In this document: positions 1 through 64,000 of the stretch, piece after piece
Layout: every line of letters begins with the position of its first letter
Position numbering within the stretch: the first letter of the stretch is position 1
From: Chloroflexota bacterium
GTDB taxonomy: Bacteria > Chloroflexota > Dehalococcoidia > Lucifugimonadales > UBA2985
Direction: 5' to 3'
Assembly (NCBI GenBank): GCA_028877205.1
Contig: JAPPHY010000002.1
Span: 13,994 to 77,993 of the forward strand
DNA length: 64,000 bases
The notes under the pieces: generated by a model
Databases searched by the model: none
What the model was told of the DNA's origin: nothing
The model's input: only the letters and a program-made list of their open reading frames with translations
Position numbers and translations under genes: made by a program

Positions 1-105
1 CCCGTGCGGGTGCACACCAGCAGGTAGGCGTTGTTGTCGAAGGGGCCGCAGGAGGTCTTGTAGACGCGGACCTCTCCGTCCGTGAACAGAGGCATTTCCA
101 CCTCC
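1..105 (-). CDS. MBL-fold metallo-hydrolase, N-terminal fragment (gene runs off the window)
   Basis: Reverse strand has ATG at 105 reading MPLFTDGEVRVYKTSCGPFDNNAYLLVCTRT, which resembles N-termini of glyoxalase-II-like MBL hydrolases. It is too short to appear in the ORF track. Confidence 0.45.
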
Positions 106-142
106 CGGTCAGTGGGGATTGGTGAGTCGGAGTGCCCGACTT

Positions 143-427
143 CTAGGCGCCGGCCTCGGGCGGCATGGGGTGAACCTCGCGGTCGAAGTCCACAGGGGCG
201 CTGCCCACGAAGATGTCCCACGGCTCGAAGCCCTCGACGAAAGCCTTGGCCTCCTCCATGGTGGCAAAGCCCTTCTGGGCGCGGCCCGGGTCGTATCCGA
301 AGGTCCTGGCCAGGGCGTCGAAGCCGCGCGGCGTACGGCGGACGCCGCCCACCTCTTCCTGTCGGCCGTCCTCGGCATCGAGGATGAGCCTCTGGCCCGT
401 CCTGTGTTCTCTCCAGTAGACCTTCAT
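143..427 (-). CDS. hypothetical protein (94 aa)
   Basis: ORF 143..502. The internal ATG at 427 (MKVYWREHRTG) is preceded by GGAG. No recognisable domain. Confidence 0.4.
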   Translation of the reverse strand: MKVYWREHRTGQRLILDAEDGRQEEVGGVRRTPRGFDALARTFGYDPGRAQKGFATMEEAKAFVEGFEPWDIFVGSAPVDFDREVHPMPPEAGA

Positions 428-589
428 GGCAAGCTCCAACCGAGGTTTGGATGAATGGCTGTGCGCAGAGCCGATTATATCCGGCGGCACGGGGAGAGGC
501 AAGCCAGCGTGCAGGATGCCCGTTCAAGTCCTTCGGCCGCCTGTACCGCCCTTGATGCTTTACCGAAGGGATATTGGGCGCGCGCCGGC

Positions 590-994
590 CTACGTCTCGT
601 GTCGTACCAGGACGGCCCGGGCCAGGCGTGAGAGGTCCCGGTCGAAGGTGTAGAGCGGGTCGGCTCCTGCTCTTTTGGCAGCCGCGAGAATCATCAGGTC
701 GGAGAAGTCCGCCGCTCCCTGACGGTATCGATACGCAGCCACGGCCACGTCATCGGCGTCCTCCACAGCCAGGCTGTCCGAGGCCGTCAGGTCCATTAGC
801 GCGGCGGCCACGGTGACTCGGTTGAAGCCATAGCTTCTCTCCAGAACCCAAGCCAGCTCCACCATCACCTCACGACAGACGAATCCCGGGTCTTCGGGCG
901 TCAACGCCGCAACCAGCGCACGGGCAGCCTCCGCCTGTGCCGCGTCGTCACCTACGAGGTAGCGTACAAGCACGTTGGTATCGAGCGCGGTCAA
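590..994 (-). CDS. vapC: PIN-domain toxin, VapC family
   Basis: N-terminus ALDTNVLVRYL with a conserved acidic residue and a later FDRD motif. It overlaps the upstream antitoxin gene by 4 nt. Confidence 0.8.
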   Translation of the reverse strand: MTALDTNVLVRYLVGDDAAQAEAARALVAALTPEDPGFVCREVMVELAWVLERSYGFNRVTVAAALMDLTASDSLAVEDADDVAVAAYRYRQGAADFSDLMILAAAKRAGADPLYTFDRDLSRLARAVLVRHET

Positions 995-1224
995 CCTTTC
1001 GATGCCCCCTCAGCGATGGCTCGCTCCATCTCTTCCAGGGTCACCACGGGGCCGTCATATCTCAGGCTGCGAAACAGCAAGCTCGTGGGGCGCACCGGCA
1101 TGATCAGCGCCCCCTCGTCCAGCACCACGTAGCGCACCTTGTCACCAGGCTTGAGTGCAAGAGAGTCCCTTATCGCCTTGGGCAGGGTGGTCTGGCCCTT
1201 CATGGTTATGGTTGAATCCAACAT
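991..1224 (-). CDS. vapB: AbrB/MazE/SpoVT-type antitoxin (VapB-like)
   Basis: KGQTTLPKAIRDSLALKPGDKV swapped-hairpin motif. 77 aa, translationally coupled to the PIN gene. Confidence 0.75.
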   Translation of the reverse strand: MLDSTITMKGQTTLPKAIRDSLALKPGDKVRYVVLDEGALIMPVRPTSLLFRSLRYDGPVVTLEEMERAIAEGASKG

Positions 1225-1425
1225 AAGGTTTGCCCCTCAGGCCATCGACATAGTTGATTGCCTTACACTATAAGGCAAAGTAATGCCGAATACAACTGAG
1301 TATGACAGTTGGTGTGAACGTGACGACGATTCCGGGCTGGACTCTGGCGAGTTGCAGATGCGGCTGGTAAACTAGCCTCGTCGAAGAAACAAGCCCCGCT
1401 CAATCCACGCTGCCAGGGAGGCCAG

Positions 1426-2463
1426 ATGAAGGCTGTATTCATTGAGGAACAGGGAGACGTCGACAAGCTGATCTACGGCGACAGGCCGGACCCCTCGGCG
1501 GGCCACGGCGAGGTGGTGATTCGCGTGCGAGCCAGCGCGCTCAACCACCTCGACCTCGGCGTGCGATCGGGCCGAGGGCGTGGCCCCGGCTCGCTGCCGC
1601 GAATCCTCGGCTGCGACATGGCGGGCGAGGTGCATGAGCTGGGCGCAGGCGTGACCGGCCTGGCGGTCGGCGACAGGGTGCTGGTGGACAACCGCATCAA
1701 GTGCGACGCCTGCACTCCTTGTCTCCAGGGCACGGACCAGTCCTGCGAGCGGCAGCTCAGGATTGGCGTGGACGTCGACGGAGGCCACGCCGAGCTTTGC
1801 AGCGTCCCGGCCGTCAACGTCCACCGGTTTCGCGACTCCATGACGTTCGAGGAGGCGGCCGCCATCCCGCTCGCCTTTCACGCGGCGTGGCACTGCCTGA
1901 TGGTGCGCGCCGAGCTCAAGCCCTGGGAGACGATCCTGGTGCAGGCCGGAGGCAGCGGCGTGGGAAGCGCGGCCATTCAGATCGCCAAGCGCATCGGCGC
2001 AAGGGTCATCACAACCGCAGGGTCGGACGAGAAGCTGGCTGTGGCCCACGAGCAGGGCGCTGACGAGGGCATCAACTACCGCACCACGCCGGAGTTCAGC
2101 CGGGCTGTAATGGATCTGACGGGCGGCGCGGGCGTCGATGCAGTGTTGGACGTGGTGGGCGCGGCGGTATGGAGAGAGAACCTCCTCAGCCTCAGACCCT
2201 TTGGACGGCTGGTGATCACGGGCACCACGTCCGGGTCGCAGTCGGACATGGACCTGTCGCTGCTGCAGGGGCGTCCGCTTACACTGATGGGCAGCGGCGG
2301 CCGCACGCGCCGCTCGTTTGCCGAGATGATGAGCGTGGTCAACCGCGGCGAGCTTCGAGGCGTAGTCGGGCGCGTGTTCGAGCTTCAGGAGGTGGGCGAG
2401 GCGCACCGCACGATGGAGAGCCGCGACTTCTACGGGAAGCTAGTGGTGCGTAGTCCGGGCTGA
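1426..2463 (+). CDS. zinc-type alcohol dehydrogenase / NADPH:quinone oxidoreductase (MDR superfamily)
   Basis: GroES-like N-terminus (GEVVIRVRASALNHLD), nucleotide-binding VQAGGSGVGSAAIQIAK, 345 aa. Confidence 0.85.
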   Translation: MKAVFIEEQGDVDKLIYGDRPDPSAGHGEVVIRVRASALNHLDLGVRSGRGRGPGSLPRILGCDMAGEVHELGAGVTGLAVGDRVLVDNRIKCDACTPCLQGTDQSCERQLRIGVDVDGGHAELCSVPAVNVHRFRDSMTFEEAAAIPLAFHAAWHCLMVRAELKPWETILVQAGGSGVGSAAIQIAKRIGARVITTAGSDEKLAVAHEQGADEGINYRTTPEFSRAVMDLTGGAGVDAVLDVVGAAVWRENLLSLRPFGRLVITGTTSGSQSDMDLSLLQGRPLTLMGSGGRTRRSFAEMMSVVNRGELRGVVGRVFELQEVGEAHRTMESRDFYGKLVVRSPG

Positions 2464-2478
2464 CGGTCGGTCAGGCGG

Positions 2479-2664
2479 CTAGAAACGCAGTGCCACGCCG
2501 ACAGCCAGCACTAGGACCAGGAGTAGCGCTGAGCATACGCCCACGGGCGCGGGCATGAAGGCGCCGCGCGGGTGCCTGTGGGCCAGGTGCAGACGGCGGT
2601 TACGACGGGGCTCGATGGCCACGGTCTCCCGCACTACTCCTTCGGGTTCGCGTACACTTGTCAT
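2479..2664 (-). CDS. small tail-anchored membrane protein, hypothetical
   Basis: 61-aa ORF with one C-terminal hydrophobic helix (CSALLLVLVLAVGVAL). No homology recognised. Confidence 0.2.
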   Translation of the reverse strand: MTSVREPEGVVRETVAIEPRRNRRLHLAHRHPRGAFMPAPVGVCSALLLVLVLAVGVALRF

Positions 2665-2761
2665 CGCCTATGCTCTCGTGCTTCACTGGATGCTGACTTC
2701 ACGTTAACCATATCGGTTAGTGCGCACTTTGTCAAGGAGTTGCACGCGCATTCGCAGGCGG

Positions 2762-2774
2762 TTAGCGTGGCTAA
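2762..2774. promoter_or_regulatory. palindrome TTAGC-GTG-GCTAA upstream of ferritin (possible iron-box-like operator)
   Basis: 5-3-5 inverted repeat overlapping the -35 region of a TATATT -10 element at 2792..2797. Its half-sites resemble DtxR/IdeR TTAGG/CCTAA boxes. Confidence 0.25.
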
Positions 2775-2859
2775 GAGGTAGCCTCTCATGCTATATTGGG
2801 GTAACGCTGCGGGTCTTGCCCGACGCGAGCCAACAAACCCGCATTTGGAGGTTCTCCCG

Positions 2860-3357
2860 ATGATCAGCACTACCCTTCAGGACGCGTTCAACAAGCAGAT
2901 TGGCAACGAGCTGAGCGCGGCCCACCTGTACCTGTCCATGGCGGCATTCTTCGAGTCGCTGAGCCTGCCTGGCTTCGCCAAGTGGATGCGGCTCCAGCAC
3001 CAGGAAGAGACTGCGCATGCCTTGAAGATCTTCGACTTCCTGGTCGACAGGAACGGACGGGTGAGCCTCCAGGCCATCAATGCCCCGGCATCAGAGTTTG
3101 AGTCTGTTGAGGCGGCGGTTGCCCTGGCTCTGGATCACGAGCGCCGAGTGACGGCCGACATCTACGCTCTGCACGAGCTTGCACAGAAGGAGCGTGACTA
3201 TGCCTCCCACGTGCTGCTCGAGTGGTTTGCCGCGGAGCAGGTGGAGGAGGAGAAGACACTGGAGGAGGTTGTCGACCACGTCCGCATGGTCAAGGACGAT
3301 GGGGCAGGCCTGCTGATTCTGGACCAGCGGCTAGGTAGCCGGACCACCGCGGAGTAG
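2860..3357 (+). CDS. ftn: ferritin (non-heme, Ftn-type)
   Basis: ORF 2788..3357. Preferred ATG at 2860 follows GGAG. Di-iron ligand pattern in ELSAAHLYLSMA and LQHQEETAHALKIFDF. Confidence 0.85.
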   Translation: MISTTLQDAFNKQIGNELSAAHLYLSMAAFFESLSLPGFAKWMRLQHQEETAHALKIFDFLVDRNGRVSLQAINAPASEFESVEAAVALALDHERRVTADIYALHELAQKERDYASHVLLEWFAAEQVEEEKTLEEVVDHVRMVKDDGAGLLILDQRLGSRTTAE

Positions 3358-3409
3358 AAGCATTGCGTCTCGCCAGCGTTCATAGTAAGAATCGATCGGG
3401 GGCGGAGAT

Positions 3410-3838
3410 ATGACGGAAGAACGGCAGCCGGTGGCGCGTACCTCTCACACGGAGATCACGCTCGATCAGCTCGGGAACATGCAGCCCGGCCTGGCGCGCC
3501 TGATGGCCGAGATAAGCGACCGCTACTGGATCCTGTACTACGCCGCGAAGGCGGGCAACTGGAAGCTCGCCGCCCTGCAGTCGTCGGAGGTCGAGAAGGC
3601 GCTGCGGATCGGCAACGTTACCAGGCCCCGCTACACGCCGCACGTGGAGGCGTTCATCAAGGGGCCGCTGACTGCCATCAACCGCGCCATCGAGGTTCGA
3701 GACTGGGACGCCTTCGAGCGGGGCTACAATGCCGGCGTCACCGCGGCCAACGCCTACCACCGCGAGTACGACCACGAGGAGATCGTGTGGCAGCTGCCGG
3801 ACGAGCCGCCCAAGCACCTTCGGCTCTCGCCGGAGTAG
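3410..3838 (+). CDS. hypothetical protein (142 aa)
   Basis: Clean ORF with protein-like composition. No family recognised. Confidence 0.5.
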   Translation: MTEERQPVARTSHTEITLDQLGNMQPGLARLMAEISDRYWILYYAAKAGNWKLAALQSSEVEKALRIGNVTRPRYTPHVEAFIKGPLTAINRAIEVRDWDAFERGYNAGVTAANAYHREYDHEEIVWQLPDEPPKHLRLSPE

Positions 3839-3871
3839 GCGCGCGGGCGGACACGACCACGGAGGCGGCTC

Positions 3872-4807
3872 ATGAGCGATAGCATGGCGGACGGCGTGCG
3901 GTCGCCAAACCGAATCGTGCTAGGCGACAACCTGGACGTGCTGCGAACCGTCGAGGACGGCGAGGCCTCGCTCGTGTACATCGACCCGCCGTTCAACACC
4001 GGCCGCGTGCAGCGGCGCGAGCGCCTGCGCACCGAGCGTGACGAGGAGTCCGGCGACCGCACGGGGTTCCAGGGGCGCAGGTATCGCACCACCAAGCTGG
4101 GCGTCCGCTCATTCCCGGACGCCTTCGAGGACTTCCTGGACTTCATCGAGCCTAGACTTGAGGAAGCCGAGCGTATCCTGTCGCCAACCGGCTCGCTGTT
4201 CCTGCACCTGGACTACCGGGAGGTCCACTACTGCAAGGTGCTGCTCGACGGCATCTTCGGAGTCGAGAGCTTCATGAACGAGATCATCTGGGCATACGAC
4301 TACGGCGGCCGCCCGAAGGGACGTTGGCCGGCAAAGCACGACTCGCTGCTGTGGTACGTGAAGGACCCGGCCCGCTACACCTTCAACTACGATGAGATCG
4401 ACCGCATCCCGTACAGGGCGCCGGGACTCGTGGGAGAGGAGAAGGCGGCTCGAGGCAAGACGCCCACGGACGTGTGGTGGCAGACCATTGTGCCCACCAA
4501 CGGCCGCGAGCGCACGGGCTACCCGACCCAAAAGCCCCTCGCCATCCTTGAGCGCATCGTGAGGGTGCACTCCAACCCCGGCGAGCTGGTGATCGACTTC
4601 TTCGCGGGCTCCGGCACCACGGGCGAGGCGGCGGCTCTCAACGGGCGGCGGTACTTTATGGTGGACAGCAGCGAGGACGCGGCGCAGGTCATGGCGCGGA
4701 GGCTGGCGTTCAGCAGCCCGGAGTACGTGGGGTTCACGCCGGCGCACGTGGACGCGCAGATGGAGCTGACCCATACGAGCTCTCAGGATGGCGGCGGTAC
4801 TGCGTAG
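3872..4807 (+). CDS. site-specific DNA methyltransferase, beta-class N4/N6 (N6_N4_Mtase type)
   Basis: Motif IV IDPPFNTG lies N-terminal and motif I FFAGSGTTGEAA lies C-terminal. PTQKPLAILERI is also present. Confidence 0.85.
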   Translation: MSDSMADGVRSPNRIVLGDNLDVLRTVEDGEASLVYIDPPFNTGRVQRRERLRTERDEESGDRTGFQGRRYRTTKLGVRSFPDAFEDFLDFIEPRLEEAERILSPTGSLFLHLDYREVHYCKVLLDGIFGVESFMNEIIWAYDYGGRPKGRWPAKHDSLLWYVKDPARYTFNYDEIDRIPYRAPGLVGEEKAARGKTPTDVWWQTIVPTNGRERTGYPTQKPLAILERIVRVHSNPGELVIDFFAGSGTTGEAAALNGRRYFMVDSSEDAAQVMARRLAFSSPEYVGFTPAHVDAQMELTHTSSQDGGGTA

Positions 4808-4836
4808 ACTGCATTCGTGAGACTAGGGAGACGTTA

Positions 4837-5664
4837 GTGAGCAGCCCGACAGCTGAGCTTTGGCGGCAGATGGTGGAAGCGGAGCACGCGCAGTCGGAGC
4901 GTGTGCGTGAGAAGGGCGGCGCTCCGTCGGACTCGTGGGTGCCGTATGCGGAGCGATTCAGGCCGTCGCTCGATTCCACCGATCCAATGGTGGAGCGTCT
5001 GCTCCGCGAGATAGAGCCGCATCATAGCGTACTGGACGTGGGCGCCGGGGGCGGCCGAGTCGCGTTGCCCGTGTCGCTGCACTGCCGGAGCGTGGTCGCA
5101 GTCGAGCCGTCGGAGAGCATGGGCGCAGTGCTGCGGGAGTCGGCCGATCAGCTGGGCAGGGACAATATCTCGCTCGTGGCGTCCACGTGGGAGGATGCGG
5201 AGGTGGAGCCGGCGGACGTGGTGATGTGCGTGCAGGTGCTCTACACCGTGCGTGACGTCGAGGGGTTCATCCGCAAGCTGGAGGCGCACGCGCGGGAGCA
5301 GGTGCTGGTGGTGCTCGGCGAGTATCCGCCGTACACCCAATCAAACCCGCTGTGGCCGCTCGTGCACGGCGAGGCGCGGCTGGAGCTGCCGTCGTTCCGT
5401 GACCTGATGCGCGTGCTGTGGGAGATGGGCATCAACCCGGACATGGAGATGCTGACTGCCCAGGAGCCGCGCGGCTACGAGAGCCGGGAGCGTGCGCTGG
5501 AGCAGACGCGGTCGCGGCTGTTCGTGGAGGCGGGCGGCGACGGGGAGCGGCGGCTGTCGCGTGCGCTGGAGGAACTGCTGGAGGAGTGCGACGACGGGCG
5601 GTTCAGGATACGCGGCGCGCCGGTGTTCCGGCCTGCGCTGGTGAGCTGGCGGCCGCGGGCGTAG
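4837..5664 (+). CDS. class I SAM-dependent methyltransferase
   Basis: Motif I VLDVGAGGGRVALPV. GTG start. 275 aa. Confidence 0.7.
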   Translation: MSSPTAELWRQMVEAEHAQSERVREKGGAPSDSWVPYAERFRPSLDSTDPMVERLLREIEPHHSVLDVGAGGGRVALPVSLHCRSVVAVEPSESMGAVLRESADQLGRDNISLVASTWEDAEVEPADVVMCVQVLYTVRDVEGFIRKLEAHAREQVLVVLGEYPPYTQSNPLWPLVHGEARLELPSFRDLMRVLWEMGINPDMEMLTAQEPRGYESRERALEQTRSRLFVEAGGDGERRLSRALEELLEECDDGRFRIRGAPVFRPALVSWRPRA

Positions 5665-5731
5665 GGGAGGAGGCGTCCGGCAAGACCGCTCGCTTGGCGT
5701 CGGAACGGGCGGGAAATCGCCGGCAAACTGC

Positions 5732-5760
5732 TTGACTACCCACAGGGGCGCTTGTATAAT
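5732..5760 (+). promoter_or_regulatory. sigma70-type rRNA promoter (TTGACT-17 nt-TATAAT)
   Basis: Near-consensus hexamers with 17-nt spacing about 155 nt upstream of the 23S 5' end. Confidence 0.6.
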
Positions 5761-5870
5761 GCCATTTACGTCCTGAGAAAAAGGAACGCAGAACTGGATA
5801 CCTGAGTACATACAAAACACTCAACTGGAAGCTAGTCCCAAGGCGGCTGGAAGCATCCAGGCGCCTTTTT

Positions 5871-5885
5871 TGCGCACATTAACAA
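5871..5885 (+). promoter_or_regulatory. boxA-like antitermination element in the rRNA leader
   Basis: TGCGCACATTAACAA resembles E. coli boxA TGCTCTTTAACAA. It sits just 5' of the processing stem. Confidence 0.3.
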
Positions 5886-5914
5886 CTGAATAGAGGTTTA
5901 CGGGCCTGAATGTG

Positions 5915-8933
<3,019 letters not shown>

Positions 8934-8973
8934 CATTCAGGCTCGTGGACCTCTATTCGGTTTCTCACCGCTA

Positions 8974-9048
8974 CGCGGGGTGGAGCAGTGGCAGCTCGTC
9001 GGGCTCATAACCCGAAGGTCGTTGGTTCAAATCCAACCCCCGCTACCA
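8974..9048 (+). tRNA. initiator tRNA-fMet (CAT), CCA encoded
   Basis: CGCGGGGTGGAGCAG...GGGCTCATAACCCGAAGGTCGTTGGTTCAAATCCAACCCCCGCTACCA. It is near-identical in the acceptor and anticodon stems to E. coli tRNA-fMet, including the three G-C pairs in the anticodon stem. Confidence 0.95.
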
Positions 9049-9059
9049 AGCACTTACAC

Positions 9060-9091
9060 GCGTCCCGCCACCGGCGGGACGCTGCTGTTTT
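9060..9091 (+). terminator. rho-independent terminator of the 23S-tRNAfMet transcript
   Basis: 9-bp GC-rich stem GCGTCCCGC/GCGGGACGC followed by TGCTGTTTT. Confidence 0.7.
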
Positions 9092-9107
9092 AGGGAGGTA
9101 ACGACCA

Positions 9108-9818
9108 GTGGACAGACTATACTCTGACGACCCTACTATACGAGAGGAAGAGGCCGGAAAGTACCGTGTATTTCCTAAGAAGTTGTCTGTGCCGCGAAGA
9201 TGGAAAGGACCTTGGGACTCATTTCTGAGTAGCCGAGATTTAAATGAAGGCCAAGACTGGCCGGAGAGCCTGCTGGGAATTATGAAAAGTAGGAAGTGGC
9301 CAGAGTATACGTTTGGAACTGCGAATGCATCTTGCCTTGTGGTATTGCACACGCCTGGCGGCACGAATGTGAACAAGGTCGATGAGACATTCATTCCACC
9401 CAACCTTCCAGTCTTGGGAGGCATTCCACATCCCCACAACGCGCTTTGGTACCCCACTTACAGCAGGAGCCAGACTTGGCGATCACTACACCGGTACCTA
9501 GCGCCGGCATTTGCCAGGTTGAAGAATCCTTGGAGCCAAGTGATGACGACTAACCTTGTAACGACTCCGACGAGGGCAGGAATGGTAGATGATGAGGCAA
9601 ACCTGCAAACAGTGAGAGGGGGCCTTCTTCAGTTCTTGGTAGACTTTTGCCAGCCTAAGGTAATCCTACTTTGTGGCGGACCCGTGCAAAAGGCTGCCGC
9701 AATCTGGAGACCACCGCGGGACGTTGTAGCGGTGGAGTGTACACATCCTTCATATCAACACTGGAGTGGAGAAGGGTCGAGAGTACGACAGATTGTTGAG
9801 AAGACTCTGTTTCCCTAG
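9108..9818 (+). CDS. hypothetical protein, possibly uracil-DNA-glycosylase-superfamily fold
   Basis: Pattern VVLHTPGG ... TNLVTTP ... PKVILLCGGPVQ ... CTHPSYQHW resembles UDG motif A, the central segment and motif B (HPS). Lower-GC codon usage. GTG start. Confidence 0.45.
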   Translation: MDRLYSDDPTIREEEAGKYRVFPKKLSVPRRWKGPWDSFLSSRDLNEGQDWPESLLGIMKSRKWPEYTFGTANASCLVVLHTPGGTNVNKVDETFIPPNLPVLGGIPHPHNALWYPTYSRSQTWRSLHRYLAPAFARLKNPWSQVMTTNLVTTPTRAGMVDDEANLQTVRGGLLQFLVDFCQPKVILLCGGPVQKAAAIWRPPRDVVAVECTHPSYQHWSGEGSRVRQIVEKTLFP

Positions 9819-9996
9819 CGCGCCCTTTCGGTAGTATCACTAGTACCCCACCTGGGATGGCCCCTGCGTCCGCGAGACAGGCGGGCGGTGGAGGGCAGGT
9901 AGGTTTAGTTCCCTGCCCGCCAACGCACGTGTCTCCGCCCGCCATCCGTGTGCTGCGATGCTCCGAAAACAGCCTTCCGGCGCACCGCCTTCGGTG

Positions 9997-10842
9997 TCAA
10001 CGGTCGGCGAAGGGCCCGCCGTCTACGAGTTCGTAGCGACGCTGGGTTCTACCGCCATCGAAGTGCACGGTAATGAGGTAGAGGTGCATCTCGACCTCTG
10101 TAGCGAGCAGATCATGGGTGCCATCGTCCACGTCCTGCTGCTCAAGTCGATCAGCCGCTCCTTGAGGGTTGTCCGCGTGCGCTTCGGTCTTGCTGCCGGG
10201 GATCCTCAGTGCCCGCACAGGTGCGTCAACCTTGCGTCCCGGCGCCAGCAGTGAGTCGGTCCAATGCTCAGTTGTCCAGTTGTCACTGAAGCCCTGCAGC
10301 TGCTCTATCGATGTCGGTTCTCCAAATGGGTCTTCGCTGACTTGACTGATGCCCGTGCACTGCCAGGCCCACCTGGTCACTTCCATGGCATCGTTTGTCT
10401 CCGCCGCCCTGGGTACACAGCTGTTCACGTCGGGAACTGTGTAGTCGGCTGCATTAACGGGGCTGCGAGTGTCCTCAAGCTGGAAGCCATAGCGATACAT
10501 GAGCCTGAATCGCTGGATGGTGTATCGGTCAACGTTGCTATACCTGCTGGCCCACTTGCTCCAGTCGATGCTGTATCCTCCGTCGGAGCGAATGGTCTTG
10601 ACCGAGAATGAGTTTCTCTTGCATAGCACTGCACTGCCTGCATCCAGCTGCTGCCTACACTCCTCCATAGTTGTCGGACTCTCGTAGTCAACCTGCTGGA
10701 ATACTCCCGGTGAGCCCTGTGCCAGCGACAGCGATAGGGCGAAGAGCGCAAACGCAACGGCGGTTGCGGCAGTGATCGTCAGTGCGATTGCGGGGCGGTT
10801 CCAGGAGAGCCATTCTGTGTAACGCATTCTTGATCCTCCCAA
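9997..10842 (-). CDS. exported or membrane-anchored hypothetical protein
   Basis: N-terminal hydrophobic helix (IALTITAATAVAFALFALSLSLA) followed by a Cys-containing soluble domain. The start may be the ATG at 10827. Confidence 0.55.
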   Translation of the reverse strand: MGGSRMRYTEWLSWNRPAIALTITAATAVAFALFALSLSLAQGSPGVFQQVDYESPTTMEECRQQLDAGSAVLCKRNSFSVKTIRSDGGYSIDWSKWASRYSNVDRYTIQRFRLMYRYGFQLEDTRSPVNAADYTVPDVNSCVPRAAETNDAMEVTRWAWQCTGISQVSEDPFGEPTSIEQLQGFSDNWTTEHWTDSLLAPGRKVDAPVRALRIPGSKTEAHADNPQGAADRLEQQDVDDGTHDLLATEVEMHLYLITVHFDGGRTQRRYELVDGGPFADR

Positions 10843-11031
10843 TTGTGTCCTTCAAGCTGCTGACGGGGTCTTCAGATGAAGATGACCCGACGAAGCACTC
10901 TGCTCGGAGCTTCTGCAAATCACGCTCCTTTCTCCTGTGAATTGCAGCTACCACTATCGCCTGTGCTCCTCGACGAGTCTGTGCAAAGGCAATTATTGAC
11001 GCTTCAAACTATGAGTGTGCATAATTAATTC

Positions 11032-12390
11032 ATGGCCGAACTTGATGTGCAGCGATTCAGAGCGGCCCAAGTGGGATTCGTGATGAGGTCATACCGCGAA
11101 TCCTTCTTGGCGAGAGGCGGCCGCCGAGGTCTGACGCAGGAAGCGCTGTTGGAGCGCATGGGGTCGGTGGACAGTGAGTACGCGGAGCGATACAGCCATG
11201 CTACAGTTTCGCGATGGGAGTCTGGCGCCACCCGCCCTTCCCTGCAGCGGATTCAGGTCTTTGGCAAAGCGCTCAACCTGTCACGGACTGAGGTAGCGGG
11301 CCTGATATTGCTGGCCGGGCTGGCCCAGGACTTTCAAGCGGCCTTGCGTCAAGTCACCGGGAGCGAGCGGGGCGAAGTCATTGGCCATCGGGCAGCACGG
11401 GAGCAGATGCACATACCCAACGGTGCGGACACCGCGATACCTACGCCAATCCTCGTGATTGCAATCCGCTTTTGGCTCTTCAGGGTACTTCCGCTTGGGA
11501 TGTGCATAGTTGGCGGCTATGCCCTGTCGCTCTTCGGCTGGAACAATGGCTGGATGCCCACCGGGTACGTGCATCTTGTGGTGGGGATCGTGCTGGCGCA
11601 GGGATTCTTGCTCCCGGATCGAGACGCTCCCCTCCGGGAGTTCTTCTGGGTCTCGCTTTTCTTCCTGCTGACTACGCCCATGTTGCAGTTCGCCTCGATG
11701 CGCACGGACCACTACGGCTTCTATGCGATCGGGAATCTAGGCGGCACCCAGATGCCTTATATGCTGGCCCTTATGTCCAATCTGGCGTTGGCATCTGCCG
11801 CCGGGATGATGTTTCATCTGCTGTGGAGACGGCAATACTCCGGCGATAGCCGCGGAAACAGCACCCTCCGGCGTGCGGCCTCGGTGGCTCTAACTCCCGT
11901 GATACTCGCATACGCGGTCGTCGTTGTATTCGCGAACACTTCGGTATCCATCCAGCTGGCCGTACTGCTGCCGGTGCTGGGCGCCGTCTTCACCGTGTTA
12001 TTGGTCTTGCGTGACCCTGCCTTTAGTCTCAGCGAGCGCGACCGGCTATACCTGCTCTGGACAGTCCCCGTACTAGCTATGCTCTCGGCTATGGTGGGAA
12101 TCGGTGTCATGTTCGCCATTTACCTGTCGCCTCACATGCCGAGCGTTCTCCCGGACCACAATCTGGTGAGTTCCTGGGAAATCAACTTTTCGGAGCTGGG
12201 CTTGACTCGCGAAGAGGCGTTGGACCGGCTAAACCTGGGATACATTTGGCACGCGATATTGGCCTTCGCCTACACGCTCTTTGTCGTCGGAGGCAACCTG
12301 ATTGTTGCCATCTACCGAATCGACGGAAGACCCAGTAAGTCGTCAGCGATAATGGGTCACACACCAGGGGCCGACAACCCGACCCCCTAA
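11032..12390 (+). CDS. XRE-family HTH domain fused to a polytopic membrane domain
   Basis: N-terminus LTQEALLERMG...HATVSRWESGATRPSLQRIQVFGKAL is a Cro/C1-type HTH. About 8 or more hydrophobic helices follow. Confidence 0.7.
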   Translation: MAELDVQRFRAAQVGFVMRSYRESFLARGGRRGLTQEALLERMGSVDSEYAERYSHATVSRWESGATRPSLQRIQVFGKALNLSRTEVAGLILLAGLAQDFQAALRQVTGSERGEVIGHRAAREQMHIPNGADTAIPTPILVIAIRFWLFRVLPLGMCIVGGYALSLFGWNNGWMPTGYVHLVVGIVLAQGFLLPDRDAPLREFFWVSLFFLLTTPMLQFASMRTDHYGFYAIGNLGGTQMPYMLALMSNLALASAAGMMFHLLWRRQYSGDSRGNSTLRRAASVALTPVILAYAVVVVFANTSVSIQLAVLLPVLGAVFTVLLVLRDPAFSLSERDRLYLLWTVPVLAMLSAMVGIGVMFAIYLSPHMPSVLPDHNLVSSWEINFSELGLTREEALDRLNLGYIWHAILAFAYTLFVVGGNLIVAIYRIDGRPSKSSAIMGHTPGADNPTP

Positions 12391-12580
12391 GTCGTCGCCA
12401 CCGACCTCTAGAGTTGACCCTGCGCAGAGATATGCGTTTCAGGTTGGCAGAGACCACCAATAGGCACTCTATCCAGGCAAGCCATCAGTTTGAGACCGGT
12501 TGGCAAGCTGCGTTGGGGCAGTGACTGTCAAATGTGCTTTCGCCAACGCCCGCTTCTCTGCCCACTAGCGGTGTGCTACC

Positions 12581-13543
12581 ATGCTCCGCAAGCAGTCGAC
12601 AGGCGCTCCGCATCCAATGTCATCGCTCTTCCGCATAGCAACCAGGCCGGTTGTCCTCGCAGTCAGTCTTGTCGTCTTTTTGGTCACCCGCACCGTCGCG
12701 CTAGTGGTTCGCCTCGTGTCCTTCACCGCAACCAGGATCGTGCCCGGAGCCGTGCGTGCCGCCGCGTACCTGGTGGTAATGCCGCTGAAGCTGATCGCGT
12801 TTCTGGCGACGAGTGCGGCGCGGCTGCTCCGCTCCATCGTACTGTCGATAGGCTGGCTGGCGTCTCTCCTGGGCGGCTACGCCCTCTTCATCGCCGACCT
12901 GGTCATCTATCTGATGGTGCGTGCACAAGGGGGAGGGCAGCGCGTCAAGCCCACGCGGCGCAGGCCCTTCGAGGCCGGTCAGAAGGAGTTGCTCTTCCGG
13001 AGCCAGGTCGGCCGCTGCATGTACTGCGGAGCCGAGCGCGACATACGGGAGTTCCAGATCGACCACATGGTGCCGGTCGTGCGTGGCGGCCCGCATGAGA
13101 TGGCCAACTTCCAGCTGCTGTGTGGGCCGTGCAACAACCGAAAGCGCGACTACACTGACGACGAGTTCCGGCAGCGCTTTCGCGAGCTGACGGGGCCGCC
13201 CCGGGGAGGCCGCGGCGGCTACGAGCCTCCCCGGGAACAGATCCCGCTCGACAGGTTCGAGGAGGTGAGTCTCAGGAGCCATGTGCCCCAGTCGCTACAG
13301 GACTTCCACAGCATGGAGTTCAGGCCTCCGCTGGGCAAGGTGGCCGTCGGCTGCGCGGTGGTGGGCCTGGTCGCGCTGGTGGTGTGGATCGCGGTAGCGG
13401 TGGTCCAGACCGGCCGCCTGAGCCCGGACGGGGTGACGGAGGAGTGGAGGATGATGAGCGTGGCGGTTGCGGGCTACGCCGCCGCGTCGCTGGCGCTGGT
13501 ATGGAGGGCGTACGTGATCGGCAGCGGGGAGCGCGATAGGTAG
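12581..13543 (+). CDS. membrane-embedded HNH endonuclease-domain protein
   Basis: CMYCGAERDIREFQIDHMVPVVRGGPHEMANFQLLCGPCNNRK is a canonical HNH (CxxC...DH...N...CxxCN) motif. It is flanked by N-terminal and C-terminal transmembrane helices. Confidence 0.7.
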   Translation: MLRKQSTGAPHPMSSLFRIATRPVVLAVSLVVFLVTRTVALVVRLVSFTATRIVPGAVRAAAYLVVMPLKLIAFLATSAARLLRSIVLSIGWLASLLGGYALFIADLVIYLMVRAQGGGQRVKPTRRRPFEAGQKELLFRSQVGRCMYCGAERDIREFQIDHMVPVVRGGPHEMANFQLLCGPCNNRKRDYTDDEFRQRFRELTGPPRGGRGGYEPPREQIPLDRFEEVSLRSHVPQSLQDFHSMEFRPPLGKVAVGCAVVGLVALVVWIAVAVVQTGRLSPDGVTEEWRMMSVAVAGYAAASLALVWRAYVIGSGERDR

Positions 13544-13572
13544 TGCGCGGGCCGCGCGTGGCGCAACCTGAG

Positions 13573-13643
13573 CTGCCCGGCCTGGATTCGAACCAAGGTC
13601 TCCTGAGCCAAAGTCAGACGTGCTACCGCTGCACCACCGGGCA
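13573..13643 (-). tRNA. tRNA-Gln (TTG)
   Basis: Reverse complement TGCCCGGTGGTGCAGCGGTAGCACGTCTGACTTTGGCTCAGGAGACCTTGGTTCGAATCCAGGCCGGGCAG folds as a cloverleaf with anticodon loop CTTTGGC. CCA is not encoded. Confidence 0.9.
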
Positions 13644-13788
13644 TCCGGCACGTGGGCCGTGCAGTCTATTGTAATACGGCGAGTCATTGCCGGGAAAGTG
13701 TCACGAATTCCAACTGCACTCGCTTGCGGTCATGAAGGCAGCAGTCTGTCCAGAGCCGCGCGCACAGGGCGTCCCGCCGTAACTTCGT

Positions 13789-13817
13789 TTGACACTCTCA
13801 GCCAACAGGAATATAAT
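13789..13817 (+). promoter_or_regulatory. consensus sigma70 promoter (TTGACA-17 nt-TATAAT) for rpmH
   Basis: Perfect hexamers with 17-nt spacing, 14 nt upstream of the rpmH ATG. Confidence 0.6.
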
Positions 13818-13830
13818 CCAGCCCGTCATC

Positions 13831-13968
13831 ATGCCAAAGCGAACCTATCAACCCAAAGTCAGACGAAGGAAGAGAGTCCACGGCTTCTTCTCACGCATGC
13901 AGACTCCCGGCGGCCAAAAGGTGCTGAAGAGGCGCCGCTTCAAGGGCAGGTCGAGGCTCACGGTCTAG
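13831..13968 (+). CDS. rpmH: 50S ribosomal protein L34
   Basis: [45 protein letters not shown]. Below the ORF-track length cutoff, read directly from the sequence. Confidence 0.9.
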
Positions 13969-14012
13969 CTGCATGCAACCCTCTCCACCGTTGCAGCCCG
14001 CGCTCAAGCTCA

Positions 14013-14375
14013 ATGCAGAAGGAGTTCCGTCTCAGGAAGACCAGGGACTTCTCGCTTGTCTATCGCGTCGGGCGCTCGTGGGCCAACGACTTCCTTGTGC
14101 TTAAGGCAATGCCCAACCACGAGGTGTCCGGCTGCAGGTTTGGGTTCAGCGTGGGGAAGCGCACGGGCAACGCAGTGATGAGGAACACCATCAAGCGAAG
14201 GCTCAGAGAGACAGTCCGTCAGACCCCCGTCAAGGCAGGTTGGGACATCGTCTTTATCGCACGCGCCCGCGCCCGCAACGCGAGCTACCACCGCCTGAAG
14301 GCCTCCGCGACATCGCTGCTGCGGAGGGCCGACCTGCTTGCATTGCAGTCCGAAACGGAGAGGGCAAGCGCATGA
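14013..14375 (+). CDS. rnpA: ribonuclease P protein component
   Basis: Internal ATG of ORF 13620..14375. FRLRKTRDF and [17 protein letters not shown] match the RNase P protein signature. Follows rpmH. Confidence 0.85.
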
Positions 14376-14581
14376 GGTTGAGCGCAATGTCGGCCATTCG
14401 ATGGTATCAGAGGGCCGTTTCGCCGTTCCTGCCCGTGTCCTGCCGGTACATGCCAACCTGCTCCGAGTACTCTCACGAGGCCATCTCACGCCACGGCCTC
14501 TTCCGCGGCGCGCTGCTGACTGCTCGGAGGCTTGCGCGGTGCACACCCCTCGGCGGTAGGGGGTACGACCCCGTTCCCTGA
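14372..14581 (+). CDS. yidD: membrane protein insertion efficiency factor YidD
   Basis: [34 protein letters not shown]...[18 protein letters not shown] overlap with the rnpA stop. Confidence 0.85.
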
Positions 14582-14653
14582 CGATACAAATGCGCGGGCG
14601 TCACCTTCGCCGGACAGTCAAGGGCGCACGCCCCGCCATCGTTCATAAAGTCA

Positions 14654-15805
14654 ATGCAGAAAGACCATAGCCTGGCCCCACTACCGGCATCACAAGCGGC
14701 GAGATTCCGCCTCTGGCTGCTCGTGGTGCCGCTGGTGCTTCTCGCCGCCGCCGGCTGCGAGGCGGGCCGCTTCACGGCGGAGTCCGGCTGGTCCGGCGCC
14801 GTGGTGGCCGGCGATGTGGTCTACATCGGCTCCCGGCAGGCGCAGCTGCTGGCGCTGGACAGACAGCAGGGAACGCTTCTGTGGAGCTTTCCCGGCGCTG
14901 GGGAGGAGAACCTGGTGGGCATCTACGGGAGCCCCGCTGTGACGGACGACCTGGTCTACGTGGGCGCGTACGGCGAGGAGCTGGGCAGGCTGTACGCCAT
15001 AGACCCTGTGGGACGGGCCAAGGTGTGGGAATATCCCACGGGCGATCACATCGTGGGGTCACCTGTGGTGGCAGGCGAAACGGTGCTGGTGGGCTCCTCA
15101 GACGGCGTTCTCTATGCGCTGGACGCCACCACCGGAGTGGAGCAGTGGCGCTTCAAGACTGGCAACAAGATCTGGTCAACACCCGTGGTGCACGACGGCA
15201 CAGTTTACCTGGGCTCTCTCGACCACAACGTGTACGCCATCAGCCTTGACGAAGGCGTTGAGCAGTGGCGGTTCACAACCGGCGGCGCCGTGGCGTCAAC
15301 CCCCTTGGTAGAGGGCGGTCGCGTCTACATCGGTTCGTTCGACAGGCACTTCTACGCGCTGGACGCGATCTCCGGCGCGGAGGCGTGGGTGCAACCGTTC
15401 CGGGCGGACAACTGGTTCTGGACCACCGCGGTCTCCGACGGCGGCAACATCTACGTCGGCTCGCTGGACGGCAACCTTTACGCCATCAGCGCGCAGTCCG
15501 GCCAGTCCGCGTGGCCCCAGCCGTTCTCAACCGGCCAGCCGATCGTGTCGGCACCGGCGCTGGTGCCGGACGGCGTGGTCGTAGCCAGCGACAGCGGGGA
15601 CATCTTCCTGGTGCGTGCTCGTGACGGACAACAGATTCGCCCGTATTCCGTGAAGGACCACATCCGAGCGCCAATCACCGCAGAGGATTCGGTCATCTAT
15701 TTCAGTGCCATGGACCACTCGGTGCGAGCGGCGGACCTGGAGGGCGGTTTCTGGAAGGAGTTGTGGTGCCACGACACCAGGCAGGACAGGCAGCAATGCG
15801 AGTGA
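14654..15805 (+). CDS. PQQ-like beta-propeller repeat lipoprotein
   Basis: Lipobox LLAAAGC. Repeated V(Y)xGSxDGxLYALDxxTGxxxW blades. Confidence 0.8.
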   Translation: MQKDHSLAPLPASQAARFRLWLLVVPLVLLAAAGCEAGRFTAESGWSGAVVAGDVVYIGSRQAQLLALDRQQGTLLWSFPGAGEENLVGIYGSPAVTDDLVYVGAYGEELGRLYAIDPVGRAKVWEYPTGDHIVGSPVVAGETVLVGSSDGVLYALDATTGVEQWRFKTGNKIWSTPVVHDGTVYLGSLDHNVYAISLDEGVEQWRFTTGGAVASTPLVEGGRVYIGSFDRHFYALDAISGAEAWVQPFRADNWFWTTAVSDGGNIYVGSLDGNLYAISAQSGQSAWPQPFSTGQPIVSAPALVPDGVVVASDSGDIFLVRARDGQQIRPYSVKDHIRAPITAEDSVIYFSAMDHSVRAADLEGGFWKELWCHDTRQDRQQCE

Positions 15806-15888
15806 GTATTTCGGCTCTGGCAGCTGCTCATCCATTCCTGCGAAAGCAGGAATCCATTCCGGCCGCCCGCGGGGGCGAGAGGTAAGCC

Positions 15889-16803
15889 ATGCTGGAGTTC
15901 ATCGGTCTCATATGGGACCAGCTCATCCTGGGCCCGATGGTGAACTGCCTGGTGTTCCTCTATGCCATCATGTTCGACAACTTCGGCCTCAGCATCCTGC
16001 TCTTCACCGTGGTGATAAGGCTGATCACGATGCCCCTGACGCTCAAGCAGATCAGGATGACGCGGCAGATGACCATGCTGCAGCCACAGATGCGGGAGTT
16101 GCAGCAGAGGTACAAGGACGACAGGCAGCGGCTGTCGCAGGAGACGATGAGGCTGTACAGGGAGCAGGGCGTCAATCCCCTGGGATGCCTTGGGCCGATG
16201 GTCATCCAGATGCCCGTCTGGATTGGGCTGTACCAGGCGATAATCCAGACCCTTCCCACGCAGCCGGAGCGGCTGATCGGCCTCTCGCAGAAGCTGTACT
16301 CCTGGCTGCCCATGGTCAACGAGGCGGTGCCGCTGAGCAGCGGCTTCCTCTGGATGGACCTGGCGCTTGGCCCGGGCGAGCAGAGCGACTTCCTTCTGCC
16401 TGCGTTGGTGGGGCTGTCAATGTGGGCGGTGCAGAAGATGTCGACTGTGCCTTCGGCGGATCCGCGGCAGGCACAGACCAACACGATGATGCTGTGGATG
16501 ATGCCGCTGATGCTCACCTTCTTCTCGTTCCAGCTTCCCAGCGGCCTGGCCCTCTACTGGGTGGCGTCCAACCTGATACAGATGGGTATCCAGTACTTTA
16601 TAACCGGATGGGGCAACCTTCTGCCGTCGAGAACAGAGACGGCGCCCGCGCAGGTCGCGCCCGCCCAGCCGGTCAAGGAGATTGCGCAAGATGGAGACAC
16701 TGGAGACAACGGGAAGAACCGTCGAGGAGGCAATCGAAATCGCTCTGGAGCAGCTAGGCGCAGAGCGAGATCAGGTAGAAATAGACGTAATCAGTCAAGG
16801 TAA
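15889..16803 (+). CDS. yidC: membrane protein insertase YidC (short form) with basic C-terminal tail
   Basis: NFGLSILLFTVVIRLITMPLTLKQ and multi-TM Oxa1 pattern. Arg-rich tail NRRGGNRNRSGAARRRARSGRNRRNQSR. Confidence 0.9.
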   Translation: MLEFIGLIWDQLILGPMVNCLVFLYAIMFDNFGLSILLFTVVIRLITMPLTLKQIRMTRQMTMLQPQMRELQQRYKDDRQRLSQETMRLYREQGVNPLGCLGPMVIQMPVWIGLYQAIIQTLPTQPERLIGLSQKLYSWLPMVNEAVPLSSGFLWMDLALGPGEQSDFLLPALVGLSMWAVQKMSTVPSADPRQAQTNTMMLWMMPLMLTFFSFQLPSGLALYWVASNLIQMGIQYFITGWGNLLPSRTETAPAQVAPAQPVKEIAQDGDTGDNGKNRRGGNRNRSGAARRRARSGRNRRNQSR

Positions 16804-17326
16804 GGGCGGCATACTGGGCTTCGGCGCGGAGCCGGCAAGGGTGCGCGTGATGCTCACGGCTCCCCTGTCCAGCCTTCCGGCGCTGTCCAAGCTCATACTG
16901 GACAACCTTCTCAAGAACATGAAGGTGGAGGCCTTCACCGCCATCCGGCCTTCCGACCAGGAGGAGGACGGTACGGTTGAGATCGAGGTCCAGGGAGAGG
17001 ACTCGGGACTGCTCATTGGGCGCCGTGGCGAGACGCTGCGAGCGCTCCAGTACGTCACCAACCTGCTGGTGGGGCGGAGAGCCGAGGGCCGCGTGGTGCT
17101 GGACGTTGAGGGGTACCGGGAGCGGCGTTACGCTGCGCTCAGGACGCTTGCGGCCCGGGTCGCCGAGCGTGTAGCCTCCACCGGACAGTCGGTTACGCTG
17201 GAGCCGATGGCAGCCAACGAGCGTCGGGTGATCCACCTCGCGCTGGCCAACAACCCCCGCGTGGCCACGGAGAGCACGGGCGTGGGAGAGGGCCGCAAGA
17301 TCACGGTCTCGCCTGCCAGGGGGTGA
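16691..17326 (+). CDS. jag: Jag/KhpB RNA-binding protein (Jag_N-KH-R3H)
   Basis: METLETTGRTVEEAIEIALEQLG (Jag_N), a KH-like core, and R3H ERRVIHLAL. The ATG at 16691 lies 10 nt after AGGAG. Confidence 0.85.
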   Translation: METLETTGRTVEEAIEIALEQLGAERDQVEIDVISQGKGGILGFGAEPARVRVMLTAPLSSLPALSKLILDNLLKNMKVEAFTAIRPSDQEEDGTVEIEVQGEDSGLLIGRRGETLRALQYVTNLLVGRRAEGRVVLDVEGYRERRYAALRTLAARVAERVASTGQSVTLEPMAANERRVIHLALANNPRVATESTGVGEGRKITVSPARG

Positions 17327-17359
17327 GAGGGAGCGGCCCTTTACAGCGTTCCCGAGTAC

Positions 17360-18157
17360 ATGACAGCTCATAGAGTCTGGGCGCGTTTATTCTCAATCCT
17401 TGCCGTAAAGCGCCAAGAGCTGGGAATCTGCAAGTACTGTGGCCTGCGCGCCGGCAGATTGCGAGGACAGCACGGAGAGTGCGAGAGTAGGTACACTGAG
17501 GCACTCAGAAGCCTCTTGAGCACCGCAACACGGCTTGCACTTGGGCGCGCTTCCGCGGACGAGCTCCGTTTGAGGCTGAGCCTTGCTGGTGAGAGCTTCG
17601 TAAGCGGTGACGAGGCACGGGAAGCCTTGATCGAGGCTTACGAAGACGCAGCCTGCAGGTTACTGGCTGGAGACTGGATCAGTGCCGAGAACGAGAGCTT
17701 TCTTGCCTCCTACGTGGCAGAGTTGAATCTCTCAGACGCCGAGTGTAATCGCAATGGCACCCAGGAGCGAATTCGGATGTCAGCGCAATTGCGTCAGATT
17801 GCCACGGAGCCTGCTACCCTAAATGATTGGCGCTCAACACTGGGCAGCTTGCCTCTTCGCTTAAGCGATCCAGATGAACGGGTGGTCTGGGCGTTTCGCA
17901 CCGTTCGAGTGGAGTTTGGCTCTACGCAAATGAGGGAATCTGACAGTGGACGATTGGTAATGACTAACAGAAGACTCTATTTTGCTGGCAGGGAAGGCAG
18001 CCACCAATCCACATTGGGAAGAATTCATACCCTGCGGCGTGAGTACGACGGTTTCGCAATTCACACGGGCGCGTCTGCCAAGGCGTACTCGTTCCGCAGT
18101 GACGTGAATGGCTGGTTCGCATGGAAGTTGATCAATCTATTGGTCAAGATGAAGTGA
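17360..18157 (+). CDS. hypothetical protein (N-terminal CxxC...C cluster, C-terminal PH/GRAM-like segment)
   Basis: 265-aa ORF with lower GC than its neighbours. CKYCGLRAGRLRGQHGEC, and RLVMTNRRLYFAG resembling bacterial PH-domain strands. Confidence 0.45.
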   Translation: MTAHRVWARLFSILAVKRQELGICKYCGLRAGRLRGQHGECESRYTEALRSLLSTATRLALGRASADELRLRLSLAGESFVSGDEAREALIEAYEDAACRLLAGDWISAENESFLASYVAELNLSDAECNRNGTQERIRMSAQLRQIATEPATLNDWRSTLGSLPLRLSDPDERVVWAFRTVRVEFGSTQMRESDSGRLVMTNRRLYFAGREGSHQSTLGRIHTLRREYDGFAIHTGASAKAYSFRSDVNGWFAWKLINLLVKMK

Positions 18158-18215
18158 CCCGGCCAACCGATTGAAGCGACAGCAGCAACTTGGACAAGTC
18201 AATGGCGAGGCTTGC

Positions 18216-20585
18216 ATGCCGGGCGCTCGTGTTCTAATTGCGGTCGCCGTAGTTCTCACACTCCTGTCCGCGTGCGGGGATGACTCTCCAGTCATCTCGA
18301 TGTCTATCGCGATAGCGCCCCCATCCGGTGACTCGCCTTCCTACCACAGAGACGAATGGCCTCATTGGACAGACGAGGACGGCGATTGCCAGGATACAAG
18401 GCAAGAGGTCCTCATAGCCGAGTCGCTTTCAGCAGTCGAATACACCGACTCCGACGAGTGCAGGGTTGCATCCGGGACATGGACTGGCCCGTATACCGGT
18501 GAGGAGTTTGCCGATCCTGCGAACTTGGACATAGACCATCTTGTGCCGCTGGCAAACGCTCACGTCTCGGGCGGATGGGAGTGGAGTGAATCGAGAAAGA
18601 GTCAGTACGCCAACGACATATCTTTCGAAGGACACCTGGTGGCTGTGCATGGCCAGTCCAACAGGACCAAAGGCGCTTCCGGGCCTGAAGAGTGGAGGCC
18701 GCCCGAAAGCAGCTACTGGTGCCAGTACGCAATAGACTGGATCACAATCAAGAACAGTTGGGGGCTTACCTCTACCGAGGCAGAATTGGCTGCCCTCTCA
18801 GAGATGCTGGACACTTGCGAGCCGCGCAGGGTGCTTGTTGGAATTGAACCGGAGGGACGACAGGCTGCTGCCACTTACCCACCCTCTCCAAGTGCTACTG
18901 CCGCAGCTTTGCTGGAAGGAGCCTACGCCTCCTGTGAAGAGGCTGAGGCCGCCGGTGAAGAACGAGAACGGGGGAGTGCGGGTGAAGGATGGGGTTTCCC
19001 ACAGTCGATGGTGCCGAGCGCTCGTGATGGAGACGGCGATGGGGTTGTCTGTGAAGAGACGGTACGGAGCTCTGCAACGCCATCCCCAGCTACTACCGCC
19101 ACGCCTCAAGCTTCCCCAACCGCCACCGTTTCACATGAAGGAGTGACGGATTGGCCCTACGCGTCGTGCGAAGAGGCTGAGGCCGCCGGTGAAGAACGAG
19201 AACGGGGGAGTGCGGGTGAAGGATGGGGTTTCCCACAGTCGATGGTGCCGAGCGCTCGTGACCGAGACGACGACGGGGTTGTCTGCGAAGAGGCGGTACG
19301 GGGTGCTACACCCACACCCGTTCCAGTCGCCACTGCCACGCAGGAAGCTGCACCGACCGCTACCGCTACCGTCACGGATGGGGTCTATGCGTCCTGTGAA
19401 GAGGCTGAGGCCGCTGGTGAGGAACGAGAACAGGAGAGTGCAGGTGAAGGATGGGGCTTCCCACAGTCTATGGTGCCAAGCGCTCGCGATGGAGACGACG
19501 ATGGGGTCGTCTGCGAAGAGACGGTAAGGAGCGCTACGCCCACACCCGTTCCAGTCGCCACTGCTACGCAGGAAGCTTCACCGACCGCTACAGTTACCGT
19601 CACGGATGGGGTCTATGCGTCCTGTGAAGAGGCAGAGGCCGCCGGCGAGGAGCGGGTTCAGGGGAGCAGCGGCAGCGGACGCGGCTTCCCGCAGTCGATG
19701 GTGCCGAGCGCTCGTGACGGAGACGACGATGGTGTTGTCTGCGAAGAGACGGTTCGGAGTGCTACACCCACACCCGTTCCAGTCGCCACTGCCACGCAGG
19801 AAGCTTCACCGACCGCTACAGTTACCGTCACGGATGGAGTCTATGCGACCTGTGAAGAGGCTGAGGCCGCTGGTGAGGAGCGCGTTCAGGGGAGCAATGG
19901 CAATGGTCGTGGCTTCCCGCAATCGATGGTACCGAGCGCTCGCGATGGAGACGACGATGGGGTTGTCTGCGAAGAGACCGCGCGGAGTGCTACGCCTACA
20001 CCGCGTCCCGTCGCCACTGCCACTACCGGCACTGACGGGGTCTATGCGTCCTGTGAAGAGGCTGAGGCCGCCGGTGAGGAGCGCGTTCAGGGGAGCAGTG
20101 GTACCGGTCGTGGCTTCCCGCAGTCGATGGTGCCGAGCGCTCGCGATGGCGACGGTGATGGTATTGTCTGCGAAGAGACGGCAAGGAGCGCCACGCCTAC
20201 ACCGCGCCCGGTTGCCACCGCACCCGCTGACGAAGCCGACGGAGTCTATGCCTCATGTGAAGATGCCGAGGCCGCCGGTGAGGAGCGAGTGCAGGGGAGC
20301 AGTGGCACTGGTCATGGCTTCCCGCAATCGATGGTACCGAGCGCACGTGACGGAGACGGTGATGGGGTTGTCTGCGAAGAGACTGCACGGAGTGCTACGC
20401 CTACACCGCGTCCCGTCGCCACTGCCACCACCGGCACTGACGGGGTCTATGCCTCATGTGAAGATGCCGAGGCCGCCGGTGAGGAGCGAGTGCAGGGGAG
20501 CAGTGGGAGCGGTCGTGGCTTCCCGCAGTCGATGGTGCCGAGCGCCCGCGACGGAGACGGCGATGGGGTTGTCTGCGAGAGGTAG
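18216..20585 (+). CDS. secreted lipoprotein: DUF1524 (His-Me finger/HNH-like) nuclease domain plus 8 Excalibur calcium-binding repeats
   Basis: Lipobox LTLLSAC. YHRDEWPHWTDEDGDCQDTRQEVL...DIDHLVPLANAH...NRTKG matches the DUF1524 pattern. There are eight copies of Y-A-S-C-E-E-A-E-A-A-G...D-G-D-x-D-G-V-V-C-E. Confidence 0.8.
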   Translation: MPGARVLIAVAVVLTLLSACGDDSPVISMSIAIAPPSGDSPSYHRDEWPHWTDEDGDCQDTRQEVLIAESLSAVEYTDSDECRVASGTWTGPYTGEEFADPANLDIDHLVPLANAHVSGGWEWSESRKSQYANDISFEGHLVAVHGQSNRTKGASGPEEWRPPESSYWCQYAIDWITIKNSWGLTSTEAELAALSEMLDTCEPRRVLVGIEPEGRQAAATYPPSPSATAAALLEGAYASCEEAEAAGEERERGSAGEGWGFPQSMVPSARDGDGDGVVCEETVRSSATPSPATTATPQASPTATVSHEGVTDWPYASCEEAEAAGEERERGSAGEGWGFPQSMVPSARDRDDDGVVCEEAVRGATPTPVPVATATQEAAPTATATVTDGVYASCEEAEAAGEEREQESAGEGWGFPQSMVPSARDGDDDGVVCEETVRSATPTPVPVATATQEASPTATVTVTDGVYASCEEAEAAGEERVQGSSGSGRGFPQSMVPSARDGDDDGVVCEETVRSATPTPVPVATATQEASPTATVTVTDGVYATCEEAEAAGEERVQGSNGNGRGFPQSMVPSARDGDDDGVVCEETARSATPTPRPVATATTGTDGVYASCEEAEAAGEERVQGSSGTGRGFPQSMVPSARDGDGDGIVCEETARSATPTPRPVATAPADEADGVYASCEDAEAAGEERVQGSSGTGHGFPQSMVPSARDGDGDGVVCEETARSATPTPRPVATATTGTDGVYASCEDAEAAGEERVQGSSGSGRGFPQSMVPSARDGDGDGVVCER
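18924..20582 (+). repeat. in-frame tandem repeat array (8 units: 234, 228, 228, 228, 201, 204, 201 nt, then a final 135-nt unit)
   Basis: Unit starts (TAY GCN TCN TGY GAA GAG/GAT GCY GAG GCC) were read at 18924, 19158, 19386, 19614, 19842, 20043, 20247 and 20448. Confidence 0.9.
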
Positions 20586-20620
20586 GCTGGCGGTCTTGGT
20601 GGCCGCTGTCACGCAAGAGA

Positions 20621-20651
20621 AGAGGGAGGCCCGCACTGCGGGCCTCCCTCT
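20621..20651. terminator. bidirectional hairpin between convergent genes
   Basis: 14-bp stem AGAGGGAGGCCCGC/GCGGGCCTCCCTCT with a 3-nt loop. Confidence 0.5.
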
Positions 20652-20683
20652 CTCGCTAAGTTCGCTGATCGCCGGACTGCTGG

Positions 20684-22969
20684 CTACGCGCCGCCGTTGT
20701 CCTTGCCCCACAGCGCCTCGAGGATGCGACCTGGGTTCATCGGCAGGTCGTACATCCTGACGCCGATGGCATGGGACACGGCGTTGGCGATGGCCGCCAG
20801 CGGCGGAACGATGGGCACCTCGCCCACGCCTCGCGCGCCGTACGGATGGCCCGGATTCGCCACCTCTACGAGGATGGTGTCAATCATCGGCAGGTCGAGG
20901 GCGATCGGCATCCGGTAGTCCAGTAGCGAGGAGTTGGCCATCTGGCCTGCGTCGTTGTAGAAATACTCCTCGTTGATGGCCCAGCCAATGCCCTGGACTG
21001 CGCCGCCCTGGATCTGGCCCTCCACGTAGCTGGGGTGGATAGCCTTGCCAACGTCCTGCAATGCCGTGTAGCGGAGGACGTCGACCTTGCCCGTCTCCGG
21101 GTCAACCTCCACGTCCACGATGTGTAGGCCGAATGCGGCGCCCACACCGCGGGGCGACACCGTGCTCTTCCCAACCAGCGGGCCGCCCGTCTCCATCAGC
21201 CTGGCGGACAGCTCCCGGAAGGTGATCGACTGCTCCGGGTTGTCCTTGCGGGTGAACGCGGAGTCGCTGAAATCGATCTCGTCCTCGGTGGTCTCCCACA
21301 GGCGGGCGACGCGCTCCTTCATCTGGCGCACCACGTCGTTCGCCGCCTCGTATGAGGCCCAGCCGGTGGCGAACGCCGTGCGGCTGCCGCCGGTCACCGC
21401 AGTGTATCCGACGGAGTTGGTGTCAACCACCACCGGGTGCACGTCCTCGGCGGGAAGGCCAAGAACCTCCGCCGCCTGCATTGCGATGGCCGCGCGGGTT
21501 CCGCCGATGTCCACCGACCCCTCAACCAGTTCGACCGTGCCATCCGGGTTGACCGCGATATTGACACTGGACTGCATGCCTGCGTTGAACCAGAATCCGC
21601 TGGCGATCCCGCGGCCCGTGTACTTGCCCTCCAGAGGCGTGTTCCAGTGGTCGCTCTCCTTGGCGGCCTCCAGCATTTCCACGTTGCCGATCTTGGAGAA
21701 GGGGACGCCGGTTGCCTGGCGATCGCCCTCCTTGGAGGCGTTCATCACGTGGAAGTCCATGACGTCGATGCCCAGCTGCTCGCAGATCTCGTCCACGACG
21801 CACTCCACGGCGAACGTGGCCTGCGGCGCTCCCGGCGCCCGGTAGGCCGCCACCTTGGGCTTGTTCACCACCACGTCGTAGGCGTCGATGAGGATGTTCT
21901 CGATGCTGTACATGTTGAGCATGCACATCGCGCCGGCGTTCACGGGAGAGCCCGGGTACGCGCCCGCCTCGAAGGCCAGATATGCCTGGGCTGCCTGGAT
22001 TGTTCCGTCCTTCTTGACGCCCATCTTCACCCAGGTATAGCTGCCGGAGCCGGGCCCGGTGGCCTCCAGCACCTCGGTGCGGGTCATGGTCATCTTGACG
22101 GGGCGGCCAGTCATGCGGGACAGCAGGGCCGCCGGCGGCTCGAAGTAGAATGTGGTCTTGCCGCCGAACCCGCCTCCGATCTCCAGCGGGATGACGCGCA
22201 CCTGGGAGATTGGGACTCCGAGCACGGCGGCGGAGTTCTGCCGGATGCCGAAGTGGCCCTGCGTGCTGGTCCAGATGGTGATGTCGCCGTCCGCGTTCCA
22301 GAGGGCCGTCACGGACTGCGGCTCGATGTAGCCCTGGTGCACCGTAGGAGTGGTGAACTCCCGCTCGATGACCAGGTCGGACTCTGCAAAGCCCTTATCC
22401 ACGTCGCCCCCGGCGAAGCGGGTGTGGGTGGCAACGTTGCTCACCTTGCCGGTGTCCTTTCCCAGGGACATCGTAGTCTGGGTCTCGATCAGGATGGGGG
22501 CGTCGTCCTTCATGGCCTCGGGCGCCGTGAGCACCGGCGGCAGCACCTCGTACTCCACGTCGATCAGGGAGAGGGCCTCTTCCGCTATGTGGGGCGAGTC
22601 CGCGGCCACGGAGGCGATGGCATGACCCTTGTAGAGTGCCTTATCCTGGGCCAGGATGTTGGCCGACAGGAGGCGAAGGTTCACCATCGGCCCCTCGCCC
22701 AGGGATACCGGCTCGTTGGGAGCTTCCGGCAGGTCCTTGCTGGTCACCACGGCCTTCACGCCCGGAAGCTGAAGCGCCTTGCTTACGTCGATGGACTTGA
22801 TGCGTGCGTGGGCGTGCGGGCTGCGAAGTGTCTTCCCGTGCAGGAGGCCGGTCGGATGGATGTCCGCGCCGTATCTGGCACGGCCCGTGACCTTGTCCAC
22901 GCCGTCATGACGGACGGGCCGCGTGCCCACCACGTTGTACTCATTGGGACGCTCGGTTGTTGTGGCCAT
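20684..22969 (-). CDS. xanthine dehydrogenase/aldehyde oxidase family molybdopterin-binding subunit (CoxL-like)
   Basis: 761 aa. N-terminus VGTRPVRHDGVDKVTGRARYGADI, and a Mo-hydroxylase large-subunit layout throughout. Confidence 0.9.
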   Translation of the reverse strand: MATTTERPNEYNVVGTRPVRHDGVDKVTGRARYGADIHPTGLLHGKTLRSPHAHARIKSIDVSKALQLPGVKAVVTSKDLPEAPNEPVSLGEGPMVNLRLLSANILAQDKALYKGHAIASVAADSPHIAEEALSLIDVEYEVLPPVLTAPEAMKDDAPILIETQTTMSLGKDTGKVSNVATHTRFAGGDVDKGFAESDLVIEREFTTPTVHQGYIEPQSVTALWNADGDITIWTSTQGHFGIRQNSAAVLGVPISQVRVIPLEIGGGFGGKTTFYFEPPAALLSRMTGRPVKMTMTRTEVLEATGPGSGSYTWVKMGVKKDGTIQAAQAYLAFEAGAYPGSPVNAGAMCMLNMYSIENILIDAYDVVVNKPKVAAYRAPGAPQATFAVECVVDEICEQLGIDVMDFHVMNASKEGDRQATGVPFSKIGNVEMLEAAKESDHWNTPLEGKYTGRGIASGFWFNAGMQSSVNIAVNPDGTVELVEGSVDIGGTRAAIAMQAAEVLGLPAEDVHPVVVDTNSVGYTAVTGGSRTAFATGWASYEAANDVVRQMKERVARLWETTEDEIDFSDSAFTRKDNPEQSITFRELSARLMETGGPLVGKSTVSPRGVGAAFGLHIVDVEVDPETGKVDVLRYTALQDVGKAIHPSYVEGQIQGGAVQGIGWAINEEYFYNDAGQMANSSLLDYRMPIALDLPMIDTILVEVANPGHPYGARGVGEVPIVPPLAAIANAVSHAIGVRMYDLPMNPGRILEALWGKDNGGA

Positions 22970-23036
22970 GACTATTTCCTCTCTCTGTGCAATATGTCTC
23001 AGGCTGCCGTAAGTCTAACACACATCCGCCATCGTC

Positions 23037-24308
23037 TCAAACGCGCCGGCCGCCAGTCCTCTCCTCCCTCGTGCCCGGCTGACGCGTCACGGACTCCCGT
23101 GCGAACAGCAGGAACGCGAGTCCCACGACCCCCACAACTGCACCGTTCCCCACAAGCGCGGTGGTGGCTCCGTACGTGTCGGCGGCGAGGCCCATGAGCG
23201 GCGGCGCGATGAGCAGCGCCAGGTCGCCGAATGAGCGCGCCGCGCCCTGCGCTATGCTCTGGCGCGCCCGCGGGCTTATGTCTGCCACGTACGCCACCGG
23301 AGTCGGCCCCTGGATGCCGTTGCCTAGCCCGAACAGTGTCATGCCCACCGCGTACAGCATCAGCGCTGGGCTTGCTCCAAGCACCATCATGGCGATGGAA
23401 ACTATCAGCAGCCCGGGCACGATGGTCTTCTTGCGCCCGAACCGGTCGGAAACGGAGCCGGAGAAGGGCAGCAGGAGAAAGGCCAGGACGGGCGGGATGG
23501 TGAAGATTGCGCCTATCTGCCCCGGCGAAAGACCCAGCTCATCCGAGCCCTTCAGCGGCAGTAGCGTGAACTGCGCCCCGCCGCGCGTGAAGAAAATGGC
23601 GGCCAACACCAGCCCAACCAGGATGAAGTCGCGGGACTTCAGGAAGGAGTACCTTGACCATCGCCCCTCCTGAGTCACCGGGCCGTCCTGCCTTCCTACC
23701 TGTGGCCTTCCGTCTGCGTCGTCCGACGACGGCCTGGTCTCCGGCACGCGGAAGAACGCCCAGATACCGCTGACCAGCGACACCGCGCCGACGGCGAAGA
23801 ACGGGCCTCGCAGCCCGAATATCTCCGCAATCAGGCCGCCCATCGAGGGGCCCAGCGTGATGCCAAGCGCAAAGCTGCCCTGGTAGACGCTCATCAGCCG
23901 CCCGCGGTTGGCTGGCGTACTAATGTCGCCAATGAAGATGACGGCCCCGGTGATGAAGGCGGCGGAGCCGACCCCCGCAATGAACCTGTACACCATCAGC
24001 GGCGCGAGCGAGTCCGCGGTGCCCGCCAGGGCGTTGCCCGCCGCCGCGATCAGCGGCCCGCCTACCAGCACGGAGCGCCGTCCGAATCGCTCGGAGAGAA
24101 CCGCGGTGGGCATGTTGGTAAGGAACCGCGCCAACCCGAATACGCTGATGACCAGGCCGACCGTGGCAAGGGATACGCCCAGGCTGTCCGCGTAGAGGGG
24201 CAGGATGGGCGCCACCATCCCCTGGCCGGTGGTGAGCAGTGTGGTGGACACCGCCAGCAGCAGCACCGTGGGGTGCTCGCGCAGGACGGGGACGATGCCT
24301 AGTCGCAA
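23037..24308 (-). CDS. MFS transporter
   Basis: 12-TM pattern with a GRR/GRK loop motif (SERFGRRSVL, SDRFGRKKT). Confidence 0.85.
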   Translation of the reverse strand: MRLGIVPVLREHPTVLLLAVSTTLLTTGQGMVAPILPLYADSLGVSLATVGLVISVFGLARFLTNMPTAVLSERFGRRSVLVGGPLIAAAGNALAGTADSLAPLMVYRFIAGVGSAAFITGAVIFIGDISTPANRGRLMSVYQGSFALGITLGPSMGGLIAEIFGLRGPFFAVGAVSLVSGIWAFFRVPETRPSSDDADGRPQVGRQDGPVTQEGRWSRYSFLKSRDFILVGLVLAAIFFTRGGAQFTLLPLKGSDELGLSPGQIGAIFTIPPVLAFLLLPFSGSVSDRFGRKKTIVPGLLIVSIAMMVLGASPALMLYAVGMTLFGLGNGIQGPTPVAYVADISPRARQSIAQGAARSFGDLALLIAPPLMGLAADTYGATTALVGNGAVVGVVGLAFLLFARESVTRQPGTREERTGGRRV

Positions 24309-24332
24309 AGCGGCGATTCCTGGAGGGCCGCG

Positions 24333-25121
24333 CTATCCCTGCGTGACGGCGCGCTCGGCGGGCAATGGCCGGCCCGGGTTGAACGTGTGCAGGCGGAACC
24401 CCTCGGCGTACTTGAGGCCGTGCTTCTCCGCCAGCTCCGACACCCTGCCGCGGATGCGCTCCTCAAGCTCCTCCGGGTTGCCTATCTGGCTGCGATGCGC
24501 CTTTAGCGCCTCGATGCGCACGTCGATTACGTCAGAGATGTCGACCACCAGGTCCGGGTCCGTCGGTGTGGAGGTGTAGATCTCGAGCACCTTGTGCGGC
24601 CCGAAGCCCTCGGCCTCATGCTCCGGGAAGTGCAGCCTGTCCCTGGCGAACGGGTACACCGCGTCGAAGGTCGACTGGCCGGCCATCCGATGGTCGCGGT
24701 GATTGTGGCGGTTGCGGCTGTAGGGGTCCTGGCAGAAGATGACGTCCGGCTTGAACCGGCGTATCTCGCGCACGATCTTCCCGATGACCTCGCGCGTCGA
24801 CTCAAGCTCGCCGTCGCCGTAGCCCAGGAACGTAACGTCCGTGGTGCCGATGATGGCTGACGCGTTGCGCTGCTCCTCCTGCCGGATGGTGCCCAGCCGC
24901 TCGGAGGTCATGTCCGGGTCGCTGGTGCCCTTGTCGCCGTTGGTGCACAGCACGTAGGCTAGCTCCATGCCCTCCCGCGTCATCTTGGCGAGCGTACCCG
25001 CAAATCCGAACTCGGCGTCGTCTGGATGCGCAACCACCACCATGGCGCGCTTGTGCTTGTCCCACGGCATTTCGGGGGCGGAGCTTTGGGAGGCGTCGGT
25101 CGTCAAGTAGGGACCTCTCAA
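24333..25121 (-). CDS. PIG-L/LmbE family N-acetylglucosaminyl deacetylase
   Basis: VVAHPDDAEFG zinc-binding motif and HRDH. The start may be a downstream ATG. Confidence 0.8.
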   Translation of the reverse strand: MRGPYLTTDASQSSAPEMPWDKHKRAMVVVAHPDDAEFGFAGTLAKMTREGMELAYVLCTNGDKGTSDPDMTSERLGTIRQEEQRNASAIIGTTDVTFLGYGDGELESTREVIGKIVREIRRFKPDVIFCQDPYSRNRHNHRDHRMAGQSTFDAVYPFARDRLHFPEHEAEGFGPHKVLEIYTSTPTDPDLVVDISDVIDVRIEALKAHRSQIGNPEELEERIRGRVSELAEKHGLKYAEGFRLHTFNPGRPLPAERAVTQG

Positions 25122-25190
25122 TCCACGGGCTGTGGCGCGCGCCGCAGCGCCGTTTGGTATTAAGCTTCGTAGAGTTTACCATATCGCCGC

Positions 25191-26162
25191 ATGGTGTATC
25201 ATGGAGCCACTTCCAGAGCCGCGGAGGCGTCGGTTTTGAGCACTTCACACACCTTCTCCGGCAACCCCCTGGACAGGGGCGACCGGGAGCGCCGCGATGA
25301 CGAGTGGATAGCCCGCCGGAGCGGCGACGCTGCAAGTCGCTTCCTGCCCATGCGTGACCTGAACGTGCCCGTTTCCGAGGCCGACGGCGCAGGCCTTGTG
25401 TGGCTCAGCGGCGAAGAGAGGGAGAGGCTGGAATTAACGGCCCAACCGCTGTTCCTTGGCCTGCTGAACGGCACGGCGCACTTCGTGGTGGACGTGTCAA
25501 AAGCGGACGGAGCGGCCCGAGAGCTCGACCAGGACGGCCGCTTCAGGTACGTCGACGCACGCTCAGCAACGGAGCTGCTGGACGCGGCATCGTGCGGCAT
25601 AGTGGCGCAGGCGCGGGCGCAGGTGGACTGGCACGCCCGCAACGGCTTCTGCCCCCAGTGCGGCTCGACAACGACGATGGCCAGGGGCGGGCAGACCCGC
25701 CACTGCCCAGGCTGTGGCGCCATACACTACCCGCGCACCGACCCGGTTGTAATCACGGCCGTGCACAGCGGCGACTGGTGCCTGCTGGGGCAGTCGCGCG
25801 GCCGCGGCACGGGTTCCAACCGCTACTCGGCGCTGGCAGGATTCGTAGACCAGGGCGAGTCGATTGAGGAGGCGGTCGCGCGGGAGATCATGGAGGAGTC
25901 GGGCATTGCGGTGAAGAATGTGCGGTATCACTCGTCGCAGCCGTGGCCGTTCCCGTCCTCGCTGATGATAGGCTGCCTGGCGGAAGCGGCCACCACCGAG
26001 ATCTCCGCAGACGATGAGGAGATGTCGGACGTTCGCTGGTTTCACCGCGACGTGGTGGTGAGTGCGCTGGACGGAGGGAGCAACGAGCTGACGCTGCCCG
26101 CGCCGCTCGCGATTGCACACCACATCATCAGGGCTTGGGCGCTGCCGCATTCCCAGGACTGA
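25191..26162 (+). CDS. nudC: NAD+ diphosphatase (NADH pyrophosphatase)
   Basis: Zinc ribbon CPQCGSTTTMARGGQTRHCPGCG. Nudix box GFVDQGESIEEAVAREIMEESGI. SQPWPFPSS motif. Confidence 0.85.
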   Translation: MVYHGATSRAAEASVLSTSHTFSGNPLDRGDRERRDDEWIARRSGDAASRFLPMRDLNVPVSEADGAGLVWLSGEERERLELTAQPLFLGLLNGTAHFVVDVSKADGAARELDQDGRFRYVDARSATELLDAASCGIVAQARAQVDWHARNGFCPQCGSTTTMARGGQTRHCPGCGAIHYPRTDPVVITAVHSGDWCLLGQSRGRGTGSNRYSALAGFVDQGESIEEAVAREIMEESGIAVKNVRYHSSQPWPFPSSLMIGCLAEAATTEISADDEEMSDVRWFHRDVVVSALDGGSNELTLPAPLAIAHHIIRAWALPHSQD

Positions 26163-26211
26163 GCGTACGGATAGCCCTAGTCCAGCCTGGTAGACCGGCT
26201 AGGGGGTGTCT

Positions 26212-26423
26212 CTACAGCGGCAGGTGCACGGCGCGGCCGGTGCGGGCGCTGCGGGCCACGGCCTCCGTGAACTCCATGTACGCCACGCCGTCCTCGAAGG
26301 TGGTGAGTCGGACGGGCTCCAGCCCACGGATGGCGTTCACGAACTCCTCCTCCACGCGCCACGACTGCTGCTTCTCGACGGGCACTTCGATCTCCGCCAG
26401 CCCGTCGTCGCCGCGGCGGCCGC
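26212..26423 (-). pseudogene. duplicated 3' fragment of the Gfo/Idh/MocA oxidoreductase gene
   Basis: 212 nt matching 28874..29085 with 3 mismatches. It encodes only the last ~70 aa. The rest of ORF 26212..26559 is unrelated sequence. Confidence 0.85.
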
Positions 26424-26532
26424 ATAGCCGTATGGGGCTGGCGGCCTTGCGGATGACGCACGGAAGCCCGCCACTCCTGGATTCAGTTCCTGAACACAAC
26501 AAACGGCCCTGGGCCGCCTCTTGGCCGCCCGA

Positions 26533-26560
26533 TTGCCGACTCTCTGAAATGTCGTACAAT
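26533..26560 (+). promoter_or_regulatory. putative recQ promoter (TTGCCG-16 nt-TACAAT)
   Basis: Hexamers read in the unique DNA between the duplicated fragment and the recQ ATG. Confidence 0.4.
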
Positions 26561-26616
26561 GAGCCACGGGTTGTTCATTCTCGGTGTCGAGGCTACTCCT
26601 CGGTCGCAGAATATCC

Positions 26617-28818
26617 ATGCGAGATTCCAATAGTCTGCACGCAGTCCTCAAGTCACGATTTGGCTACGACAGCTTTCTCGGGCACCAGGAGGAGATTGTC
26701 GGCAACGTGCTGGCCGGTGGTGACAGCCTCGTGCTCATGCCCACCGGCGGCGGCAAGTCCCTGTGCTTTCAGTTGCCCGCCCTGGTGCTGGGCGGCCTCA
26801 CCCTCGTTATTTCCCCGCTGATATCCCTCATGAAGGACCAGGTGGACGCCCTGAACCTCAACGGCATCGACGCGCGGTATATCAACGGCACTATGTCCGA
26901 CCTTGAAGTCGAACGTGTGCGGTCCCAAGTCCTGGCTGGGCGGATCAGGCTCCTGTACGTAGCTCCGGAGCGGCTAGCGCATCCGGAGTTTCGCCGCTTT
27001 CTCTCCGCTCTGGATCTGAGCCTCATCGCTATAGACGAGGCGCACTGCATCTCGGAGTGGGGCCATGAGTTCCGCCCTGACTATCGCAACCTGCGGCAGC
27101 TGCGAGACCACTTCCCATCGACACCTGTTATAGCACTGACGGCCACCGCGACAGAGCGTGTCCGCCGGGACGTCATCGTTCAGCTGGGACTGCAGGAAGG
27201 CAGGTTGTTCCTGTCCAGCTTCGACCGTCCCAACCTAACCTACACGGTGCAGGCCAAGGATAGGGACTGGACGCAGCTGACCCGCCTGCTCGAAGAGAGG
27301 CGCGGGCAGTCGAGCATCGTTTACTGCTTTTCGCGGCAGGAGACTGAGGACCTGGCCCGGTTCCTCAACGACCGCGGCTTGCAGGCACGCCCGTATCACG
27401 CCGGGCTGGACGCCGAAACTCGCCGTCGCAACCAGGAGGACTTCATTCGAGACAGGCTCTCCGTAATCGTGGCGACCATAGCATTTGGCATGGGCATCGA
27501 CAAGCCGGACGTCCGGCTCGTGGTGCACTACGGCCTGCCAAGGTCTGTGGAGGGCTACTACCAGGAGACGGGGCGCGCCGGCAGGGACGGCCTGCCCAGC
27601 GATTGCGTGCTGTTCTTCTCCTACGCCGACAAGGCCAGACAGGAGTACTTCATCAACCGGATAGAGGACGCATCGGAGCAGCGTAACGCTCGGGAGAAGC
27701 TGGATCGGATGGTGGAATTCGCCCAGCTTCCCACCTGCCGCCGCCGATTCATGCTGGAGTACTTTGGGGAGCAGCGCTTGGAGGCCAATTGCGGCAGCTG
27801 TGACGTGTGCCTCGAGTCGAGAGGGAGCTTCGACGCCACAGAGGTGACACAGAAGATACTGTCGGCTGTGATTCGCACCGGCGAACGCTTTGGTGTGCAC
27901 CACATCATCCAGGTGTTGACCGGAAGCCGCGATAAGCGTGTCTTGGGGCTGGGGCACGACAGACTGAGCGTGTATGGCATTGCGAAGGACGCCGGTCGGG
28001 CGCAGCTGCGCGAGATAATCGGGCAGCTCCAGTTTGTGGGGCTGCTGAAGCGGGCGGAGGGTGAGTTCCCCACTCTGCTGGTTTCGGATGCAGGGCGGGC
28101 GTTCCTGCAAGAGCGACGAACGCTGAAGCTGCCCCGGCCGCAGTCGCCCAACGCAGGCAGTCGCCGGTCGGCTACGGCTGACTACGACGAGGGCCTGTTC
28201 GAGGAGCTGCGGGCTGTGCGACGGAGGCTGGCCGGGGACCGCAACGTGCCCGCATACGTCGTGTTCGGTGACGCGTCGCTGCGGCACATGGCAGCGGCTA
28301 TCCCTCGCTGCGTTGCGGACTTCCTGGATATTCACGGGGTGGGCAGTACGAAGGCGGAGCAGTACAGCGATGCGTTTCTGGAGGCGATACAACGGTACGC
28401 AACCGAGAACGGCGTGCAACCCAGGAAAGGCGCCTCTCCGGTGCAACGAGACTCGGCGGACCAGTCTGAAGCCGGACGGCCCTCGGAGCCGCGGTGCCTC
28501 CCGGGAGCCACCTGCGATGAGACCATGCGCCTCATGTTGCAGGGACTGTCCGTCAGTGAGATAGCGGCGCACAGGCGACTATCTGAGACTACGGTTATCG
28601 GTCACCTGGAACGCCTGGCAAACGCGGGGACGGCCCTGGAGCTTGAGCGCTTGCTTCCTGACGCGGAGAGGCTGAGCCGGATGGAGGAGGCGTTTGAGGC
28701 CTGCGGCAGTGCGTACCTCAGGCCGGTTCGAGAGTATCTCGGCGAAGGGTTCACCTACGAAGAACTCCGACTGGCCCGCATTCACCTGCGCCAGTCTGGA
28801 CTGAAGGACTCACCCTGA
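26617..28818 (+). CDS. recQ: ATP-dependent DNA helicase RecQ with C-terminal HTH extension
   Basis: Walker A MPTGGGKSLCFQ. DEAH box IAIDEAHCISEWGHEFRPDY. Zinc cluster CRRR...CGSCDVC. HRDC segment. C-terminal LQGLSVSEIAAHRRLSETTVIGHLERL HTH. Confidence 0.9.
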   Translation: MRDSNSLHAVLKSRFGYDSFLGHQEEIVGNVLAGGDSLVLMPTGGGKSLCFQLPALVLGGLTLVISPLISLMKDQVDALNLNGIDARYINGTMSDLEVERVRSQVLAGRIRLLYVAPERLAHPEFRRFLSALDLSLIAIDEAHCISEWGHEFRPDYRNLRQLRDHFPSTPVIALTATATERVRRDVIVQLGLQEGRLFLSSFDRPNLTYTVQAKDRDWTQLTRLLEERRGQSSIVYCFSRQETEDLARFLNDRGLQARPYHAGLDAETRRRNQEDFIRDRLSVIVATIAFGMGIDKPDVRLVVHYGLPRSVEGYYQETGRAGRDGLPSDCVLFFSYADKARQEYFINRIEDASEQRNAREKLDRMVEFAQLPTCRRRFMLEYFGEQRLEANCGSCDVCLESRGSFDATEVTQKILSAVIRTGERFGVHHIIQVLTGSRDKRVLGLGHDRLSVYGIAKDAGRAQLREIIGQLQFVGLLKRAEGEFPTLLVSDAGRAFLQERRTLKLPRPQSPNAGSRRSATADYDEGLFEELRAVRRRLAGDRNVPAYVVFGDASLRHMAAAIPRCVADFLDIHGVGSTKAEQYSDAFLEAIQRYATENGVQPRKGASPVQRDSADQSEAGRPSEPRCLPGATCDETMRLMLQGLSVSEIAAHRRLSETTVIGHLERLANAGTALELERLLPDAERLSRMEEAFEACGSAYLRPVREYLGEGFTYEELRLARIHLRQSGLKDSP

Positions 28819-28873
28819 GCTGGTACGGGAGCCAGGCCCACCACGAGCGGGAGCGGCGCAGGGCAGCCCGCCC

Positions 28874-29917
28874 CTACAGCGGCAGGTGCACGGCGCGGCC
28901 GGTGCGGGCGCTGCGGGTCACGGCCTCCGTGAACTCCATGTACGCCACGCCGTCCTCAAAGGTGGTGAGTCGGACAGGCTCCAGCCCACGGATGGCGTTC
29001 ACGAACTCCTCCTCCACGCGCCACGACTGCTGCTTCTCGACGGGCACTTCGATCTCCGCCAGCCCGTCGTCGCCGCGGCGGCCGCCGAACAGCTGCATCG
29101 CTCCTGTTTCCAGGTGCAGAGTACCCCCCGTGCCGAATAGCCACACGTCGGCGGAGGGTGCAAGGCCGGTGACGGCGCTGAATGTCATGTGGGCCTGCGC
29201 ACCGCCGTTAATACGTGCGAGTACGTCCACGTGGTCCGGTATGGTGACCGGCCGCAGCAGGCCGCCGGTGTCAACGCGCTGGGGCACCGTCACGCTGGTC
29301 ATGGCTAGGACCTCCGTGGCCGGGCCTATCCACCGCATCATCGCCTCGTACCACACGCCCAGGAACAGCACGTTGTAGCCGCTCACCGCGCGGTCGTGCC
29401 TCCACTGGAGCGGCCCGCCGAACTCCGGGAAACCGCTGCCTGTGACCCGCATCTCGACCGAGGTGAGCGCGCCCAGGTAGCCAGATGAGAGAAGCTCGCG
29501 GATGGTGGTGTCGACTTTCAGCGTGAACGGCGACGGCACCACCTGCGCGACGAGGTCGGGATGGCGGCGCGATGCGTTGAGCATTGCCTTGGCCTCAGCC
29601 GCGTCCATTGCCATGCGCGCCTCCGTGAGGACGTGCTTGCCGGCGTCCAGCGCCGCGAGCGTGATGGGGCAGTGCATGTAAGGCCAGGTGCCGATGCAGA
29701 CCGCGTCTATGTCGGGGGACTGCACCAGCTGCTGCCAGTCGTCGTACACGCGGGGGATTTCGAACTCGTCTGCCACGCGCTGCCCGGACTCGCGGCTGCG
29801 ATTGGCCACGCCTACCACGTCGACTCCTTCAAGCGCCTGGAAGCCCGGTATGTGGCGTGCCCGGCTGTTGGCGCCGGCCCCCACGATGCCCACGCGTATG
29901 TTCTGACTGCTGGTCAT
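28874..29917 (-). CDS. Gfo/Idh/MocA family oxidoreductase
   Basis: N-terminal Rossmann IRVGIVGAGANSRARHIPGF. 347 aa. Confidence 0.85.
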   Translation of the reverse strand: MTSSQNIRVGIVGAGANSRARHIPGFQALEGVDVVGVANRSRESGQRVADEFEIPRVYDDWQQLVQSPDIDAVCIGTWPYMHCPITLAALDAGKHVLTEARMAMDAAEAKAMLNASRRHPDLVAQVVPSPFTLKVDTTIRELLSSGYLGALTSVEMRVTGSGFPEFGGPLQWRHDRAVSGYNVLFLGVWYEAMMRWIGPATEVLAMTSVTVPQRVDTGGLLRPVTIPDHVDVLARINGGAQAHMTFSAVTGLAPSADVWLFGTGGTLHLETGAMQLFGGRRGDDGLAEIEVPVEKQQSWRVEEEFVNAIRGLEPVRLTTFEDGVAYMEFTEAVTRSARTGRAVHLPL

Positions 29918-30023
29918 GCCACCTCCGATCCGCGAATGCCGCGGCTGCTTTCAACAGGAGTGGGTACGCCGCGGCGTACCCACTCCTTCGCCTTCTGCGA
30001 TTGTCCCATTGAAGGGAGGCGTC

Positions 30024-30686
30024 CTAGCTCGTCGGGTCCTTGACCTTCCTCAGGTAGGGCGTCACGGTCTCCCACCCGTCTGGGAACAACTCCTGGGCCG
30101 CCTCGTTGTTGATGGACGGCAGGATGATCACGTCCTCGCCCTTCTCCCAGTTGGCGGGCGTGGCAACGCGGTGGTTGGCCGTGATCTGGCAGGAGTCGAG
30201 CACCCTGAGGAGCTCGTCGAAGTTGCGGCCGGAGCTCATGGGGTACGTGAGGTTCATCTTGATTCGCTTGTCCGGGCCGACAAGGAACACGGATCGAACG
30301 GTCGCGTTGTCCGCGGCCGTCCTGCCCTCGGACGAATCGCCGCTCTCCGCTGGCAGCATATCGTAGAGCTTGGCGACGCTCAGGTTCTCGTCGGCGATGA
30401 TGGGGAAGTTGAGCTCTGTGCCCGCGAGCTGTTCGATGTCAGCCGCCCACCGCTTGTGGTCGTCCACCTTGTCCACGCTCAGTCCGATGACCTTGCAGGA
30501 ACGCTTCTGGAACTCGCTGTTGATCTTCGCCACCTCGCTGAGCTCAGTGGCGCAGACCGGCGTGAAGTCCTTGGGGTGCGAGAAGAGCATGGCCCAGCCG
30601 TCGCCCATCCACTCGTGGAAGTTGACCGTACCCTCGCTGGTTTCCGCCGTGAAATCCGGTGCCTCGTCATTGATTCGTAGAGACAT
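30024..30686 (-). CDS. 1-Cys peroxiredoxin (Prx6-like)
   Basis: MSLRINDEAPDF...FSHPKDFTPVCATEL. The ATG at 30686 follows GGAGGAG. The upstream extension in ORF 30024..30905 is not protein-like. Confidence 0.9.
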   Translation of the reverse strand: MSLRINDEAPDFTAETSEGTVNFHEWMGDGWAMLFSHPKDFTPVCATELSEVAKINSEFQKRSCKVIGLSVDKVDDHKRWAADIEQLAGTELNFPIIADENLSVAKLYDMLPAESGDSSEGRTAADNATVRSVFLVGPDKRIKMNLTYPMSSGRNFDELLRVLDSCQITANHRVATPANWEKGEDVIILPSINNEAAQELFPDGWETVTPYLRKVKDPTS

Positions 30687-30925
30687 ATCTAGCTCCTCCT
30701 CTACCGGGTTGTCGTGGGGATTCATTCGCCAACGGCGCTGTTGCCTTCGAGAGCGAAGCAGGATCGTGTTGCCACGATGGTCGTGACTAAATCTTACAAC
30801 ATTTCCTTGCTCGTGCCAACGCTGCGCTATCGACTTGTGCCCCGTCGCGCGGTAGAATCTATCAGGCGCGATAGGGGCTCCGCTGAGCAGCGCGGGCCCC
30901 GACACTCAATCAAGAGGGGGAGACC

Positions 30926-32248
30926 ATGCCAACCGAAAATGCACCGCCATCCATGTACAGAGCCAAGGAGGGACTTGGTGTGTGGGAGCACAGGGGGAAG
31001 GTGGTCGCCGTTGGCATTGGCGTTTCGCCCACGGCCCGTCGCTGGGACGAGACCACCGACACCAGCCTGGGGGCCTGGAGCATCCTCGCGCTCCAGAGGG
31101 CAATGGAGGACGCGGGCGTCTCGCCTGACCAGGTCGATGGCCTGGTGATGGCGCAGGACACCTCCACCGGCTCGCCGTGGCCGACTGACAAGCCCATCCC
31201 GCAGGACTTCCTGAATACCTACAAGTCCACCGACAACCCGCTCGACGGCATCGCGAGGCTCAGCTCCGAGTGGATACTCCAGAACATGCCGGAGCTTAGC
31301 AACGTGGACTTCACCATGTACGGACCCGGCTGCATGTCCAACGCGCTGGTGGTGGGTGCGCAGGCCGTGGGTGAAGGCTTGACGGACGTCTGCCTTGTCC
31401 TCAAGGGCTGGCACAACTTCGGCGGCCGGTACTATGTGGGGCAGGGCGCAGCGGCGGGCGACACCATAGGCGGCGGCGGCAAGTGGACCGGCCTGTGGGG
31501 CACGGTGGCCTGCTACAACACCGCCATGATATTCGAGTCCTACTGCCGCAAGTACGGCAAGAACCACGACATGATGGCGCCTTTCGTGGTCAACGAAAAG
31601 CGCAACGGACTGCTTTACCCTGAGGGCTTCTGGGCGCAGCACCGGCCCGAGCCGCTGTCGGTCGAGGACTACCTGGCGGCCCGCTGGATCGCCAAGCCTG
31701 CAAACCTCTTCGACAACGACCTGCCCATCTGCGTTTCCGGCGCATTCCTCCTCACCACGGAGGAGCGGGCCAGGGACATGAAGCAGAAGCCGGTCTACAT
31801 CCTGAACCACACCAGGACAGCTCCGGAGCAGCGGAGCGTGGTGCCTACCCTGGAAGAGTGGCAAGCGGCCGCCGATAGCACTGGACGCAAGCTCTACGAG
31901 GGGTCGGGCCTGACCCCCAGCGACCTGTCGTTCGAGAACATGTACGACGGCTTTACGCTCTTCCACCAGTTCCACCTGGAGGGGCTGCGGTTCGCGGGTG
32001 TTCAGCCTGGCGAGGCACTGGACTTCTACCAGACGGACATCTCGATCGAGGGGCCGAACCCCGCTTCGCCCAGCGGCGGCAACGCCGGGGCGGGACGCAC
32101 CCGTTTCTGGCTGCACATGGACTCCGTGCTGCAGATACAGGGCAGGGCGGGCGCTCGGCAGATACACAGGCCCGCGGAGGCGGGCGTATCCGGCGCGTTC
32201 TTCCCGGACAACAACTACTCCGTGGTCTGGGCAGCCAGGGCCGACTAG
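30926..32248 (+). CDS. thiolase-like (SCP-x/lipid-transfer type) protein
   Basis: 440 aa. The GVSPDQVDGLVMA and C-terminal GGNAGAG segments are typical of thiolase-fold proteins. Assignment is by resemblance only. Confidence 0.6.
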   Translation: MPTENAPPSMYRAKEGLGVWEHRGKVVAVGIGVSPTARRWDETTDTSLGAWSILALQRAMEDAGVSPDQVDGLVMAQDTSTGSPWPTDKPIPQDFLNTYKSTDNPLDGIARLSSEWILQNMPELSNVDFTMYGPGCMSNALVVGAQAVGEGLTDVCLVLKGWHNFGGRYYVGQGAAAGDTIGGGGKWTGLWGTVACYNTAMIFESYCRKYGKNHDMMAPFVVNEKRNGLLYPEGFWAQHRPEPLSVEDYLAARWIAKPANLFDNDLPICVSGAFLLTTEERARDMKQKPVYILNHTRTAPEQRSVVPTLEEWQAAADSTGRKLYEGSGLTPSDLSFENMYDGFTLFHQFHLEGLRFAGVQPGEALDFYQTDISIEGPNPASPSGGNAGAGRTRFWLHMDSVLQIQGRAGARQIHRPAEAGVSGAFFPDNNYSVVWAARAD

Positions 32249-32284
32249 TCAGGACCGGAAACTATCGGGGCGAGGGGCGCGACG

Positions 32285-32494
32285 TCAGCCGATGTAGCAG
32301 CCCCTCCGCCCCCCGAATCTCCTCTCCACTCGCCCATCGGGGTAAACGACGATGGGCACGGCGTCGCCCAGCTTGCGCGCTTCGTCCATAGCCTCCTGGC
32401 TGAGGTCCGCGCGCCGCTCCTCATACTCCATGCCTTCCGCATCCCACTGCTCAAGCAGCCTTGCGCATGCGGGGCAGCCCCTGATGCTGTACAC
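32285..32494 (-). CDS. glutaredoxin-family small redox protein
   Basis: 69 aa with an N-terminal YSIRGCPAC CxxC motif and a VPIVVYPDG strand. Confidence 0.65.
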   Translation of the reverse strand: MYSIRGCPACARLLEQWDAEGMEYEERRADLSQEAMDEARKLGDAVPIVVYPDGRVERRFGGRRGCYIG

Positions 32495-32552
32495 GATTGG
32501 AAGCGAGGCTATGTGTGTTACCTCCGGTCCTGCGCTGCGGCTCGCAACCCCA

Positions 32553-34223
32553 CTACTGTAGCTGCCTGAGCCGCGGGCTCGCGAGCAGTATCACGAACGC
32601 CACAAGGATCAGCATCCCGGCCATGATGCCGAGTGCTACAGGCGCGCCCAGCCGCTCGGCGACCAGAGTGACGGGCAGCACGCCGGCAGGCATTATGCCC
32701 ATGTTCAGCCCGAAGATGCTCATCACGCGGCCGCGGTACTCCTGATTGGTGTACTCCATCATGAGGCTGCTGGTGAGGGTCATCCGTGACGCCTGGATCA
32801 TACCGACCACCACTAGGATCGCGATGCCCGTGGCGAACATAGGCACGAAGTAGGAAGTGGCGGCAAAGCTCAGGAGCACGAGGCCGGAGAGGATTCCACT
32901 GACCGCCAGTGCTAGTCCCCTGCGCGAGACCTTCCCAATGAAGGCTATCATCAGGGTGCCGCCCAGCGCGCCCAGGCCCATCGCGCTCATCAGCACGCCC
33001 AAGCCGTCCGCCCCCACCTCGAATACGTCCTTGGCAAAAATGGGCAGAATAAAACGAATGGGCATGGCGAAGATGATGGTAGCGAACGAGAGAAGTAGCA
33101 GGACAAGGATGACGCGGTTGTCGAACACGTACCTGAAGCCATCACGGATGTCGCCGAAGACCGTGGTCTGGCGACCCCTTGGGGGCACCTCAACCTTGGG
33201 CAGCCTGGTTGTGAAGAGAACGGCCAGCACGTACATACCGGCGATTACGTAGTACACCGACTCAACGCCAATCTCCGCGATGAGCGTCCCGGCCATCACC
33301 GGCACCGCCATCGTCGTAAGGCTCATAACCATCGCATTCAGGGCTACGGCGTTCGTGAGCCTGTCCATTCCCACAAGCTGAGGGGTGATGGCCTGGCGCG
33401 CCGGCATCACGAGCGGCATCACGCTGCCCTGCATCGCCGACGCCGCGAGCAGGTGATACCAGGTGATAGTGCCCGTGGTGATGGACACGGCGATGAACAG
33501 GGCTACTCCCATCGAGACCATCTGGCTCGCCTGGATGACACGCTTCTTGTCCATCCGGTCGGCCACCACGCCGCCGAACAGCGCCAGCGTTACCGCCGGC
33601 ACCGCGGCGGCCGCCACCACAATGCCGAGCAGCGACTCCCTGCCGGTCAGCTCGAACACGTAGTAGCCCCCGGTCAGCATGAGCATCTGCATGGCGCCCA
33701 TCTGAAGCATGAAGCCGAGCCAAAGGTTGCGATATCCCGGTACGCTCAGGGAGTCGAAGGTGCGCTTGAGCGCGGCGGTTGAGGTGAAAGAGGAGAGCGT
33801 GAGTCCCTGCGGTCTGGGCATGCCGCCCGGATGACCGCCCGGAGGGCCGCCGTTGCCGGCTGAGCCGGCGCTTGCCTGAGCGGTTGCTGCGCCGGAGCGG
33901 CTGCCCACGGCAACAGGCTCGCCCTCCTCCGCACGCGAGGCACTCCAGCTTCCGCTGCCCATCGAGCCGAACTGCACCTGCCCGGAGGCCTGGTCGCCTT
34001 CCACCGTGCCAGTGAAGGTCAGGTTCATCGCGCCCATAGGACCGGACATGGATGCGCTGAACTCCACCTCGCTGCCGTTTGCGCGGCCGCTCACGCTCGC
34101 AGTGCCCATGCTGGTAGTGAGCGACCCTTCGAGGCTGCCGGTGTTCTCCCTGATAGAGAGCGACGCGGGTCGCGTCCCCATGGGGGATTCCATCTGCAGC
34201 TGCCAGTTGCCCTCGAACGCCAT
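32553..34223 (-). CDS. MFS transporter with ~130-aa N-terminal soluble extension
   Basis: The C-terminal ~420 aa is 12-TM MFS-like. The N-terminus is a Gly/Ser/Thr-rich non-membrane domain followed by a Gly/Pro linker. Confidence 0.8.
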   Translation of the reverse strand: MAFEGNWQLQMESPMGTRPASLSIRENTGSLEGSLTTSMGTASVSGRANGSEVEFSASMSGPMGAMNLTFTGTVEGDQASGQVQFGSMGSGSWSASRAEEGEPVAVGSRSGAATAQASAGSAGNGGPPGGHPGGMPRPQGLTLSSFTSTAALKRTFDSLSVPGYRNLWLGFMLQMGAMQMLMLTGGYYVFELTGRESLLGIVVAAAAVPAVTLALFGGVVADRMDKKRVIQASQMVSMGVALFIAVSITTGTITWYHLLAASAMQGSVMPLVMPARQAITPQLVGMDRLTNAVALNAMVMSLTTMAVPVMAGTLIAEIGVESVYYVIAGMYVLAVLFTTRLPKVEVPPRGRQTTVFGDIRDGFRYVFDNRVILVLLLLSFATIIFAMPIRFILPIFAKDVFEVGADGLGVLMSAMGLGALGGTLMIAFIGKVSRRGLALAVSGILSGLVLLSFAATSYFVPMFATGIAILVVVGMIQASRMTLTSSLMMEYTNQEYRGRVMSIFGLNMGIMPAGVLPVTLVAERLGAPVALGIMAGMLILVAFVILLASPRLRQLQ

Positions 34224-34347
34224 GCACGGCTCCCTGAAGCGCGGTGGATGACTCGATTATACGCCTAATTCAGCGCGATGTCTCACGTGGAACAGGCCGC
34301 GGGGTGCACTATGGGCGAGAAACCGAGTACTTGCGGCGCGGGGCCGG

Positions 34348-35175
34348 CTACTGATCGAGAAGCGCCAGGACCGTGTCGATGCGATTCACCACCGAGAGCA
34401 GCGCCTGCTGGTTGAAGATGAGCGTGGCCTCCTCGTAGGCTTCCGCTCCGGATGGGGCATACGCCTCGCGCCAGTCCAGATACTCGTCCACCGAATCGGA
34501 TGGATCGGGCCCGCCGTCCTTCCAGGTGTAGTAGTTGTCGATCCTGATGAGCACCTTCTCGGCCTCGGACGAGAGAGCAGGGTTCGCATCGACTGCCACG
34601 CGGTGGATGTTGCTCCAGTAGGCCAGGGACTCATCCCTGTCGGTCGGCATCTCTCTCCGCAGCTCCAGAAGCAGCGCGCGGTGGTCTTCCAGCGAATCGT
34701 ACATCTCCTGTAGCGTATCCAGCCTGGCGCTCTCCTCCGCGGCCTGCGACTGATGGACGCGAAGCTCCTGCCTGAGGCCGGCCTGCTCCTCCGTCGCCAG
34801 CTCCAGCTCCGACTGCGCAAGCGAAAGCGCTGCCAGTGCAATGTCCTCGCGCTCCTGCGCCGCCACGAGGTCGCCCCGCAGCTTCTCCACCTGCCCGGGA
34901 GCTGCCGCAGGCTCGTAGACTTGGACTGGGCGACTGGTGGCCTCGTCCAGCTGAGCCTTCAGTTCTTGTACTTGGCTACGCAGCTCCTCGACCGCCGCCG
35001 AATTGTCCGGTGCGACCACCTCCGGCTCCGCCGGTGCGCGGCCGGAGTCCAGGACCGCCAACGCAATGGCGAGTCCCAGAGCGGCGCCCAGGAGTCCCGC
35101 AGCCAGGCCCACGCCAATCTGAGTCCAGGCTCCTTTGTTCCTCTGCATCGGTTCCTGTGAGTTCATGGATATCAC
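34348..35175 (-). CDS. membrane-anchored coiled-coil protein, hypothetical
   Basis: One N-terminal TM helix (IGVGLAAGLLGAALGLAIALAVL), then long heptad-like Glu/Leu/Ala/Gln-rich segments. Confidence 0.55.
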   Translation of the reverse strand: MISMNSQEPMQRNKGAWTQIGVGLAAGLLGAALGLAIALAVLDSGRAPAEPEVVAPDNSAAVEELRSQVQELKAQLDEATSRPVQVYEPAAAPGQVEKLRGDLVAAQEREDIALAALSLAQSELELATEEQAGLRQELRVHQSQAAEESARLDTLQEMYDSLEDHRALLLELRREMPTDRDESLAYWSNIHRVAVDANPALSSEAEKVLIRIDNYYTWKDGGPDPSDSVDEYLDWREAYAPSGAEAYEEATLIFNQQALLSVVNRIDTVLALLDQ

Positions 35176-35326
35176 CAGTTACAGCGTAGCTCCAGAACTA
35201 TAAGGAATTGTGAAGGAAAAGTACCAATGTAACGAGCTCGTGAACCGGCGCGCTCCTTGAAGCGTCAGTGCGTGAGTGCGATAATCGAGGGGACAGAGAG
35301 AAGTCTGCCGTGAAACGGAGGGACAC

Positions 35327-35581
35327 TTGGAGCGAACAAGGCGGCCACGGCACGAGATGCCGGAGTTCGTGTGGAGTTCCATCGTGGAGCAAGGGCTGGA
35401 GGACGCCTATCGCGCACGCCCGCCATACCAGCGGAACGACTACATCGGCTGGATCATGAGCGCCAAGCGGGATGAGACGCGCCTCAAGAGGCTCACGCAG
35501 ATGCTGGATGAGCTGCGAGGGGGCGATCGCTACATGAAGATGGCGTACAGGCCAGGTCGCCGCGCAGCCACGCAGCCCTGA
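35327..35581 (+). CDS. YdeI/OmpD-associated family protein (short form)
   Basis: PPYQRNDYIGWIMSAKRDETRLKRLTQMLDEL matches the conserved C-terminal YdeI motif. Confidence 0.6.
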   Translation: MERTRRPRHEMPEFVWSSIVEQGLEDAYRARPPYQRNDYIGWIMSAKRDETRLKRLTQMLDELRGGDRYMKMAYRPGRRAATQP

Positions 35582-35649
35582 GCAAGCCGCAAGATATCCG
35601 TAATGGACTTAAGGCGAGCTTAACCAATGCGCCATACCATAGCATCGAG

Positions 35650-36378
35650 ATGACGGATAGCATGGAGCTTGGAAGCAGCACATCACCCGGCACCGCCGTA
35701 CAGCGCATCCTTGTGGTGGACGACGACCCCACCATCTCGGAGGTGGTGGCGCGCTACCTGGAGCGCGACGGGTACGAGGTGGACGTAGCTTCGGACGGCG
35801 AGGAGGCCCTGATCAAGGGCAGGTCTGGCTTGCCCGACCTGGTCGTTTTGGACCTCATGCTACCCAAGGTGGACGGGCTGGAGGTCTTCCGCCTTCTGAG
35901 GGCGGAGGACTCGGTGCCAATCATCATGCTCACCGCCAAGGGCGAGGAGACTGACAAGCTGGTGGGTCTGAGCCTTGGCGCGGACGACTACGTCACCAAG
36001 CCCTTCAGCCCGCGGGAGCTGGTGGCGCGCGTGAAGAACGTACTCCGGCGCAGCGCATCGCCGCGCATCCACGACGGCGACTCCCTTCGCTTCCAGGACC
36101 TGGTCATCAACCCGAAGACGAGGCAGGTCAGGTCCCACGGCGCGGATGTGGAGCTGACTGCCAAGGAGTTCGACCTTCTGGTGTTCCTGGCGCAGCGACC
36201 GCGGCAGGTCTTCAGCCGCGAGCAGATCCTGAACCAGGTGTGGGACTACGTCTACGTAGGCGACACGAGCACGGTCACCGTGCACATCCGCCGCCTGCGC
36301 GAGAAGATCGAGGCGGATCCTGCCAAGCCCCGCTACATCCAGACCGTCTGGGGCATAGGCTACAAGTTCCAGGGGTGA
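35650..36378 (+). CDS. OmpR/PhoB-family response regulator
   Basis: Receiver ILVVDDDP...DLVVLDLMLPKVDG...LTAKG, plus a C-terminal winged helix (TVWGIGYKF). Confidence 0.9.
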   Translation: MTDSMELGSSTSPGTAVQRILVVDDDPTISEVVARYLERDGYEVDVASDGEEALIKGRSGLPDLVVLDLMLPKVDGLEVFRLLRAEDSVPIIMLTAKGEETDKLVGLSLGADDYVTKPFSPRELVARVKNVLRRSASPRIHDGDSLRFQDLVINPKTRQVRSHGADVELTAKEFDLLVFLAQRPRQVFSREQILNQVWDYVYVGDTSTVTVHIRRLREKIEADPAKPRYIQTVWGIGYKFQG

Positions 36379-36382
36379 TCAG

Positions 36383-37615
36383 ATGATGGTACTTGCCCAG
36401 AGTCGCGGAGGCGCGCTGGCCCTGAGCGGAGTGTTGGGGTCGCTCGGTCTTGCAATCGCCGTGGCGTTTCTCGTGTTTGGCATGGGCGGCCGCGACCTGG
36501 GGCTTGTGGCCCTCTACCTGTTCCTGTCAGGCTCCATCTCGATGGCTCTCAGCTTGGCTGCCATCCGGCTTGGCGTGCGGAGCGGGCTGGGCATTCGCCA
36601 CAAGATGGCCGTGGCGAGCGCAACCGGAGGCGTGGTGGCTTTGGCAAACGTCCTTGTGACCTCACTCCTCATGTTCTACTCCGAGCACGACCTGGGCCTG
36701 CTCATCGTACTGCTGGTGTTCGCCTTGACCATCTCGCTGCTGCTGGCGTACATGCTGTCCGCGGTGGTCACGTCGTCGATGCAGAAGCTGAGGGAGGGAG
36801 CGCTGCGGCTTGCCGAGGGCGACTTGACCACGAGGTTGGAGGTGGACTCCCAAGACGAGATCGGTGACCTCGCCAGGGTCATGAACACGATGGCCGTCGA
36901 GCTGGACAGCGCCTTCAGACGTCAGCAGGACATGGAGCAGGCAAGGAAGGACCTGATAGCGTCGCTTTCTCACGACCTCCGCACGCCCCTGACCTCCATG
37001 CGCGCAATGGTAGAAGCCATCACGGACGACGTGGTGTCGGACAGGACGACGCTGCAGCGCTACTTCAGCAATCTGAACCGCGAGGTGGAGCACGTCTCCG
37101 CCCTGATAGACGACCTGTTCGAGATCTCCAGGCTGGACACCGGCACGCTTGAGCTGCACTTGGAGCCAAGCTCCGTGGGCGACATCCTGACCGGCGTGAT
37201 GGACGGCATGGAGGCGCAGGCCAACATGAAGGCCCTCAAACTACGCAGCGAGCTGGAGGGTGAACTGGGCCAGGTGGTGGTCGACCCCGTGAAGATACAG
37301 CGGGTGCTCTACAACCTGATACAGAACGCCATTCGCCACACGCCGCCGGACGGCACCATCATCGTGAAGGCGCAGGACACCGGGGGTGCCGTGCAGATCG
37401 ATGTGATGGACACGGGGCAGGGCATAGACCAGGAGGAGCTTGGCCTCGTGTTCGACAGGCTGTACCGAGGCGAGAAGTCAAGGTCGCGTGAGTATGGCGG
37501 CTCCGGGCTTGGCCTGGCGATAGCGAAGGGTATCGTGGAGGCGCACGGCGGCAACATCTGGGTGGAGAGCATGGTGGGCGCCGGCAGCCGCTTCAGCTTC
37601 TCGCTGCCCAGGTAA
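36383..37615 (+). CDS. sensor histidine kinase (TM-HAMP-HisKA-HATPase)
   Basis: H-box SHDLRTPLTSM, N-box LIQNAIRHT, G1 DTGQGI, G2 GGSGLGLAI. 4-nt gap from the regulator gene. Confidence 0.9.
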   Translation: MMVLAQSRGGALALSGVLGSLGLAIAVAFLVFGMGGRDLGLVALYLFLSGSISMALSLAAIRLGVRSGLGIRHKMAVASATGGVVALANVLVTSLLMFYSEHDLGLLIVLLVFALTISLLLAYMLSAVVTSSMQKLREGALRLAEGDLTTRLEVDSQDEIGDLARVMNTMAVELDSAFRRQQDMEQARKDLIASLSHDLRTPLTSMRAMVEAITDDVVSDRTTLQRYFSNLNREVEHVSALIDDLFEISRLDTGTLELHLEPSSVGDILTGVMDGMEAQANMKALKLRSELEGELGQVVVDPVKIQRVLYNLIQNAIRHTPPDGTIIVKAQDTGGAVQIDVMDTGQGIDQEELGLVFDRLYRGEKSRSREYGGSGLGLAIAKGIVEAHGGNIWVESMVGAGSRFSFSLPR

Positions 37616-37655
37616 CCTGCCCCGGCCAAGGGCGCGGACCGGATCGGAGACTCCC

Positions 37656-37935
37656 AGTCCGCTCATGTCCTTCGACATGGCTCAGGATGAGCGGACTGTA
37701 CTTGCCCGCTCGCAGTCTACACGCACCTGCTCGTGGTGAGCCTGTCGAACCATGCGAGCGGGCAGTGTCTGGTTTCTTCATTCTGTTGCGGGGGAGGGTC
37801 AGAGCGTGCTCATGCGAATGCAGGGGATGGGGGCTGGACTGCGGCTTTCGCCGCAGTGACGGATGCCCTCGCCCGCTCGTGGCCTACCACGTACCCCATA
37901 CAGGGGTGAGCCCGTCGAACCATTCGAGCAGGTTG
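37656..37935. repeat. cluster of REP-like palindromic elements (types A, B, C)
   Basis: Type B (reverse) at 37656..37697. Type A at 37726..37764 and 37871..37932. Type C hairpin CTGCGGCTTTCGCCGCAG at 37839..37856. Copies occur elsewhere in the window. Confidence 0.85.
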
Positions 37936-38043
37936 GAGCTTGGACTCCCCGTCCGCTCGCCCGAGCGGGCAAAGCGCAATCGCCCAACTCGTGATACTAT
38001 GGTGACGGCAGTCCGCAATTCGCTTGCACGCTAGGAGGCTACC

Positions 38044-38607
38044 ATGCGCATAGGAGTCATCTCCGACACCCACATTCCGGGAGGGGCAACAGAGGTCCCC
38101 GCCGCAGTTGCAAAAGTCTTCGAGGGCGTGGATCTGATACTCCACGCCGGCAACATCTACACCAAGCCCACGCTGGACTGGCTGGAGCAGATCGCCCCCA
38201 TCAAGGTGGCCGGCAGCGTCGACCGGGACAGGCAGTGCCACGGCGACCCGCGAGTGGAGGAGAAGCAGGTGCTGGAGGTGGAGGGGGTGTCCATTGGCAT
38301 GATCCACGACCTGATGGTGCCGGGATACGGCGGCTGGATCTACCCCGGCTCCCTGGCCCCAGTCTACGAGGCAAACCCCTCGCGGCCCATCGTGCCGGAA
38401 GAGTTCTTCGGGGGTCACATGGACATCGTGATATTCGGGCACACCTGCGTGCCGATGGTGGAGCAGTACGGCGATACGTTGGTGTTGAATCCGGGCAGCC
38501 CAACGCTGCGCAACCAGCTCATGAAGATCGGCCACGTGGCGATACTGGACGTGACGTCCACGGGGCCGGAGGTGACCGTGATAGACCTGGCGGAGGAGAC
38601 GGGCTAG
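38044..38607 (+). CDS. YfcE/MJ0936-family metallophosphoesterase
   Basis: MRIGVISDTHIP, HAGNI, IFGHTCVP metal-ligand motifs. Confidence 0.85.
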   Translation: MRIGVISDTHIPGGATEVPAAVAKVFEGVDLILHAGNIYTKPTLDWLEQIAPIKVAGSVDRDRQCHGDPRVEEKQVLEVEGVSIGMIHDLMVPGYGGWIYPGSLAPVYEANPSRPIVPEEFFGGHMDIVIFGHTCVPMVEQYGDTLVLNPGSPTLRNQLMKIGHVAILDVTSTGPEVTVIDLAEETG

Positions 38608-38625
38608 TCCCCGATGGCCGCGAAA

Positions 38626-38663
38626 CCCGCTCGTGGTGAGCCTGTCGAACCATGCGAGCGGGG
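38626..38663 (+). repeat. REP-like element type A
   Basis: CCCGCTCGTGGTGAGCCTGTCGAACCATGCGAGCGGGG, a hairpin with stem CCCGCTCG/CGAGCGGG. Confidence 0.85.
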
Positions 38664-38722
38664 CAGGGGACATCCGCCATCGCGGGCCAACGATGCCTCA
38701 ATATCCGCACACTCTGAGCTTG

Positions 38723-39121
38723 TCAAAGGCGCCGGGCATTGGGCAGTGAGGCCATTCTCTGGTCCAGCGTCAGGGTTTCGAGCCCGGCGTGTGCGTAGTC
38801 GTCGATGATGAGTCGATCGAAGAGGCCGGGGCCGGAGTCGGTAGAGAGGGCGTCCAGCACGGCCTGGCCGTTCAGAGGCGCAACCAACCCGCTCGTCAAT
38901 ACGTCCCGTAGCCCTGAGCGAGCGTCCGTGCCGGTAATGCCGTAGTGGTGAATTAGCGCGGCGTAGGCCTCGCCGATGACTTGGTTGGATACAAAGACCT
39001 CGTATTCCTGTTCCTCGACCAGAACGCGAAGCTCGCTTACGCAGTGCTCAAAGTCCCGCCGCGGCTCTCCAACGACTAGCCTCACGAGTACGGAGGTGTC
39101 AACCCCACATCGTAGGGCCAA
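38723..39121 (-). CDS. vapC: PIN-domain toxin (VapC-like)
   Basis: N-terminus GVDTSVLVRLV, 132 aa, overlapping an upstream AbrB-type gene. Confidence 0.7.
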   Translation of the reverse strand: MALRCGVDTSVLVRLVVGEPRRDFEHCVSELRVLVEEQEYEVFVSNQVIGEAYAALIHHYGITGTDARSGLRDVLTSGLVAPLNGQAVLDALSTDSGPGLFDRLIIDDYAHAGLETLTLDQRMASLPNARRL

Positions 39122-39350
39122 GTCCCCGCTCCCTCCGGTCCCGGAAGTCGCGCATATCGAGCGGCGGCGTTCCCGGTGGTATCTTGTCTGCCAGCGTGCC
39201 CAGCCTGGAGTGGTCTATGCGCCTGGGACGCAGTGTGAAGCCATCCGGCCCTTCCAGCAGCTCGAGCCGGTCCCCGGGCCCTACGCCCATAGCTTCCAGC
39301 GCCCGCTTTGGAAACGTCACCTGACGCTTGGATGTTATCTTGACAAGCAT
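39099..39350 (-). CDS. vapB: AbrB/MazE-type antitoxin
   Basis: ITSKRQVTFPKRALEAMGVGPGDRLEL swapped-hairpin motif. Confidence 0.7.
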   Translation of the reverse strand: MLVKITSKRQVTFPKRALEAMGVGPGDRLELLEGPDGFTLRPRRIDHSRLGTLADKIPPGTPPLDMRDFRDRRERGLGPTMWG

Positions 39351-39408
39351 CCCTATCTCCTTACGAGAAGTCTACTTCAGTAAGGCGGGAGATTCAAGAG
39401 GCGCCCGA

Positions 39409-40521
39409 CTACTCGAAGACGTGCAGCACTTCGTACTTGGTGGTGCGCTGCGCCGGAGTGAAGCCCGCATCGCGGATGATCGCCTGGATCTCGTCTGTGG
39501 ACGTGCGGTTGTAGAAGCCGGCCTCCTGCATCACGTTCTCGTCGAAGAGCGTGCCGCCGAAGTCGTCGCCGCCGAAGTTGAGCGCGACCTCGCCCGTCTT
39601 CTTGCCCTCCGAGAACCACGAGGCCTGCACATGCTGCACGTTGTCCAGGTAGATGCGTGCCATGGCGATCATGCGCAGGTAGGGGTTGGGGCCGGCCTCC
39701 TCCTTGACTCGCTTGGAGAGGGGTGTGTCGCCACGCTTGAAGCTCCAGGGTATGAAGGCGGTAAATCCGGCGTTGCCGTCGGCCAGCGCCTCGTCCTGGA
39801 GCGCGCGCGTGTGCTCAAAGTGTTCGACCACGTCCTCCGGCCGCTCCAGGTGGCCGTACATCATGGTGGCGGTTGTGCGATAGCCCAGTCTGTGCGCTTC
39901 CCTGTGCACCTCCGACCAGTCGTCGACGCGGCCCTTGGGCCACAGGCGGCTGAGGCTGCGCTTCACGCGATCGGACAGCACCTCCGAGCCGCCGCCCGGC
40001 AGGGTCTCCTGCCCCGCGTCCTTCAGGCGGCGCAGCACCTCCGCGACCGGAATCTCGGCCACCTGGGACATCTTCTGTATTTCGGGCGCAGAGTAGAAGT
40101 GAGGCAGCACCTGGGGATAGCGCTTGCGTGTCTCCCGGACCAGGTCCTCGTAGTACTCCATGGGCAGCTTGGGGTTTAGGCCGCCCTGCAGGAGCACCGT
40201 CGTCACGCCCCTGGCCGCCGCATTCCCCACCATCTCCATCATCTCCTCGACCGAGTGGGTGTAGGCGTCCTCGTCCTTCTCCGTGCGGTAGAATGCGCAG
40301 AAGGTGCAGTAGGCGTCGCAGACGTTGGTGTAGTTGAGGTTGGTGTCGATGACGAAGGTCACGATGGGCTTGGGGTTGTGCCGGTACCTGATCTCTTGTG
40401 CCAGGTTGCCCAATTCCAGCGTAGGCGCCTCCTTGAGGAGCAGAACGCCCTCGTCGTAGGTTATCCGCTCGCCGGCCAGGGCCTTCTCCGTCACGTCCTT
40501 CACCGATGCAGTCGTGGTCAT
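39409..40521 (-). CDS. mqnC: cyclic dehypoxanthinyl futalosine synthase (radical SAM)
   Basis: NLNYTNVCDAYCTFCAFYR CxxxCxxC cluster. The ATG at 40521 follows AAGGAGG and overlaps the mqnA stop (ATGA). Confidence 0.8.
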   Translation of the reverse strand: MTTTASVKDVTEKALAGERITYDEGVLLLKEAPTLELGNLAQEIRYRHNPKPIVTFVIDTNLNYTNVCDAYCTFCAFYRTEKDEDAYTHSVEEMMEMVGNAAARGVTTVLLQGGLNPKLPMEYYEDLVRETRKRYPQVLPHFYSAPEIQKMSQVAEIPVAEVLRRLKDAGQETLPGGGSEVLSDRVKRSLSRLWPKGRVDDWSEVHREAHRLGYRTTATMMYGHLERPEDVVEHFEHTRALQDEALADGNAGFTAFIPWSFKRGDTPLSKRVKEEAGPNPYLRMIAMARIYLDNVQHVQASWFSEGKKTGEVALNFGGDDFGGTLFDENVMQEAGFYNRTSTDEIQAIIRDAGFTPAQRTTKYEVLHVFE

Positions 40522-41297
40522 ACGGCCGCCTCCTTCGCCAGGGTGAGAGAGCGCCACGCTCCCTCGAAGTCCTCCATGGCTCGATAGTCGTTCTCGTCCA
40601 GAACATACCGGAATGCTCGCAGGTAGTCTATCACCTCAACGGATGTCAGTCCCATATGCTCACGCTTGCGGGCGATGGCATCCAGGCAATGCGTCATGTT
40701 GTGCTCCAGGTTGCGCCTGAGGCCCAGCGTCAGCGTCTCCTTTGCCTCTGGGGCCAGGTCTCGCCGGACCATCCACACGGCGAACACGAACGGCAGCCGC
40801 TTCCACTCCCACCACACGTCGGCCAGGTCGTAGACGTGCGGGTAGCCGTCGACGCGGTTGTGCGTGACCAGCGCGTCGTCACCGATAAGCAGGAAGGCGT
40901 CCAAGTGCGGCGCGTCGAGGCCGGTGTACTCCCGCGGCCGCACTCCGAATCGCTGCTCCAGCACCACCTTCATGAGCTGAACGGCCGTCGCGGACTGGTA
41001 GGTGGCCCCCACGACTGCCCCTGCGAGCTCGTCGATGGGCACGCGGGAGAAGAACAGGATACTGCGGACCGGCCCGATGACGCTGATGCCCATGTCGCCC
41101 AGGACCTCGAACTCATCGCGCAGGTCGAAGCTCTGCACCAGCGAGAAGGGCGCCGCGTCCAGTTCGCCTCTCACGGCCAGCGGCCCCATCGAGCTTGGCG
41201 GCATGGGGCACAGCTCCACGCCCGAAAGCGAGAGTCCGTGGAAGAACGGCTCGCAGTTGAGGTACGGGATCTGGCCTATCCTAGTTGTCGTAGACAT
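40518..41297 (-). CDS. mqnA: chorismate dehydratase
   Basis: N-terminus RIGQIPYLNCEPFFHGL is typical of MqnA. It lies between two futalosine radical-SAM genes. Confidence 0.75.
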   Translation of the reverse strand: MSTTTRIGQIPYLNCEPFFHGLSLSGVELCPMPPSSMGPLAVRGELDAAPFSLVQSFDLRDEFEVLGDMGISVIGPVRSILFFSRVPIDELAGAVVGATYQSATAVQLMKVVLEQRFGVRPREYTGLDAPHLDAFLLIGDDALVTHNRVDGYPHVYDLADVWWEWKRLPFVFAVWMVRRDLAPEAKETLTLGLRRNLEHNMTHCLDAIARKREHMGLTSVEVIDYLRAFRYVLDENDYRAMEDFEGAWRSLTLAKEAAV

Positions 41298-42390
41298 GGA
41301 CCTCGTTGTACAGCGCGTCCCGCTCCACGGCCGTCTTCCCGGCGTCGCTGATCAGGCGCAGCATGCGGTTGCGGGCAAGGCCAACGGGGCTGGCGGCCCT
41401 GGCGGCGTGGGCGATGCGCTCCTCGCCGATGGTGCCGTCAAGGTCGCTTGCGCCGAAGTTCAGGGCGATGGATGCGGTTGCCTCGCCGATCATCACCCAG
41501 TAGGCCTTGATGTGCGGTATGTTGTCCAGCATCAGCCGGGAGGTGGCGATGGTTCGCAGGTCCTCGACCGCCGACGCCTGCCGTGCCACCAGGTGAGTAT
41601 CGCCCACCTGGTACTCCAGCGGGATGAAGGCCAGGAATCCGGGGGCCTCGTCCTCCGCCTCGCGCAGCAGCTCCATGTGGTGCACGCGCTCCTCCAGCGT
41701 CTCGATGTGGCCGTAGAGGAGCGTGGCGTTGGAGCGGATGCCCATCGCGTGGGCCAGGCGATGTATCTCCAGCCAGCGCTCCGCGGTGTTCTTGCCGGGG
41801 AACAGCTCGCGGCGCACGCGGGGCGAGAAGACCTCGGCGCCGCCGCCGGGCATGGACACCAGCCCGGCGTCCTTCATGCGGCCCAACACCTCCTCCTCGC
41901 TCATCCTGAACCGCTTGCAGAAGTAGTCGATCTCCGCGGCGGTCCACGCCTTGATGTGGATGGACGGGAAGGCCTCGTGGATGCCGCGGACGATGCCCTC
42001 GTATCGCTCGAAGGGCCAGTCCGGGTGGTGGCCGCCGACGATGTGCACCTCGTGCATGTCCGGGTGGAGCTTGCCCAGGATCTCGTCCATCTCCATCTCA
42101 TACGCGCCGGCGTCGCCCTTCTTCTTGGCGAAGTCGCAGAAGGTGCACGAGAGGACGCATATGTTGGTGGGGTTGATCTGGCGATTGAAGACGAAGTAGA
42201 CCTTCTCGCCCCACAGTCTGCGCTTGGCGTAGTCGGCCATCTGACCGAGTGCGACCAGGTCTGACGTCTGGAGGCAACTGAGGCCGTCCTCGAAGCTGAT
42301 GCGCTCGCCGCCCTGGACCTTCTCCCAGACAGGCTCGAGAGCGGGGTCGCGGAACCGGATGTTTGGCGTGTCGGTTGTGGCAGTGGTCAT
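41281..42390 (-). CDS. mqnE: aminofutalosine synthase (radical SAM)
   Basis: IRFRDPALEPVWEKVQGGERISFEDG N-terminus and NPTNICVLSCTFCDFA cluster. Confidence 0.8.
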   Translation of the reverse strand: MTTATTDTPNIRFRDPALEPVWEKVQGGERISFEDGLSCLQTSDLVALGQMADYAKRRLWGEKVYFVFNRQINPTNICVLSCTFCDFAKKKGDAGAYEMEMDEILGKLHPDMHEVHIVGGHHPDWPFERYEGIVRGIHEAFPSIHIKAWTAAEIDYFCKRFRMSEEEVLGRMKDAGLVSMPGGGAEVFSPRVRRELFPGKNTAERWLEIHRLAHAMGIRSNATLLYGHIETLEERVHHMELLREAEDEAPGFLAFIPLEYQVGDTHLVARQASAVEDLRTIATSRLMLDNIPHIKAYWVMIGEATASIALNFGASDLDGTIGEERIAHAARAASPVGLARNRMLRLISDAGKTAVERDALYNEVHVYDN

Positions 42391-42407
42391 GTCGCCTCCG
42401 ATGCAGA

Positions 42408-42458
42408 AGTCGGTGGCCGACTGCGTACGATACCCAGTAGACCGACCAGTCGGTCTAC
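42408..42458. promoter_or_regulatory. two related palindromes upstream of mqnE
   Basis: AGTCGG-TGG-CCGACT (42408..42422) and GTAGACCGAC-CA-GTCGGTCTAC (42437..42458). They share the GTCGG/CCGAC core and lie 18-68 nt upstream of the mqnE start. Confidence 0.35.
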
Positions 42459-42510
42459 ATGATACGCGGGCCGGGCGCGGCGCGTCAAGGGGAGTGGGGG
42501 GAGAGTGGTG

Positions 42511-42596
42511 GCCCGCTCATCCTGAGCCTGTCGAAGGACATGAGCGGGCAGGATAATTCCCGTACGTGGTGAGCCCGTCGAACCATTCGAGCGGGG
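42511..42596 (+). repeat. REP-like elements type B (42511..42550) and type A (42559..42596)
   Basis: GCCCGCTCATCCTGAGCCTGTCGAAGGACATGAGCGGGCA, then CCCGTACGTGGTGAGCCCGTCGAACCATTCGAGCGGGG. Confidence 0.85.
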
Positions 42597-42647
42597 CGCG
42601 CCTCCGTGATATACTGGCGGCCAACAGCAATTGTGGAGGAGGATGGT

Positions 42648-43376
42648 ATGACTGAAAAGACGATTAGTGACGTATTCAAGCTGTTGGACGATTGGCGACA
42701 CTTGCCGAAGTACCAGCTAGAGCGCCGCGCAGACATTTACTTTGCGCTGTTCCTGCCAGTCGTCCTCAAGGGCCGCTTTAATCTGAATGCCGAGCCAGCG
42801 ATCATTCCTGAGTTCCCTCTGCGTAAGGCAACTTTGGGGATAGACAGTAAGGGCGAGGAGTCGAAGAACGCAGATTTCTTCGCATATTCCGAAGGAGACG
42901 AGAAGGTGCTACTTGTGGAGCTAAAGACTGATATGAAATCCCGCCGGGATAACCAGGACGACTACCTGAAGACTGCTAAGACAAAGAGTCTAAAGGAACT
43001 TATAGAAGGTGTGGTCTGCATAAGCAAGGCTACCACAGACTATGGGAAATACGCACACTTGCTACACAGGCTTTCCCTGTTGAGGCTTGTAAGTGGCTGC
43101 GATCAGGTGGGCAAGTTGGCATCTTGCGAGAAAAAGAATGGATGGAAAGCTGCCGTAGGCAAGGTACGCAACGAGGTTAAGGGGGAGATTCATCCCCATA
43201 TAGTCTACATTCTCCCTGAGAAGAGTCAGGAACTTCCAAAAGAATTCACACAAATCACTTTCGATGAGTTCGCTGACGTGGTCGAGCACTACAGCGAAAT
43301 CGGCAAGAGATTCGCGTGTTCCCTTAGGCGGTGGGCCAAGCAAGACGCGGGCACTATGACTCCCGGTGGACCGTAG
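42648..43376 (+). CDS. hypothetical protein with PD-(D/E)xK nuclease-like motif
   Basis: The ATG at 42648 follows GGAGGAGG. NADFFAY...KVLLVELKTD fits a D...ExK core. Markedly lower GC than the surroundings. Confidence 0.5.
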   Translation: MTEKTISDVFKLLDDWRHLPKYQLERRADIYFALFLPVVLKGRFNLNAEPAIIPEFPLRKATLGIDSKGEESKNADFFAYSEGDEKVLLVELKTDMKSRRDNQDDYLKTAKTKSLKELIEGVVCISKATTDYGKYAHLLHRLSLLRLVSGCDQVGKLASCEKKNGWKAAVGKVRNEVKGEIHPHIVYILPEKSQELPKEFTQITFDEFADVVEHYSEIGKRFACSLRRWAKQDAGTMTPGGP

Positions 43377-43405
43377 CGCATCTCGTATGCGGGCCCCGCG
43401 TTGAT

Positions 43406-43508
43406 GTCATTCTGAGGCGTGAAATGCCGAAGAATCCAAGACATTTCGCCCAAAGCGCCCTGTCTCTGCGGACAGAGGCTTTGGATTCTTCGCTTCGCTC
43501 AGAATGAC
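43406..43508. repeat. MITE-like element with terminal inverted repeats
   Basis: GTCATTCTGAG...CTCAGAATGAC termini and inner inverted repeat CGAAGAATCCAA/TTGGATTCTTCG. Related to the element at 56367..56525. Confidence 0.8.
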
Positions 43509-43594
43509 GGTGGACGCTAATCACTGCGCTTGCCGTTGACCACTGCTTTCGCAGGAGTGGGCGGTGTACACCCCCGTGCTATACTGCCCGCGCC

Positions 43595-43894
43595 ATGGAG
43601 CACGTCGTGGTCAACATACAGACGGACGGGGCCTTCCGCGCCACGGAGGTCATATCGGACCTGCGCAACGTGGCCGAGCTGATGTTCAACCCCCTTAGGC
43701 TGGTCGGCTTCTGGGACGAGCAGGCGGGCGGCATGCACCTCTGCCCGCAGGAGCAGCTCGGCCGCGAGTGCCTGCACAACCTTCCGCCGGACGACCCGCG
43801 CCGCGTCGACTACGCCGACACCGCCTCCGGCCAGATGCGCGCCGTGCTGGAGGTCAGCTTCCCGCACGCAGGCGTCTACCTCTACCTGCGATAG
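43595..43894 (+). CDS. hypothetical protein (99 aa)
   Basis: Composition is more protein-like than the overlapping antisense ORF. No domain recognised. Confidence 0.35.
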   Translation: MEHVVVNIQTDGAFRATEVISDLRNVAELMFNPLRLVGFWDEQAGGMHLCPQEQLGRECLHNLPPDDPRRVDYADTASGQMRAVLEVSFPHAGVYLYLR

Positions 43895-44047
43895 CCGGGG
43901 CTCAGGCTGCCGCCTTCCGGCCAGCGGCGTGTTTACATTCGTAATACATTCTTCAGTGCATCGTAAGCGGCGACCAGCCTGTCATGATGCGCGCTCGTCG
44001 GCCAATCTAGTACAATGGTAGTAGACCAAGCTACGGGGAGGCCGCGA

Positions 44048-44665
44048 ATGGCCCACCATGACCACAACCATCGGGTCACGACAGCTGAAGGGCGGAGGCC
44101 CGCTGTAAGGCGATTCCTTCCACTTGTGAGCCTGCTTCTTGTTTCAGCTCTATTGCTTGCGGTTGCGGCCTGCTCCAATGGCGGGACAACGGATCCAACG
44201 TCCGGGTCGGACCTGGAGGCCGCGCCGGACTTCGAGTTCACGCTCTACCAGGGCGAGGGCGAGCTTGGCGGTTCCGAGCTCAGCATGTCTGACCTGCAGG
44301 GCAAACCCGTGGTGCTCAACTTCTGGGCCGGGCTCTGTCCGCCGTGCCGCGCAGAGATGCCGGACTTCCAGGCCTTCCAGGATGAGAATCGTGACCGGCT
44401 CACCGTTCTGGGCATAGACGTGGGTCAGTTCACCAACCTCGGCAGTCAGGAGGACGCCAAGCTCCTGCTGACCGACCTCGGCGTCACCTATCCGGCGGGC
44501 TACACTACCGACGGCACCATCATGCGCAGATACGAGGTGCTCGGCATGCCGACCACGGTGTTCATCAACTCCCGCGGCGAGGTGTTCCGAAACTGGGGAG
44601 GGATCCTGGACCACGAGAAGCTGCAGGAGATAGCCGACGAGATGCTCGCCGAGGAGACGGGCTAA
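44048..44665 (+). CDS. TlpA/ResA-family thiol-disulfide oxidoreductase lipoprotein
   Basis: Lipobox LLAVAAC. Thioredoxin motif WAGLCPPCRAEMP. The ATG at 44048 follows GGGGAGG. His-rich N-terminus HHDHNH. Confidence 0.85.
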   Translation: MAHHDHNHRVTTAEGRRPAVRRFLPLVSLLLVSALLLAVAACSNGGTTDPTSGSDLEAAPDFEFTLYQGEGELGGSELSMSDLQGKPVVLNFWAGLCPPCRAEMPDFQAFQDENRDRLTVLGIDVGQFTNLGSQEDAKLLLTDLGVTYPAGYTTDGTIMRRYEVLGMPTTVFINSRGEVFRNWGGILDHEKLQEIADEMLAEETG

Positions 44666-44700
44666 CCGACGCAAGCCGCGCCAGCACGGGGAGGGTAGTC

Positions 44701-45591
44701 ATGTCTATGTCAAGCGCTATGTCGGATCCGGGCCTGCTCAAGAAGGTCCTGGTGCCCGCCGTCGTAGCGGCCGTTTCCCTTACGACAGCCTTCGTAGGCG
44801 CGCTGGTCCTGGGCAGGTCCGACGGCATTGACGGTGTCAACAAGTTCGTCGAGACGCTCTCCGGCGACTCGGGAAACGTGCTGCGGGGCCTGGCGCCGCT
44901 GGGCTTTGCCTACGCTGCTGGCATGGTCTCCGCCGTCAACCCCTGCGGATTCGTCATGCTGCCCGCGTACCTGGGGTTGTATCTGGGCGTCAACGACAAG
45001 GATGCTGCCCAGGTGAATCCGCTCGTGCACGTCTTCCGCGCGATGAAGGTGGGCGGATCCGTCACGCTTGGTTTCGTCGTCTTGTTCGGAACCGCGGGCA
45101 TGCTGATGGCGGTTGGCGCGCGGGCCGCGGTGGTGGACATCCTGCCGTACCTTGGACTGGTCATAGGCATAGCGCTGGCGTTGGCCGGCTCCTGGATGGT
45201 GGGTGGGGGCAAGCTGTACTCCGGCTTCGCCGCGCAGGCGGCCTCAAGAATAGGCGACCCCGGGCAGGTGAATGCCAAGGGCTACTTCCTGTTCGGACTG
45301 AGCTACGGCATCGCCTCGCTGAGCTGCACGCTACCGATCTTCCTGTCGGTCATCGGCACGAGCTTCGCGGTGTCGGAGATCGGCACGTCGCTGGGGCAGT
45401 TCATCCTGTACGCCGTTGGCATGGGCACGGTGATCCTGGCGCTGACGCTTGGGATGGCGTTCTTCAAGGGCGCGATGCTGGGCACCCTGCGCAAGGCGCT
45501 GCCGTACGTGCAGCCCATAGGCTCGTGGCTGATGGTCGTCGCCGGGTCGTACATCGTGTTCTACTGGCTCACGATCGGGGATCTGCTGTAG
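44701..45591 (+). CDS. ccdA: cytochrome c biogenesis protein CcdA (DsbD-family transmembrane reductant transporter)
   Basis: Multi-TM protein with conserved Cys in AVNPCGFVMLP and ASLSCTLPIF. Adjacent to the TlpA-like gene. Confidence 0.8.
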   Translation: MSMSSAMSDPGLLKKVLVPAVVAAVSLTTAFVGALVLGRSDGIDGVNKFVETLSGDSGNVLRGLAPLGFAYAAGMVSAVNPCGFVMLPAYLGLYLGVNDKDAAQVNPLVHVFRAMKVGGSVTLGFVVLFGTAGMLMAVGARAAVVDILPYLGLVIGIALALAGSWMVGGGKLYSGFAAQAASRIGDPGQVNAKGYFLFGLSYGIASLSCTLPIFLSVIGTSFAVSEIGTSLGQFILYAVGMGTVILALTLGMAFFKGAMLGTLRKALPYVQPIGSWLMVVAGSYIVFYWLTIGDLL

Positions 45592-45615
45592 GGGGGTCCC
45601 TTCGCCGCACCCCGG

Positions 45616-45652
45616 CCCGCCCAAGTGGTTCGACAGGCTCACCATGAGCAGG
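45616..45652 (-). repeat. REP-like element type A (reverse orientation)
   Basis: CCCGCCCAAGTGGTTCGACAGGCTCACCATGAGCAGG is the reverse complement of the GTGAGCCTGTCGAACC core. Confidence 0.8.
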
Positions 45653-45771
45653 CCTGTGTCGTTGGAATGAACGATTGCAGATCCCCAGCCTCTTGCAGTG
45701 CTGTACCATTGCCGTTGTATAGTACAATGTGCTGCGGGCAAAGCCTGTAATCTCGCCGGGGGGTTCCATCC

Positions 45772-46260
45772 ATGAGCATGAGCGTGGCGCTGGGAGCCGA
45801 TCACGCCGGCTACGATCTGAAGTGCGCCCTGCTGTCGTGGCTTAGAGAGCAGGGGTACGACGTGGTGGACGTTGGAGCCTATTCGATGGACCCCCTCGAC
45901 GACTACCCCGACTTCTCGCAGGCCGTCGCGCAGTCGGTGGCCTCGGGGCAGGCGCAGCGCGGCATCATCGTGTGCGGTAGCGGCGTCGGAGGCTCCATCG
46001 CCGCCAACAAGGTGCCCGGCGCTCGTGCCTCCATCTGCCACGACACCTACTCCGCCGGTCAGGGCGTGGAGCACGACGACATGAACGTCCTGTGCCTGGG
46101 CGCCCGCGTTATCGGCGAGGTGCTGGCCAGGGACCTGGTCACTGCCTTCCTCTCCGCGCAGTTTCTGGACGAGGAGAAGTACCGCCGCCGCCTGGATAAG
46201 GTCATAGCCCTGGAGCAGTCGGCGCTCAATGCCAACGTGACACCCGCAGCGGGAGGATAG
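45772..46260 (+). CDS. rpiB: ribose-5-phosphate isomerase B
   Basis: GADHAGYDLK and CGSGVGGSIAANKVPGARA motifs. Confidence 0.9.
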   Translation: MSMSVALGADHAGYDLKCALLSWLREQGYDVVDVGAYSMDPLDDYPDFSQAVAQSVASGQAQRGIIVCGSGVGGSIAANKVPGARASICHDTYSAGQGVEHDDMNVLCLGARVIGEVLARDLVTAFLSAQFLDEEKYRRRLDKVIALEQSALNANVTPAAGG

Positions 46261-46262
46261 CA

Positions 46263-47381
46263 ATGGACAGGCTTCGCGAGATTCAGCGCCTGGGACAGTC
46301 CGTCTGGTACGACAACATCAGCCGTGACCTGCTGGAGTCCGGTGAGATTGCCGGGCTCGTCGAAGCGGGTGTAACCGGCCTCACCTCCAACCCGACCATA
46401 TTCGAGAAGGCCATCTCGGCCGGCGCCGTCTACGACGACGCCCTGGCCGCCCTTGCGGCGGAGGGCCTGGATGCCGTCACCTGCTACGAGAGCTTGGCTT
46501 TCGAGGACATCCGGTGCGCCGCCGACCTGCTGCGTCCCGCCTATGACGCGTCCGGCGGCGACGGCTTCGCTTGCCTGGAGGTCAGCCCGCGGCTGGCTCA
46601 CGACACCGAGGCCACGGTCGCGGAGGCATTGCGCCTCTTCGCCGCGCTGGACAGGCCCAACGCGATGATCAAGGTGCCGGCCACGCCGGAGGGCATCCCC
46701 GCCATTCGACGGCTCACCGGCAGCGGGATAAACGTCAACGTGACCCTGATATTCTCGCTGGAGGCGCATCGGAACGTGATGGACGCCTACATCTCCGGCC
46801 TGGAGGACCTGGCTGCGGCCGGCGGTGACGTGAGCAGCGTTGCGTCCGTCGCATCATTCTTCGTGAGCCGTGTTGACACGGCGGTCGACGGCCTGCTATC
46901 GGAGAGCGGCGCTTCCGCCGAGCTGATGGGCAAGGCCGCTATCGCCAACGCGAGGTTGGCATATCGCTCGTTCTGCGAGGCGTTCGGCGGCGAGCGGTTC
47001 GCGGCGCTGAGAGCCAAGGGCGCACGCGTCCAGCGGCCACTGTGGGCCAGCACCAGCACCAAGAATCCCGCCTACAGCGACCTGCTCTATATCGACAACC
47101 TCATTGGCCCCGACACCGTGAACACCATGCCGCCCGCCACGCTTACGGCGTTTATTGACCACGGCGAAGTGCGGCGCACGATCGACTCGGACGACGCCGG
47201 CGCGGAGCAGACCCTCGCGGATCTTGAGGCGGCCGGCGTCAGCATGGACGCCGTGACTGGCAAGCTGCTGGCCGACGGCGTCAAGGCATTCGCCGACTCC
47301 TTCGAGTTGCTGCTCGCAAACGTGGAGGCCAAGAGGGCCCTCCTGCTTGAGCGAGAGGCCGCAGAGACCGTTCGCCCATGA
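46263..47381 (+). CDS. tal: transaldolase
   Basis: GQSVWYDNISRDLL, TSNPTIFEKA, MIKVPAT (active-site Lys). Confidence 0.9.
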   Translation: MDRLREIQRLGQSVWYDNISRDLLESGEIAGLVEAGVTGLTSNPTIFEKAISAGAVYDDALAALAAEGLDAVTCYESLAFEDIRCAADLLRPAYDASGGDGFACLEVSPRLAHDTEATVAEALRLFAALDRPNAMIKVPATPEGIPAIRRLTGSGINVNVTLIFSLEAHRNVMDAYISGLEDLAAAGGDVSSVASVASFFVSRVDTAVDGLLSESGASAELMGKAAIANARLAYRSFCEAFGGERFAALRAKGARVQRPLWASTSTKNPAYSDLLYIDNLIGPDTVNTMPPATLTAFIDHGEVRRTIDSDDAGAEQTLADLEAAGVSMDAVTGKLLADGVKAFADSFELLLANVEAKRALLLEREAAETVRP

Positions 47382-48973
47382 CCGAGGAAGCCCTGGCAGA
47401 CCTGGAGCGCATGGACCTGGTGGCGCGCGTCTGGGCCAGAGACCACACCGCGTGGAAGCCTGACCCAACGGAGATAGCCGACCGGCTGGGCTGGCTCGAT
47501 GTGGCCCGCGCCATGCAGGCGAACGTCCCCGATTTGCAGGCCTTCGCAGAGGAGGCGCGTAGCGAGGGCATCCGGCACGTCGTGCTTCTGGGCATGGGCG
47601 GCAGCAGCCTTGGGCCGGAGGTGGTTCGCCAGACGTTTGGGAGCGCGTCCGGCTACCCAGAGCTCATCGTGCTGGACTCCACCGTGCCGGACACCGTCAT
47701 GGCCGTCACGCGTGAGATCGACACGGCCACGACCCTCTTCTCCGTATCCTCCAAGTCCGGCACCACCACGGAGCCGCTGGCGCTCTACGCCCACTTCCGC
47801 GCCCTCGTGGAGAGCGCCGTCGGAGCCGAGAACGCGGGACGCAACTTCTTCGCGATCACGGATGCGGGCACTCCGCTTGAGGCAATGGCCCGCGATAACG
47901 GCTTCCGGCGCGCATTCCTGAACCCCGCAGACATCGGGGGCCGCTACTCCGTGCTCTCGTACTTCGGGCTCGCGCCCTCGGCGCTCACCGGCCTGGATGT
48001 TGCCAAGCTGCTCGACAGGGCCGCGGGTATGATGGACGCCTGCGGTCCAAACGTGCCCGTGCGGGAGAATCCCGCCGCGCTGCTTGGTGCCGCGATGGCC
48101 GGTCACGCAACGCAGGGACGGGACAAGCTGACGCTGGTCACGTCGCCGTCGATCGCGGCATTTGGGCTTTGGGCGGAGCAGCTAATCGCCGAGAGTCTGG
48201 GCAAGGAGGGCCGTGGCAAAGGCCCCGTTGCCGGCGAGCCGCGCCTCGATCCCGCCTACTCCGGCGACGACCGGCTGTTCGTCCACCTGCGGCTGGACGG
48301 CGACGGGGACGATGCCGAGGACGCCGCGATCGACGCTATCGAGACAGCCGGGCTGCCAGTCGTGCGCCTGGAGCTGCGTGACCGTTACGACCTGGGCGCC
48401 GAGTTCTTCCGGTGGGAGCTGGCAACGGCCATTGCAGGCGCGGTCCTGGGCATTCACCCGTTCGACCAGCCCAACGTGCAGCAGGCCAAGGACCAGACCC
48501 TGCTGGTGCTCGACGAGTGCAATCGCCTGGGCAGCCTGCCGGACGTGGAGGCGCCCGGCTCTCTCGCCGGCCTGCTGTCCACTGCCCGCAAGGGAGACTA
48601 CCTTTCGATTATGGCATACGTGCGCCAGACGCCGGAGACGGACAACGCCCTGAACGCCCTGAGGCGCAGCGTGGCGGAGCGTTGGGGAATCGCAACCACG
48701 CTGGGCTACGGCCCGCGCTACCTTCACTCCACCGGGCAGGTGCACAAGGGCGGCCCGGACACCGGCATCTATCTGCTGCTTACTGCGGAGCCCGCAGAGG
48801 ACGCGCCGGTTCCCGGCGAGTCGTTCTCCTTTGGCACGCTCGCCGAGGCGCAGGCTCTCGGAGACCTGAGGGCGCTGCAGGCGCTGGGCAGGCGAGTGGC
48901 CAGGATTCACCTGCCGTCTGCTGACGCTGCGAGCCTTGGCAAGCTGGCCGCGGAATCGCCCGCGAGCGTCTGA
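47378..48973 (+). CDS. pgi: glucose-6-phosphate isomerase
   Basis: VLLGMGGSSLGPEV and SKSGTTTEP SIS-domain motifs. ATGA overlap with tal. Confidence 0.85.
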   Translation: MTEEALADLERMDLVARVWARDHTAWKPDPTEIADRLGWLDVARAMQANVPDLQAFAEEARSEGIRHVVLLGMGGSSLGPEVVRQTFGSASGYPELIVLDSTVPDTVMAVTREIDTATTLFSVSSKSGTTTEPLALYAHFRALVESAVGAENAGRNFFAITDAGTPLEAMARDNGFRRAFLNPADIGGRYSVLSYFGLAPSALTGLDVAKLLDRAAGMMDACGPNVPVRENPAALLGAAMAGHATQGRDKLTLVTSPSIAAFGLWAEQLIAESLGKEGRGKGPVAGEPRLDPAYSGDDRLFVHLRLDGDGDDAEDAAIDAIETAGLPVVRLELRDRYDLGAEFFRWELATAIAGAVLGIHPFDQPNVQQAKDQTLLVLDECNRLGSLPDVEAPGSLAGLLSTARKGDYLSIMAYVRQTPETDNALNALRRSVAERWGIATTLGYGPRYLHSTGQVHKGGPDTGIYLLLTAEPAEDAPVPGESFSFGTLAEAQALGDLRALQALGRRVARIHLPSADAASLGKLAAESPASV

Positions 48974-49020
48974 GCGCAAGCCCAACCACCGGGCACGCAC
49001 ATCAATGAAGGGAGCGATCC

Positions 49021-49929
49021 ATGGAGCTTGGCATGGTGGGTCTCGGTCGCATGGGCGGCAATATGACGCTGCGCCTGCTGCGCGCCGACCACCGCGTTGT
49101 CGTATTCGATCCGCAGGCTGAGGCGGTGCGCGCGCTCAGCGGGGAGGGAGCTGCTGGGGCCGGATCGCTCGCCGAGCTTGTCGACATGCTAGCGCAGCCG
49201 CGAGCCGTCTGGGTCATGGTGCCCGCGGGCGAAGCCACGGAGACCACCATCAATACCCTCGCGGAGTGCATGTCACCGGGCGACACTGTGATAGACGGAG
49301 GCAACTCCAACTATAAGGACAGCATGCGCCGCGCCGAGGCCCTGGCCCCGCTCGGCATCTCATTCCTGGACGCAGGCACTAGCGGCGGCGTATGGGGCCT
49401 GGCCGGGGGCTACAGCCTCATGGTGGGCGGCGACAAGGAGGCGTTTCGGCGGTTGGAGCCTATCTTCCAGTCGCTTGCGCCCGGACCTGACAGGGGCTAT
49501 GGGCGCGTGGGCCCGGCGGGCGCGGGTCACTTCGTGAAGATGGTGCACAACGGCATCGAGTACGGCCTCATGCAGGCGTACGCGGAGGGCTTCGAGCTGA
49601 TGCGCGCCAAGACAGACTTCGATTTGGATCTAGCGCAGGTCTCGCAGATCTGGAGGCACGGCAGCGTGGTGCGCTCGTGGCTGCTGGAGCTGACGGCCGC
49701 GGCGCTCGAGGAGGACCCGGGACTGGAGTCGATCCAGGCCTACGTGGAGGACTCCGGCGAGGGACGCTGGACGGTGCAGGAGGGCGTGGAGCTTAGCGTG
49801 CCGACGCCCGTTATCAGCCTGGCGCTGCAGGCGCGCTTCCGCTCCCGGCAGGACCAGCCATTCGGCGCGAAGCTGCTGGCCGCGATGCGCAACCAGTTCG
49901 GCGGCCACGCCGTGCGCAGGGCCGAGTAG
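49021..49929 (+). CDS. gnd: 6-phosphogluconate dehydrogenase, decarboxylating (short Gnd-like form)
   Basis: MELGMVGLGRMGGNM Rossmann, GGNSNYKDS, FVKMVHNGIEYG. Confidence 0.85.
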   Translation: MELGMVGLGRMGGNMTLRLLRADHRVVVFDPQAEAVRALSGEGAAGAGSLAELVDMLAQPRAVWVMVPAGEATETTINTLAECMSPGDTVIDGGNSNYKDSMRRAEALAPLGISFLDAGTSGGVWGLAGGYSLMVGGDKEAFRRLEPIFQSLAPGPDRGYGRVGPAGAGHFVKMVHNGIEYGLMQAYAEGFELMRAKTDFDLDLAQVSQIWRHGSVVRSWLLELTAAALEEDPGLESIQAYVEDSGEGRWTVQEGVELSVPTPVISLALQARFRSRQDQPFGAKLLAAMRNQFGGHAVRRAE

Positions 49930-49971
49930 AGACGCCGGCGCCGCCTGTATCCGGCCGGAGGGAGGCCACCA

Positions 49972-50211
49972 ATGTGCCGCAGCATAAAGACACTCAGGGG
50001 TACTGACGGCCCGGTGACTGAGGAGGAGATCCGCGCGGCGTCGCTACAGTTCGTGCGTAAGGTGTCGGGCTACCGAATGCCCTCGAAGGCGAATGAGGCG
50101 CCTTTCGAGGCAGCCGTCGACGAAGTGGCCGTGGCGGTCGATAAGCTGCTTTCGTCGCTGGCTTCGCCGCGTAGCCGCGCGGGTCGCGCTGACGCCGCGT
50201 CGGAGCGATGA
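49972..50211 (+). CDS. DUF2277-family protein
   Basis: MCRSIKTLRG...TEEEIRAASLQFVRKVSG matches the conserved DUF2277 N-terminus as I recall it. Confidence 0.65.
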   Translation: MCRSIKTLRGTDGPVTEEEIRAASLQFVRKVSGYRMPSKANEAPFEAAVDEVAVAVDKLLSSLASPRSRAGRADAASER

Positions 50212-50346
50212 CATCAGCCGTCAAGGCGCGCTATAATTGCACAGCCGCGTTTTCTGTGGGCCTTCCCCTTGCGCACGTATTTGCGCCCGCTGGGCGGTTT
50301 GAGTCCGAACCCCGTTAATCCACGTCTGCGTTAGAAGGAGAAAAAC

Positions 50347-51192
50347 ATGGGCAAACTTGACGGAAAAGTTGTCATTGTTACGGGAGCCAGCAGGGGAATT
50401 GGCGAGTCCATCGCCAAGATGTTCGCCGCTGAAGGCGGCAAGATTGTGTGTGCGGCCCGCACGCTTCGCGAGGGCGACCACCAGCTGGCCGGTTCGCTGG
50501 AGACGACGGTCGCCGCGATCCGCGACGCCGGCGGCGAGGCGACCGCGGTCGCGTCCAACATCTCGGAGCCGGAGCAGTGCGAGGCCCTGGTCGAGGCGGC
50601 TCGCCAGGCCTACGGCCCCGTGGATATCCTTGTGAACAACGCCGCGCTCCTGTACGCCGTGGCCACCAAGGACTACCCGCTCAACCGGTGGATGCGCACG
50701 TGGGCCGTGAACGTGCATGGCCCATTCACCCTCAGCCAGCTGGTGCTGAACGACATGATCGAGCGCGGCAGCGGCCGCATAGTGAACATCTCGTCCGGCG
50801 CGGCCACGGGTCCCGGACGCGGCCCGTACGAAAGCCCCGGCGGCAGCTCAGTCTACGGAACGCAGAAGGCTGCGCTGGAGCGGCTCACACAGGGCCTGGC
50901 GGCGGAGGTGTACCAGTACGGCGTGGGCGTGTCCGCGTTCTCGCCGTCGCAGTTCGTGCCCACGGTGGGCTCCATGTTCGCGCAGGGCAGGACGTCGGTG
51001 GACCCGAACACCACGGAGTCGCCGGAGACGATGGCGATGGCCGCGCTGCTTCTGTCCACCGAGCCGCTCGAAAAGGTGGCCGGCCGGGTGACCTACAGCC
51101 AGCAGATACTAAACGAGTTCGGCTGGATCACGGACGCCAGGGGCACTGGTGTTGACCCGGAGCGGATGGGGAGCGGCTTCAGCCGGATTTAG
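50347..51192 (+). CDS. SDR-family oxidoreductase
   Basis: VVIVTGASRGIGESIA (TGxxxGxG), NNAA, and the YGTQKAAL catalytic YxxxK. Confidence 0.85.
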   Translation: MGKLDGKVVIVTGASRGIGESIAKMFAAEGGKIVCAARTLREGDHQLAGSLETTVAAIRDAGGEATAVASNISEPEQCEALVEAARQAYGPVDILVNNAALLYAVATKDYPLNRWMRTWAVNVHGPFTLSQLVLNDMIERGSGRIVNISSGAATGPGRGPYESPGGSSVYGTQKAALERLTQGLAAEVYQYGVGVSAFSPSQFVPTVGSMFAQGRTSVDPNTTESPETMAMAALLLSTEPLEKVAGRVTYSQQILNEFGWITDARGTGVDPERMGSGFSRI

Positions 51193-51310
51193 TGCGGGCG
51201 AGGTTCGTGCTGGCCCCGCGGCGAGTTGGCTTCCGCCTCTCGCCGCGCACAACGACGATTTCGAATCCGAAGCCGGGGCCTGAGCATCTAATTCAGTAAG
51301 AGCGCGCGGC

Positions 51311-52468
51311 ATGAGAACACCCCTGCCCATAGCCACAATACTAGCGGCCCTGCTGCTGTTCGCGGCCGCGTGCGACTCTCCGGACGAGGCGGCCAGCCCG
51401 ACGGATACGCCTGTGCCGACCGTCACACCTCTGCCGACGTCCACGCCGGCACCCACACTCACGCCTGAGCCGACGCCCACGGAGGAGAAGGCCGACTTCA
51501 GGCCCGGCCCTGAGGACATCATAACCCTGCTCCCATACGACGCGATCAAGGCAGTCCTGGATCCGCGCCTGGTCGACGTGGAGTGGGCGAACCAGCAGAT
51601 GACGGACCTGGAGCAGGTCATCGGCGTGTCGATCGGCGGCGAGCATCGCGCCTATCCGATATACATGCTCAGCAGCCGCGAGATCGTGAACGACGTCGTG
51701 GGAGGTGTACCGATCGCGGTCACGTGGTGACCGCTCTGCTACTCGAGCATAGTTTATGCTCGCGAGATTGGAGACCAGGTCCACACCTTCGGCGTGTCCG
51801 GCAAGCTGGTGATGAACGCGCTGGTCATGTACGACCACCAGACCGACACGCTTTGGAGCCACTTCACGGGAGACGCCATATACGGGGAGCTGGAGGGCAC
51901 CAAGCTGGAGATCGTGCCTGCCCTGCACACCACCTGGCTGCGATGGAAGGAGCTTCACCCGGACACTCTGGTGCTGGACAAGCGGGGCTTCTACCGCTCC
52001 GACATCTACGAGTACTACTACGAGACCGGCGGAGCGGGCGTCATAGGCGAGGCCAACATCGACGACCGGTTGTACCTAAAGGAGTTCGTGGTTGGGCTGG
52101 TGCTCGACGGGCAGGCCAAGGCCTATCCCTTCGGCGACCTCAACGGTACGCCTGTTGTGAACGACACCTTCGCCGGCCGAGAGCTGGTGGTGACGTTCGA
52201 GACTCGCGCAGCCACTGGCAGCGTCTTCAGCCGCGTGGTGGACAGGGAGACGCTGACATTCCAGGAGACCGGTGAGGAGGTGCCCGGCGGCCCGACCATG
52301 ACCGACGACCAGACCGGCAGCGTCTGGCTCATGCCCACCGGCGAGGCAATCGAGGGCGAGCTGGAGGGTACTACACTGGAGCGTATTCCCTCCAACTACT
52401 CGTTCTGGTTCTCCTGGAATGACTACTACCCCAACACCCTGCTATACCCGGAGGACGGGCCCAGCTGA
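51311..52468 (+). CDS. DUF3179-like lipoprotein, candidate selenoprotein (in-frame UGA at 51728..51730)
   Basis: ORFs 51311..51730 and 51794..52468 share one frame and are separated only by that TGA. Read-through gives ...GGVPIAVTW-U-PLCYSSIVYAREIGDQVHTFGVSGKLVMNALVMYDHQTDTLWSHF. Lipobox LLFAAAC. Confidence 0.6.
51744..51762 (+). promoter_or_regulatory. candidate bacterial SECIS hairpin
   Basis: CGAGCATA-GTT-TATGCTCG, an 8-bp stem starting 13 nt after the UGA, with a G-first apical loop. The selD hairpin has the same GUU loop. Confidence 0.5.
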
Positions 52469-52482
52469 TTGCAGAGCCCTGC

Positions 52483-52700
52483 TGTCCGCTCATTCCCTTC
52501 GACACGCTCAGACCCTGCCCCCGTATCAGGGTACGGGGCAGGCTCCGCACTAGATGCGGAGATGAGCGGACAATTTAAGCCCGCTCGTGGTGAGCCTGTC
52601 GAACCACACGGGCGGGCCGCGCCCCCGCTCCCGTCATTGCGGCGGAAGCCGCAGTCCAGCACGCCCATTCGTGGTGAGCCTCTCGAACCAAGTGAGTGGG
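52483..52700. repeat. cluster of REP-like elements (types B, A, C, A)
   Basis: Type B reverse with nested hairpins at 52483..52572. Type A at 52579..52617. Type C reverse at 52631..52660, differing at 2 positions from 37833..37862. Type A at 52664..52700. Confidence 0.85.
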
Positions 52701-52735
52701 CTAAGCTGAGAGTGCGACGGCGTTTCGAGTGGGGT

Positions 52736-52810
52736 TGGAGCGGGTGATGGGGATCGAACCCACGACAACTTGCTTGGGAAGCAAGAGCTCTACCACTGAG
52801 CTACACCCGC
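52736..52810 (-). tRNA. tRNA-Gly (CCC), CCA encoded
   Basis: Reverse complement GCGGGTGTAGCTCAGTGGTAGAGCTCTTGCTTCCCAAGCAAGTTGTCGTGGGTTCGATCCCCATCACCCGCTCCA with anticodon loop TTCCCAA. Confidence 0.9.
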
Positions 52811-53030
52811 TCATGAAGCGGTCCGGGGCTCCGAACGCCGTCGGGCCGGCGTCCGGAACGCACGCAAATATGCTAGCACACGGAGCATCAGGGCGCTACC
52901 GTCCGGCGGTGCAGGCGTGTACGCATTGGCGTCGCGAGCTTTGACGTGTAGACGGCTTAGCTGTAAAGTATGGTGGTCGCCCGGCCGCACCGTGGCGAGT
53001 GGGCGCTTCACAGCGGAGTCAACTGGATAT

Positions 53031-53477
53031 ATGAACATCAGAAATCGGCTCAGATACGGCGAGACGATCATCTCGGATCATCACCCGTACTATGCCACCT
53101 CTCAGCGCATCATCCTCTACCATGAAGTGGAGGGGCGCGAGGAGATGTGGGAGTTGCCGTACGCCCGCGTGACTTCCGTGGAGGTGGTGAAGCTGCCGAG
53201 GCACAAGATGATGGTGGCGGGAACGCTGCTGATCGTGGGCGGCGCCATCATGTCGTCGTATGGATTCATCACGTCGATTCCCTCGATCCTGGCGGGCATA
53301 GGCGCGCTCGTGTACGGCGGCATAGGGCGGGAGGCCTACTACCAGATCAACGCCAACGGCATGTCCAAGGAAGAGGCTGCCAAGTGGCGGCTGGTCTACT
53401 GGGGCAGCGGGAGCTTCGTGCGCACCGTTCAGACCGTCCTTGGAGAGCGCAACGGCAGCTACCGAGACGAGTTCTAG
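53031..53477 (+). CDS. membrane protein with bacterial PH-like N-terminal segment, hypothetical
   Basis: Internal ATG of ORF 52917..53477. Two adjacent hydrophobic helices (MVAGTLLIVGGAIM, IPSILAGIGALVYGG). Confidence 0.45.
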   Translation: MNIRNRLRYGETIISDHHPYYATSQRIILYHEVEGREEMWELPYARVTSVEVVKLPRHKMMVAGTLLIVGGAIMSSYGFITSIPSILAGIGALVYGGIGREAYYQINANGMSKEEAAKWRLVYWGSGSFVRTVQTVLGERNGSYRDEF

Positions 53478-54226
53478 CGCCCGGAGCCTTCAGCGAACTC
53501 CAACGCCATCTGAGCCACTTCCTCCGGCGACCTGCGGCCCGACGACGCCAGCTCATCGAGCATGGCTCTGCGGCGCTCCACATCCGCCTCCGCGCCTCGA
53601 AGGAACACCGGCGTGTCCACCGCCTCGAACCGGTCGTCCGACTCCACCCACTTGAACAGCTGCCGCCCCTCCGGCCTGCCGTCCCGCACGCGGTCGATCT
53701 CGTGTATTTCCGACACGCGCCGCCAGAAGGTCTCGTCGTCCTCGCCGAACCGGAGGATGTACAGCATCAGATCGATGCGCGAGGCGTCCTCGTCTGCGAC
53801 ACCACACCCTTCGCAGATGTCGTTGAACGTTTCCTCCAGGCCCGGCGCGTGCATTGACGTGACCAGGGAGTAGCCCACCGTCATGGCGTCGAACACGCGC
53901 TGCACCGGTTCGCCCCAGATGTAGCCGGGGACCGGTCCCCGGCTGAACTCCGGCACCACCAGGTAGCCGCCCGTCGCAGCCTCCTTGAGCCTGCCAACCT
54001 CCGTCTGGTCGGCGCCCAGCCGGTGCACCGGCACGTCCGGCGGCAGCAGCGACAGGACGGCGTTGAAGGTCGTGGTCTTGCCAGCCAGCCGCGGGATCGC
54101 GACCACCACGATCGACAACCTAGCGTCGACGGCAGCCCACAGGACGGCGGCCATGCGCGACGACATGGTGCCGTTGCGAATCAGGTCTACTATGGTGACG
54201 CTGTCAGGCGTGCTCAATGCAGTCAC
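53474..54226 (-). CDS. degenerate T2SS/T4SS-type (VirB11/CpaF-like) P-loop ATPase, 250 aa
   Basis: DLIRNGTMSSRMAAVLWAAVDARLSIVVVAIPRLAGKTTTFNAVLSLLP parallels the VirB11/CpaF segment preceding and including Walker A. The His-box-like TSMHA is present. GTG start 28 nt after the selD stop. Confidence 0.55.
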   Translation of the reverse strand: MTALSTPDSVTIVDLIRNGTMSSRMAAVLWAAVDARLSIVVVAIPRLAGKTTTFNAVLSLLPPDVPVHRLGADQTEVGRLKEAATGGYLVVPEFSRGPVPGYIWGEPVQRVFDAMTVGYSLVTSMHAPGLEETFNDICEGCGVADEDASRIDLMLYILRFGEDDETFWRRVSEIHEIDRVRDGRPEGRQLFKWVESDDRFEAVDTPVFLRGAEADVERRRAMLDELASSGRRSPEEVAQMALEFAEGSGR

Positions 54227-54253
54227 TCCTCCATAGATCGTCTTGGGATGCCC

Positions 54254-55300
54254 CTACGGGAGCACCTCGATCAAGTGCTGCCCGCCTTCGGCCATCTCAC
54301 CGATGACGGCCGACCCGCTCACGCCCCTGCGTGACAGCGCGGCGGTCAGCTCGGATAGCTTGGCGGGTGGAACGGACATGAGCAGACCGCCGGATGTCTG
54401 CGCGTCGCACAGGACGAGCTTCATCTCATCGCTCACCGACCCGTCCCACGCCGCAACGATGTCGACGGAGCTCAGGTTGCGACGGGTGCCGCCCGGCGCG
54501 ACGCCGCTGCAAACGAGATCCCACGTCCCATCGATCAGCGGCACGTCTGACGCTCGAACTCGCGCGGTCACGCCGGAGGCCTCGGCCATAGACTTCAGGT
54601 GGCCCAGCAGTCCGAACCCGGTGACGTCCGTGCAGGCGTTGACCCCAACCTCCGTCATCGCCTCCGAGGCGTCGCGGTTGAGGGCGCTCATCACCTCGAT
54701 GGCGCTCTCCAATACGGCATCGTCCACGACTCCCTGCTTGCCGGCCGTGGTGATGATGCCCGTGCCCAACGGCTTGGTGAGCAGCAGCAGGTCGCCCGCG
54801 CAGGCGGTGTCGATGCCGACGTGTCCGCCCGGCTGCACGGTACCTGTAACCGCCATTCCGTACTTGGGCTCTTTGTCGTCCAGCGTGTGTCCGCCCACGA
54901 TGAGCACGCCCGCCTCGGCGGCCTTGGCCGCGCCTCCCTTCAGAATCTCGCCGAGAATGTCCATCGGCAGGTCTATAGGGAAGCACACCAGGTTCATGGC
55001 CAGGAGCGGCTTGCCTCCCATAGCGTACACGTCGCTGAAGGCATTGGCCGCGGCGATGGCCCCGAAGTGCCACGGGTCGTCCACGATTGGTGGAAAGATG
55101 TCGACGGTCTGCACGATAGCGAGGTCGTCCCGCAGGCGGTAGACTGCCGCGTCGTCGCGCGTGCCTATCCCCACCAGCAGGTTGGGGTCATCGAAGGTCG
55201 GCAGCCGGCGCAGAACCTGCGCCAGGTCCTCTGGACTGAACTTGGATGCTCAGCCGGCGCAACTGGCCAGGCTGGTCAGCCGAATCTGCTCACCCTGCAA
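54254..55300 (-). CDS. selD: selenide, water dikinase (selenophosphate synthetase), Sec-containing (UGA at 55250..55252)
   Basis: The ORF-track piece 54254..55174 carries GIGTRDDAAVY, DIFPPIVDDP and GGHT motifs. The same frame upstream reads (TTG)QGEQIRLTSLASCAG-U-ASKFSPEDLAQVLRRLPTFDDPNLLV. The UGA is codon 17, as is Cys17 of E. coli SelD. GGAGAAAGG lies 9 nt before the TTG. Confidence 0.85.
55205..55225 (-). promoter_or_regulatory. SECIS hairpin of selD
   Basis: CUGGCGCAG-GUU-CUGCGCCGG, a 9-bp stem (one G.U pair) starting 24 nt after the UGA. Confidence 0.6.
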
Positions 55301-55363
55301 GTGACTTGTCCTTTCTCCGATAGTCCCAGGCGGGCACTCAACATGATAGCACACGAGGGGCGT

Positions 55364-56275
55364 CTAGACGTACCTCGCGCCGCTGTCCGGCAGAATGGTC
55401 ACCACCACGCGCCCTGAGCCCAGCCTGCTGGCCACCCGCAGCGCGGCCGCCACGTTCGCGCCGGAGGAGACGCCCACCAGCAGTCCCTCCTCGCTTGCCA
55501 GCCGCGCCGATACCGCCATTGCCTCCACGTCACTGACGGAAATGACCTCGTCCACCAGCGACATGTCGAGCAGCGGCGGCAGGAAGTCCGGCCCAAGGCC
55601 CGGAATTCCGTGGTCGCCCGGCTCGCCGCCGCTCAGGACCGGCGACGCCGCCGGCTCAACGGCCACCACGAGCGTATCGGGCCGTTGCTCCTTGAGCGCA
55701 CCGCCCACGCCCGTGATCGTTCCTCCGGTGCCCACACCTGCGACGAAGGCATCCACGCTGCCGCCCGTGTCCCCAAGGATCTCACTCGCGGTGGTCTCCC
55801 GATGGGCCCTGGGGTTGGCCGGATTCGTGAACTGGTCGATCCACACGTACGATGAGTCCTCCTGCACCAGCTTCTCCACGGCGTTGATGGCCCCGGCCAT
55901 GCCGTCAAGGGGGGACGTGGTCAGGATCTCGGCGCCCAGGTGGATCAGCAGCCGTCTCCGCTCCGGGGGCACTCCTTCCGGCATGGCGATGACGACCCGG
56001 TAGCCTCTGGCGGCGGCGACCATTGCAAGGGATATGCCGGAGTTGCCGCCGGTTGCCTCGATAAGCGTCTGGCCTGGGCGCAGCCTGCCCGACTCCTCCG
56101 CGTCCAGCACCATCGCCAGTGCGATGCGGTCCTTGACGCTGCCGGTGGGGTTGCAGCACTCCAGCTTGCAGAGCACGGCGGCGGAGCCCTCTTCCGGCAG
56201 TCGCTCAAGCGCCACCATCGGGGTGTTGCCTATGGCCTCCAGGACGCTGCGGCGCATGCGTGCGACGGCCTCCAC
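55364..56275 (-). CDS. cysK: cysteine synthase family PLP enzyme (CysK/CysM-like)
   Basis: NPTGSVKDR (PLP lysine), GTGGTITG, SSGAN motifs. 303 aa. Its stop is 63 nt upstream of the selD start. Confidence 0.85.
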   Translation of the reverse strand: MEAVARMRRSVLEAIGNTPMVALERLPEEGSAAVLCKLECCNPTGSVKDRIALAMVLDAEESGRLRPGQTLIEATGGNSGISLAMVAAARGYRVVIAMPEGVPPERRRLLIHLGAEILTTSPLDGMAGAINAVEKLVQEDSSYVWIDQFTNPANPRAHRETTASEILGDTGGSVDAFVAGVGTGGTITGVGGALKEQRPDTLVVAVEPAASPVLSGGEPGDHGIPGLGPDFLPPLLDMSLVDEVISVSDVEAMAVSARLASEEGLLVGVSSGANVAAALRVASRLGSGRVVVTILPDSGARYV

Positions 56276-56366
56276 TCTCTGGATGTCTCATTTTGTCCCC
56301 GCAGGGTGCGCTAGTCAAGCAGGGCGATGTGTGACGGCGGCGAAGCGGCCGATTCGCGCCCACGAC

Positions 56367-56525
56367 CACTGTTGTCATTTCGAGCGGAGCGTAAGTGGAG
56401 TCGAGAAATCTAAAACCTCCGAGAACTTTCGGTCTCTCCCCTGTTGGCAAGCATGGCATCCCATCTCGATTCCGCCGCGGTGTACGAGAGTCCTGGATTT
56501 CTCGACTTCGCTCGAAATGACAGTG
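56367..56525. repeat. MITE-like element with terminal inverted repeats
   Basis: CACTGTTGTCATTTCGAGCG...CGCTCGAAATGACAGTG termini and inner inverted repeat GAGTCGAGAAATC/GGATTTCTCGACTTC. Same family as 43406..43508. Confidence 0.8.
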
Positions 56526-56647
56526 GATTTGAGTTCAGCGTGACGACGCAGCCGCCGCCTGGACGCCTATGCGTGTTGCCCGTGCGGGGAGTGTGTGATA
56601 TATTCACCGCGCACTCACGCACGAAGGGAGACCGCGGCGCGGACGTC

Positions 56648-57457
56648 ATGGACAGGATCAAAGACAGGTTCGACGCCCTGGCTGCCCGCGGTGACATGGG
56701 GCTCATTCCCTACCTGACCGTGGGATTCCCAACTGTCGAGGACACACTGTCGCTGATACCGGCGCTTGAGGAGGGCGGTGCGGACGTGATTGAGCTCGGT
56801 GTGCCGTTCAGCGACCCCATCGCCGACGGCCCGACGATCCAACGCTCCAGCTTCCACGCCCTTACGCAGGGCGTAACGCCGGCCGCTTGCCTTGACGTGT
56901 GTGGCCGCCTCAGGGGAGCAGGCGTGTCCGTTCCATTCGTGCTCATGGGCTACTACAATTCAATCCTCAGCTACGGACTGGAGCGGTTTGCCGGTGACGC
57001 GGCGCAGGCCGGTGTGGACGGCGCAATCGTGGTGGACCTGCCGTTCGAGGAGGCCGGCCCCCTGCGCAATGCCTTCGACCCGCTTGGTATCCACATTATC
57101 CCACTTCTGACTCCCACCAGCACGGACACTCGCATCGAAATGAACTGCGAGGGGGCCGGCGGGTTTGTGTATTGCGTCAGCCTCACAGGCGTAACCGGCG
57201 CGCGCGACGAGCTTCCACCGGGCATTCCCGACATGACCCGGCGCGTGCGCTGCCACACAGAGCTTCCGCTGGCCGTTGGGTTTGGCGTGTCGCAGAGGCG
57301 TCACGTCGAGGCGCTGTCGTCTTGCGCGCAGGCGGCCGTGGTGGGCAGCGCGCTCGTAGACCTGGTGGATCGGACGCCTGGCGAACGCAGGGCGGAGGAG
57401 GCGAAGGAGTTCGTGGCAGGCCTCAAGGGTGCAGTACCGACGCAGGGGAGGCGCTGA
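56648..57457 (+). CDS. trpA: tryptophan synthase alpha chain
   Basis: The internal ATG of ORF 56444..57457 gives MDRIKDRFDAL...LIPYLTVGFP...ELGVPFSDPIADGPTIQ. Confidence 0.9.
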   Translation: MDRIKDRFDALAARGDMGLIPYLTVGFPTVEDTLSLIPALEEGGADVIELGVPFSDPIADGPTIQRSSFHALTQGVTPAACLDVCGRLRGAGVSVPFVLMGYYNSILSYGLERFAGDAAQAGVDGAIVVDLPFEEAGPLRNAFDPLGIHIIPLLTPTSTDTRIEMNCEGAGGFVYCVSLTGVTGARDELPPGIPDMTRRVRCHTELPLAVGFGVSQRRHVEALSSCAQAAVVGSALVDLVDRTPGERRAEEAKEFVAGLKGAVPTQGRR

Positions 57458-57459
57458 GC

Positions 57460-57819
57460 ATGACGATGGTTCGCGGCCTGCGTGGAGCGACGACCGCGGC
57501 GGACAACACCCGCGAGGCGGTGCTTGAGGCAACGCGCGAGCTCTTGGAGCACCTGGTGGATGCCAACGATCTCCGCACCGAGGACGTGGCAGGTACGTTC
57601 TTCACCACTTCGCCGGACCTCAACGCTGAGTTTCCAGCCGTCGCCGCAAGGCAGATGGGTTGGGAGTACGTGCCCCTGATCTGCGGCCATGAGATGAGCG
57701 TGCCGACAGGCCTTCCGCTCTGCATCCGCGTTATGGTGCTGGTGAACACGGACAAGACCCAGCAGGAGATGAAGCATCTCTACCTCAGGGACGCCGAGAA
57801 CCTGCGGTCGAGGACGTAG
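57460..57819 (+). CDS. aroH: chorismate mutase, AroH class
   Basis: MTMVRGLRGATTA...TSPDLNAEFPAVAARQMGWEYVPLIC...CIRVMVLVNTD is collinear with B. subtilis AroH. Confidence 0.85.
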   Translation: MTMVRGLRGATTAADNTREAVLEATRELLEHLVDANDLRTEDVAGTFFTTSPDLNAEFPAVAARQMGWEYVPLICGHEMSVPTGLPLCIRVMVLVNTDKTQQEMKHLYLRDAENLRSRT

Positions 57820-57836
57820 GAACCGGAGAATTCGCA

Positions 57837-58013
57837 ATGACCACGAACGACAGGCTCAAGGTGTTCTTGATCGGAGTGCCGGGCGGCGCGCTGCTGATAG
57901 CGGGCCTGCTCAGCATCAACTCGGACAGCAGCCTGCCGCGGCTGTTCATATCGGTGGGCGTCGCGCTTATAGTCGTCGCTCAGCTTGTTCGCTGGAGGGC
58001 GATGCGGCGCTAG
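57837..58013 (+). CDS. small two-helix membrane protein (58 aa), hypothetical
   Basis: The ATG lies 8 nt after GGAG. MTTNDRLKVFLIGVPGGALLIAGLL...LFISVGVALIVVAQLVRW. Below the ORF-track cutoff. Confidence 0.35.
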   Translation: MTTNDRLKVFLIGVPGGALLIAGLLSINSDSSLPRLFISVGVALIVVAQLVRWRAMRR

Positions 58014-58154
58014 CGGCGCCCCCGCGTAGCGTGCGCGGGCGTCGAATACGCACGGGCACTGGACACGCTTCGCTCCTGGTGATAGAGTATGCCCCTGTTG
58101 GCGTGAGGCACGAAAGTCCTCCGCCGGGCAAATACCATCGTACGCAGGTGTACC

Positions 58155-59228
58155 ATGACGCAGCTTCACAACGTAAACGTGCAGAGCATTCAGCCCCTGG
58201 TCTCTCCCAGGGAGTTTCTGGAGCAGTATCCCATCACACCCCAAATTGCCCAACTGGTGATGGACGGCCGCGAGCAGGTGGCCCGCATCATCCGCGGCGA
58301 GGACGAGCGTATGCTCATGGTCACGGGGCCGTGTTCCATCCACGACCTTGAGGCCGGATACGCCTACGCCAAGCGATTGAAGGAGCTAGCCACTGACTTG
58401 CAGGACCAGCTGCTGGTCGTCATGCGGGTCTACTTCGAGAAGCCGCGCACGACGGTTGGATGGAAGGGAATGATCTACGATCCGCATCTCAACGGCAGCT
58501 TCGACATCCAGAGCGGGCTCCGCATGGCACGCGAGTTTCTGCTGCAGGTGGGTGAGCTGGGACTGCTAACCGCGATCGAGTTCGTCGACCCGATAACCCC
58601 GCAGTACCTGGCTGACCTCTACTCCTGGGCGGCCGTAGGTGCAAGGACGGCGGAGAGCCAGACGCACCGTCAGATGAGCAGCGGCCTGAGCATGCCCGTG
58701 GGCTTCAAGAACGGCACCGGCGGCAGCATCCAGCTGGCCGTAGATGGCGTGGTGGCCGCCCAAGCCGTGCAGGGTTTTCTGGGAGTTGACGCCGAGGGCA
58801 AGGCGTCTGTGGTGGTCACCAAGGGCAACCCCAATTGCCACATCGTTCTGCGAGGCGGCAGCCGCGGCACCAACTTCGATGCGGAGTCCGTGGCCGACGC
58901 GATCGAGAGGCTCGAGAAGTCTCGCGTGTGCCCGCGACTGATCGTCGACTGCTCGCACGCCAACTGCGGCAAGGACCACACCAAGCAGCGCATCGCCTTC
59001 AACGACGTGCTCGAGCAGCGAGTGTCCGGCAACACGAACATCGTGGGCGTAATGCTGGAGAGCCACCTGTTCGAGGGCAACCAGCCGCTGGACGAGAAGA
59101 ACCCGGGCAGCCTCAAGTATGGCGTATCCATAACCGACCCGTGCGTAGGTTGGGAGGAGACGGTGGAGCTGCTGACGGCGGCCCACAGCGCGCTCGGCGC
59201 CGCCCGCAAAGCCGCCGCTCCGGCGTAG
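58155..59228 (+). CDS. aroG: 3-deoxy-7-phosphoheptulonate (DAHP) synthase, class I
   Basis: LMVTGPCSIHD, KPRTTVGWKGMIYDP, DCSHANC motifs. Confidence 0.9.
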   Translation: MTQLHNVNVQSIQPLVSPREFLEQYPITPQIAQLVMDGREQVARIIRGEDERMLMVTGPCSIHDLEAGYAYAKRLKELATDLQDQLLVVMRVYFEKPRTTVGWKGMIYDPHLNGSFDIQSGLRMAREFLLQVGELGLLTAIEFVDPITPQYLADLYSWAAVGARTAESQTHRQMSSGLSMPVGFKNGTGGSIQLAVDGVVAAQAVQGFLGVDAEGKASVVVTKGNPNCHIVLRGGSRGTNFDAESVADAIERLEKSRVCPRLIVDCSHANCGKDHTKQRIAFNDVLEQRVSGNTNIVGVMLESHLFEGNQPLDEKNPGSLKYGVSITDPCVGWEETVELLTAAHSALGAARKAAAPA

Positions 59229-59321
59229 GGCACAGCCCGGGGACGAAGTTCTTCGCCATTAGACCAGTAGCCATTTTCGCAGGTGGGTCCGACCGAGCGG
59301 TGAGCGTACGAGACTCTGGCT

Positions 59322-59864
59322 ATGGATGACGAACTTGCCTCGTTCTTGGATTCGTTGACTCCTTTCGCGGAGCAAACGGTTACCTGGCCGACGGCCAAAT
59401 TGCGATTGGCGTGCTACCTAACCGACAAGACGCCACCTCGGAGATACGTGACCTCCGCGCGGGCAGTGGTAACCGACAGGGACACAGTGTTGGTTGTCCA
59501 GGACCCCAACAATAGGCATATCATGCTAGGTGGCAGACTTGAACCTCATGAGTCGCCCGCGGATGCGCTGCAACGAGAGGTACTTGAAGAGACTGGTTGG
59601 AGCCTGGCAAATTGCCGTCCCATCGGGATATTGCACTTCACTCACATCGAGCCTGTGCCGGAGTGCTTGAGCTACCCGTACCCTGACTTTCTTCAGATCG
59701 TTTACGCAGCCAGTGCAGATTCGTACCACCCGGAACTAAAGGAAGTAGATGGCTATGAGCTCGGCTCCGATTTCCTGTCCGCCGCAGATGCAAGAAGCCT
59801 GTCTCTGGACATGGGCCAGCAGGTGTTTCTCAATGTTGCTCTGGGACAATCTCCTGTGGGGTAG
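59322..59864 (+). CDS. NUDIX hydrolase
   Basis: Nudix box GGRLEPHESPADALQREVLEETG. Confidence 0.8.
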   Translation: MDDELASFLDSLTPFAEQTVTWPTAKLRLACYLTDKTPPRRYVTSARAVVTDRDTVLVVQDPNNRHIMLGGRLEPHESPADALQREVLEETGWSLANCRPIGILHFTHIEPVPECLSYPYPDFLQIVYAASADSYHPELKEVDGYELGSDFLSAADARSLSLDMGQQVFLNVALGQSPVG

Positions 59865-60006
59865 TAGAGAAAGTCGTGGCCGTTCTCATGAGTGATGTAG
59901 GTTGTCAGAGCAGACGGGACTGCAAGGGCTAAGAGATCAGCGTCGATTGTAGGTGTTGCGTGCTACCATTCCAGTCCGGCTTGCGTGAAGTCCTCCCATC
60001 AGACCC

Positions 60007-60945
60007 TCATACCCCGTCATATGCGCGTTGTATCGCGTCTGCCACGAACTCGAAGTAGTCGGTGTTCGCTCTATCGTCTGTAGCTGTGAGGTCGCCCATC
60101 TCGCGAGACGCGGGAATCCACAGCGCAGGACTTGGTAGGGCTCTCGCTGCCGCAACAACTTCCCAGAACCCGAGGTTTTTGAGGGCTTTCCCGGAAACCT
60201 CTTCGTAGCGCGTGAGGAATATGTCTGCGGCCGGCTTGATTCCTCTGAGGTACATATTCATTCTGAAGTAGGCGACATCTATCGCCGGGTCTCCGTAGGA
60301 GGCAAAGTCCCAGTCCACAACGGCGGATACGTGATCTCCGTCCCACAGAACGTTGCCCTGCCAGTAGTCCATGTGAAGCAGCACAGCAGGGACGGATGCA
60401 AGGTGCGACTTCAGGTCGCCCACGGCACCGTAAATCTCATTCGATAGTGGATGTCCCACCCTCTCACTCGCTGCATACTCCCGCAGAATGAACAGTGCTT
60501 CCTCTTGGCCTTCGCATAGCAGTCCCCGGTCATCGATTGAAGGTCGGATACTGTGGATCAGCAGCAAGAGGTCAGCCAACTCATTCGCCCAAGCTACGAC
60601 GTCTGTCGGACTCGCGATCTGGCGACCCTCGACGAAACTCGTGACTAACCCAGGGGTGCCGAGGAGTTCGCCGGTTTCATCCTTGAGAATGGGTTGAGGG
60701 ACTGGTACACCTCGCATCTTAGACACTTCAAGAGCGCGAAAACTGGCTTTCGCACACTTTGAGGCAAACTCAGGCTCGTCCACGAAATGCTTGATGACAA
60801 GCTTGGAAATTCGTCCAGCGCGATCCTTGCACTCAACGACAGTTACGTCGTTCGTGAATGCCGCAAAGGCAGATTCCGCCGACAAGAGGTGACTGCCTGG
60901 AACGGCTCGATGCACAATAGCCTGCAACCGATCAATACTAGGCAT
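60007..60945 (-). CDS. aminoglycoside/choline-kinase-like phosphotransferase (APH family)
   Basis: Catalytic loop LLHMDYWQGNVLW and VVDWDFASYGDP. The ATG at 60945 (MPSIDRL) is preferred over the Arg-rich upstream extension. Confidence 0.75.
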   Translation of the reverse strand: MPSIDRLQAIVHRAVPGSHLLSAESAFAAFTNDVTVVECKDRAGRISKLVIKHFVDEPEFASKCAKASFRALEVSKMRGVPVPQPILKDETGELLGTPGLVTSFVEGRQIASPTDVVAWANELADLLLLIHSIRPSIDDRGLLCEGQEEALFILREYAASERVGHPLSNEIYGAVGDLKSHLASVPAVLLHMDYWQGNVLWDGDHVSAVVDWDFASYGDPAIDVAYFRMNMYLRGIKPAADIFLTRYEEVSGKALKNLGFWEVVAAARALPSPALWIPASREMGDLTATDDRANTDYFEFVADAIQRAYDGV

Positions 60946-61046
60946 TGGCAATGCTGAACAGTCCACCCTGACCGGGTTGGGGAAGCAATCGAGGAAGAGG
61001 CCGTTGCGCCGCGCCTGCGCGCGGGCGCACCAGAAGCGCTGGCCGC

Positions 61047-61391
61047 CTAGCCGGAGCCGGCGCCTGCAGCTGAGCTCCCGTCTCCAGCGGTCGTGGACTG
61101 CGGGGCGCGCCGGCGGCGCCATCGCCAGCCCAGCATGACCAGCAGCTCTCCGACCGCCGCGTCCGTAACGTCGTCCTTGAGCGGCACGTCCGGGTGAATG
61201 CGATAGTGATTCATCCGGCCCACCTTGGTCTTGGTCACGTAGCCGGCGTCTTCAAGGTCCTTGATGATCTTGTGGGCCGCCCTCTCCGTGATGCCGGCGG
61301 CGTCGCCTATCTCCCTGGCCGTGGTGCGGGGGCTTTTTGCTATGGCAGCCAGGGTCAGTCCGTGGTTTGTAATAAACGCCCACTCAGCCAC
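61047..61391 (-). CDS. winged-helix (MarR/ArsR-like) transcriptional regulator
   Basis: PRTTAREIGDAAGITERAAHKIIKDLEDAGYVTKTKVGRMNHYRI HTH plus wing. GTG start. Confidence 0.6.
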   Translation of the reverse strand: MAEWAFITNHGLTLAAIAKSPRTTAREIGDAAGITERAAHKIIKDLEDAGYVTKTKVGRMNHYRIHPDVPLKDDVTDAAVGELLVMLGWRWRRRRAPQSTTAGDGSSAAGAGSG

Positions 61392-61710
61392 TGGAGAACC
61401 CCCCTGCGCGACCTCTTGACAGGTCTTGAGATATATGCATTAATATACTGGAAGTCTGGTTCATGTATAGGGGGCGTTGCATTACTTATCCGGCAACGCA
61501 ATTCCAGTATAAGGAATGTGGGTTGGGTCGACATGAACGCAGTATCATGTGCAATCCTTCCTTCTTCAGGGCAATTCTGTCATAAAGGAGAGGTGGTGTC
61601 AAGGTAACCAGGGTCGGCCAGGATGCCGGAATTTTGAAACAAGCGACGGGCGGCGGCCCGAGTACCGCCGGAATTCGGACCACTTGAAGTCTACAAGGAA
61701 ACCCAGCAAG

Positions 61711-61944
61711 ATGCAGTACCGAGCAGCATTCAGATCTATTTCGGAACACGTACACGCCGAGGCCCTGCGGGCGGCCCTCGATAGGTCGCTCAAGGCAGGC
61801 GCTCCTCCTATCATACGGCGTGCCCCCTTGCCTTCGTCCGTCAAGTGGCACGGGTTGAGCACGGCCGCCGCAGCCCCGAGCGACTTCTGGTTCAGCAAGG
61901 TCGGCCACCTGACGCCGATTGCTGTGCCGCCCCTCGATAGATAG
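61711..61944 (+). CDS. possible small protein (77 aa), hypothetical
   Basis: Internal ATG of ORF 61549..61944. GC3 rises in the distal half. Weak RBS. Confidence 0.2.
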   Translation: MQYRAAFRSISEHVHAEALRAALDRSLKAGAPPIIRRAPLPSSVKWHGLSTAAAAPSDFWFSKVGHLTPIAVPPLDR

Positions 61945-62021
61945 GCCTCCGTGGTGTTGACGCCGGTTGGCGCGTCCACTCGCGGGTGTCAGTTGGTGCG
62001 CGAACGACAGGTAGCGGCCTG

Positions 62022-62924
62022 ATGGACTGGGTACTCCTGTCGTTCGCCGCTGCGACCTTCCTCACGGCCAACAGCCTCGTGCAGCGATACGTGCTGCAGC
62101 GGGAGCTGAGCGGCGTGATCGCATTCGGGTTCTGGGGCGCGATGGTGCACATGGCGCTGGCGGCCGGCATCCTGTTGCTCCAGCCGCTGCCGGACTCGCT
62201 GCCGCTGCGGCCCGCCCTGGCGATGGCGGCCGTGGGGCTGCTGACAGTGGCCATAAGCGTCCTTAGCTGCAGCGCGATGCGAAGAGAGGAAGTCACCCGC
62301 GCGGCGCCGGTCGTGGACTCCAACCCCATCTTCATTGCGATCATGGCCGTGGCGTTCCTGGGGGAGACCATCAGCGCCGCCCAATGGGCTGCCATTTGTC
62401 TCGTCGTATCAGGGGCATTCCTCGCGTCCATGCACCAGCAGCCGGTCCGCGGCAAGTTCAGGGTGGGCCTGCCATTCTTCCTGCTGCTTGGCGCGTCATT
62501 CGGCATAGCCGTGCACAGTATCGTGTCCAAGTACGTGCTGGGCTACATGAGCTTCTGGCACGCATACGCCATCGCCTCCCTGGCCACCGCGCCCGCGTTC
62601 GCGGTCGTGGTGCAGGCCTCCGGCGCCTGGGCGCAGGTGCGGAAGGCGACGCAGGCGCCACGAACTTTCGCGTTGGTGTTGTCGGCCGGCGCGTTTCTGT
62701 CGCTGGCGATATTCTGCGCGCTGTGGGCGTTTCAGCTTGGCCCGGTGTCGCTGGCCTCCGCAATCATGGCCATTCGTCCCGTCATGGTGTTGGCCTATGC
62801 CGGGCTCATCGCATATCTCGCCCCGCGCGTGCTCATGGAGAGGAACTCCGGGGCTGCGCTTGCTGCGAAGGGTCTGGCCGCGACGTTCGTGACAGCAGGC
62901 GTCGGCGCCCTCGCCCTGGCGTAG
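62022..62924 (+). CDS. EamA/DMT-family transporter
   Basis: Ten hydrophobic helices in two homologous halves. Start taken at MDWVLLSF. Confidence 0.8.
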   Translation: MDWVLLSFAAATFLTANSLVQRYVLQRELSGVIAFGFWGAMVHMALAAGILLLQPLPDSLPLRPALAMAAVGLLTVAISVLSCSAMRREEVTRAAPVVDSNPIFIAIMAVAFLGETISAAQWAAICLVVSGAFLASMHQQPVRGKFRVGLPFFLLLGASFGIAVHSIVSKYVLGYMSFWHAYAIASLATAPAFAVVVQASGAWAQVRKATQAPRTFALVLSAGAFLSLAIFCALWAFQLGPVSLASAIMAIRPVMVLAYAGLIAYLAPRVLMERNSGAALAAKGLAATFVTAGVGALALA

Positions 62925-63038
62925 GCGTCCCGGCGCGCCGCCCTACCGCTCAGCTTGACGCTCATAGGGGCCTATGCTAGTATCCCTCTGCTCATTCTGC
63001 CTCTCGTGAGCAACCGGGACCGTCCAGCCAAGGAATCG

Positions 63039-63986
63039 ATGCAACTCCTCCGCGAACTGCCCGAACACCCGCCCAAAGAGAGCGCCCTGCTGACCATCGG
63101 CGTGTTCGACGGGGTGCATCTGGGCCATCGCTATCTGCTGGAGCGCCTTCGGGAGGCGGCTGCTCGTGAGGGCGCCCTGAGCGCGGTGCTCACATTCACC
63201 AACCACCCGAGAACCGTCATCAGGCCGGGAGACTGCGTGCCCTACATCACTCCCGTGGATGACCGGCTGGAGCTTCTTAGGCAGGAAGGCGTGGACCTGG
63301 TGATTCCACTGACCTTTGATGAAGAGCTATCCCGCCTGAAGGCACACGAGTTTGTTGACCTGCTGCGGGAGCGCGTGAACATGGGCGGACTGGTCATGGG
63401 AAACAGCTTTGCGATGGGCCACCAGCGGGGAGGTACGCCTGAGACACTGGCGCAGATGGGCCGCGACAAGGGCTTCTCCACGACCGTGGTTGAGTCGGCG
63501 TCCTCGCAGGGCGAGGAAGTGAGCAGCACCGCTATTCGCGAGGCGATTACAAGCGGGGACGTGAGCAGGGCTTCTCGTATGCTGGGCAGGAAGTTCGTGC
63601 TGCGAGGCGAGGTCGTAAGGGGACAGGCCCGCGGCAGGGAGCTGGGTTTTCCTACCGCAAACCTGGACCTGCCGGAGTGCCAGGTTGTACCCGGCAACGG
63701 CGTCTACGCCGCCAGGGCTGTCGTTGACGGCGCAGCGCTTCCGGCGGCCGTGAACATAGGCGTGAGACCCACGTTCGGCGACGGAGAGCGCATGGTCGAG
63801 GTGCACATTCTGGATTACGTTGGCGGAGACCTTTACGGCTCGAAGCTGGCAGTGGAGTTCGTCGAGCGGCTGCGCGATGAGCTCCGCTTTGGCTCGGTGG
63901 AGGAGCTTGTTGCGCAAATGAGTAAGGACGTGGAGCAGTCCAGGCAGATTCTGGGGCAGCTCCCGTCCGCTACGGATGCTCGTTGA
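63039..63986 (+). CDS. ribF: bifunctional riboflavin kinase / FMN adenylyltransferase
   Basis: TIGVFDGVHLGHRYLL (FAD synthetase) and GRELGFPTANL, VEVHILDY (riboflavin kinase). Confidence 0.9.
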   Translation: MQLLRELPEHPPKESALLTIGVFDGVHLGHRYLLERLREAAAREGALSAVLTFTNHPRTVIRPGDCVPYITPVDDRLELLRQEGVDLVIPLTFDEELSRLKAHEFVDLLRERVNMGGLVMGNSFAMGHQRGGTPETLAQMGRDKGFSTTVVESASSQGEEVSSTAIREAITSGDVSRASRMLGRKFVLRGEVVRGQARGRELGFPTANLDLPECQVVPGNGVYAARAVVDGAALPAAVNIGVRPTFGDGERMVEVHILDYVGGDLYGSKLAVEFVERLRDELRFGSVEELVAQMSKDVEQSRQILGQLPSATDAR

Positions 63987-64000
63987 GGCGGTGTAGAACA

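Follow-up and report, generated by a model that had tools for sequence, protein, structure and literature searches.

A duplicated oxidoreductase gene end around recQ in a Chloroflexota genome suggests an old rearrangement scar later reshaped by gene conversion

In the genome of an uncultured Chloroflexota bacterium (GCA_028877205.1, labeled G000), a recQ gene separates two copies of the 3' end of a Gfo/Idh/MocA-family oxidoreductase gene, one belonging to the intact gene and the other lying beside nudC. The history that we favor, with moderate confidence, is that of an old rearrangement scar: an event would have set recQ between nudC and the oxidoreductase gene, doubling the end of the latter, and gene conversion would later have acted on the two copies. 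The scar would predate the divergence of G000 and the closest relatives sampled. As its origin, an 'insertion with long target duplication' is most likely, and the main alternative is an in-situ tandem duplication followed by a deletion. Relatives are labeled G002-G008, G030, L0xx, L125, and L126, and all positions refer to the 64-kb stretch of DNA that was analyzed (the window).

The oxidoreductase repeat and the DNA it encloses

The features of the locus are listed below, with the source of each assignment in parentheses.

25191..26162, + strand: nudC, NADH pyrophosphatase-type Nudix hydrolase (Pfam NUDIX, NUDIX-like, Zn_ribbon_NUD)
26163..26211, no strand: i1, 49-bp spacer from the nudC stop to the remnant stop codon (sequence)
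26212..26423, - strand: left copy, high-identity part, last 70 oxidoreductase codons plus stop, 209/212 identical (alignment, BLAST, tblastn)
26424..26446, - strand: left copy, tail diverged beyond a 3-bp deletion, allele class of G002/L043 (alignment)
26212..26559, - strand: chimeric 115-aa ORF, remnant plus spacer (ORF list)
26447..26546, no strand: J, ~100-bp spacer (alignment)
26533..26560, + strand: promoter-like site TTGCCG-16-TACAAT upstream of recQ (sigma-70-like site search)
26617..28818, + strand: recQ, 733 aa from the ATG at 26617, with an in-frame GTG upstream at 26584 (Pfam)
28575..28576, no strand: IS insertion site in recQ of L041/L042, intact in G000 (comparison of assemblies)
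28819..28873, no strand: i3, 55-bp spacer from the recQ stop to the oxidoreductase stop (sequence)
28874..29085, - strand: right copy, functional oxidoreductase 3' end (repeat search, MAFFT, Pfam)
28874..29917, - strand: Gfo/Idh/MocA-family oxidoreductase (GFO_IDH_MocA), 347 aa, intact

Both the repeat search and MAFFT recovered 26212-26423 and 28874-29085 as a gapless direct repeat of 212 nt with three mismatches, as a preliminary description of this DNA had reported. The repeat begins exactly at the oxidoreductase stop codon (CTA on the + strand; the gene is 28874..29917(-)). One mismatch (26256 C / 28918 T) corresponds to Ala/Thr in the oxidoreductase frame, and the other two (26296 G / 28958 A and 26314 G / 28976 A) are synonymous. 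BLAST found only two copies in the 2.0-Mb assembly (E 2e-107 and 2e-103), and a genome-wide self-comparison ranked this as the most identical mid-range direct repeat of the genome. The distinction first drawn between an orphan 3' fragment on the left and the genuine gene end on the right also stands. The oxidoreductase gene has orthologs in 41/41 relatives searched, and the left copy, which tblastn aligns at 98.6% over oxidoreductase residues 279-347, is a dead remnant of its 3' end.

This remnant exceeds 212 bp. The segment 26424-26446, past a 3-bp deletion, is oxidoreductase-derived too, giving a left copy of ~235 bp that spans codons ~270-347. The tail agrees with the allele of G002 at 18/23 positions (P ~5e-7 by chance) and with the right copy of G000 itself at only 12/23; over 21 positions, the corresponding counts are 16/21 and 15/21 for G002 and L043 (P ~4e-6) and 10/21 for the G000 right copy. 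The chimeric 115-aa ORF noted earlier at 26212..26559(-) is present in the ORF list and is annotated as a hypothetical protein in public assemblies. It matched no Pfam family, its database 'homologs' are C-terminal pieces of full oxidoreductase genes, and it is probably not a gene.

Unique DNA of 2450 bp separates the repeat copies and holds a complete recQ and one promoter-like site, which is the sole sigma-70-like site within 26000-29200 and whose -10 part is kept in G002, G003, and L043. The ORFs and Pfam matches of the insert include no integrase or transposase, in agreement with the initial picture of recQ accompanied only by its own promoter-like element. No terminal inverted repeats were found at the insert ends and no tRNA at the locus; judged from its content, nothing within the 2.45 kb is predicted to be able to move itself. 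Transposon or IS insertion was considered and rejected, given the lack of inverted repeats and a duplication of 212-235 bp rather than 2-15 bp; the preliminary description had also called the repeats too long for a transposase target duplication.

The left neighbor, nudC, is convergent with the remnant, and collinearity with relatives reaches ~26146. The spacer i1 is weakly similar to i3 (global P ~0.007, local P ~0.19) and to the nudC-oxidoreductase spacer of G004, which is itself weakly similar to both i1 and i3; i3 is homologous to the corresponding spacer of G002/G003 (z = 3.8). A terminator-like hairpin lies on the - strand of spacer J (26519-26501), and J had no match among 41 relatives.

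Domain architecture and distribution of RecQ

The cargo is predicted to be a complete bacterial RecQ-family DNA helicase. Its product carries DEAD, Helicase_C, RecQ_Zn_bind, RQC, HRDC, and C-terminal HTH_40 domains, all above the Pfam cut-offs and in an uninterrupted frame, and the nearest solved structures are those of bacterial RecQ (4tmu, 1oyw, and 4q47; E 1e-151 to 1e-138). The 733-aa form is the one on public record.

In the genomes compared, recQ is dispensable and patchy in distribution. It was not found in G004, G005, or G007, is a pseudogene in G008, and is split by an IS (DDE_Tnp_1/DUF772 transposase) in L041 and L042, which are otherwise identical assemblies; in G000 itself, contig C21 encodes another full RecQ. 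Across the order, the gene is likewise patchy and shows signs of transfer between lineages, the RecQ of G030, from another family, being 76% identical at the protein level. At this locus, recQ is orthologous in G000, G002, G003, and L043, and the 83% amino acid identity between G000 and G002/G003 matches the divergence of the flanks. Copies at other loci in relatives have neither flanking repeats nor an oxidoreductase fragment; hence, there is no sign of the recQ cassette moving as a unit.

Gene neighborhoods of the junction across relatives

The preliminary description had asked whether nudC lies directly next to the oxidoreductase gene in related genomes. It does so in G004 and G005. L044 and L125 come close to this arrangement, with small PaREP1 genes alone, and no recQ, between nudC and an intact oxidoreductase gene. 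Since nudC adjoins the oxidoreductase gene in relatives, recQ is an insertion/deletion polymorphism at exactly this junction. G002 and G003 have the order nudC-recQ-oxidoreductase with no remnant, and L043 has remnant-spacer-recQ-oxidoreductase, the same layout as G000. G000 aligns collinearly with the recQ-less order of G004/G005 over 25901-26438 and with the recQ-containing order of G002/G003 over 26547-29300.

The left-flank tree, (L125,(L043,(G000,L044))), has 99-100% support and the right flank is compatible with it, making the recQ-less L044 the sister lineage of G000 and L043 the outgroup to both. The contigs of L043 and L044 come from noisy long reads (coverage of 3x or similar), and some of their differences may be sequencing errors. 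The L043 remnant is decayed: compared with the functional copy of L043, it is 85% identical by BLAST over 182 nt and 90% identical across the initial 174 alignment columns, with a deletion of 9 bp and an end near position 174. Next comes a spacer homologous to G000 26505-26546, the right part of J, which is missing in G002 and G003.

An assembly artefact, raised as a possibility at the outset, was excluded by comparison with other assemblies. The junction-spanning ORF and the whole layout recur at 99.99-100% identity in the independent assemblies ERZ23495471 and ERZ23495468, and the left junction with most of recQ is identical in GCA_034423275.1 and ERZ23495530. G000 is a 22-contig metagenome-assembled genome from a population with strain variation, such as the IS in recQ, and both facts would suit a chimeric contig that merges recQ-plus with recQ-less strains of one metagenome. 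Such a chimera is nevertheless exceedingly improbable, as the left junction requires the unique sequence 26424-26546, found in neither simple haplotype, the layout is repeated across the assemblies above, and L043, a related long-read contig, is built in the same way.

The repeats would let host homologous recombination delete recQ precisely and leave the oxidoreductase gene intact. Deletion of this kind probably explains recQ-less relatives such as L044, whose intact oxidoreductase gene is compatible with it. Parsimony gives three events whether the recQ-less relatives are taken as excision products, independent deletions, or the ancestral state, and the hybrid oxidoreductase allele (Thr to Ala) expected from excision did not occur in the protein collection.

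Comparable footprints were also observed elsewhere. At the same oxidoreductase end, G006 carries an independent footprint of the same kind, with G007 and G008 as empty sites; its insert holds a lipoprotein gene with 94.8% DNA identity to a different genus, and the 301-bp duplication includes a whole tRNA gene. On contig C2, a GmrSD_N + HEPN defense pair lies behind a duplicated HAD-hydrolase start, and within the window, an 88-bp repeat surrounds an HNH islet at 9918/12541.

Evidence for an old scar and later gene conversion

The outgroup L043 shares the layout of G000 and has a decayed remnant; the scar would therefore be older than G000. The preliminary description had reasoned that relatives with identical architecture and diverged repeats would indicate an ancient, fixed arrangement. 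L043 is such a relative, and the arrangement is indeed old, but it is not fixed. The scars of G000 and L043 would be of single origin, judging from their layout and ~45 bp of common spacer, although no substitution common to the two remnants proves it.

The near-identity of the copies in G000 is best explained by gene conversion acting on this older duplication. We infer this from three G000-specific substitutions that occur in both copies (repeat positions 115, 175, and 187) and are absent from 10 relatives' sequences, and from the collapse of identity at the 3-bp indel, where mismatch density jumps from 3/212 to 11/23 (Fisher P = 1.8e-10). The remnant would have been overwritten from, or exchanged with, the functional copy over the whole pairable stretch, from the stop codon, beyond which the flanking spacers differ, to the 3-bp indel, past which it would retain the older allele. 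Less probably, a very recent re-duplication in G000 happened to abut the older tail.

Concerted evolution of a gene and a nearby pseudogene fragment through gene conversion is a known process. The recQ locus resembles it in having near-identity only where the copies can pair, ending abruptly at non-homology and at an indel, and lineage-specific substitutions in both copies; unlike the general case, conversion here is deduced from one genome.

Alternative explanations for the origin of the locus

If the G000 lineage had itself recently undergone Campbell-type or homology-facilitated illegitimate integration, DNA from a recQ-bearing conspecific would have entered a recQ-less recipient through a single crossover, or a homologous plus an illegitimate join, in the last ~235 bp, the 1.4% difference between the copies being donor-recipient divergence. 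The structure of the product is an exact fit, the sister lineage L044 is without recQ, and the gene has moved between lineages, as the G030 copy (76% protein identity) suggests. A single crossover would also give a remnant tail of the recQ-bearing class and a functional tail of the recQ-less class, and the remnant tail does belong to the allele class of the recQ-bearing G002 and L043, the functional tail matching the recQ-less L044 and L126. ComEC and DprA are present in G000, but also in most control genomes, and are hence little informative. The layout of L043, with its decayed remnant and common spacer, would however demand two independent insertions in the same place. All three G000-specific substitutions occur in both copies, which would require a donor almost identical across 212 bp but 48% different in the adjoining 23 bp, and the divergence of recQ from G002/G003 (83% aa) matches that of the flanks. 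We consider this account unlikely, and the Campbell-type integration proposed at first is not borne out as a recent event, given the L043 scar, the shared substitutions, and the indel-bounded identity. An in-situ history without foreign DNA accommodates the orthology of recQ in G000, G002, G003, and L043, and its flank-like divergence: recQ would have been ancestrally resident as in G002/G003, a tandem copy of recQ, spacer, and ~235 bp of oxidoreductase end would have arisen, the first recQ would have been deleted, and gene conversion would have followed. In its favor, i1 and i3 are weakly similar and both start TGAGC..GTACGG, the last 19 bp before the L043 remnant align with G000 i3 inside one BLAST match, and the G004 nudC-oxidoreductase spacer is slightly nearer i3 than i1. 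These spacer similarities are statistically weak (local P ~0.19), however, and two steps are needed. The ~100-bp J must also be ancestral, whereas G002/G003 have only ~25 bp there and 41 relatives gave no match, and the independent G006 case, with clearly foreign DNA at the same gene end, favors insertion as the local mode. We regard duplication-deletion as doubtful.

Elements of the e14 / phage 21 type integrate at the icd 3' end in E. coli and leave behind an icdC pseudo-end; they carry an integrase gene and enter at a defined core site. The recQ locus has the same form, with an orphan 3'-end copy on one side and the intact, functional gene on the other, and a whole tRNA gene, which is a classic target of integrases, lies within the G006 repeat. 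A decayed integrase-bearing island or prophage that supplied a replacement gene end, and of which only recQ is left, is nonetheless very unlikely. No integrase, excisionase, or phage gene, and no tyrosine or serine recombinase, was found in the insert or its flanks in the genomes examined; the inner ends differ (~235 bp in G000, ~174 bp in L043, and 105 bp of the gene in G006), leaving no common core site; and the cargo, a recQ with orthologs in other species, is an ordinary chromosomal gene.

Relationship to insertion with long target duplication

Among known classes, this one, reportedly recognized by Nobusato et al. in 2000, comes closest, and the recQ locus is most likely a further instance of it. 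The surveyed cases lack mobility genes and have repeats of 46 to >400 bp (Furuta, Abe and Kobayashi 2010, NAR 38:2428, PMC2853133). We applied the criteria of that survey: repeats >30 bp, an empty site in a relative, no mobile element, an insert <20 kb, and a repeat that is not dispersed. The recQ locus has direct repeats of 212 bp that are 98.6% identical (~235 bp if the diverged tail is counted), with two copies in the genome, and an insert of 2450 bp holding only recQ. Empty sites, ancestral or secondary, occur in G004 and G005, and with PaREP1 genes in L044 and L125. The cargo is RecQ rather than the restriction-modification genes originally surveyed, though the mechanism class may still apply.

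The locus thus shares with this class a small gene unit between long, variable direct repeats (212-235 bp here) that are unique in the genome and single-copy in an insert-less relative, without integrase or transposase, and that permit later loss or amplification. It differs in its helicase cargo, in a host, an uncultured Chloroflexota, that lies outside the described cases, and in the age of the scar, whose copies evolved in concert in one lineage and whose remnant decayed in another; here, moreover, recQ may be either foreign or rearranged in place. On the scar reading that we favor, the event would have produced the order nudC, 49-bp spacer, ~235-bp dead remnant, ~100-bp spacer, promoter, recQ, 55-bp spacer, and complete oxidoreductase gene, possibly through a one-ended homologous plus illegitimate join or through Campbell-type integration of a circularized fragment.

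The first of these routes recalls homology-facilitated illegitimate recombination, which de Vries and Wackernagel are said to have described in 2002. In this process, described for transformable bacteria (PMC3240628), a homologous and an illegitimate join add foreign DNA beside an anchor gene by host functions only, as could have happened here. Unlike the recQ locus, the known cases come from experiments and mostly lack long duplications.

Implications for gene flux in the genus

The value of the locus is illustrative rather than fundamental, and knowledge of RecQ and of mobile elements is unchanged by it. For annotation, the public 115-aa "hypothetical protein" is a pseudogene fragment. The locus also cautions against dating insertions by repeat identity alone: at 98.6%, the repeats look recent, yet the scar would be older than the species, gene conversion having apparently rejuvenated a dead gene fragment. 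It offers a natural example of a gene added, kept, or removed at a fixed junction by host recombination alone, with close relatives preserving all states: empty site, fresh-looking scar, decayed scar, and scar removed.

More tentatively, and as a possibility that we would not yet call likely, the genus may habitually gain single genes without a recombinase, next to gene ends and with target duplications of 80-300 bp. Four footprints fit such a habit, namely recQ, the G006 lipoprotein gene, the C2 defense pair, and the HNH islet. The repeats would then serve as handles for precise loss, and gene conversion may keep some of them usable. If this is true, insertion with long target duplication would count among the general modes of gene flux, extending well past restriction-modification systems and past the culturable, transformable bacteria in which it was described.

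Direct repeats around recQ and their validation

A repeat search of the window recovered a 212-nt direct repeat, 26212-26423 versus 28874-29085, whose two copies are 99% identical. The preliminary description had already noted this repeat around recQ; alignment and genome-wide searches confirm and extend that observation, and Pfam matches bear out the accompanying gene calls:

23037-24308, minus strand: MFS transporter
24333-25121, minus strand: PIG-L deacetylase
25191-26162, plus strand: nudC
26584/26617-28818, plus strand: RecQ, complete
28874-29917, minus strand: Gfo/Idh/MocA oxidoreductase
30024-30905, minus strand: peroxiredoxin
30926-32248, plus strand: thiolase-like protein

RecQ is on record with an ATG at 26617 and 733 aa; among solved structures, bacterial RecQ proteins are closest to it (E down to 1e-151). 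The promoter-like element ascribed to it (TTGCCG-16-TACAAT, 26533-26560) is the only such site within 26000-29200. The repeat begins with CTA, the stop codon of the minus-strand oxidoreductase gene, and ends at the site of a 3-bp deletion in the left copy. To its left, pairwise alignment found no similarity between the flanks of the two copies. One mismatch (26256/28918) encodes Ala in the left copy and Thr in the oxidoreductase gene, while the other two (26296/28958 and 26314/28976) are synonymous. The 212-bp extent holds for the repeat, but the oxidoreductase remnant on the left is longer, as 26424-26446, beyond the deletion, still reads as oxidoreductase. The source assembly (G000; 2.0 Mb, 22 contigs, 96% complete) contains only these two copies, which form the most identical pair at kilobase spacing among all its internal repeats.

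The insert encodes nothing able to move itself; searches found no inverted repeats at its ends and no tRNA within 8 kb of the locus. The GC content of recQ (0.60-0.65) lies slightly under that of the flanks (0.65-0.69), and this comparison gave no sign of foreign origin. Elsewhere in the window, an 88-bp direct repeat (9918-10005/12541-12628; 74% identical) brackets a module in front of an HNH gene, a footprint in the style of the recQ case.

Over 23000-32559, both copies included, two ENA assemblies from sister samples reproduce the window at 100% and 99.99% identity, so the layout is no assembly artefact. The 115-aa ORF spanning the left junction also occurs in several public assemblies. A chimera of recQ-bearing and recQ-less haplotypes was rejected, since the left junction requires the unique segment 26424-26546, which such a chimera would lack. 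In two further sister-sample assemblies that are otherwise 100% identical (GCA_034423275.1 and ERZ23495530), identity to the window runs up to 28575; there, recQ is split at 28575/28576 by an IS encoding a DDE_Tnp_1/DUF772 transposase, cutting off the HTH_40 domain. Of this IS, the source assembly has just 53 bp, where contig C12 ends.

The nudC-oxidoreductase junction in relatives

The oxidoreductase is present in all eight other species of the genus (G001-G008) and in another 32 genomes from the family and order. We retrieved 12-kb regions around it and mapped the window genes onto them. G002 and G003 have the row MFS, PIG-L, nudC, recQ, oxidoreductase, peroxiredoxin and thiolase, without the remnant. 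G004 and G005 have the identical row minus recQ, with nudC directly adjoining the oxidoreductase, the arrangement that the preliminary description had proposed looking for. The gene has other neighbours in G001, G006, G007 and G008. Nucleotide comparison showed collinearity with the recQ-less G004/G005 for 25901-26438 of the window, and with the recQ-bearing G002/G003 for 26547-29300. The ~100 bp between (26447-26546) match neither arrangement, and have no match in the 41 relatives' genomes or elsewhere in G000.

Exact-protein look-ups identified closer relatives, of which L043 and L044 are low-coverage long-read contigs with frameshifts. L044 (93% nt identity) lacks recQ, and a small PaREP1-family gene lies there between nudC and an intact oxidoreductase; L125 has two PaREP1 genes at the junction and no recQ. 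In L043 (89-92% nt), the order is nudC, PaREP1, a remnant of the oxidoreductase 3' end, recQ, then the oxidoreductase itself. The 127-aa PaREP1-family gene, of a family named after archaeal proteins, occupies the nudC-oxidoreductase gap in L043 (~6400-6783), L044, L125 and a further close-relative contig, L126, in one or two copies, and is absent from G000 and G002-G005. A maximum-likelihood tree of the left flank (2.9 kb) resolved (L125,(L043,(G000,L044))) and ((G002,G003),(G004,G005)), with 98-100% support at all forks; the right-flank tree likewise placed G000, L043 and L044 in one clade.

Across the genus and family, the cargo at the convergent junction behind the oxidoreductase differs: recQ, PaREP1 genes (one or two), a P450 fusion (G001), or TPP-enzyme and ADH genes (G011). 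In G001, the fusion is a 687-aa GPP34-cytochrome P450 protein (L024, 5850-7913) behind the oxidoreductase 3' end, with solute-binding protein and DNA methylase genes beyond it.

Distribution and decay of recQ

In this order, recQ is patchy and repeatedly decaying. It is absent from G004, G005 and G007, and in G001 lies elsewhere, away from the oxidoreductase junction. The window recQ shares 76% (aa) and 81% (nt) identity with that of G030, from another family (C1:1255152-1257362), and just 65% with that of G006, of the same genus. The G030 gene carries an in-frame TGA, and the G008 gene (C1:341746-343934), with in-frame TAG and TGA codons, looks like a pseudogene. G000 has a second complete RecQ on contig C21 (10.9 kb; 593-3055, minus strand; 821 aa, two HRDC, HTH_40), 56% identical to the first. 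Loss of recQ seems to be tolerated, given its absence in G004, G005 and G007, the G008 pseudogene, the IS disruption in sister populations and this second RecQ. C21 also holds a ~1735-aa open frame with a RecQ-like helicase core (about 6413-7423, minus strand); G020, G028 and G032 have giant frames of a similar kind.

We discarded the notion of recQ as a travelling cassette with its own ends: the loci in G001, G006, G013, G020, G028, G030 and G032 share the coding region only, and none of the seven showed bracketing repeats or oxidoreductase pieces.

Comparable insertions and repeats

The oxidoreductase gene end also received an insert in G006 (L029, C1:1706000-1718000), where 2453 bp (~1710300-1712750) are flanked by 301-bp direct repeats of 96% identity. 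Each repeat comprises what by eye looks like a complete tRNA gene (possibly tRNA-Gln), a spacer and the final 105 bp of the oxidoreductase gene, and G007 and G008 (95% nt) provide clean empty sites. The insert encodes one lipoprotein-like protein, with a lipobox-containing signal peptide, a Pro/Thr-rich linker and no Pfam family. Because 2067 bp of it share 94.8% identity with a G020 gene, from a different genus, its comparison with that genome indicates a recent inter-genus transfer; the G020 oxidoreductase is just 70% identical, and the G020 flanks of the shared gene have no homology to the G006 target. The G006 case is a genuine recombinase-free insertion, in which foreign DNA came in with a long target duplication.

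Within G000, the beginning of a HAD-hydrolase gene is present twice on contig C2, as a 204-bp direct repeat (90%; 28139-28342/31723-31926, equivalent to L127 2140-2343/5724-5927). Between the copies lies a defence-like cassette for three proteins: GmrSD_N (DUF262), RiboL-PSP HEPN and tRNA_anti-like OB-fold. No empty site was found for it, the relatives sharing only the HAD gene. Two other candidates were rejected as parallels: the 132-bp repeats on C14 (87%; 258891-259020/261152-261280) flank a full GmrSD (Type IV restriction-like) gene and have a third, inverted copy on C11, so that they look like a dispersed intergenic element, not a target duplication, and the C16 repeat is a paralogue pair.

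In a JGI metagenome scan with the oxidoreductase as query, no match exceeded 76% aa identity. A duplicated 3' end was absent from all 80 loci matched there, none was found outside the genus, and the scan gave no evidence of a general hotspot role for this gene end beyond it. A search for orphan oxidoreductase ends with the 115-aa ORF gave three short matches on long contigs, none genuine: all proved to be parts of full-length genes broken by frameshifts in noisy long-read assemblies. The remaining matches, mostly on short contigs, were presumed to be partial genes.

A probably old scar with near-identical copies

In L043, remnant and functional copy are 85% identical (BLAST, 182 nt; 90% over the first 174 aligned columns); the remnant bears a 9-bp deletion and ends at about position 174 of the gene end. 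There follow ~45 bp homologous to G000 26505-26546, a sequence that G002/G003 lack, so that L043 looks like the G000 layout (nudC, remnant, spacer, recQ, oxidoreductase; hereafter the scar) minus ~126 bp. L043 and G000 thus look like carriers of one and the same scar. No substitution common to both remnants was found. The same place and the same spacer make two independent insertions much less likely than a single origin, which the layout would place before L043 split from G000 and L044. The preliminary description had held that a relative with the same architecture and diverged repeats would mark an ancient fixed arrangement; L043, with its decayed remnant, is in part such a relative, marking the arrangement as old, not as fixed.

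The near-identity of the G000 copies is best attributed to gene conversion, the scar itself being old. Mismatch density jumps from 3/212 in the repeat to 11/23 in the tail 26424-26446 (Fisher P = 1.8e-10). The tail agrees with the G002 allele at 18/23 positions (chance ~5e-7) and with the G000 functional copy at 12/23; in the multiple alignment, it matches G002 at 16/21, the L043 functional copy at 15/21 and the G000 functional copy at 10/21. The tail is apparently older and of another allele class than the functional copy. Three substitutions, at repeat positions 115, 175 and 187, are common to the two G000 copies and seen in 0/10 relatives' sequences; comparable lineages have 3-11 private substitutions each over the same 212 bp. 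These common changes suggest that the copies last exchanged information after most G000-specific divergence, i.e. after the L044 split. We infer an old remnant whose pairable part was probably overwritten recently by conversion; the tract would be bounded by non-homologous spacers (26163-26211 after nudC versus 28819-28873 after recQ) on one side and the indel on the other. A recent insertion from a conspecific donor fails to account for these features: the donor would need 98.6% identity over 212 bp, then ~50% difference over the next 23.

Origin of the scar

Three routes could have led to the scar, and all yield the same product: insertion of recQ DNA plus a replacement gene end, joined homologously on one side and illegitimately on the other; integration of a circularised fragment in the Campbell manner; or local tandem duplication of recQ and the gene end, after which the first recQ was lost. 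We favour insertion because recQ is patchy in the order with signs of transfer, because 26447-26546 has no local source, and because G006 acquired clearly foreign DNA likewise at this gene end. Local duplication-deletion, which we regard as rather unlikely, draws on the spacers: those after nudC and after recQ resemble each other with weak significance, and the G004 nudC-oxidoreductase spacer resembles both. These similarities, compared to polarise insertion versus deletion, are weak, and parsimony on the tree requires three events whether recQ was ancestral or gained. Were the scar ancestral to the G000-G005 group, the recQ-less genomes would be products of recombination between the copies, and G002/G003 would merely have deleted the 385-bp remnant. 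No excision product was seen among proteins on record, where the predicted hybrid oxidoreductase allele had no exact match. No Ku is present; ComEC and DprA are, but being widespread in control genomes they are uninformative.

Of the mobility envisaged in the preliminary description, the insertion/deletion polymorphism, the excisable layout and the lack of a transposase stand. Its recent timing does not, the scar being shared with L043.

Relation to known systems

[quoted passage not shown] The recQ scar agrees with this class on these four counts and appears to fit it, although its cargo is RecQ, not a restriction-modification unit. It resembles e14/phage 21 integration into icd in form only, having neither an integrase nor a common core site, and is not a transposon footprint. 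The locus provides a tidy illustration and hints that gene flux by this route is common in the genus.

Follow-up and report, generated by a model that had tools for sequence, protein, structure and literature searches.

A probable selenocysteine-containing DUF3179 protein and its in-frame SECIS-type hairpin in a Dehalococcoidia bacterium

The gene at positions 51311-52468 of a 64-kb stretch of DNA from a Dehalococcoidia (Chloroflexota) bacterium (the whole stretch is referred to here as the window) very probably encodes a selenocysteine (Sec)-containing member of the DUF3179 (PF11376) family. The UGA at 51728 stands at the first Cys position of a conserved T-W-C-P-L-C motif and is kept as UGA across a large clade, and it is followed by a conserved, covarying hairpin whose geometry is that of a bacterial SECIS element. 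The original prediction, made from the sequence, had proposed a UxxC selenoprotein rather than a pseudogene; the Cys found at the aligned column of homologues, the TGA in 86 of 86 related genes, the covarying SECIS-type hairpin and a nearby Sec-type selD all agree with that proposal. The DUF3179 selenoproteins are an already catalogued family, and at least one public record already annotates this very gene as such.

The open reading frames 51311..51730 and 51794..52468 share one frame, and translation shows a single internal stop, the TGA at 51728-51730, whose read-through yields a protein of 385 amino acids. All of this, together with the LLFAAAC segment near the N-terminus, had been described beforehand and was seen in the sequence. 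The Sec context of the read-through protein is GGVPIAVTW-(UGA)-PLCYSSIVYAR, with FGVSGKL further on. When the protein was searched against Pfam with Cys in place of the UGA, it matched PF11376 with an E value of 9e-82 and 275.2 bits (cut-off 27) over profile positions 2-292 of 292, which places it in DUF3179, with the gathering score exceeded and the whole domain covered. No NCBIfam model matches the protein. The third-position GC content (GC3) of the gene is 0.85 upstream of the TGA and 0.87 downstream, and in a screen of 205 TGA-joined pairs of open reading frames in the window this was the sole high-GC3 case of its kind. No other selenoprotein gene stood out among those 205 pairs; selD was found separately. 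Since TGA is the terminator of 10 of the 33 confident long open reading frames in the window, the DUF3179 gene among them, a genome-wide reassignment of TGA was ruled out. The features of the locus are collected in Table 1.

Table 1. Features of the DUF3179 gene and of selD (positions in the window)
Feature	Position	Strand	Basis and remarks
DUF3179 (PF11376) selenoprotein gene, complete	51311..52468	+	385 codons and terminal TGA; read-through translation
Predicted signal peptide ending in lipobox F-A-A-A-C	51311..51373	+	sequence; Cys21 codon 51371-51373
Sec codon UGA, residue 140, first position of U-P-L-C	51728..51730	+	Cys or TGA at the aligned column
Cys143 codon, resolving/partner Cys of UxxC	51737..51739	+	present in every aligned sequence shown
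Bacterial SECIS core hairpin, 8-bp stem, 3-nt loop GUU (G then U)	51744..51762	+	fold, conservation; UGA-to-loop 21 nt; -8.9 kcal/mol; within the S-S-I-V-Y-A-R coding sequence
selD (selenide, water dikinase), Sec-form	54254..55300	-	TIGR00476 372 bits (cut-off 125); NF002098 352.6 bits (cut-off 299)
selD SECIS-like hairpin, 9-bp stem, 3-nt loop GUU (G then U)	55205..55225	-	UGA-to-loop 33 nt; -14.8 kcal/mol

The aligned position of the UGA in homologues is a Cys. Among the best 120 database homologues, 56 span the column and 53 of these have Cys there, within T-[WY]-C-P-L-C. This is the segment that the original prediction had named for the family, with the UGA replacing its first Cys, and its suggestion that the column should hold Cys or, in relatives, TGA holds on both counts. 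The second Cys of the motif is also kept: the counterpart of Cys143 in the Cys homologue P0006 (C120) is at least 90% conserved. The gene thus shows the two marks of a DUF3179 selenoprotein (UxxC/T), a UGA aligned with the first Cys of CxxC and an intact reading frame downstream. In the homologues P0008, P0027 and P0037 the Sec/Cys column holds F, S or R (TWFPLC, TWSPLC and TWRPLC); S, if encoded by TCA, and R, if encoded by CGA or AGA, would each lie one base from TGA.

The hairpin that follows the UGA is CGAGCAUA-GUU-UAUGCUCG. It begins 13 nt after the UGA, and its 8-bp stem and GUU loop are present as first described; the folding energy in Table 1 is that of the bare hairpin. A second hairpin of this type had been noted behind the UGA of selD, 3.5 kb from the DUF3179 gene, with the same loop. 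An in-frame TGA is indeed found there (55252-55250, in the motif SCAG-U-ASK), followed by CUGGCGCAG-GUU-CUGCGCCGG. The selD UGA and its hairpin are conserved in four related loci (L001, L002, L003 and L006), and the hairpin is identical in the first three of these. A cysK gene (55364-56275, minus strand) lies directly upstream of selD.

The published consensus for bacterial SECIS elements has an apical loop of 3-9 nt, an upper stem of 4-16 bp, a G in loop positions 1-2 that is usually followed by G or U, 16-37 nt from the UGA to the apical loop, and a minimum free energy of -7.5 kcal/mol or lower (PMC13188914). The DUF3179 and selD hairpins agree with every one of these points. In relatives whose closing pair is open the DUF3179 loop has 5 nt, and a loop of 3-5 nt fits the N-G-U-N-N of the consensus (the bSECISearch model, with E. 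coli fdhF as the prototype), with which the element also shares its place as an in-ORF stem-loop immediately 3' of the UGA. In Rfam, no SECIS family was found at the gathering score in the whole window and none at E values up to 10 around either UGA, and the DUF3179 hairpin is unrelated to these models in sequence.

A hairpin in one sequence is weak evidence alone, because 2.8% of the 1659 TGA trinucleotides in the window have, in SECIS-like geometry, a stem of 8 bp or more behind them. The single-sequence hairpin is thus only mildly unusual, and the weight rests on its conservation and covariation in relatives. A gap-free alignment was made of 78 distinct orthologous sequences. In it, 91% of the cells of the 8-bp helix are paired, and at four of the eight pairs both partners have changed. 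The helix changes comprise G-C to C-G (n=20), G-C to A-U (n=5), C-G to U-A or A-U (n=8) and A-U to G-C (n=1). In 500 shuffles neither the observed covariation score nor the observed percentage of paired cells was ever reached, and every slid register of the helix scored below the actual one. The loop G is invariant and the loop U is at least 90% conserved in the 78 sequences; because these two bases also form the start of a conserved Val codon, their conservation does not count as independent evidence.

The stem lies inside codons, and the covariation consequently extends to the amino-acid sequence. The residues that flank I-V-Y switch jointly (G..A, A..G, A..S and S..A; window 51746-51766, alignment columns 22-24 and 34-36), with GGC/GCC, GCC/GGC, GCU/AGC and AGC/GCU as the corresponding codons. 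Within the stem, codons are held against the genomic GC3 bias: UAU encodes Tyr in 77 of the 78 sequences, NCG encodes Ser/Thr in 73, and the A- or U-ending codons AUA, GUU, UAU and GCU are kept despite a GC3 of 0.84 in the DUF3179 gene.

Genes that have Cys in place of Sec offer a comparison. Cys-form DUF3179 proteins resemble the Sec-forms in architecture (39-55% identity over the full length) and are often found in tandem with them, whereas their genes have TGT or TGC instead of TGA and the diverged ones are without the hairpin. The Sec-forms retain a mean of 6.8 of seven core pairs, and 76 of 93 genes are perfect, while seven diverged Cys-form genes have merely 3-5 of the seven. Two Cys-forms, L081:3424 (TGT) and L084:3439 (TGC), keep 6-7 of the seven pairs and both stand in tandem with Sec paralogues, and the simplest reading is that both were converted from Sec to Cys recently and that their SECIS is a relic. 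Arrays in which Sec- and Cys-forms stand in tandem occur at L081-L084, L009-L012, L022 and L057, and the L084 array consists of three Sec copies and one Cys copy.

The hairpin would, as in the established bacterial Sec pathway, recruit SelB-GTP-Sec-tRNA(Sec) to the ribosome so that the UGA is read as Sec, and the neighboring Sec-type SelD would provide selenophosphate for Sec synthesis. Of the genes of the Sec-decoding trait, selD is present within the window. The remaining machinery (selA, selB and tRNA-Sec) is presumed to be encoded elsewhere in the genome: motif scans gave no selA or selB in the 64-kb window or in any fetched locus, and tRNA-Sec was found neither by ARAGORN or Rfam in the window nor by ARAGORN in 60 loci. 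This result, together with the missing Rfam match, is what could be brought forward for a reading in which the UGA is bypassed or used without Sec, either by near-cognate insertion of Trp or Cys or by termination that leaves a 139-amino-acid lipoprotein, with the hairpin merely promoting read-through or pausing in a generic way or arising as a by-product of coding constraints. Misinsertion of Cys or Trp at Sec codons under selenium limitation is also documented in other systems. Such a use of the UGA is nevertheless very improbable here since the UGA takes the place of a catalytic-type Cys, in the classic Cys/Sec pairing, and the hairpin fits SECIS geometry down to the G-U at the start of its loop and is lost in the diverged Cys-forms. 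In addition, the selD of the window uses the same device, and the lineage is reported to be rich in selenoproteins, with 46-49 selenoprotein genes in Dehalococcoidia metagenome-assembled genomes (MAGs) (PMC13326102).

From a scan that took one genome for each species, 80 loci were obtained, nearly all of them labelled Dehalococcoidia, Chloroflexota or SAR202, with a best-segment identity to the query of 49-84%. TGA stands at exactly the Sec column in all 80 of the fetched genomes and, with tandem paralogues included, in 86 of 86 genes, each of which stays open for 236-259 codons from the TGA to the true stop. Scattered stops in relatives, which the original prediction had named as a sign of decay, were looked for and no other stop was found in the 86 genes. 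Conservation of the TGA with an open frame behind it excludes decay, sequencing error and scattered stops. It is therefore exceedingly improbable that a decaying DUF3179 gene acquired the TGA by nonsense mutation, or that a TGC or TGT was miscalled in sequencing or assembly. Either origin would agree with a lone in-frame stop in one sequence and with the splitting of the gene into 139 and 218 amino acids in the ENA and Logan gene calls; against both stand, besides the 86 genes, the even GC3 on the two sides of the TGA and the full-length Pfam match. The assemblies themselves argue in the same direction, as window positions 48347-53192 (4.8 kb) are 100% identical, TGA included, in three of them (NCBI GCA_028874555.1, contig JAPPJG010000007.1; an ENA scaffold; and a Logan contig of SRR10996926). 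In NCBI a single 385-residue product is recorded exactly over 51311-52468, and the TGA must accordingly be annotated there as translated.

The fragmentary gene calls recur in the databases. The other 64 of the best 120 homologues are mostly fragments of 213-245 amino acids (one has 314) that begin just past the Sec column, as happens when gene callers halt at the TGA. Public examples are the "DUF3179 domain-containing protein" records of NCBI Chloroflexi MAGs, 230-245 amino acids long and comprising the post-TGA part only (P0059-P0120; L089 and L091). Selenoprotein counts for Dehalococcoidia and SAR202 that are based on such calls will be too low. Two separate genes, a 139-amino-acid N-terminal lipoprotein and a separately initiated C-terminal protein of 224 amino acids, would match exactly the split made by gene callers, but this arrangement deserves next to no credence since the called starts are scattered from query residue 142 to 173 with no start conserved, the Pfam domain is continuous over the junction, the Cys-form homologues are single polypeptides and the C-terminal part would be without an export signal.

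The Sec-containing protein is predicted to be exported. Its N-terminus reads MRTPLPIATILAALLLFAAAC followed by DSP and then by a Pro/Thr-rich linker that extends to about residue 60, and LLFAAAC (residues 15-21) fits a lipobox-type regular expression modelled on the PROSITE pattern. Lipobox-like N-termini are found in about one-third of the Sec-form relatives, and most of the others have a hydrophobic N-terminal segment; because of these N-termini the family appears, from sequence, to be extracytoplasmic and membrane-tethered. The 385-amino-acid precursor would thus be exported and lipid-modified at Cys21, with the Pro/Thr-rich linker tethering the domain outside the cytoplasmic membrane. Apart from the lipobox Cys, the U/CxxC pair is the only Cys content of the protein.

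The structure of the domain was approached through the Cys homologue P0006, for which AlphaFold gave a model with a pLDDT of 91 and a pTM of 0.86 from a 54-sequence alignment. The model is all-beta and places C-P-L-C at the turn of a beta-hairpin (strands 110-117 and 122-127). By this model U140-P-L-C143 would lie at the corresponding turn of an all-beta, non-thioredoxin fold. A thioredoxin-fold thiol:disulfide oxidoreductase was rejected, because the all-beta model has the motif between two strands and no thioredoxin-fold matches were obtained. The extracytoplasmic UxxC selenoproteins that do have a thioredoxin fold (DsbA-like, thiol:disulfide interchange and TlpA-like proteins) are also exported or membrane-anchored and have a presumed redox role, but they would differ from DUF3179 in the fold if the modeled beta-hairpin position of C-x-x-C is correct. 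The best Foldseek matches in the PDB are weak ones to Rieske-type ferredoxin or NirD-like domains (E 0.02-0.5, target TM about 0.55), and a Rieske-type [2Fe-2S] domain was rejected since the fold matches are weak only and the CxH/CxxH ligand motifs are absent. Foldseek against a viral library returned one uncharacterised giant-virus protein. Sequence searches of the PDB, with the single protein and with a profile, gave no significant relative.

The chemistry of the UxxC centre, which may be redox or the binding of a soft metal, can be addressed by inference only; U140 and C143 would form either a selenylsulfide redox centre or a centre that binds a soft metal or metalloid. The neighborhoods of DUF3179 genes in relatives hold no conserved redox or metal partner. 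GNAT-like and sigma-factor-like genes, identified by eye, are syntenic with DUF3179 in sub-clades only, and one apparently conserved neighbor cluster was discarded as an artefact of antisense open reading frames. At 44015-45591 (plus strand), 6 kb upstream of the selenoprotein gene, a ResA/TlpA-like exported thioredoxin (CPPC) is followed by a multi-pass CcdA/DsbD-like protein, the latter recognized by eye and without an NCBIfam match. The pair could supply reducing power outside the membrane; its linkage to DUF3179 is not conserved in relatives.

A wider reading of the Sec-form as a lineage-wide, often tandem, surface-anchored selenoprotein of marine Dehalococcoidia/SAR202, with a UxxC on an all-beta non-thioredoxin scaffold, is put forward tentatively, as it is rather unlikely to hold in full. 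If it did, the protein would represent an uncharacterised extracytoplasmic selenium centre, redox-active or metal- or metalloid-binding, and not another Dsb-like oxidoreductase, and the tandem Cys paralogues in which the hairpin persists would show Sec-to-Cys conversion soon after the event. An extracytoplasmic UxxC that is conserved in bacteria abundant in the ocean makes a sensible target for experiments.

The novelty implied by the original prediction, which did not count DUF3179 among described selenoprotein families, did not hold. PF11376/DUF3179 is listed with the motif UxxC/T as a predicted selenoprotein family (PMC9312934), and DUF3179 is among the families "predicted with high confidence", with MDJ0986319.1 as its entry (PMC13188914). 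Both reviews credit the DUF3179 selenoproteins to Zhang and Gladyshev 2007, who worked on Olavius symbionts (PMC1976440). The 2007 text does not appear to use the name DUF3179, and the mapping of DUF3179 to one of its OS_HP families rests on the reviews. Compared by listed domain and motif, the present protein differs in nothing essential from the catalogued examples (MBW1804167.1 and MDJ0986319.1): the Pfam domain, the UxxC motif (U-P-L-C here), the Cys/Sec pairing and the SECIS downstream of the UGA are the same. The hosts differ, being a Dehalococcoidia MAG here and deltaproteobacterial Olavius symbionts in the credited paper. The discovery value is therefore little, since the selenoproteome literature already covers the family with its Sec position and motif, and the gene is already annotated across the TGA by NCBI. 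In practical terms it serves as a clean and well-controlled case of an in-ORF SECIS that constrains both codon and amino-acid choice, and by-products of some use are the set of covariation data, the relic SECIS of the tandem Cys paralogues and the scale of fragment annotations in the clade.

Two further observations concern other parts of the window. A 23S rRNA gene (5915-8933) has a tRNA-Met directly after it (8974-9048); as Rfam finds no 5S or 16S rRNA anywhere in the 64-kb window, the rRNA genes look unlinked. Between a tRNA-Gly (52736-52810) and selD lies an open reading frame of 250 amino acids (53474-54226, minus strand) whose match to FlaI/bindosome-type ATPase profiles is confined to a short central segment (residues 249-306 of 527); it may encode a truncated or divergent ATPase.

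Follow-up and report, generated by a model that had tools for sequence, protein, structure and literature searches.

The selD locus and its product

The window, by which we mean the whole stretch of 64,000 nucleotides that was analysed, belongs to the genome of an uncultured Dehalococcoidia MAG (2.0 Mb in 22 contigs, 64% G+C), the relatives of which are Dehalococcoidia and SAR202 MAGs. On the minus strand it carries a gene for selenophosphate synthetase, selD, preceded by cysK, with the following features:

55364..56275, minus strand: cysK (cysteine synthase A; TIGR01139, 381 bits), 63 nt 5' of selD
54254..55300, minus strand: full selD coding sequence, 348 codons plus TAG stop, with the predicted selenocysteine (Sec) at codon 17
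55318..55310, minus strand: GGAGAAAGG, read directly from the sequence, a putative Shine-Dalgarno-like site 9 nt 5' of the selD TTG
55300..55298, minus strand: TTG start codon of selD; the same codon is ATG (in most), TTG or GTG in relatives
55250..55261, minus strand: region of SelD residues 14-19, with Cys14 and Sec17
55252..55250, minus strand: predicted UGA Sec codon, selD codon 17, opposite the catalytic Cys17 of E. coli SelD
55174..55172, minus strand: false GTG start of ORF callers, giving a 306-aa product without the catalytic loop
54256..54254, minus strand: TAG stop of selD, as read from the sequence

The list of open reading frames contains only the segment 54254..55174 (306 aa), which starts 42 codons 3' of the selD TTG. 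Upstream of it, the same minus-strand frame of 348 codons is interrupted by a single in-frame TGA, and when this codon is read through, the N-terminal peptide becomes (M)QGEQIRLTSLASCAG-U-ASKFSPEDLAQVL. We place the start of selD at the TTG at 55300 and not at the GTG at 55354, because the start codon of the relatives lies at exactly the position of this TTG; in these relatives the peptide QGEQIRLT follows immediately after the ATG, GTG or TTG. The GTG at 55354 lies in the selD frame, 18 codons 5' of the TTG, and can be mistaken for the selD start once the TGA is read through. The TAG stop codon of cysK (55366..55364) shares the selD reading frame as well.

The read-through SelD scored 372 bits against TIGR00476 (cut-off 125) and 353.3 bits against NF002098 (cut-off 299), covering profile positions 4-346 of 347, and contains the Pfam domains AIRS (PF00586, residues 49-155) and AIRS_C (PF02769, residues 168-341). 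Its best match among solved structures is E. coli SelD (3u0o, E=1.3e-78); the two proteins are collinear between residues 4 and 346 and share the AIRS and AIRS_C pair. In this alignment SCAG-U-ASK lies opposite HGAG-C-GCK, placing U17 on Cys17 and K20 on Lys20; whereas E. coli has Cys17 and Cys19, the protein described here has Sec17 and Ser19. Judged by these profile and structure matches, the predicted read-through product is a full-length selenide, water dikinase (selenophosphate synthetase, SelD), and the 306-aa call lacks the catalytic loop because the loop with U17 and K20 is situated within the 42 removed codons. The original prediction had held that the ORF track was truncated and that the frame runs on through the TGA to the TTG, that the 42 upstream codons are related to SelD N-termini and that Sec falls opposite Cys17 of E. 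coli; its coordinates and peptide proved exact, and the profile and structure alignments bear out the other two statements. No second selD was found in the genome, the other matches to the AIRS family being ThiL- or PurL-like (E ~1e-8 to 1e-12).

No terminator-like site was found between cysK and selD and the sole promoter-like site for the pair (56318..56290) lies 5' of cysK, so that co-transcription of both genes is plausible. A deep functional link between cysK and selD was rejected, since their adjacency (11/80 loci) is limited to the genus and family. Just 3' of selD lies a 250-aa ORF (53474..54226, minus strand) that matches no Pfam family and of which residues 10-68 show a weak NCBIfam likeness (E ~1e-12) to a segment of FlaI/TadA-type secretion ATPases; this ORF is found next to selD in the genus and family, and its GTG start abuts GGAGGA, so that translation may really begin at a TTG situated 9 nt beyond it. 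Elsewhere in the window, a complete 23S rRNA gene (5915..8933, plus strand) is followed 40 nt later by a tRNA-Met(CAU) gene (8974..9048, plus strand). No 5S or 16S rRNA was detected by Rfam in the 64-kb window, and the rRNA genes appear unlinked here.

Hairpins downstream of the UGA codon

In the best-studied bacterial SECIS, that of E. coli fdhF, a stem-loop is located in the coding sequence after the UGA. Behind the UGA of selD, two abutting hairpins can be drawn:

55225..55205, minus strand: hairpin A, candidate SECIS, CUGGCGCAG-GUU-CUGCGCCGG, 9 bp with a GUU triloop
55236..55226, minus strand: hairpin C, GUCC-AGA-GGAC, 4 bp, abutting hairpin A, with a possible auxiliary or spacer role

Hairpin A corresponds to the 9-bp GUU hairpin that had been predicted 24 nt after the UGA. 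Its stem indeed starts at that distance and its loop 33 nt after the UGA, one of its 9 pairs is a U-G, and within a 96-nt context it has a pair probability of ~0.9. The published bSECIS model (PMC13188914, Fig. 2) describes an apical loop of 3-9 nt that starts with GGN or GUN, an upper stem of 4-16 bp, a distance between UGA and loop of 16-37 nt and an MFE <= -7.5 kcal/mol. With its 3-nt loop starting with GU, 9 bp, 33 nt and -14.8 kcal/mol, hairpin A passes this model on every point; a SECIS prediction had been put forward beforehand as a check. The SECIS families of Rfam gave no match in the window at the gathering threshold, and a search of 55150..55330 at E<=10 returned only noise, which is no surprise, bacterial SECIS elements in coding regions being specific to gene and lineage.

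Constraint on the nucleotide sequence was assessed on a codon alignment of 93 distinct orthologues, of which the 49 with at least 60% identity were used for synonymous diversity; columns of the selD alignment encoding the same amino acid served as controls. Against a gene-wide mean synonymous diversity of 0.50 (49 sequences), codons 20-33 contain all seven lowest of the 259 seven-codon windows. The individual codons behave as follows:

Ser22: AGT in 46/47 Ser sequences, the least diverse of 7 Ser columns, TCC or AGC being preferred in the remaining ones
Asp25: GAC throughout, with less diversity than any of the other 14 - 1 Asp columns
Leu26 and Leu30: diversity 0.12 and 0.04, below all others among 26 Leu columns, of which the next has 0.44
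Ala27: GCG in 44/44 Ala sequences, against GCC as modal codon in 20/22 Ala columns
Val29, in the loop of hairpin A: diversity 0.69, as free as other Val columns
Arg31: third base C or T, either of which pairs with the opposite G

Moreover, codon 27 is UCG in three sequences, and codon 31 is CGG or CGA there, by which the pair is restored. This synonymous pattern fits what hairpin A predicts: stem sites are frozen and the third base of the loop is free. In alignment A1, positions 34-42 pair with positions 46-54 around a GUN loop. Across phyla (88 distinct sequences), 7/9 pairs of hairpin A are altered on both sides, and its covariation score was reached by 0/500 shuffles. Hairpin A is under selection at the RNA level.

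Two other pairings bear on the question of which element serves as SECIS. Hairpin B (AGGACCUG-GCG-CAGGUUCU) overlaps hairpin A and has its loop 27 nt after the UGA. In the multi-phylum alignment (88 sequences) it is paired for 81% and covaries, with 23 cells altered on both sides, and some related Chloroflexota form hairpin B only, with GGU, GUG or GGC loops; in these, B is evidently the putative element in use. Hairpin C alone is weak (-2.5 kcal/mol, pair probability 0.16). Its codons are nevertheless synonymously frozen at Ser22 (AGT) and Asp25 (GAC), the third base of Pro23, which lies in its loop, is free, and the alignment fits the pattern GUCC-NGA-GGAC. That Sec is inserted with another SECIS than hairpin A alone, either the overlapping hairpin B or a composite of C and A, has to be taken into account, although we judge it unlikely. 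For the host clade, the evidence from third codon positions speaks against hairpin B: it needs C or U as third base of Val29, whereas 18/49 sequences of this clade have G or A, and it does not account for the frozen GCG of Ala27, the third base of Leu30 or codon 32. It is also weaker than hairpin A (-8.7 versus -14.8 kcal/mol), with a pair probability of 0.07 in the 96-nt context, and the GUU triloop of A recurs in two other candidate Sec genes of the genome (see below). Hairpin A is therefore preferred over hairpin B as the most likely SelB-binding SECIS of selD, a choice that rests on sequence comparison.

A further hairpin, GGCUGAGC/GUUCAGUC, includes the UGA itself and has a high probability in in silico folding. 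It was rejected as SECIS, as its covariation does not exceed that of shuffled alignments and as it does not account for the preference of AGU over AGC at Ser22; in addition, a ribosome decoding the UGA would be expected to melt this pairing.

Conservation and decoding of the in-frame TGA

In 61 genomes drawn from the same genus, family and order, SelD has exactly one in-frame TGA wherever it is present; in 30/30 loci of these relatives this is codon 17. This holds over a larger distance too: in a set of 110 homologous loci, including Nitrospirota, Bacillota, Gemmatimonadota, Binatia and others, 109 cover codon 17, and in these nearest homologues from several phyla the codon is TGA in 108/109 and TGC in 1/109. 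SelD was found in 220/301 sampled Chloroflexota genomes, and 145/150 Chloroflexota SelD among the matches listed have one TGA, so that on codon content Sec-SelD is the predicted norm across this phylum. The UGA of selD is under purifying selection.

The machinery for selenocysteine insertion, named beforehand as a test of the UGA reading (selA, selB and selC), was recovered in full above curated cut-offs. The genome contains selA (552 bits), a full-length selB (345 bits, profile positions 2-580 of 581) and one tRNA-Sec (70 bits in Rfam), which ARAGORN classifies as SeC; its anticodon is UCA, its acceptor stem has 8 bp and its variable arm is long. Together with selD, the gene set by which membership among the selenoproteins was judged is present in this genome. 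In the relatives, selA accompanies selD: 7/7 SelD-less relatives have no selA above the cut-off and 3/3 SelD-positive controls do have selA. No selU was found in the genome, and selenouridine is therefore not a second client of selenophosphate.

Three other explanations of the TGA were weighed, each of which we hold to be highly improbable. According to the first, the TGA is a true stop, functional SelD (306 aa) starts at the GTG at 55174 and the 16 codons ahead of the TGA form a separate or untranslated piece. This agrees with the output of the ORF caller and with the public records, as NCBI, ENA and Logan all hold exactly the truncated 306-aa product for this selD. Public starts in relatives are inconsistent, however, lying at codons 29 (the GUG in the loop of the putative SECIS), 43 and 63, and cluster mates appear in public gene calls as products of 320 aa (from the GUG at codon 29) and 286 aa. 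Against a true stop also speak the alignment of the 42 removed codons, including the loop with Cys17 and Lys20, with both the SelD profiles and E. coli SelD, and the conservation of start codon, frame and TGA in more than 100 orthologues.

The second, equally implausible, takes the TGA as a nonsense mutation or assembly error and selD as a pseudogene. One-off stops do occur in this assembly: prfA (RF1; contig C16:81615..82676, minus strand, outside the window) is interrupted by an in-frame TAG where AGTGG-[D/E]-EAALFA is conserved, its frame being intact otherwise. The possibility that this TAG is a second recoding event was rejected, as it occurs in 0/29 relatives with a match, and most likely it is an assembly error or a strain polymorphism. 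The TGA of selD differs from this one-off TAG in being conserved, since it is found in every SelD-bearing relative of the genus, family and order and in other phyla, and it interrupts the only selD of a genome that keeps selA, selB and selC.

A genome-wide reassignment of TGA to Trp (code 4) or Gly (code 25), which would equally leave the selD frame open, finds hardly any credit with us, because the genome encodes RF2 (475 bits, above the cut-off), TGA terminates 688/1537 open frames of at least 300 codons (45%), no UCA anticodon other than that of tRNA-Sec occurs among the genome's tRNAs, and Cys-type homologues have Cys at the aligned residue; in view of RF2, the TGA stops and this sole UCA tRNA, the UGA of selD is a locally recoded and not a reassigned codon.

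With a probability of roughly 0.95, we consider 55300..54254 (minus strand) to be one intact SelD gene with a UGA-encoded Sec17 in its Gly-rich loop, decoded by standard bacterial Sec insertion. Following the established bacterial pathway, SelB-GTP carrying Sec-tRNA(Sec) would bind a stem-loop in the coding region 3' of the UGA. The element bound would most likely be the 9-bp GUU hairpin A, perhaps aided by the abutting 4-bp hairpin C, and the apical G-U loop of A would form the contact with SelB. Competing with RF2, SelB would then bring Sec to the A site of the ribosome, and selenium would thereby be incorporated at codon 17. The resulting SelD presumably makes selenophosphate for SelA, and, as the sole SelD is of the Sec type, the selenophosphate supply of the host would need a product of its own Sec pathway.

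Known systems, further candidates and differences between lineages

Sec-SelD proteins occur in, for example, Haemophilus influenzae, Aquifex aeolicus, Geobacter and Clostridium. The arrangement described here is thus already known, long-known even and very common, and the finding is correct but ordinary. The original prediction was right in calling Sec-containing SelD known, yet 'several bacteria' was an understatement, as FdhA and SelD are the two selenoprotein families found most widely in bacteria (PMC1794560, PMC13188914), SelD taking second place. Compared to known bacterial Sec-SelD, the protein belongs to the same family above equivalog cut-offs and shows every feature that can be verified on sequence; nothing essential is different, and the host genome has no selU partner gene. 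In the single search made for FdhA, the FdhA-like gene of the genome had no in-frame TGA; Sec-decoders without FdhA have been reported to have Sec-SelD (PMC1794560).

The putative SECIS of selD differs in some respects from that of E. coli fdhF. The distance of 24 nt between UGA and stem is longer than in fdhF, where the stem of the minimal SECIS presumably starts 11 nt after the UGA, while the distance between UGA and loop stays within the published 16-37 nt. Hairpin A has no evident bulged U, unlike the fdhF SECIS, and in place of the GGUC of fdhF it has a GUN triloop, which would widen to GGUUC on opening of the closing pair. The apical sequence of the fdhF element, GCAGGUCUGC, is similar to GCAGGUUCUGC in selD, G-U lying in the loop.

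Long read-through frames across the genome were scanned for a TGA followed at 16-37 nt by a hairpin with a GUN triloop and 7 bp or more. This strict scan yielded a raw count of 13 matches, of which 10 look like wrong-frame noise and 3 lie in recognisable selenoprotein contexts, all with a GUU loop: selD, a DUF3179 gene and an AhpC/TSA gene. Only this strict scan was relied on; a genome-wide scan for CxxU/UxxC motifs was rejected as far too permissive, giving mostly wrong-frame noise. The two genes other than selD are:

51311..52468, plus strand: DUF3179 lipoprotein-like gene, ~2 kb from selD, with TGA at 51728..51730
51744..51762, plus strand: 8-bp hairpin of the DUF3179 gene, CGAGCAUA-GUU-UAUGCUCG, loop 21 nt after the UGA
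contig C15:15940..16647, plus strand, outside the window: AhpC/TSA-family gene, with TGA at 16309, in FYRGSF-U-GVC

In the DUF3179 protein, PF11376 (residues 77-376) spans U140, which is part of a W-U-P-L-C motif, making this gene a second, candidate selenoprotein gene near selD. In the AhpC/TSA gene, PF00578 (residues 50-173) spans the TGA, which is followed by the 7-bp hairpin CCAGCUG-GUU-CAGCUGG; this gene probably encodes a further selenoprotein and is split by gene callers.

The main value of the selD finding lies in annotation: the gene is complete and presumably yields an active enzyme, but all public calls found for this selD and its close relatives (306, 320 or 286 aa) are truncated and do not include the catalytic loop. 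Metabolic reconstructions of the abundant uncultured Dehalococcoidia would in this way carry a crippled SelD and miss the selenoproteome. In-frame TGAs elsewhere in the host genome deserve inspection, for which a GUU triloop on a stem of 7 bp or longer, placed 16-37 nt behind the TGA, is offered as a local search motif. To the biology of Sec-SelD itself, nothing new is added.

Whether the SECIS of selD has moved during evolution was considered on the 60 nt after the SelD UGA in loci L046-L125. In Nitrospirota the hairpin occupies a third register, GGUCCAAA-GGU-UUUGGACC, whose loop follows the UGA at ~21 nt. The corresponding distance is ~18 nt for UAAGUCC-GGC-GGACUUA in some Bacillota and Marinimicrobia, ~27-28 nt for hairpin B, with a GGU or GUG loop, in some Chloroflexota, and 33 nt in the host clade. 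It is tempting, though we hold it with more doubt than conviction, to propose that the SECIS has shifted among at least three registers (~+21 in Nitrospirota, ~+27 in some Chloroflexota and +33 here), all within one conserved stretch of 20 codons, that a two-hairpin composite is in place here and that the possible partner cysteine of Sec17 has moved from position 19 to 14. If true, the shift of register and Cys would represent turnover of RNA structure under coding constraint and rewiring of the SelD active site.

As to this cysteine, the host clade differs from Nitrospirota and other homologues in having Cys14 (C-A-G-U) and Ser19 where these have U-x-C19. Among 93 Sec-SelD orthologues, the Cys near Sec17 is at position 14 in 56 (C-A-G-U, Dehalococcoidia-type) and at position 19 in 31 (U-A-C, Nitrospirota and others). 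Cys14 could be a relocated partner cysteine, or the split could simply follow phylogeny, in which case it may have little meaning; exactly one of the two cysteines is present in 87/93 orthologues, neither in 6/93 and both in 0/93.
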